Shown: one piece after another, positions 1-20,000 of the stretch
How the letters are laid out: each line of letters starts with the position of its first letter
Position numbering within the stretch: the first letter of the stretch is position 1
Source: an uncultured virus (IMG/VR IMGVR_UViG_3300032156_000006)
Taxonomy: Duplodnaviria > Heunggongvirae > Uroviricota > Caudoviricetes
Length of the DNA: 20,000 nt
Reading direction: 5' to 3' (one strand)
Virus record (IMG/VR): IMGVR_UViG_3300032156_000006
The notes under the pieces: model-generated
What the model was told of the DNA's origin: nothing
Databases searched by the model: none
Seen by the model: only the letters and a program-made list of their open reading frames with translations
Made by a program: the position numbers and the translations under genes

Positions 1-1
1 T

Positions 2-220
2 AGTTCAACAGAGTCATCAATTATATCTGAATCTTCGTTCGATGTAAATCCGGATACGCCTGCCTTTAGGGTTATTTATAGGTATGTTACTTTTTGCATT
101 TTTGAGATGATAACTGGTGATGCTAGTCTTGCTACGGCAGACAAGAACCCGTTATATGTTCAATATAAAACAAAGGAAGGAATCAATGTCGAGCACTGGA
201 TCGCGCCGGTTATAGATTGA
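2..220 (+). CDS. C-terminal fragment of a PCNA/sliding-clamp-like protein (5' truncated by the window; not in the ORF track)
   Basis: Frame 2 is open from position 2 to TGA at 218-220. It ends ...ATADKNPLYVQYKTKEGINVEHWIAPVID*, which resembles the PCNA C-terminal pattern P-L-x-h-x-Y...G-x-h-x-(F/Y)-h-AP-x-h. Confidence 0.6.
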   Translation, partial: SSTESSIISESSFDVNPDTPAFRVIYRYVTFCIFEMITGDASLATADKNPLYVQYKTKEGINVEHWIAPVID

Positions 221-229
221 GGCGAAATT

Positions 230-568
230 ATGAAAATTCACGGTATTGGATGCCCAAAAGAATGGCAGGAAGCGTGGAATACTTATTTCGCACTTACACC
301 ACAGGGAAAGCGTATGCTCGATCGTGTGATTGAGTTGATTTATCAGGAACTGAAGAAAGAGGCATCTAATCACGAGGATTTGATTAATATATATTTTACT
401 GATAGCAAGAGCATTCTAAAGAAAGCTCTGTATGGCAAATTCCAAGATGACAAAGATTTGCAGAGCCAAGAAGTAGGATTGGTTGAACGAACAGCATACT
501 TCAGGCGGTGGCAAGACTTGCGCCCATACCAAGAAACACAGGCAGAAATCAGGTGGGCGAGGAAATAA
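230..568 (+). CDS. Hypothetical protein (112 aa, helical/charged)
   Basis: ATG at 230 follows GAGGCGA. It is packed tightly behind the previous stop. No motif recognised. Confidence 0.7.
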   Translation: MKIHGIGCPKEWQEAWNTYFALTPQGKRMLDRVIELIYQELKKEASNHEDLINIYFTDSKSILKKALYGKFQDDKDLQSQEVGLVERTAYFRRWQDLRPYQETQAEIRWARK

Positions 569-585
569 ACTGGAGGTATATCTAT

Positions 586-687
586 ATGCCAAGAACAGAA
601 AAAAATGAGGAAAAAGATGCTGCCGCGTGGGCCATGCTAAAGGAGCAGATTGACATGAGAGGTTGTTGTAAGTTCGGGATGAAATAG
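586..687 (+). CDS. Small hypothetical protein (33 aa, MPRTEKNEEKDAAAWAMLKEQIDMRGCCKFGMK)
   Basis: Strong GGAGGT RBS at 572-577, ATG at 586, TAG at 685-687. Fills an otherwise empty gap; below the ORF-track cutoff. Confidence 0.55.
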   Translation: MPRTEKNEEKDAAAWAMLKEQIDMRGCCKFGMK

Positions 688-721
688 GAACGCTAAATCT
701 GAATCAATTGAGGTGGTTTGA

Positions 722-1033
722 ATGAATAGAGAAAGAATGTATCGCCAAGGAGATGTACTCCTTAAAGAAATTGAGAAGTGCGAAGGGGTAGAAATAGCAC
801 AAGGCATGAAAATCCTAGCTTATGGCGAAGCGACGGGGCATAAGCATATCCTAAAAGGCGAGAAGGTGAGATTTTATGAAACTACAGGAGGTCAGGTGCA
901 AGTTCAAGTAGAAAGAACAGCTCAGCTTGTGCATGATGAACATGAGGAAATAGAGATTCCTGCTGGAAATTATCAAGTTGTCTTGCAACGAGAGTTTGAT
1001 TTGGTGAGCGGTGTAAGGCAAGTGATGGATTAG
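722..1033 (+). CDS. Conserved uncharacterised His-rich protein (RQGDV / GExTGHxH / HxEH family), usually found next to DUF6745-type genes
   Basis: GAGGTGG RBS. Motifs YRQGDVLL, LAYGEATGHKH, LVHDEHEEIEIPAGNYQV and QREF...RQVMD. Confidence 0.8.
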   Translation: MNRERMYRQGDVLLKEIEKCEGVEIAQGMKILAYGEATGHKHILKGEKVRFYETTGGQVQVQVERTAQLVHDEHEEIEIPAGNYQVVLQREFDLVSGVRQVMD

Positions 1034-1078
1034 GTAAGCTACCAACGACTAAAGGTCGTTGGCTTCCTTGCCGATTTG
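1034..1078. mobile_element. Isolated IS200/IS605-type terminal hairpin (PATE/MITE-like remnant)
   Basis: GTAAGCTA-CCAACGAC-TAAAG-GTCGTTGG-CTTCCTTGCC. An 8-bp perfect stem (1042-1049/1055-1062) with a TAAAG loop, preceded by GTnAnCTA. This resembles IS200/IS605 (TnpB/IscB) ends. No transposase in the window. Confidence 0.55.
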
Positions 1079-1090
1079 CGATGTGATTGT

Positions 1091-1375
1091 GTGGAAAAGG
1101 AATTTGTTATCGTGAGAGGTCCACCTGGGGTTTATGCGGGCTATTTAGAAAAAGAGAATGGCGGAGACATAGAACTGTCAGAGGCGTTTTGTCTCTGGCG
1201 ATATTCTGGAGCGGCGAGTTTGAATCAACTTTCACAAGAAGGCGTGAAGTCTCCGCAAAACTGCAAATTTTCTATTTCAGTTCCAAAAATGCGCTTAAAG
1301 CAAATATTCCAAGTTTTACCTTGCTCGAAAGAGGCAAAGGAAAATTTGACTAATGTGAAAAGATGGAAAATTTAA
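1091..1375 (+). CDS. DUF6948-like small phage protein
   Basis: Motifs VIVRG..GVYAGYL, ELSEAFCLWRYSGAASLNQLSQEGV...NCKF and QVLPCS.EA...L..VKRWK. Likely start is GTG at 1091 after GATGTGA; the ORF track starts at TTG 1076. Confidence 0.75.
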   Translation: MEKEFVIVRGPPGVYAGYLEKENGGDIELSEAFCLWRYSGAASLNQLSQEGVKSPQNCKFSISVPKMRLKQIFQVLPCSKEAKENLTNVKRWKI

Positions 1376-2010
1376 TTGACGACTCAAATGGCGATGGCGA
1401 TGGCAATGGCAATGGCGATGGCAATGGCAATGGCGATGGCGATGGCAGTGGCGATGGCTATGGCTATGGCTGTGGCGATGGCAATGGCTATAGCGATGGC
1501 TATGGCGATGGCGATGGCAATGGCAATGGCGATGGCAATGGCGATGGCGATGGCAGTGGCGATGGCGATGGCAATGGCGATGGCTGTGGCTGTGGCTATA
1601 GCGATGGCGATGGCAATGGCAATGGCAATCTTTTTGTCATTGTGCAAGGTGTCTTTTTTCACAAAATTGCATTTGTAAATGCATTTGTTTTAAAAAATCT
1701 CACGGTCGACGACATTCTACTATGCGAAAATACAGAACAGAAAGCAGTACTCATACGCGAATATGGATATGAAATGATTTTGAAGAAAGCAAATACAAAA
1801 ATAATTGATGCTGAAGGTAAAAATTCGTTAATAGAATTTGAACTCGACAATAAGATTAAAGCAAGAGTTGTGTGCGTTGAAGACGCAACATCCAAAAAAA
1901 AATATTTCCTTGGAGTTCCTGTTCATAAACAAACCGAAACTTGTGCAGGAGCGATTGCGTGGACATTTGGGCAAGATAAAGAAAACTACATCCTTGAAAA
2001 AGAAACATGA
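1363..2010 (+). CDS. Gly-X (D/N/Y/S/C) repeat protein fused to a DUF6745-like C-terminal domain
   Basis: ATG at 1363 overlaps the upstream gene end. An 81-aa GX repeat is followed by ILLCENTEQKAVLIREYGYE...VVCVEDATSKKKYFLGVP...TCAGAIAWTFG...Y.LEKET. Confidence 0.75.
   Translation: MENLIDDSNGDGDGNGNGDGNGNGDGDGSGDGYGYGCGDGNGYSDGYGDGDGNGNGDGNGDGDGSGDGDGNGDGCGCGYSDGDGNGNGNLFVIVQGVFFHKIAFVNAFVLKNLTVDDILLCENTEQKAVLIREYGYEMILKKANTKIIDAEGKNSLIEFELDNKIKARVVCVEDATSKKKYFLGVPVHKQTETCAGAIAWTFGQDKENYILEKET
1387..1629 (+). repeat. Hexanucleotide tandem repeat (consensus DRT-GGC, about 40.5 units) with a higher-order 108-bp period
   Basis: Units are AATGGC/GATGGC/TATGGC/AGTGGC/TGTGGC plus two TATAGC. The rare variants (AGT and TAT-AGC) each recur exactly 36 codons apart. 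Confidence 0.95.
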
Positions 2011-2053
2011 TTGAATAAAAAATATTAGCTTGTGGGTTCGGGAAGGTTATACT

Positions 2054-2779
2054 ATGGCTAGTTTCAGAATATCCAAGTCCGCCTTGCAGGCATTCCGGAA
2101 TTGCCCGGAGAAATTCATGTGGATATACATAAAAGAAGTTCCGGATAGCACCGGACCCGAGGCATTGACAGGAAAACATCTGCACCAGATATTTTTTGAT
2201 TACTACAAGACGCTTGACATAAAAAAGATTAGTGACGAATACCTGATTCGGCACGCTATGGATTATGACAACGGGGCTTTGTCTGATCATCTGCAAAACT
2301 TCGCAGCTTTCAATTGCTATATATACAGTTCATTAAAGGACAAAGCAAAAATCAAACCTGTTCTCATAGAAGAACATCTTTTTTACCCAAAGCTGAACAT
2401 GAGTGGCTATGTGGATGCTATATTTGAGGATGACGATAACAATTGCATGGTTTTGGATTACAAAACCGGAAAATTTGATGAAAAACGCTTGCATGAATAT
2501 CGCCAAGAATTGTCGATTTATTCCGAATTGGCTAAAGAATCCAAGCGGTGCAAACCGACACACTGGGGAATTTCTTTCACGAAGTCCGGTGTATTTTGGA
2601 AGGAAAATATCCAGCCAGATTATTTCAAAACAAGTGTGCTGCCATTGTTTAAGGAGTTGCGTGAAAGCATCGCTAAGCAGCTGTTTCCGCCTAACGTAGG
2701 ACCGCTTTGTCTATATTGCAGCATGAAGAATAGATGCAGTGCATGGTCGCGGAGCTCTGGGGCAGTACTCAAAATGTAA
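2054..2779 (+). CDS. Cas4-like / PD-(D/E)XK exonuclease with a predicted 4Fe-4S cluster
   Basis: ISKSALQAFRNCPEKF, GKHLH, IEEHL, GYVDAIF, VLDYKTGK and C-terminal CLYCSMKNRC (1+3 Cys arrangement). Start at ATG 2054 after GGAAGGT. Confidence 0.88.
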   Translation: MASFRISKSALQAFRNCPEKFMWIYIKEVPDSTGPEALTGKHLHQIFFDYYKTLDIKKISDEYLIRHAMDYDNGALSDHLQNFAAFNCYIYSSLKDKAKIKPVLIEEHLFYPKLNMSGYVDAIFEDDDNNCMVLDYKTGKFDEKRLHEYRQELSIYSELAKESKRCKPTHWGISFTKSGVFWKENIQPDYFKTSVLPLFKELRESIAKQLFPPNVGPLCLYCSMKNRCSAWSRSSGAVLKM

Positions 2780-2797
2780 AAGAGTGAGGTGGTTTTG

Positions 2798-2998
2798 ATG
2801 GAACGAGAACTCTGCCAAGTTTGCTCTAAGCCACTGCGTATTTTGTGCGAGGTAATCAAGGATGGGAAATGGGTGCCTGTCTTCGGCTGCCGCCGATACT
2901 GTGTAGCGCAAAAAGAGCAAGTTAGAAGACCACAGAAGTTTGGCGGCGGTCGGGGGGCAGTCGGAAGATGGAGGCACAGGAGAGAGAAGCGAAGGTGA
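2798..2998 (+). CDS. Small zinc-finger-like protein with a basic tail
   Basis: GAGGTGG RBS upstream of ATG 2798. CQVC...CRRYC followed by an Arg/Gly-rich C-terminus. Confidence 0.6.
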   Translation: MERELCQVCSKPLRILCEVIKDGKWVPVFGCRRYCVAQKEQVRRPQKFGGGRGAVGRWRHRREKRR

Positions 2999-3014
2999 TG
3001 AGCCATGACCGTAG

Positions 3015-3368
3015 TTAATCCTTCTCTTTTGGAGCTGAAGGTGGAGTGGTTGGAAACGTAAATTTTGCCCCAGCTAAAAGATTTACCGCACGCAGTGCTG
3101 TAGTAAGAACAGGCGTGCCCATAAATCCGGCTATAGAAGTGCATGCCGCTGTCAGTATGTCAGATATGCCGTATTCTTTGCAAATAAAAAATATAACCAA
3201 TCCGCAAAACATTCCCACAAATGCTTCGGCAGTATAGCGCCAGAGTGTTTTCTTTCCTTCTTCTTCGCTGGATGTTATCTCCCGAACGATACCGCCCATG
3301 CCTGCGAGGATAATGTGGACAATCACTTCAATTGGTGTAACATTGTTAAATGACATAGAAATCATCAT
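3015..3368 (-). CDS. Putative holin (LydA-like, 3 TM)
   Basis: ILAGMGGIVR...YTAEAFVGMFCGLVIFFIC...AACTSIAGFMGT pattern. Three hydrophobic segments, at the end of the structural operon. Confidence 0.7.
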   Translation of the reverse strand: MMISMSFNNVTPIEVIVHIILAGMGGIVREITSSEEEGKKTLWRYTAEAFVGMFCGLVIFFICKEYGISDILTAACTSIAGFMGTPVLTTALRAVNLLAGAKFTFPTTPPSAPKEKD

Positions 3369-3652
3369 TTTAGAGCTTTAGCTAGCGTTTCGTACTGGGT
3401 TTTGTAGTATTGCCTCTCTTTGTACAGCCATAGGAGTATTATTCCTATGAGTATAATTATCAGTAACTCGCCAACTAAAAACCATTCGACAATTGAAGAA
3501 TATTGCGTATCACTTGCTAATGACATTCTAGCAATATTTTTCTTTTCTGACGTATATGCCTCAGCGAAAATAATGCTTAAAAAAAGAATAAACAATACTG
3601 CAAACGGAATCATATTCTGTTTGGACAGTATTGGAAGGCACACTTTTTTCAC
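3365..3652 (-). CDS. Two-TM membrane protein with a short C-terminal coiled coil
   Basis: Hydrophobic stretches IPFAVLFILFLSIIFA and WFLVGELLIIILIGIILLWLY. ATGA overlap with the holin gene. Confidence 0.7.
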   Translation of the reverse strand: MKKVCLPILSKQNMIPFAVLFILFLSIIFAEAYTSEKKNIARMSLASDTQYSSIVEWFLVGELLIIILIGIILLWLYKERQYYKTQYETLAKALK

Positions 3653-3656
3653 CTGT

Positions 3657-3989
3657 TTATATCATGCGATGCGCAAGTGTTTTTGGCGCAGCGGTTTTTA
3701 GTGCGGCGCCTGTAACTTTAGCTGTCGTTGGTGCCGGTACTCCTTGCGGCCTTGGCATTTTTTCAAGCAAATATACAAATACATATTTTGCCGCTTGGTA
3801 AAGGCCAACTGTCAGTCCGGCTTTGATAAATGTCATCAAGGTAGTGCCATCGGTTATAGTGTTAGTCGAGACATACCAGAAGAAACCTAGCATAAATCCC
3901 GAAAATGTGTACATTGCCACATCTTTTACAAAATCAGAGCTGATAATCTTGTTCACCCAATCGGTAATATCTAATGCTGAAATCGGCAT
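3657..3989 (-). CDS. Two-TM membrane protein (holin/antiholin-like)
   Basis: GGGGTG RBS. Two hydrophobic segments and a basic Pro/Thr/Ala-rich C-terminal tail. Confidence 0.7.
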   Translation of the reverse strand: MPISALDITDWVNKIISSDFVKDVAMYTFSGFMLGFFWYVSTNTITDGTTLMTFIKAGLTVGLYQAAKYVFVYLLEKMPRPQGVPAPTTAKVTGAALKTAAPKTLAHRMI

Positions 3990-4032
3990 TGTTACACCCC
4001 TTTTTCATTTAAAATTATAGTTCATTCGTCTT

Positions 4033-4053
4033 TTTTAAAGGCTCCGGCTCGTT
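4033..4053 (-). promoter_or_regulatory. Putative late promoter, copy A (AACG-N10-TATA)
   Basis: Minus strand AACG agccggagcc TTTAAAA, upstream of the membrane-protein/holin genes. Confidence 0.65.
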
Positions 4054-4054
4054 T

Positions 4055-5137
4055 TCAGACGCCATATGCCTTCTTTTCTACCATCTTCATGCGGCGCTCA
4101 AGGTCAGACAAATAAAGGCGTGTATCGATAATTTTTGTGTTGATTTGTATTGCAGTTCGAATGCCTGTCGAAGGGGACCAAGAATGTTTCATTGTCAAAA
4201 CCTGATAACCGCCATCTAGATTTATTGTTGGGGCTGAAATGTAAATATACTCGCCTGGATCGGTATATGCCAAAAAGAGCGACTCGAGCTCATAAGCATC
4301 CAAGGGATCTTTGCGGTTGCCAACCACAGTCTGCGCGAAGTTTCCTGCTGATGTAGCATCACCGACGTTTCCGACAGTAATTGCTCTGCTAAATGTACCG
4401 CGATTAGCTACAGAACTTGCATCAGTTGCCGTTCCAGTTGTCGATGCTCCAGCCCCCTGGATGACAACATCATTTGTCATAAACTCACTGTTTTTCGTGA
4501 CTTTGGTCTGCCTAAGAAGATTGTCGCCTTCGGTAATAACGTCAGGAGTATAAACAATATTCGCAGCCTGCCGTACATTCATATCACGGGTTGCTGGAGC
4601 AATCCAAAAATACACTTTGTACTGGTCACAGATTTGCTTAATGGCGTTGTATATCATGTCATTCGCAATGTTGGCAGAAACTAGGTATGACATTACTTCA
4701 GGCACGCTTTCGTAGGTAAAATCCGTCTGGTTGCTCAAGATTGAACGAATCGCAGCACCAAGATCTGCATTAGTAAACGTGCCAGAATACCGTTGTGATG
4801 ATAAGCGGCTCATGTACTCCTTTCCTTTCAACTCCAGTGTCTCACCGCTTCCGATGCTAAAGGCAACATCATCAACATACCCCCCCCAAACTTTGACGCC
4901 TATGGGGGGGGTTGTTTTGGTGGACATGAAAACTTCTATTTCATCCTGTGCCTGGAACAGGTCATAATAGGCACGGTTTGGATCAGACACAGTTATGCTG
5001 CAAGTCCCCGAGCCAGTGTTTAGCTCGCGCGAAACCTCAATCTTTTGGACACGGTCAAGCGGCAACTTGTTTATGCTGACAACTGCATCACCCCACGACT
5101 TAATTACCCACGAACCTGGTATTTCAAGCGAAGGCAT
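4055..5137 (-). CDS. Baseplate hub / tail-tip protein (gp27/gpD/Tal-like)
   Basis: IEVSRELNTGSGTCSITVSDP...DEIEVF...VWGGYVDDV...LELKGKEY...N(D)VVIQG...DPGEYIYI...GGYQVLTMKHSW. 360 aa, located downstream of the TMP and Dit-like genes. Confidence 0.8.
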   Translation of the reverse strand: MPSLEIPGSWVIKSWGDAVVSINKLPLDRVQKIEVSRELNTGSGTCSITVSDPNRAYYDLFQAQDEIEVFMSTKTTPPIGVKVWGGYVDDVAFSIGSGETLELKGKEYMSRLSSQRYSGTFTNADLGAAIRSILSNQTDFTYESVPEVMSYLVSANIANDMIYNAIKQICDQYKVYFWIAPATRDMNVRQAANIVYTPDVITEGDNLLRQTKVTKNSEFMTNDVVIQGAGASTTGTATDASSVANRGTFSRAITVGNVGDATSAGNFAQTVVGNRKDPLDAYELESLFLAYTDPGEYIYISAPTINLDGGYQVLTMKHSWSPSTGIRTAIQINTKIIDTRLYLSDLERRMKMVEKKAYGV

Positions 5138-5138
5138 A

Positions 5139-5699
5139 TCATTTCCTCGTATTATCGAATTCTAAAGTTGTATTGCCGACCATTATAATTCCTGATGCAT
5201 TATCAGAGACGAGGATTTCCAAATCGAATGGTTTTCCCTCGTGATTTTCTGCAGTAAAGGGATTTGTCAATAAGATAGTTGCATTTTCTGTTCCCATTAA
5301 TTTGGCAACTGGGAACTTCGAAAACTGGTAACTTACTCCGTCAATCCCTAGTTCATCTGGTGGTGTATCGTTGAGGTTAATCAGCATTCGCGCATTTGGA
5401 CTTGCAGATGACATTGAAGAAATATCTAACAGATTTGCACCGTTTTTAATCCAAATTCGCGGTATGACAGGAATTGCATATCCGTTTGGTTGCACTTCTG
5501 TAATTACATATGGATAGATAGCGACTGGTAAAGCAGTTTCATTTTGTGGCCTGATTTTGAAAGTATAAAGCGTATTGTTCTGATAAGCTTGGATATCGTG
5601 TATTCTTACATCAGGGGTAAGAGGCTCTGTTAGCGAAGTGACTAAAGAGATGAAAGCGACAATGCCAACTACAATTACAAATGCATGTTTATCACTCAT
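5139..5699 (-). CDS. Membrane-anchored/secreted putative glycoprotein (186 aa)
   Basis: N-terminal hydrophobic segment AFVIVVGIVAFISLV. Six N-x-S/T sequons. GGTGA RBS. Confidence 0.75.
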   Translation of the reverse strand: MSDKHAFVIVVGIVAFISLVTSLTEPLTPDVRIHDIQAYQNNTLYTFKIRPQNETALPVAIYPYVITEVQPNGYAIPVIPRIWIKNGANLLDISSMSSASPNARMLINLNDTPPDELGIDGVSYQFSKFPVAKLMGTENATILLTNPFTAENHEGKPFDLEILVSDNASGIIMVGNTTLEFDNTRK

Positions 5700-5703
5700 T
5701 TTT

Positions 5704-8277
5704 TCACCCTGTTTGATTTATTTTATAAATTCTGCTGAAGTTCAGCGTCAGATTTGTTGTATTCAAACAATTTACATATAACCATACATATGCTGTCGCA
5801 TTGGTACTATTGAGGTTCAAAATAATATTAACAGGAGTTGTAGTGATGTTTGTCGAATCTGTGGCATTGCCATTCGCGATGGCAGCCGTGTTGTTCCATT
5901 TTAATCTGGAAAAAATGGATGTTCCGTTTACTGTTTCATTTGTGGCCAAGCTGTAGTTGTGAAGTACGGATGTATTGAGGTTCCTAAACTTGAATATGCC
6001 TATACCTGCTGTTTGCCCCCACGGAGTGATGCCGTTAAATGTTGGAAACGGGCAAAGGAAACGAACTTCGGTTACACCCCAAGGCAAGTCTACTGTGAAT
6101 TCTCCATATGTGAAATTTCCAGTTGATGAATTTGTTGGTTGATAATTCGGTTTCCAACCTATGCATGACCAATTTGACGTACCGCCACCCGGTGCTGATA
6201 CTTGATGATACCAATACAACTGGCTAGAAATGACAAACGTTGTCGAATAATTCACTCCGTTGATATTTACATAAACCGGTGCATTATAAACAGATACATT
6301 ATGGGTAGCATTTAGAACACGCGTGAAATTACAATAGAAATCCATTATACTTGATGTAACATTTTCAGTGGATGGGACACGATAGCCCGAAGCAGAGGTA
6401 TTTGTTGGCGTTGCATTGACATAGACGTACCTCCAACTGGTGTACATTCCATTATACTGATAACACCCGCGGTAATAGACATACCCTGTGAGCCTATTGA
6501 GAGAGACCGAAATGTTGCTTATGTTTGCGCCAGTATATGTCCACGGAGTAACTACGTAAATTCCTTCCGCGGGAAACCAAGATTTGTTGTCTACGGAAAC
6601 TTGAATCGTCGTATTGTATGAAGCATCAGGCACACTCCAAGTTAGAGTCAAATTTGGAACTGTAGGAAGAGAAAGATTATTTGTAGGATATGTAAAACTA
6701 AGTGTATACAAAGGGGGTCCTTGTGGAGTGGCATCTTGAGTAATTGTTGCTCCAGATAGGAAATATAACGAAAGATCGTCTGCGCTTGCATTCCACGCGT
6801 AGTGAACAACATGATTTGTTGTTGAACCTACAGAACCTGGATTTGATGATGGATCTGTACCTGTGTCACATCTGATGGGGCTTCCGGTGCCACCGGCTCC
6901 ACCAGTATTTGTTATAGTTGCAGCCATAGCTGTCATATTGTTATGTGTGTGTACTGAACCATAGGCGGTCCCTCCATTCCCTCCTTTATATGTACCGGTT
7001 CCGCTACCAAATACATATCTACCTGGTGCAGCACCTCCTGTTCCTCCTTGTATTACCCATGCGATGCCGTTTGTAATTGCTTTTATATTTATATTTGAAG
7101 TAAGAGCTGCGCCACCGGTCCCTCCACACTGGCTGTATCCATAGCATGTCGTATTTACTGGACCGGCGCCTCCTGTACCGCCCTTCATGTAAACTAAGCC
7201 ACCGGTAAAGAAGAATCTTCCTCCAGATAGTGCTATTCCCCCAGACGTTCCACCTGCAGAAGCTTGTCTGCGATAAGGACTACATGTAGTTTCAGTATCA
7301 GCTTGTTTCGTTCCATTGCCACCAGTTACATTGATTATTCCCCCTGCTTGTCTCCAACTATCATAAGCAGTTATCGATATTGTTCCCGCATCGCCTCCCC
7401 ACCATCCAAAATCTTCACCTGCATATGCAAATTTCCCAGGATTTCCTCCGAGAGAGAGAATCGAGCCGGTATTAGATCCGTTTTGTACTATTATAGATAA
7501 TGTCGATGTCGAACCGCCATTGGCACTAGATGTTGTCGATGTACATGAATTGTTTCCTAGTCCACCTCGCTCCATTATAGTTCCAGTGTTCGAAAGTTCA
7601 CGTGCATGTATAGAAAGTGAACCTGAGGCGCCTCCAATGCAATTGGTACTGCTAACACTGCCACCTCCAATAGCGAGAACAGTTCCAGAATTGTTAAAAA
7701 AGTTGTCTGCCTCCAGAATCAGACCAATACCAGCGTTGCTACTTACATCCATGGGTGCAGTCAGCGTTTGCCCACTGTTTATTATAATATTTAAGTATCT
7801 TGATGTTGGAGCAGAACTTGCTGCTGCATACGCTTGACTTGAAGAAACCGTGCAAACGTCAGTATCGTTGCAACCAGGAATGGGAGTTGTAACTGTGAAT
7901 GTCTTTGTCAAGGTTGCAAAATTTCCTACAGTATCTGTTACTTGAATGCTACAATTAATTGTTCCTTCAGCGTTTGGCGTAATGGTCGTATTAGTGCGCC
8001 AGGCTTGTTTATCAGTATCCTGAATCGCACTTTGGTTAAATGCAACCCCCGGAGCAGTCACAATCCATTTTGCAAGGAAAATTGACTTGTTGTCAGGCGG
8101 ATAAACGTCGGCATAACAGCGATATGCCTTATTGATTTTAGGATAATTGATACTAGCGTTAGTTGAAGAATTTTTTAGATAAATCGAATGAACTTCTAGG
8201 GTAGTTTGGTTTAAATTAGCTGCCCAGCTAGTTGCTAGAAGAGCAAACATTATGATTGCAACAATCAAGTTTTTCAT
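5704..8277 (-). CDS. Large secreted surface glycoprotein/adhesin-like protein (857 aa) with a central Gly-rich repeat region
   Basis: Signal peptide MKNLIVAIIMFALLATSWA. More than 40 N-x-S/T sequons counted by eye. GGxGG-rich middle region and beta-rich Ig-like flanks with Cys pairs. ATG 8277 overlaps the DNase stop (ATGA). Confidence 0.8.
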   Translation of the reverse strand: MKNLIVAIIMFALLATSWAANLNQTTLEVHSIYLKNSSTNASINYPKINKAYRCYADVYPPDNKSIFLAKWIVTAPGVAFNQSAIQDTDKQAWRTNTTITPNAEGTINCSIQVTDTVGNFATLTKTFTVTTPIPGCNDTDVCTVSSSQAYAAASSAPTSRYLNIIINSGQTLTAPMDVSSNAGIGLILEADNFFNNSGTVLAIGGGSVSSTNCIGGASGSLSIHARELSNTGTIMERGGLGNNSCTSTTSSANGGSTSTLSIIVQNGSNTGSILSLGGNPGKFAYAGEDFGWWGGDAGTISITAYDSWRQAGGIINVTGGNGTKQADTETTCSPYRRQASAGGTSGGIALSGGRFFFTGGLVYMKGGTGGAGPVNTTCYGYSQCGGTGGAALTSNINIKAITNGIAWVIQGGTGGAAPGRYVFGSGTGTYKGGNGGTAYGSVHTHNNMTAMAATITNTGGAGGTGSPIRCDTGTDPSSNPGSVGSTTNHVVHYAWNASADDLSLYFLSGATITQDATPQGPPLYTLSFTYPTNNLSLPTVPNLTLTWSVPDASYNTTIQVSVDNKSWFPAEGIYVVTPWTYTGANISNISVSLNRLTGYVYYRGCYQYNGMYTSWRYVYVNATPTNTSASGYRVPSTENVTSSIMDFYCNFTRVLNATHNVSVYNAPVYVNINGVNYSTTFVISSQLYWYHQVSAPGGGTSNWSCIGWKPNYQPTNSSTGNFTYGEFTVDLPWGVTEVRFLCPFPTFNGITPWGQTAGIGIFKFRNLNTSVLHNYSLATNETVNGTSIFSRLKWNNTAAIANGNATDSTNITTTPVNIILNLNSTNATAYVWLYVNCLNTTNLTLNFSRIYKINQTG

Positions 8278-9035
8278 GCAGTATCCCCAACCTTTATTTC
8301 TGCCCACACAAGATAGTGATCTGAAATGGATGGAATTATTCCTTCTTTGAAAATTCCATGATGGATATATTCATTTTTCATGTCATCATTGAGTATAATT
8401 CTATCATAAGCACAGGAACTCGAGGCAACAGTTGTATCTTCGCTGTCATTGATTATCCATGTCCAGTTTACAAAGCTTCTGTTTTTCGTATTGTAATAGT
8501 TGCAATCCGCATTTAAATCTCCAAGGATCATCACATTACCTTCATTATTTATTATCTGCTCCAAGTTTGAAAGTTCTTGATATACATCGCTTGGTTGAAT
8601 ATGAATGTTGTAAGTACTAAAAGAATAATTGCTTATTGAAAATTTTGCCATTATTGGCGGTCGCTGCCATCTATTTTTTTCGTCAGGATTGAAGTCTGTT
8701 ACGTTCTCAAGTATGAATTCTTTTTTGTAAATTATTCCGTACTGCTCTTTCGATGCAGTGCGCCCAGCACGACTCGAATTCCAGCAATTGTACCCGGGCA
8801 ACATGGAGCAAAGTTTCGGGAATGCCGTGCCTGAGTCATCTCTTATTTCCTGTACAAACACTATGTCATAATCGTCTATTGTTTGTGCATAAAACCTCAT
8901 AAGTGTTTGATTCTGTGCCTTTTTCTCGCCAAATATCTGCAAATTCCAATTCGCAACTTTGAAAGTTTCTTGAGTGCTTTCAGTGATGCATCCCACAAGC
9001 AAAAAAGCAATGAATAATGCGAAGAGAATCTTCAT
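8274..9035 (-). CDS. DNase I-like endonuclease/exonuclease/phosphatase (EEP) family nuclease with a lipoprotein signal peptide
   Basis: MKILFALFIAFLLVG-C lipobox. Motifs NWNLQIFG, DIVFVQEIRD, GR..SKEQY, IH, ILGDLNADCNY, DTTV...CAYDRII and ISDHY match DNase I catalytic motifs. Confidence 0.9.
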   Translation of the reverse strand: MKILFALFIAFLLVGCITESTQETFKVANWNLQIFGEKKAQNQTLMRFYAQTIDDYDIVFVQEIRDDSGTAFPKLCSMLPGYNCWNSSRAGRTASKEQYGIIYKKEFILENVTDFNPDEKNRWQRPPIMAKFSISNYSFSTYNIHIQPSDVYQELSNLEQIINNEGNVMILGDLNADCNYYNTKNRSFVNWTWIINDSEDTTVASSSCAYDRIILNDDMKNEYIHHGIFKEGIIPSISDHYLVWAEIKVGDTA

Positions 9036-9394
9036 GTACCTGCCACCGCCACCGGAGTGCCCTCCGATGTTTTCATCCATATTCGAACTTGATTTGTGCC
9101 GTGCTGGCGCTCCCAAGCCCGTTTAAGTGATACAAAATCTGTTTCCAGTTTGCCTATCTCGCGCCCCCACTGTAGGTATTCTTTGTACATGCCATAGGCG
9201 CGTGTTTGAAACTCCACATAGCCAGCTGTTTTTTGCTTCAGCATCCTTGTCATCTCGTGATACGTTGTCAAATGGGACATCCTTTGATAATGGAGTTGCT
9301 GGATCTTTGTTTGCACTTCGCTCTCGTAAGCCAAAAGTTCATAGTAAGGCATCCTGTTTATGTCATCACCAGTTAACTGGGCAATCGGTTTCAT
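9032..9394 (-). CDS. Hypothetical helical/coiled-coil protein (120 aa)
   Basis: GAGGA RBS. ATGA coupling to the DNase gene. No TM segment or signal peptide. Confidence 0.7.
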   Translation of the reverse strand: MKPIAQLTGDDINRMPYYELLAYESEVQTKIQQLHYQRMSHLTTYHEMTRMLKQKTAGYVEFQTRAYGMYKEYLQWGREIGKLETDFVSLKRAWERQHGTNQVRIWMKTSEGTPVAVAGT

Positions 9395-9404
9395 GAGTAT
9401 TCCT

Positions 9405-10034
9405 CTAAATCTTGATGCTATCTTGGACTTCAGTGAATGTCAAGGTGACATGTACACGATTAACGCTGGCTTCATCACGCTCGTAATCAAAGTCCTGTGG
9501 ATAAATATAATAAATCTTGTCGGCTGCTGCACGTGTTACACCCATTCCGGCTGGCCAAACACCAGAGCCTGGCACACTGGCTGCATCTAACTCGTAATCG
9601 GCATTTCCACCTGGTGGATACATCGTAGATGGGATTGTCGGTGGCACTCCTGCCATATTTGCATTATGTGTCGAATCCATAGCAGCTGGATACGGAACAA
9701 ACAATAGCAGATAATTTCCAGAACCAGACGCCGGATAATTCCCCAAAGGCGTTCCGTACCAGTTGCAGCTCATGATATACAACAAATCCTCGATCTGATC
9801 AGCTATAGAGCCAGAACCGGGATAAGATGAGTTGTATGTGCTTGGAATTATCGTTGCACGAATAGTAATCGAGCGCTGTTGCGAGGTAAAGTCGAACATC
9901 CATGGGCGGATCCATGTGGGCAAGTCCATAGGGCTGTTGCCTGCCTTTGAAAGGTGAAAAGAAACGCCCGTAGGCATAGGATCAAAGCGAAAGAGCCTTG
10001 TTGTTCCGTAGTATATTTCAACTGGATTTGACAT
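9405..10034 (-). CDS. Putative distal tail (Dit-like) protein
   Basis: Immediately downstream of the TMP. RSITIRATI and C-terminal DFDYERDEASVNRVHVTLTFTEV are tube/Dit-like strands. The call rests mainly on gene order. Confidence 0.55.
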   Translation of the reverse strand: MSNPVEIYYGTTRLFRFDPMPTGVSFHLSKAGNSPMDLPTWIRPWMFDFTSQQRSITIRATIIPSTYNSSYPGSGSIADQIEDLLYIMSCNWYGTPLGNYPASGSGNYLLLFVPYPAAMDSTHNANMAGVPPTIPSTMYPPGGNADYELDAASVPGSGVWPAGMGVTRAAADKIYYIYPQDFDYERDEASVNRVHVTLTFTEVQDSIKI

Positions 10035-10039
10035 ATTAA

Positions 10040-11440
10040 TCACACTGACAATACATTGACATTAGAGCCACCGGCGGCAGCTTGGACCTCGTGGCGCCCA
10101 AGTGAATTGCCGGACGAATCACGTAATGTGATCACAACATTCGCTGTCATGCGCTTGCTGGCTTCGTCGAATCTTTTTACAGCATCATCGAATCTTTTAA
10201 AGTCGTTGCTGAGTATTTCAAACATGCTTGCGGTTATTTGACCTCCTGATGTTATCCCAGCAGAAGCCGATGGGGTTTTTTTCAAGGCATCCTCCATAAT
10301 ATCCCCTAGTTTCGCGCCTCCAAATATTGCGCCGAGCCCTCCTTGCAAAAAACTCAAAATATGCTTTGTAGGAGCTGCAAGAAATTCAACAAGACCAGTG
10401 AATGATAATTTTGGAAGTCCAAGTTTCGTTAAGATCGCATTAACTGGGTTTACTAAGAAATCTAGTAGTTTTGCAACAGAAAACGCAATCAAACCAATTC
10501 TTGAAAAAATTTGCCCAATTGGATTATCCAAAAATTTCTTTAGCTCTGAGAACAGCATTCGTGTAATTCCTAATTTTTCAAGAATACCTATTACACCTCC
10601 TGCAAATTCTCCAAGAAAAGTGATGAGATTACTAAATTTTTCCTTTCCGAAATCAAAGAGTTTTACAATAACATCTCCTGCAGTTCCTGCAAATTCTCCA
10701 AGAAAAGTGATGAGATTACTAAATTTTTCCTTTCCGAAATCAAAGAGTTTTACAATAACATCTCCTGCAGTTCCTGCAAATTCTCCAAGAAAGGCAGCAA
10801 GGTCGCTAGCTGCATCAGCTGCTATGCCAAGGAACCCAAAAATGGCGCCGACTGGCGCCGTAATAAATTCGAGCAGTGATCCGGGCATCATCTTTCCTAT
10901 GGCCTCTTTTGCAAATTCAAAGATTTTGCCTAAAACCTTGCTTCCTTCATCAATCAGTGCTTGAAATATTGGCATCACGGCTTCTCCCATTTTAAGTGCT
11001 CCTCCGATTAGATCTCCACCTTTCATCATGCCTGCGGCCTCTGCCATCATTGGCTTGCTCTTTTTAGCAGCATCCATCATAGCCATCAGCACAGGTCGCA
11101 TCATCAAGTTCACTAATTTGACAATCGGCCCCAAGATGTACAAAATCGGAAGGATAAGTGGAAGCAATAGGTTGGTAAATGGCATAACCAGTAATGTAAG
11201 AAGTTTGATAACGCCATCAAGAATACGCAAAACCGGTCGGAGGGCTTCTGTGAGGATAGCTCCTGCAGTTCTTTTAATCATGTCGATAGGACCTTTGCCA
11301 CCAAGGGCAGTCGCAGCACCGCCTTTGCCCCCCGTGCTTGTTCTCCGTATGTCGTTTTTGATATCAGTAAGCAGGGCAACCATGCGATCTTGTTGATCGT
11401 TTCCTGCTTGCTGCGGTGCTTGTGGTGGTGGCATATTCAT
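10040..11440 (-). CDS. Tail tape measure protein (466 aa)
   Basis: Follows the tail chaperone. Long amphipathic helical sequence rich in A/G/L/I/F, with periodic Phe and an internal 29-aa tandem repeat. Confidence 0.82.
   Translation of the reverse strand: MNMPPPQAPQQAGNDQQDRMVALLTDIKNDIRRTSTGGKGGAATALGGKGPIDMIKRTAGAILTEALRPVLRILDGVIKLLTLLVMPFTNLLLPLILPILYILGPIVKLVNLMMRPVLMAMMDAAKKSKPMMAEAAGMMKGGDLIGGALKMGEAVMPIFQALIDEGSKVLGKIFEFAKEAIGKMMPGSLLEFITAPVGAIFGFLGIAADAASDLAAFLGEFAGTAGDVIVKLFDFGKEKFSNLITFLGEFAGTAGDVIVKLFDFGKEKFSNLITFLGEFAGGVIGILEKLGITRMLFSELKKFLDNPIGQIFSRIGLIAFSVAKLLDFLVNPVNAILTKLGLPKLSFTGLVEFLAAPTKHILSFLQGGLGAIFGGAKLGDIMEDALKKTPSASAGITSGGQITASMFEILSNDFKRFDDAVKRFDEASKRMTANVVITLRDSSGNSLGRHEVQAAAGGSNVNVLSV
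10598..10792. repeat. Perfect 87-bp tandem duplication (about 2.2 copies) inside the tape measure gene
   Basis: TCCTGCAAATTCTCCAAGAAA starts at 10598, 10685 and 10772. It encodes FLGEFAGTAGDVIVKLFDFGKEKFSNLIT. Confidence 0.95.
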
Positions 11441-11691
11441 CCCTTGTTCTCAAATTTATCTATTTCGCTCATCTTCAGTTCGCTGATGTACACGAGCAAT
11501 AAATCTCGTTCATCTTCTTCTAGCTTATCATATTCATCCGCCGTAAAAGCTCCTTCAAACGCGCGGAGGAACATGGCTTTTACAAGTACATTCCGCGCCC
11601 AAAGGCCAACCGATTGGATTGTATCCTCCCAGATTGCTTGGGCAGAACCACTTTTTTCTGCTTGTGCTCTTACTGCGGTTCTGATAAATTT
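11437..11691 (-). CDS. -1 frameshift extension of the tail assembly chaperone (lambda gpGT-like; not in the ORF track)
   Basis: The -1 frame is open for 84 codons from the slippery site (KFIRTAVRAQ...FTADEYDKLEEDERDLLLVYISELKMSEIDKFENKG*). Its TGA overlaps the TMP ATG. Confidence 0.8.
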   Translation of the reverse strand, partial: KFIRTAVRAQAEKSGSAQAIWEDTIQSVGLWARNVLVKAMFLRAFEGAFTADEYDKLEEDERDLLLVYISELKMSEIDKFENKG

Positions 11692-12050
11692 TCAGTCTCT
11701 TCTGTAAACCTCCTCATTTGCCTTGCTTTCTGTGCCAAAAATACAAACATGTCTTCCTCTAGGCACTTTTCTAAGACTTGCACGCGCGTTGTGGTATCTA
11801 GTTCTTTCCATGATTTTCCCTGCCAAAGGATAGGGCAGTCGGAGATAGAGCAAGCAAGCCAGAGTTTGCCATATTTTGCTTCGTCTGTTTCTATAACTTG
11901 TCCGGTTCGCGGGTTCCTTTTCTGGCAGAGATGGATCAGGCTTGTAGATTCACCTGCAAAAAGCCGCCTCAAGGCAAACTCGCCTTTTCTTTCTTCGCAG
12001 CTATCCGGCGTTAGATAACTTGCCTCAACTTTTACTAGTTCTTGTGGCAT
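11670..12050 (-). CDS. Tail assembly chaperone (gpG-like)
   Basis: AGGTGA RBS. Lies between the tail tube and TMP genes and has a slippery site at its 3' end. Confidence 0.8.
   Translation of the reverse strand: MPQELVKVEASYLTPDSCEERKGEFALRRLFAGESTSLIHLCQKRNPRTGQVIETDEAKYGKLWLACSISDCPILWQGKSWKELDTTTRVQVLEKCLEEDMFVFLAQKARQMRRFTEETENLSEPQ
11685..11691 (-). promoter_or_regulatory. Slippery heptamer A AAT TTA (X XXY YYZ) for programmed -1 frameshifting
   Basis: In the correct phase in the chaperone ORF (gaA AAT TTA tca gaa ccg cag TAA), four codons before the stop. Confidence 0.8.
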
Positions 12051-12160
12051 TTTTTCACCTTCCCATCACGGGAACACCTCGAGCCTTCTTGGCTCTTTGG
12101 CTTGAACGCAACCTCATGCAACAGTCTTTTTACGAGTTCTTTTATCATGCCGTTTTCTCC

Positions 12161-13678
12161 CTATACAATACCTGTAGCTGTACTGTGAAAGTCCGTTGAT
12201 GCAATTGCATCATAAATAACAATTCCTCCGACAGCATCAGATGCATTATATGGTGCCAGCATCAGGGCAGTCCATTCGTAATCCTGATAAATTATGCCGC
12301 TAACTTGCCTCGGTGAGCTAATACTCTTGAACTTAACCCCGAGGAATGTAAGCTCGATTCTGCGGTAGTTTGCACTGGCTGTTGTGTAACCGAGAGATGA
12401 ATTATCATAAAACAACTTAAGTGCATAATATTTCATCCGGTCCGCTACAAACCAAGGCATTCCCCATGTGCCAAATCCTTTATTTAGCCTGTAATTTTGG
12501 CTGCCGGATGGGGGTGCACTTGAGGTCGTAATGGTATCAGCCGTATTGCTTGAAATTAGGTAATCGACATTTGAAATGGTCAAATAGTAGCCTGCCAATT
12601 CGTTTGTAGACCAGGTAGCGCCAGTGTCTGTCAGGACAGAACCCGAAACTGTTCCAATTCCGTCTCCTTTTGCGGTTGGATCTGCTGCATAAGTGTTGTT
12701 GAGCTCTCCCAGAAACTGAACATGCTGAGATTCATTCTCGAATCCAATTGTCATACGCCCGTTATAACGGCGCGATTGGGCAACCATGGCCCGGGCGGTT
12801 GTATCACCAATTACAAACAGTGCTTCGAGGGCATTGGCGATGTCTATGGATGCAACAGTCACATCACCTAGCAAATAAGTACTTGTAGCTAAAGCGGCAT
12901 CCAACGCAGATGTCCATGTTTGCACAGAAGATGGAAATGTCCAAGATTGAAGATAAACCTTGCCATAAACAGGCGGAAAGACTTCTTCATATGAGAGAAA
13001 ATCGGAAAGAAGCAAATTAGCCACCGTAGTAGCTTGAGATGAATAAACCTGCGAGCCTTTCCAGCCCATAGTCATTTTCACGGAGCCATCGCGGTTGAAA
13101 GTCATGCCTAAAGTGTCAACTTTGCAGCCTAGGTATTTTCGGACAACCTTTGGCTGTCCGCCGCCGGCTACGGTGTAGCCGTCTATCAGATTAAAGGAGG
13201 GTAGTTCAGGTACTGCATTTACGGTGTATGCTCCCGACACCAACTCTGGCTCGTATATAATGTGCCTATTAAGCCCGGTAACGCCTCCAATGGCATCTGA
13301 GTGCGCTATACCCGGTGCTGTCTGTGCGGGTGTCCCGAGGCCGTTATTGGAGGCTATGGCGTAATATAGGGGGCGCCCGTTCTGATACTCGAGCTCAAGG
13401 GTGCCATTGCATTCGAATTTGATTTCAATAAGTTGCTGAAGATTGCGGTATCCCATCGCAGCAACTTCTTCCATGGTGCGGGTTTCTGTAGTGCTACCTC
13501 CCGTTACGTAACCTAAATTTTTCCAAGTGGCGTTTCCATTTGGGGTTGTTCCTGTGATTGTTTCTACACGATTTTTACCATAGCTAACGACAGCTGTCGT
13601 GAGAATTATTTCTTCCGCTGCCAAACAAATTTGATTTTTTCCACTCGCCGGATACTTCGCAACAATCGTCGAGGCCAT
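12161..13678 (-). CDS. Major tail tube protein (505 aa) with an inserted accessory beta-domain
   Basis: AAGGTGA RBS before ATG 13678. LPSFNL...RKYLGCKVDTLGMTF...VKMTMGWKG and SIDIANALE.LFVIG...RRYNGRMTI are tube-like motifs. Lies upstream of the chaperone and TMP. Confidence 0.78.
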   Translation of the reverse strand: MASTIVAKYPASGKNQICLAAEEIILTTAVVSYGKNRVETITGTTPNGNATWKNLGYVTGGSTTETRTMEEVAAMGYRNLQQLIEIKFECNGTLELEYQNGRPLYYAIASNNGLGTPAQTAPGIAHSDAIGGVTGLNRHIIYEPELVSGAYTVNAVPELPSFNLIDGYTVAGGGQPKVVRKYLGCKVDTLGMTFNRDGSVKMTMGWKGSQVYSSQATTVANLLLSDFLSYEEVFPPVYGKVYLQSWTFPSSVQTWTSALDAALATSTYLLGDVTVASIDIANALEALFVIGDTTARAMVAQSRRYNGRMTIGFENESQHVQFLGELNNTYAADPTAKGDGIGTVSGSVLTDTGATWSTNELAGYYLTISNVDYLISSNTADTITTSSAPPSGSQNYRLNKGFGTWGMPWFVADRMKYYALKLFYDNSSLGYTTASANYRRIELTFLGVKFKSISSPRQVSGIIYQDYEWTALMLAPYNASDAVGGIVIYDAIASTDFHSTATGIV

Positions 13679-13743
13679 AAAATCACCTTTCCGTCTCGGA
13701 ATATTTGATCCATCTTGGATCAAATCTCTTTTTCTTCGTGGCT

Positions 13744-13764
13744 TTATAAAACTGAATATTCGTT
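13744..13764 (-). promoter_or_regulatory. Putative late promoter, copy B (AACG-N10-TATA)
   Basis: Minus strand AACG aatattcagt TTTATAA, upstream of the tail tube gene. Confidence 0.68.
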
Positions 13765-13765
13765 T

Positions 13766-14563
13766 TTACGGTTTTCCAAAGAGTTGCCTTGCCTTACATG
13801 ATACAGAGATTACCACAATATACAGCTTTTGTTCAAAATCATAGTCGATATTCAAAACCCTGTCAACTTCTATAATTGGCATCAGGTAATTATTATCATG
13901 CGCGGCAACCATGATCGCGTTAGTGACTTTACCTGCTAATTCTTTTGCTTCGTCTGCATACAAACTCATTACAGTAATCCTGAATGTCATATTATGCCAG
14001 TAGTTTCCCATCTGAAGCGTTGAATCCCAGTTGTCTCCTATTCCAACAGGCTCGGGCTCATCTGATTCCATCAACACAGTTATCCGTGGCGGAGGTTGTG
14101 CGCCACGGCTAAAGCCCGCCCCGATAAAGCTTCCTTGGGCAACAAGCTTTCCATCCTGTGTAGTTATTCTTTTTGCATATTTGTAAGGAATGACAATTGC
14201 CGCGCTATTTGCTGGCTCGGTAACGAATATTACTTTCGTTGCTCTCTGATCAGGGGTGCCAAACTTGTCACCCCAATCAATGGTGTAATCCCATCCGAAA
14301 AGCATTGAGCTTCCGCCTACAGTAACACTTCCTATTGCAACAACAGGAGCGCCATTCTCTGAAGGAGTGATAGTATAAATTTTGGTTGCAGCATTTCCAG
14401 TTGCAGCATAAGTTGCATCTGCGTCGCGTATTGCGCCGTGACCCGTGCCCGTGCGTGCATTAGGATCATCTATCCCCGGGTCCGGAACATTGTTGCGCAG
14501 GATATTGATTAGCTGTTTCTCTGTATAATGCGTACCGCCAATTGGAATACTATATACCGGCAT
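13766..14563 (-). CDS. Putative tail terminator/completion protein with an inserted beta-sandwich domain
   Basis: Directly upstream of the tail tube. PPRITV...TFRITVMSLYADEAKELAGKVTNAI fits the terminator fold. The central GNAATKIYT...DYTIDW...VIFVTEPANSAAIVIPYKY segment looks like an insertion. Confidence 0.62.
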   Translation of the reverse strand: MPVYSIPIGGTHYTEKQLINILRNNVPDPGIDDPNARTGTGHGAIRDADATYAATGNAATKIYTITPSENGAPVVAIGSVTVGGSSMLFGWDYTIDWGDKFGTPDQRATKVIFVTEPANSAAIVIPYKYAKRITTQDGKLVAQGSFIGAGFSRGAQPPPRITVLMESDEPEPVGIGDNWDSTLQMGNYWHNMTFRITVMSLYADEAKELAGKVTNAIMVAAHDNNYLMPIIEVDRVLNIDYDFEQKLYIVVISVSCKARQLFGKP

Positions 14564-14572
14564 TTATTTCCC

Positions 14573-15004
14573 TCATTCAGTAACTGGTTCGCTCCTTCTT
14601 TTCTGCATCACTGCTTTTACAAACTTGCGTTCGTTTTCAAACTGTGATGTCTGAGTACTAACGACATAATAAACTAATGTCGTTCTTTCGATTGGATCAC
14701 GTTGCACCCAAACTTCAGCTTCAGGAACTATCTTTGAATCATATTTGAAATATCCCAAGGCATCACCCTGAAATTCCAAACCCTGTTCTCGAAGAATCGT
14801 TGTATCTGTCCGGGAGCGAATAAGTGCAATCTCGTGTATCGGCTCTGTCATGTAATTAGCGCGTGTATCCCCTTGCATGTCTGCTGTGTAATTCGGCAGG
14901 AAAATTTTGACCGGGCCGCCAACTAAGTCAATGATGCTGCTAATGGCGCCCCGGTCAATCATTTTAGGGCTGGTATTTATTGTTTCAATTACATCTTGTG
15001 GCAT
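14573..15004 (-). CDS. Putative head-closure (stopper) protein
   Basis: 143 aa. GGPVKIF...ILREQGLEFQGDALGYF...YYVVS pattern and gene order. Confidence 0.6.
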   Translation of the reverse strand: MPQDVIETINTSPKMIDRGAISSIIDLVGGPVKIFLPNYTADMQGDTRANYMTEPIHEIALIRSRTDTTILREQGLEFQGDALGYFKYDSKIVPEAEVWVQRDPIERTTLVYYVVSTQTSQFENERKFVKAVMQKRRSEPVTE

Positions 15005-15645
15005 TACAATCCACCTTCCTCGTAAAGTACTCCCGTTATGTCAATAGTATCATAAAATACTCCACTTATGTCCACGTATGGAGTTATGCTCGCAATAGAA
15101 CTTAGTACTGCCGTAAAAGTGAAAACCTCTGTCTTGTCAACGCCATCCAAATCATAAGTCAACGTCAGGGGAATCGACAAGGTTGCTGCAGCTGCACTAC
15201 TAGTAGTTTGCAGCTGCAAAACGAGATAATCCGAAACAAAATCCAATGTTTTTGTTGTACTCGTGCTGTTGTCAATAGAAATATTCGCCGATGCTGGAGT
15301 AGACGTGGGAATAGTTGTGGTTGCTACCGTTGAAGTGGAACTGGTGGGGGTTGTATATGCCGAGGCGGTCCAGCTTCCTTTGTATTTCAAGGAAACTCCT
15401 GTAGGCAAGCCAGCCCCGCTATAGTGAACCCTTAGTTTTTGGACAGTCGAACCTGTTGCAACTGCAAAAGAAAATCTGACGAAAACTTCATATGAATTCT
15501 TTCCTATCTGCACTGGCACTATTGACGCAGAAGTACTGGGTTCGGTAATGGGAGCAACTCCAGAGTCCATAAATGCAAAAGACCCTGAGATATAAACACG
15601 GCCGGGTGTTGCCCCAACCGTCTGAACAAGTGTTGGTAGTGCCAC
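15004..15645 (-). CDS. Ser/Thr-rich putative virion structural protein
   Basis: GAGGT RBS and GTG start. Beta-rich, with KNSYEVFVRFSF and SDYLVLQLQTTSSA. Lies within the neck gene cluster. Confidence 0.6.
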   Translation of the reverse strand: MALPTLVQTVGATPGRVYISGSFAFMDSGVAPITEPSTSASIVPVQIGKNSYEVFVRFSFAVATGSTVQKLRVHYSGAGLPTGVSLKYKGSWTASAYTTPTSSTSTVATTTIPTSTPASANISIDNSTSTTKTLDFVSDYLVLQLQTTSSAAAATLSIPLTLTYDLDGVDKTEVFTFTAVLSSIASITPYVDISGVFYDTIDITGVLYEEGGL

Positions 15646-15660
15646 AATTTATAACCTCGT

Positions 15661-16029
15661 TTATGACGTTCGTGTAACGTCCCAATTGATAGTAAACTTG
15701 CCTGCCACAACCGTTTTTGCGTCGCTCGTGCTGGTTTTGTACAGTTCAACGTCGTAATAATAGTCGCCAACAAACTGGGTTGTAAATGTTTTTGTAATAG
15801 CAAAGGTGCAAATGCCATTTGTCGGATCAGAAAGTGTGCCGGTCACTTGGAATATCGCATCTGCATCATTATCATACGGCTGACGTTTTGCTGTGAACAA
15901 AGCGGTATATCCGGTAATATCAACAGCTTGTCCGGTCGAATATGACTTAGTGGTACATCGGATAGTCACAGCATCTCCTCTATATAGCCGGATATCTTGA
16001 GTTTGGGTTTGCACCAATATGGTCGGCAT
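15661..16029 (-). CDS. BppU N-terminal-like (Ig-fold) virion protein
   Basis: LYRGDAVTI...DITGYTALFTAK...G.LSDPTNGICTFAIT...GDYYYDVEL...KTVVAGKFTI..DVTR. Confidence 0.7.
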   Translation of the reverse strand: MPTILVQTQTQDIRLYRGDAVTIRCTTKSYSTGQAVDITGYTALFTAKRQPYDNDADAIFQVTGTLSDPTNGICTFAITKTFTTQFVGDYYYDVELYKTSTSDAKTVVAGKFTINWDVTRTS

Positions 16030-16031
16030 TT

Positions 16032-16502
16032 TCAATCCCTAGTTGCTTTCTTTTTTGAGCGGCCACTTTTCTTAACAACCGGAGTTTTCTCTGGTTCTTG
16101 CTTAGTTTCCTGTACTACTACTTGGGTCGCTCCTGGTGTCACTTCTTCCATCTTATCACCCTCTTTTTTAATAAAAAGTTTCTTTGTAGACAAATCCCTT
16201 ATCAAAACTGTGCCTGTGTTCTCCTGTATTTCCAGCGTTGTATTGCCTCCTGGCTTGCCTTCAACAACAACCATGGAGTTCTTGTACGGGAATTTTACAA
16301 TGCCTTTTGTCACGCGCAATCTGCCCTCCAATAGGGCACCACGCAGCCCGAGTGAACGGAGTTGCCGTTCATTTAGAGTGTGTGTCCTGCCGGCAACCAA
16401 GGCACGTTGATCCCTTAAATCGGTTTCATAGTCCTCGACAACACGCCAATTTTTAGGCACGATCACTTCTACCAATTGCGGTTCTGTACTTTCTTCGCCC
16501 AT
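16032..16502 (-). CDS. Hypothetical protein (156 aa) with a Lys-rich C-terminus
   Basis: GAGGTG RBS before ATG 16502. Has its own promoter motif upstream. Confidence 0.72.
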   Translation of the reverse strand: MGEESTEPQLVEVIVPKNWRVVEDYETDLRDQRALVAGRTHTLNERQLRSLGLRGALLEGRLRVTKGIVKFPYKNSMVVVEGKPGGNTTLEIQENTGTVLIRDLSTKKLFIKKEGDKMEEVTPGATQVVVQETKQEPEKTPVVKKSGRSKKKATRD

Positions 16503-16546
16503 GCATACACCTCGTTTTTCGTTAGATTAAAATTACATTTGGGCAT

Positions 16547-16567
16547 TTATAAGGGTAGCGAGCCGTT
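16547..16567 (-). promoter_or_regulatory. Putative late promoter, copy C (AACG-N10-TATA)
   Basis: Minus strand AACG gctcgctacc CTTATAA. Confidence 0.65.
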
Positions 16568-16576
16568 CGGCAACCG

Positions 16577-16607
16577 TAAAAATAAGAGGAAAAAGAAAAG
16601 AAGAAAA
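16577..16607 (-). terminator. Archaeal-type oligo-T/pyrimidine terminator
   Basis: Minus strand TTTTCTTCTTTTCTTTTTCCTCTTATTTTT directly after the stop at 16608. Confidence 0.6.
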
Positions 16608-16775
16608 TTACTTTTTCTTTAAAGATTTTGCAGGTGGCTTTTTTTCGGTTTCGCCAGCCTCTTCCACAGTATTCATTTCTTCTTTTGTTGCCGGCCTGAA
16701 AATCAATCCTGCCACTTTTGCCATGTCTTCCGGATTTCGCGAATTGAATCCGCCTGTTATGACTGTCATGTTCAT
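16608..16775 (-). CDS. Small hypothetical protein (53-55 aa; not in the ORF track)
   Basis: MNMTVITGGFNSRNPEDMAKVAGLIFRPATKEEMNTVEEAGETEKKPPAKSLKKK*. GGAGG RBS and ATGA overlap with the upstream gene; alternative start at 16769. Confidence 0.65.
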   Translation of the reverse strand: MNMTVITGGFNSRNPEDMAKVAGLIFRPATKEEMNTVEEAGETEKKPPAKSLKKK

Positions 16776-17083
16776 CCCTCCTTTTTCTCCAGCATCTGGT
16801 ATGTTTGCCCTACGACAATAACACCAAATGCCTTTCCGACAAGTTCTTTCATCATAGAAATATCTTCAGCCGTTACTTCAACTGTTTCATTACCAATTAC
16901 TTTTTTGGCAAGTTCCCATCTCTTAAATTTGTCTAGACCTGAGGGGTTTTCATTCGGGATATTTGCCAAAAGTGCATTCGCGCAAATAAATCCTAGGGTC
17001 ATATCTTTGTCTTCTTCTTTACCCCCTTCTTTGGCTATGGTCCCGTCAATATTCTTGATTTTTTGTCCGAAATCAATCTTCAC
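16772..17083 (-). CDS. Conserved small phage protein, often found beside fibre genes (possible fibre chaperone)
   Basis: GAGGTG RBS and GTG start. MKIDF.Q.IKNIDG...TLG.IC.NALLA...SG.DKFKRWELAKK...EVTAEDI..MKELVGKAF...VVGQ..MLE pattern. The function is inferred. Confidence 0.6.
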   Translation of the reverse strand: MKIDFGQKIKNIDGTIAKEGGKEEDKDMTLGFICANALLANIPNENPSGLDKFKRWELAKKVIGNETVEVTAEDISMMKELVGKAFGVIVVGQTYQMLEKKEG

Positions 17084-17121
17084 ACAAACACCTCACCATA
17101 TTTATATGAAATATAGGGAGA

Positions 17122-17153
17122 GAAAAAATTAAAAGAATAGCGGGTTGCCCCGC
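17122..17153 (-). terminator. GNRA-capped hairpin followed by a U-rich tract after the fibre-like gene
   Basis: Minus strand GCGGG-GCAA-CCCGC then TATTCTTTTAATTTTTTC. Confidence 0.6.
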
Positions 17154-17162
17154 CGTTTGACC

Positions 17163-18575
17163 TTACGTCACTGCGAACACTGGGACGCAGTAATTCGTCC
17201 CAGCGATGTCGATTTTCAGCCAGTATGCCGGGTTTCCACTGTGCGGACAGTTCGTCAGGGTTCCCGTGCTGCTGCCTTCCGTCTGGAAGCATCCGTTGGT
17301 TGCACTCTCAAATTTGACGAATGACGTCCAGTTCTGGTTTGTCGGTCTGACGTGCAGTGGGACCACGAAAGCCCCGCTTATCGTGCCTGGCCAGTTGCCA
17401 CCGAACGAGATGCAGGAAAGTTTGCTGCCCGACGCGAGCGTCCCGTTCACGTCCACTGACGCGTGGTGTGAGCTCGCCCCAACGGTGAATCCGTCGAGCG
17501 TCACGCCCGTCCCGATGCAGAATGAGGTCATCAGCGTGGGCCAGTGGTTGCTTCCGTTGTCGGTTACGTTAGCTTCCACGTCCGTGACGAAGAAGCCGGT
17601 GTATGGCCATCCCGTGTGCGTTCCGCCCGTCGAAGCCGTCAGGATTGTCTGATTGACCGTGAAGCACTCGCCCCATGCGGTCAGGGCCGCGCCGCCATCG
17701 CCAAAATAGAAGCCGACTGGCGCTCCTGCGTTCCAGCTTGTACCGTCGGTTATGGACTTCATTCCAGTCTCACCTGTGCCAACCCACGGCCTTCCAATCA
17801 GGATGGCGCGTTTGCTTCCAGTGCCTATGTCAATGGCATAAGAAGAGCAAGTGCTGATTTTCACGCCTGTCGTGCATCCGATGTTGATGTTGAGTCCATT
17901 AGTGAGAGTCCTTGTTCCTGTTTGCGATGAATCATTTATCATACATATGCCGTCACCAAGTTTCGTGCTGCCTCCGCTTCCATCTCGTGCAGTAAGATAC
18001 AAACCATGAATTTTCGCAGCATTGGTTGAGTCTGTCCTGGCACATGAACTCGGGCTTAGCCTTGCACACGCAAGATAATTGGTGATTGTGATGGCCCCGC
18101 CACTGTCACCTTCTGGGGAGATGCAGAATTCTGCTGCGCCACCTCCGGTATACGTAATTGCAGTTGCGCCACTTTTCAGCATGACGTCAACATAAAGTCC
18201 CTGCAGATTTCCAGATGCTCCAGTTAATCCTACATCGTAGTCAGCTGCAAGTATTTCCATTGCCCTTAGCCCTTTGCCTGTGCCTGCAGTTCTGTTTTCT
18301 GCCCTGAAACTATAGCCTGTGAAAGCATCTTTGCCTGTCCAGCTGCTCATCTGGAATTTTGCTTTCCAAAGATCCCCATAGCTTGCAAGATAGGTCGAAT
18401 CTATTGTGATATTGCTTCCAGCCGCTGTGCCAGTCGCAACACGGCCTTTCAAAATAAGCGTGTCAACAGCAGCATCACCAAAGGTGAAGGTGCCTGATAC
18501 TGTGAGATTATTTGTGACGATATTGTCAGTTACAACCATTCTCCTTATTCGATCTCCATCCAACGTGCTGCCCAT
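17163..18575 (-). CDS. Fibre/spike-like virion protein (470 aa; head fibre or receptor-binding protein)
   Basis: Gly/Thr/Ser-rich and beta-repetitive. N-terminal NLTVSGTFTFGDAAVDTL and C-terminal WLKIDIAGTNYCVPVF resemble fibre ends. Directly after the MCP. Confidence 0.6.
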   Translation of the reverse strand: MGSTLDGDRIRRMVVTDNIVTNNLTVSGTFTFGDAAVDTLILKGRVATGTAAGSNITIDSTYLASYGDLWKAKFQMSSWTGKDAFTGYSFRAENRTAGTGKGLRAMEILAADYDVGLTGASGNLQGLYVDVMLKSGATAITYTGGGAAEFCISPEGDSGGAITITNYLACARLSPSSCARTDSTNAAKIHGLYLTARDGSGGSTKLGDGICMINDSSQTGTRTLTNGLNINIGCTTGVKISTCSSYAIDIGTGSKRAILIGRPWVGTGETGMKSITDGTSWNAGAPVGFYFGDGGAALTAWGECFTVNQTILTASTGGTHTGWPYTGFFVTDVEANVTDNGSNHWPTLMTSFCIGTGVTLDGFTVGASSHHASVDVNGTLASGSKLSCISFGGNWPGTISGAFVVPLHVRPTNQNWTSFVKFESATNGCFQTEGSSTGTLTNCPHSGNPAYWLKIDIAGTNYCVPVFAVT

Positions 18576-18585
18576 GTTATCATCC

Positions 18586-18642
18586 TACTTCCGCACTCGT
18601 CTTTCGACGGGAGATATTATCACGTAATATCCGCAGGAAGTA
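18586..18642 (-). ncRNA. Structured 5' leader (predicted three-way junction) of the fibre-like gene
   Basis: P1 TACTTCC/GGAAGTA encloses GGATATTA-CGTGA-TAATATCT and CGTC-GAAA-GACG. It ends at the RBS. Confidence 0.5.
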
Positions 18643-18666
18643 TTGAAAGTATGAAGAATTAGAGCA

Positions 18667-18687
18667 TTTTAAAGGTGCTGGTTCGTT
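18667..18687 (-). promoter_or_regulatory. Putative late promoter, copy D (AACG-N10-TATA)
   Basis: Minus strand AACG aaccagcacc TTTAAAA. Confidence 0.68.
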
Positions 18688-18725
18688 TTCACGAGGATTC
18701 TGTTTTTGAAACATTACTGTACATG

Positions 18726-18753
18726 AAAAAAAATAAAAAAAAGAAAAAAAGAA
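18726..18753 (-). terminator. Archaeal-type oligo-T terminator after the major capsid gene
   Basis: Three consecutive T7 runs on the minus strand just after the MCP stop. Confidence 0.7.
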
Positions 18754-18760
18754 GGGATAC

Positions 18761-19636
18761 TTAAGCTACGCCTGTGATTTTAGCTATCCCTTTCGGCCTG
18801 CCGCATGTTAAGGCATAACGGATATATGCTGAAATATTAAGACGCTTGGCTCGTATATCCTTGTCCATCTCGGTAGTCAGTGGTTCCCTTTCATAATACT
18901 TTAGGGCTGCCAAATCGACATTAGGAAGCAAAGCATACGTAGTCGCAGCTTGGCTTGTACTCAAGATATCCACACCAAACGGAGTCGGATAGATACCTTT
19001 TTGTATAAGCGATGCATCCCCGTAGTTGATGTATTTCAACAGGTTGGGATCAGTGCGCACATGCTGAAATGCACTTGGGTGCATAATCAGGTATTTGCGC
19101 CCGTCACCGGCATCATCGCTTTCCAGCTTGTTCAGCGCACCTGAGATATCTGCCATTACATCTGCAGTTGCAGAAGCCCAAGTTGCTGTCGCTGCCTGGT
19201 CATGGCTCACAGTTGTCCATGTCTGGTTTTCATACGTGCCACCAGCTACGAATATATTTATCGCACTGAGTGCATCCGTGTTAATTGAACGTGCTATGCC
19301 AAATCCGATCTGCTCAACGTAATCGTTGACCAGATCCCATCTGGCATCTTTTATCCAATTAATCGGAAGTTGCGGCGCAATGCCCACATCCTTGATGGTT
19401 GCGAATTTTCTGTCGAACACCATTGCTCCTGCAGGGTATTCCCCAGATTCGCTAACCGTCGCCGGAGTCAACCAGCTGTTAGTGACGTTGAATTCCATCA
19501 CTGGCCCATTAGCCGCGTAGGTCTTGAACAGAAGCGGATAGATGATCTTGGGCTGAAGCGCCTTGATAATTGTGTCATCCACCTGCTCCTTGAAAAGGGC
19601 CCACGAGGTTGCACTTGAAACAGATTGTCCTGCCAT
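18761..19636 (-). CDS. Major capsid protein (HK97 fold, about 291 aa)
   Basis: GAGGTG RBS before ATG 19636. VSESGEYP, TIKDVGIAPQLPINWIKDARWDLV, IARSINTDAL, YLIMHPSAFQHVR, PFGVDILST and YIRYALTCGRPKGIAKITG. Confidence 0.9.
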   Translation of the reverse strand: MAGQSVSSATSWALFKEQVDDTIIKALQPKIIYPLLFKTYAANGPVMEFNVTNSWLTPATVSESGEYPAGAMVFDRKFATIKDVGIAPQLPINWIKDARWDLVNDYVEQIGFGIARSINTDALSAINIFVAGGTYENQTWTTVSHDQAATATWASATADVMADISGALNKLESDDAGDGRKYLIMHPSAFQHVRTDPNLLKYINYGDASLIQKGIYPTPFGVDILSTSQAATTYALLPNVDLAALKYYEREPLTTEMDKDIRAKRLNISAYIRYALTCGRPKGIAKITGVA

Positions 19637-19646
19637 AGTCATCACC

Positions 19647-20000
19647 TCAGATGAGTCCAATCAACACCTTTACGGTTGTGGTGCTGGTTGTCAATGCTTT
19701 GCCGAGCACTGCTGGATAAACAGCAGCCCCTGCTGTGTGTGTCCGGACAGAGCCTGTCGTATATGCTTCGACAAGTTCCCCTGCGGTCACTGTGCCCGTA
19801 CCGACGGTGCAATTTACTACACCTCGAGTACATACGGTTACGCGCCCACCAATAGCGACTTGATCGTCTGTTGCGGTGCGGCTGATTCGGTCTCCACCGA
19901 TAGCCACGCCAATCACGCCGACATGCCCGGTTGTTGCTCCTGTTACTGTTTCGGCGCCAGTCAGCATAACGACTTGCCCGAGGGTAACAGCACCCGTGTC
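19647..20000 (-). CDS. Capsid cement/decoration protein (DUF2190-like); 5' end lies outside the window
   Basis: The frame is open to position 20000 (DTGAVTLGQVVML...). VIGVA...RVTVCTRGV...GTVTAGELV...VLGKALT. Directly upstream of the MCP. Confidence 0.75.
   Translation of the reverse strand, partial: DTGAVTLGQVVMLTGAETVTGATTGHVGVIGVAIGGDRISRTATDDQVAIGGRVTVCTRGVVNCTVGTGTVTAGELVEAYTTGSVRTHTAGAAVYPAVLGKALTTSTTTVKVLIGLI

Follow-up and report, generated by a model that had tools for sequence, protein, structure and literature searches.

Judged from the sequence, most of the gene block between the Dit-like tail tube initiator gene and the baseplate hub gene of this virus is a conserved feature of its virus group, and the DNase gene alone is the recent add-on. 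The window, that is, the whole stretch of 20,000 nucleotides that we analysed, belongs to an uncultured lineage of siphovirus-like viruses that probably infect archaea, possibly DPANN archaea. The gene calls bear out the first-pass annotation in that four genes (g120, DNase, g857 and g186) sit in this interval (Table 1), and all of them are co-oriented with both flanking genes. At about even chances, we consider that the block supplies N-glycoproteins conserved in the lineage, which are exported, produced along with the tail and active beyond the membrane, together with a host-derived scavenging nuclease.

Table 1. Features of the block and its surroundings in the window.
Feature	Positions	Strand	Basis
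Tape measure protein, 466 aa, upstream context of the block	10040..11440	-	PHROG tape-measure families, best 5.3e-06
Dit-like / tail tube initiator protein, 212 aa	9405..10043	-	directly after tape measure gene; structure leads
g120, no hydrophobic segment, no sequons	9032..9394	-	positional homologue in L001
Lipobox DNase I-like nuclease, 253 aa, probable lineage-specific insertion	8274..9035	-	PF03372, solved DNase I
g857, signal-peptide, sequon-rich, adhesin-like beta-helix predicted glycoprotein, 857 aa	5704..8277	-	sequon counts, AF2 model, relatives
g186, small predicted glycoprotein, one N-terminal membrane helix	5139..5699	-	hydrophobicity, sequons, L001 counterpart
Baseplate hub protein, 360 aa	4055..5137	-	YQBQ-like PF24032, phrog_400, profile match to 9h4p_BD
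Three small membrane proteins (110, 95, 117 aa), last holin-like, directly after hub	3015..3989	-	LydA PF16083, phrog_785

It is strongly indicated that g857, g186 and the DNase would form one tightly coupled operon with the tail genes and be translated together with them. ATGA start/stop overlaps join g120 to the DNase gene (9032-9035) and the DNase gene to g857 (8274-8277), and g857/g186 and g186/hub are separated by 4 bp and 1 bp. The tight coupling described earlier holds at these four junctions but not between the Dit-like gene and g120, where the gap is 10 bp rather than 4 bp or less; this was the sole wrong detail in the earlier observation. The Dit-like protein showed no sequence match in Pfam, PHROG or PDB. 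Its nearest atlas clusters are viral, and its model resembles CIS_tube, Dit_like (TM 0.53), DNA_circ_N and tail-tube-initiator clusters, all of which serve as leads only. The hub matches the phrog_400 tail protein and, under the cut-off of 27, YQBQ-like PF24032 (24.7 bits, 1.9e-05); a profile built from 8 relatives matches the solved 'Baseplate hub' 9h4p_BD (E 2.6e-07, positions 29-364). The holin-like protein matches the LydA holin PF16083 (9.4e-13) and phrog_785 holin (2.9e-16), and g110-like and holin-like genes also come after the hub in the related contigs L001, L004 and L005. This holin family is known from bacteriophages, which counts against the reading given above. The tape measure gene carries an exact 87-bp tandem duplication at 10598-10792, and no provirus was found in either of two genome scans.

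The Dit-like and hub genes had been described as normally adjacent. On the contrary, they are adjacent in none of the five related contigs whose interval is fully visible; in all five, the interval holds a member of the g857 family and, after it, a further exported protein rich in sequons. The order in L001 is Dit-like, g120-like, g857-like, a 184-aa anchored protein, a 535-aa lipoprotein and hub, without the DNase, and in L004, L005, L007 and L008 it is Dit-like, g857-like, a second exported protein and hub (L007 matches L008 in its ORF lengths and N-termini). Positional homologues of g857 were found in L001, L002, L004, L005 and L008, and L001 also has those of g120 and g186. The L001 counterpart of g120 is 29% identical over 117 aa (E 4e-18); g120 itself had no match in the family searches, has 0 sequons and is absent from L004, L005 and L008. 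Between g186 and the 184-aa protein at the corresponding place, the resemblance is weak (26% over 119 aa, pairwise E 0.005). The DNase gene, on the other hand, is present in none of seven related contigs. Accordingly, the idea of an embedded cassette stands for the variable, inserted DNase alone and is not supported for g120, g857 and g186. It is strongly indicated that g857 belongs to a virus-linked family which, in this lineage, would always lie between the tube-initiator and hub genes.

The inserted gene encodes the lipobox DNase I-like enzyme that the first-pass annotation had recognised. The protein matches PF03372 (45.3 bits, 1.1e-11; cut-off 24.5) and solved DNase I (E 2.4e-24), with the QEIRD, NIHI, GDLNADC and YDRI motifs kept where the alignment covers them, and its lipobox L-V-G-C lies at residues 13-16 (MKILFALFIAFLLVGC). 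Among its 590 relatives, the best listed are 53-62% identical, and the four named ones among these are Nanoarchaeota or Micrarchaeota. In the phylogeny against cellular archaeal homologues, the viral copy nests among membrane-anchored DPANN nucleases, the nearest being a Micrarchaeota copy. An anchor or lipobox is present at the N-terminus of each of the 23 homologues fetched, whose contigs reach 600 kb. It is strongly indicated that DPANN archaea were the donors of the gene, which would descend from one of their membrane-tethered nucleases of the DNase I-like type and was apparently acquired as a precise, recent single-gene insertion.

The cellular relatives of the DNase and its GC content of 0.370, the second-lowest among 20 genes (mean 0.436, sd 0.040), could also suggest that the block, or this gene alone, is an assembly chimera or misjoined host DNA. 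We regard this as nearly negligible, considering that the start/stop overlaps couple the DNase to both neighbours, that its GC3 is ordinary (0.374) and that synteny with seven related contigs extends over the remainder of the block. A separately built contig of the sequencing run spans 7773-10627 and thereby covers both DNase junctions, and read coverage is uniform (depth 9.0 to 9.9) except over the tape-measure repeat; these reads were drawn from the probable source sample and are thus not independent support.

Export was called from Kyte-Doolittle hydrophobicity (the 15-residue maximum in the first 40 residues), motifs and sequon statistics. The maxima are 3.13 for the DNase, 2.45 for g857 and 3.09 for g186. 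Among the other 17 window proteins, high values occur only in two small lysis-cassette membrane proteins (g95, 2.95; holin-like, 2.03), and the remaining 15, non-membrane proteins do not exceed 1.44. g857 has the motif TSWA/AN; g186 has its hydrophobic segment at residues 6-20 and no second one, in line with the membrane anchor proposed before. It is strongly indicated that all three bear Sec-type export signals. N-x-S/T sequons were counted against 2000 shuffles per protein: g857 has 45 against 18.4 expected (reached in 0 of 2000 shuffles), the DNase 7 against 2.8 (p 0.0145) and g186 6 against 2.0 (p 0.005). Nine other window proteins tested were at expectation (p 0.07 to 1.0), so that among the proteins tested the enrichment is confined to the three with signals. 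As claimed earlier, then, three of the four block proteins look exported, and they look N-glycosylated as well; the sequon excess fits N-glycosylation on the outer membrane face. None of the 45 g857 sequons has D/E at position -2, which presumably argues against the bacterial PglB type.

Should the hydrophobic stretches not be export signals, these would be ordinary cytoplasmic tail-tip proteins, and the sequon excess a by-product of Asn- and Ser/Thr-rich beta structure. The genes do lie inside the tail module, and phage tail proteins often have beta-helix and Ig/FN3 folds. However, the excess is directional, the reversed motif S/T-x-N showing no enrichment, and it is found across unrelated folds. 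The DNase is one of these, and most of its cellular homologues show no such excess (the 23 together have 63 sequons, with 61.6 expected). The nearest tree neighbour of the viral copy has 13 against 4.8 expected; sequon enrichment therefore appears to track the organism rather than the type of fold. The complete 38-kb genome of the relative G002 has 48 kept ORFs, of which exactly 4 show a hydrophobic segment at the N-terminus (KD at least 2.0); all 4 are sequon-enriched (p <=0.01), against 0 of the 44 others. Several relatives also carry textbook lipoboxes. We consider a cytoplasmic location highly improbable.

g857 has the sequon number (above 40), the signal peptide and the Gly-rich core (18.9% Gly in residues 131-516) that had been described. 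Its AF2 model (pLDDT 84.3) consists of an Ig-like domain after the signal peptide, a parallel beta-helix at residues about 130-516, Ig/FN3 domains and a conserved C-terminal domain heavy in sequons. The adhesin assignment is upheld as a fold only: the thin right-handed helix is shared with two-partner secretion and autotransporter adhesins, with VIA-align Z of 20.0 for the HMW1 secretion domain, the top match, and 19.6, 19.5 and 16.9 for HxuA, EtpA and FHA (rmsd 2.3-3.4, 211-231 residues), but sequence identity is 12-15% and there is no bacterial outer-membrane partner system. Among 1.84 billion representatives, 32 relatives were found, 31 of them sequon-enriched (1208 sequons against 478 expected). 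Long members have an N-terminal hydrophobic segment in 19 of 22 cases and a second segment in none. The C-terminal domain is the most conserved and most sequon-dense part (9.9 per 100 aa), and the sequons at N768 and N774 are kept in at least 90% of the family.

The conserved position and the lack of another fibre candidate raise an alternative absent from the first-pass annotation: the exported glycoproteins may be the virion's own fibres or receptor-binding proteins, secreted and N-glycosylated first and then joining the hub, and in relatives also the capsid, outside the cytoplasm, under the S-layer or at lysis. The g857 family stays next to the hub gene even where hub identity has dropped to about 30%, and accessory genes are seldom so fixed. 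Between tube and lysis genes, neither the window nor L001 has another fibre or receptor-binding candidate, and for this reason a virion role fits better than an accessory role. In addition, at 360 aa the hub is short compared with the 954 aa of the matched solved hub, and g857 evolves faster than its flanking structural proteins (34% identity to L001, against 60%, 55% and 56% for tube, Dit-like protein (L001 4300-4866) and hub). Right after the capsid gene, where phages usually encode decoration proteins, G001 and G002 have genes for additional exported lectin and beta-helix proteins. The helix also resembles phage tailspikes and depolymerases (Z 13 to 14.5), which are likewise encoded beside the hub gene. 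On the other hand, these matches score lower than those to adhesin helices, so that the top matches are monomeric and not trimeric spikes; no catalytic motif is seen, and phage tailspikes are not known to have a signal peptide. A C-terminal domain both most conserved and most sequon-dense would be odd for a buried attachment domain, and a non-exported 369-aa protein after the G002 hub could be the fibre. Furthermore, tailed viruses are not known to put tail parts together outside the cytoplasm. We consider a virion role unlikely, though of real weight.

The block is separated only by the hub gene from the three small membrane proteins. The exported proteins might accordingly act in egress, being put under or on the S-layer before lysis and binding or loosening its glycosylated lattice so that particles can escape after the membrane has been opened by the holin-like proteins. 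In relatives, lectin (Laminin_G_3), DUF2341 and Beta_helix domains occur in exported proteins, and an egress role would be unfilled, since S-layer-degrading enzymes of archaeal viruses have so far not been found, according to excerpts from two sources (PMC10791045; 10.1101/2022.10.18.512658). Against this, family searches found no catalytic motif or enzyme family in g857 or g186, the helix of g857 most resembles those of adhesins without enzymatic activity, and the genes lie in the tail operon, not after the holin-like gene. An egress function seems improbable to us.

Display at the cell surface by exported accessory proteins has counterparts in known systems. Lambda lom, T5 llp beside the receptor-binding gene and cor of phi80/N15, which are moron or exclusion genes of phage tail regions, also encode exported or lipid-anchored products that act at the cell surface and not in the particle, and the DNase resembles them in being present in one lineage and absent from relatives. 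Moron genes, however, are small, sporadic and often equipped with their own promoter, whereas here a large, putatively glycosylated protein family is fixed across the virus group and translationally coupled, and the four exported sequon-enriched proteins of G002 make up about 20% of its genome. The DNase shares its endonuclease/exonuclease/phosphatase fold, DNase I motifs and N-terminal lipobox or anchor with the tethered DPANN nucleases and mycoplasma MnuA, which are found in small scavenging cells; it differs in being virus-encoded, sequon-enriched and in a tail operon, and scores 29.7 bits with the MnuA family, far under the 185-bit cut-off. The secreted DNases of Streptococcus pyogenes prophages are likewise virus-borne accessory genes, but they have another enzyme fold and a bacterial host, and they lie at the end of the prophage, not among tail genes. 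By description only, the exported block proteins may also be compared with the signal-peptide tip proteins of haloarchaeal Tafi fimbriae, which are host proteins in a pilus locus (10.64898/2026.09.13.751334).

In summary, we prefer surface-acting glycoproteins with an acquired nuclease, while noting that g857 has no membrane anchor of its own and that the DPANN affinity of the DNase marks its donor and not necessarily the host. The roles proposed earlier, namely exclusion, DNA clearing, scavenging and attachment, are conceivable. Late in infection, g857, g186 and the DNase would be displayed outside the membrane, where g186 or a lipoprotein neighbour may hold g857. The lipid-anchored DNase would cut extracellular or lysis-released DNA, and this may feed nucleotide salvage in a scavenging-dependent host. 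With its Ig-like domain, thin Gly-rich beta-helix, Ig/FN3 spacers and conserved, putatively glycosylated end domain, g857 would serve as a surface adhesin or shield, altering what the infected cell binds or what binds the cell.

A long operon on the minus strand, from a siphovirus-like virus, runs through the window; within it, g120, the DNase gene, g857 and g186 lie between the genes of a Dit-like protein and the predicted baseplate hub. In the case of the hub, the comparison with PF24032 (YqbQ/XkdQ-like) gave 24.7 bits, just under the Pfam cut-off of 27, and a profile of 8 hub relatives matched the solved structure 9h4p_BD, annotated as 'Baseplate hub', over 336 positions (E 2.6e-07). The Dit-like protein gave no sequence match in Pfam, PHROG or PDB, including with a 5-member profile. 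Its Atlas model resembles the Dit_like, CIS_tube and DNA_circ_N clusters at TM 0.47-0.58, and the putative label of this 212-aa protein rests on its position and on structural leads to tube-initiator, Dit-like and CIS-tube clusters. Atlas yielded no usable lead for g186, and a tRNA search of the window returned zero tRNA genes. The tight coupling of the block described in the first-pass annotation holds for the two ATGA overlaps and for the gaps of 4 bp and 1 bp, but the Dit-like gene and g120 are separated by 10 bp.

Features of the window and of related virus contigs (L numbers)
Feature	Record	Coordinates	Strand	Basis or remark
Capsid protein	window	19660-18761	minus	PF25209
Gly-/Cys-rich protein, 470 aa	window	17163-18575	minus	directly after capsid gene
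Tail tube	window	13723-12161	minus	PF18906
Tape measure	window	11440-10040	minus	
Tandem duplication, 87 bp	window	10598-10792		inside tape measure gene
Dit-like protein, 212 aa	window	10043-9405	minus	position and Atlas structural leads
g120	window	9394-9032	minus	
DNase	window	9035-8274	minus	PF03372
g857	window	8277-5704	minus	
g186	window	5699-5139	minus	
Baseplate hub, 360 aa	window	5137-4055	minus	YQBQ-like PF24032 and hub-profile match
Three small membrane proteins, last holin-like	window	3015-3989	minus	downstream of hub
Cas4-like PD-(D/E)XK nuclease	window	2030-2779	plus	PF12705, 1.1e-18
DUF6745-matching protein	window	1363-2010	plus	C-terminal half, 9.4e-11
6/18-bp repeat	window	1388-1629		encodes GDGNGN-type run
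Second exported family	L001	8316-9923		directly upstream of hub
Second exported family	L003	21-2813		directly upstream of hub
Second exported family	L004	8700-9953		directly upstream of hub
Second exported family	L005	10669-13833		same slot
Second exported family	L008	7018-9951		same slot
Transglutaminase-like cysteine protease candidate	L004	11070-12134		after hub
Transglutaminase-like cysteine protease candidate	L005	14108-16012		after hub
Transglutaminase-like cysteine protease candidate	L008	11115-12224		after hub
ORF, 223 aa	L004	2805-3476		between tube and chaperone-like genes
Cas4-like nuclease counterpart	L001	14471-15196		same relative place

Among 20 proteins of the window, a strongly hydrophobic N-terminus was found only in the DNase, g857, g186 and two lysis-cassette proteins. 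The DNase begins with a textbook lipobox (MK-ILFALFIAFL-LVGC, Cys16), that is, a short positive N-terminus and a hydrophobic stretch followed by [LVI][ASTVI][GAS]C, and is a predicted lipoprotein. For g857, a putative type I Sec signal peptide is suggested by an N-terminal Kyte-Doolittle maximum of 2.45 and a TSWA/A motif. When N-x-S/T sequons were compared with 2000 shuffles per protein, we counted 45 against 18.4 expected in g857, 7 against 2.8 in the DNase and 6 against 2.0 in g186. This enrichment was confined to the three signal-bearing proteins; nine other tested proteins of the window were at expectation, and the reversed motif showed no enrichment. The observation on the block is genuine and well past chance. 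With an export signal and more sequons than their composition predicts, the exported block proteins have the features of archaeal N-glycoproteins, and their predicted export and glycosylation are well supported statistically. Bacterial PglB-type glycosylation was rejected: the bacterial sequon pattern is D/E-x-N, and D/E stands at position -2 in none of the 45 g857 sequons. A class III (pilin-type) signal was also weighed for g186 from its sequence but set aside, since DKHA, the stretch ahead of the helix, does not fit the motif of such signals.

In IMG/VR, the single hub protein, the first hub alignment and the long-form g857 subfamily gave no match; seven related contigs were gathered with further alignments of the hub and of g857. 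There are three close hub relatives. In L001, where the tube, Dit-like and hub proteins are 60%, 55% and 56% identical to those of the window, the order is tube, chaperone-like, tape measure, Dit-like, g120-like (29%) and g857-like, followed by a 184-aa anchored protein weakly similar to g186, a 535-aa lipoprotein, the hub, a g110-like and a holin-like gene, with no DNase. The g857-like protein (845 aa, 34% identity) has a predicted signal peptide and 35 sequons against 13.5 expected, and the 535-aa lipoprotein has 35 against 14.6. A four-base overlap joins the g120-like gene to the g857-like one at the point where the window has the DNase. In L004, L005, L007 and L008, whose hubs are about 30% identical to that of the window, the tape measure and Dit-like genes are followed by a g857-like gene (product about 800 aa), by the gene of another exported protein rich in sequons (a 417-aa lipoprotein and proteins of 1054 and 977 aa) and by the hub. 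L002 shows the C-terminus of a g857-like protein directly ahead of the hub, and in the cut contig L003 only the second protein is visible. A g857-family gene is present in six of the seven contigs, and a g857 relative (P0126) and a hub relative (P0123) also occur together on one 82-kb contig.

Accordingly, the view of the block as four genes inserted between normally adjacent neighbours has to be revised. The Dit-like and hub genes are adjacent in none of the five complete intervals of this lineage, and g120, g857 and g186 have counterparts in L001; the DNase alone is variable, being found in 0 of the 7 contigs.

The second exported family, which the window lacks, consists of sequon-rich lipoproteins or signal-anchored proteins of 417 to 1054 aa. 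A module of roughly 100 residues is common to its members, as is a conserved tail of 25-35 residues at the C-terminus; their Gly_rich_2, DUF2341 or Laminin_G_3 domains vary. Elsewhere in these contigs, a post-hub gene in L004, L005 and L008 gave weak matches to transglutaminase-like cysteine proteases (best 1.5e-06); its product could be a tail-borne or lysis enzyme, and neither the window nor L001 has a counterpart. The 223-aa ORF of L004 shows by eye a GIY...YIG-like motif at its start and may be a homing endonuclease.

The same pattern is seen at whole-genome scale in G002, the record behind L008 (38,069 bases, rated 100% complete). Exactly 4 of its 48 kept ORFs have an N-terminal hydrophobic stretch; all four are sequon-enriched, and none of the other 44 has a sequon p <=0.01. 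Two of them are encoded in the interval from the Dit-like gene to the hub, and two directly follow a 324-aa ORF in the capsid-gene position (placed by position only), one of these having a ConA-like lectin domain. The four total 2480 residues, about 19.5% of the genome. In the incomplete record G001, the capsid gene is followed by a lipoprotein of 414 aa and by a Beta_helix protein of 1144 aa that carries an export-type signal. The slot that holds exported lectin and beta-helix proteins in these two records is occupied in the window by the 470-aa Gly-/Cys-rich protein, with the highest GC of the window (0.529; mean 0.436); it has no family match and no signal peptide, and none of the fetched loci encodes a relative.

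In phages, genes for decoration and fibre proteins occupy two spots, after the capsid gene and beside the hub. The lineage might make its host-recognition parts (fibre, spike, decoration) by a secretory route, through Sec export, host N-glycosylation and then extracytoplasmic attachment to the hub or, in relatives, to the capsid. The particle would in that case leave the cytoplasm unarmed and be completed under the S-layer or at lysis. We consider this unlikely and keep it alive because of the fixed position beside the hub and the heavy share of the genome devoted to these proteins, and because neither the window nor L001 shows any other candidate for a fibre. Our preferred reading is display of the exported proteins on the surface of the infected cell.

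A word-based search with g857 returned only itself, and an exhaustive HMMER search of 1.84 billion representatives yielded 32 relatives. Among the 22 relatives of at least 700 aa, 19 have an N-terminal hydrophobic stretch, the other three look N-terminally cut, and none has a second hydrophobic segment; 31 of the 32 relatives are sequon-enriched. The C-terminal region is the most conserved, with the signature CPFPT...GQ.AG.GIFRI.N.N.T...NYS and two conserved sequons, and the sequon density of g857 increases toward it, up to 9.9 per 100 residues. The modelling proposed in the first-pass annotation gave a good AlphaFold model (pLDDT 84.3, pTM 0.73), in which the Gly-rich core, residues ~130-516 (18.9% Gly), forms an adhesin-type right-handed parallel beta-helix. 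This helix is nearest to the secretion domains of HMW1, HxuA, EtpA and FHA (Z 17-20; for HMW1, 2odl, Z 20.0, rmsd 2.6, 231 residues aligned), and phage tailspikes score lower (Z 13-14.5). The remainder is Ig/FN3-like: Foldseek of the whole model returned only generic Ig/FN3 matches, a C-terminal fragment model matched an Ig-like domain of SiiE (Z 10.6), and the last ~130 residues, barely probed in that fragment model, gave no clear structural match. On the one hand, g857 shares the fold of two-partner-secretion adhesins, but it has no Pfam or NCBIfam signature and the window has no gene for a TpsB outer-membrane partner. On the other hand, it shares the parallel beta-helix with phage tailspikes and receptor-binding proteins, but a tailspike is a cytoplasmic product with no export signal, whereas g857 and the 19 long relatives carry an N-terminal export-type signal.

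The DNase matches PF03372 with 45.3 bits (cut-off 24.5) over profile positions 2-225 of 225, and a solved DNase I with E 2.4e-24. The segments QEIRD, NIHI, GDLNADC and YDRI align with the DNase I motifs that contain the catalytic and metal-binding residues; a C-terminal SDHY, outside the printed DNase I alignment, is present in the viral protein and 22 of 23 fetched homologues. On these family features it is a predicted DNase I-like nuclease of the endonuclease/exonuclease/phosphatase superfamily. It is not a member of the MnuA family of membrane nucleases (NF045851, 29.7 bits against a cut-off of 185). We found 590 relatives, with identities of 53-62% among the best 120 of 590. Four carry an organism name, in each case that of a Nanoarchaeota or Micrarchaeota MAG, and some are on contigs 300-600 kb long and are therefore cellular; all 23 fetched homologues have an N-terminal membrane helix or lipobox. 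The proposed phylogeny against cellular archaeal homologues (FastTree, 120 sequences) placed the viral copy among DPANN relatives, inside a 43-row clade with support 98, its nearest neighbour by path being the Micrarchaeota protein P0061, also a lipobox protein; since the tree is unrooted and quick, this placement is a lead. Taken together, the 23 cellular homologues show no enrichment, with 63 sequons against 61.6 expected, but P0061 has 13 against 4.8, and the excess shared by it and the viral DNase thus tracks organism, not fold. Only the DNase behaves as a moron, present in one virus and absent from close relatives of like gene order; g857, g120 and g186 do not. It probably lacks a promoter and terminator of its own, because the ATGA overlap with both neighbours leaves zero intergenic space. 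As judged from these comparisons, it appears to be a clear example of viral capture of a scavenging surface enzyme, with DPANN-type archaea as the source.

The concern that the block is a chimeric host insertion was not borne out. The stretch was found in one sediment-metagenome run, probably its source, and in no RNA dataset among the sequencing runs listed. Separately built contigs of that run cover 3000-7774 and 7773-10627 at depth 9.0-9.7 and run across the DNase junctions on either side as well as those of the Dit-like and hub genes; breaks fall within g857 and at the tape-measure repeat. The DNase gene is low in GC (0.370; mean 0.436) but ordinary in GC3. Given the bridged junctions, the even depth and this GC3, a chimeric assembly is very unlikely. 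In the repeat itself, 87 bp are duplicated in tandem without a mismatch (2.2 copies, 100% match), repeating a 29-residue unit, and depth rises there.

Neither the g857 family nor the hub profile turned up a relative or a provirus in the genomes of 185,579 species, and in 50,697 phage records tblastn detected nothing similar to the capsid, tube and hub proteins. We infer, short of proof, an archaeal host, because the sequon excess is linked to export and lacks the bacterial pattern and because the affinity of the DNase is DPANN; the holin-like gene, however, belongs to a bacteriophage family. That gene, the last of three after the hub, encodes a 117-aa protein matching the LydA holin family PF16083 (9.4e-13) and phrog_785 (2.9e-16), and genes similar to the small membrane proteins also follow the hub in L001, L004 and L005. 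On the opposite strand, the Cas4-like nuclease falls far under the cut-off of the cas4 model; its L001 counterpart adjoins a UDG-family B polymerase fusion protein (765 aa). The 6/18-bp repeat produces a long run at the start of the DUF6745-matching protein.

Taking these results together, we rank first a reading in which g857-type proteins would be shown on the infected-cell surface as adhesin or shield, and the nuclease captured from a DPANN-type cell would serve scavenging. As a third option, the exported proteins may breach the S-layer at egress. According to passages of two papers, neither holins nor enzymes that degrade the S-layer have yet been identified for archaeal tailed viruses (PMC10791045; 10.1101/2022.10.18.512658); if the host is archaeal, the holin-like gene is noteworthy against these reports, and the holin-like genes near the block bear on how archaeal tailed viruses exit. 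Searches of full-text papers gave no report on exported glycoproteins or an exported nuclease in archaeal tail modules, nor on a virus-encoded nuclease in archaeal viruses.

In summary, the whole lineage puts exported, apparently N-glycosylated lectin- or adhesin-like proteins at the decoration and fibre gene spots of phages. The capture of the DNase is a lead to the host and to the nucleotide economy of infected genome-reduced cells. In the usual view, tailed viruses of archaea are built as phages are, every tail part being synthesised and put together in the cytoplasm. If the secretory route were true, part of the virion would be made by secretion, and no tailed virus before this one would have had a maturation step that is extracellular and depends on glycosylation. 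If surface remodelling is true, the host surface would be altered far more than by known phages. Either would be new for archaeal head-tailed viruses.
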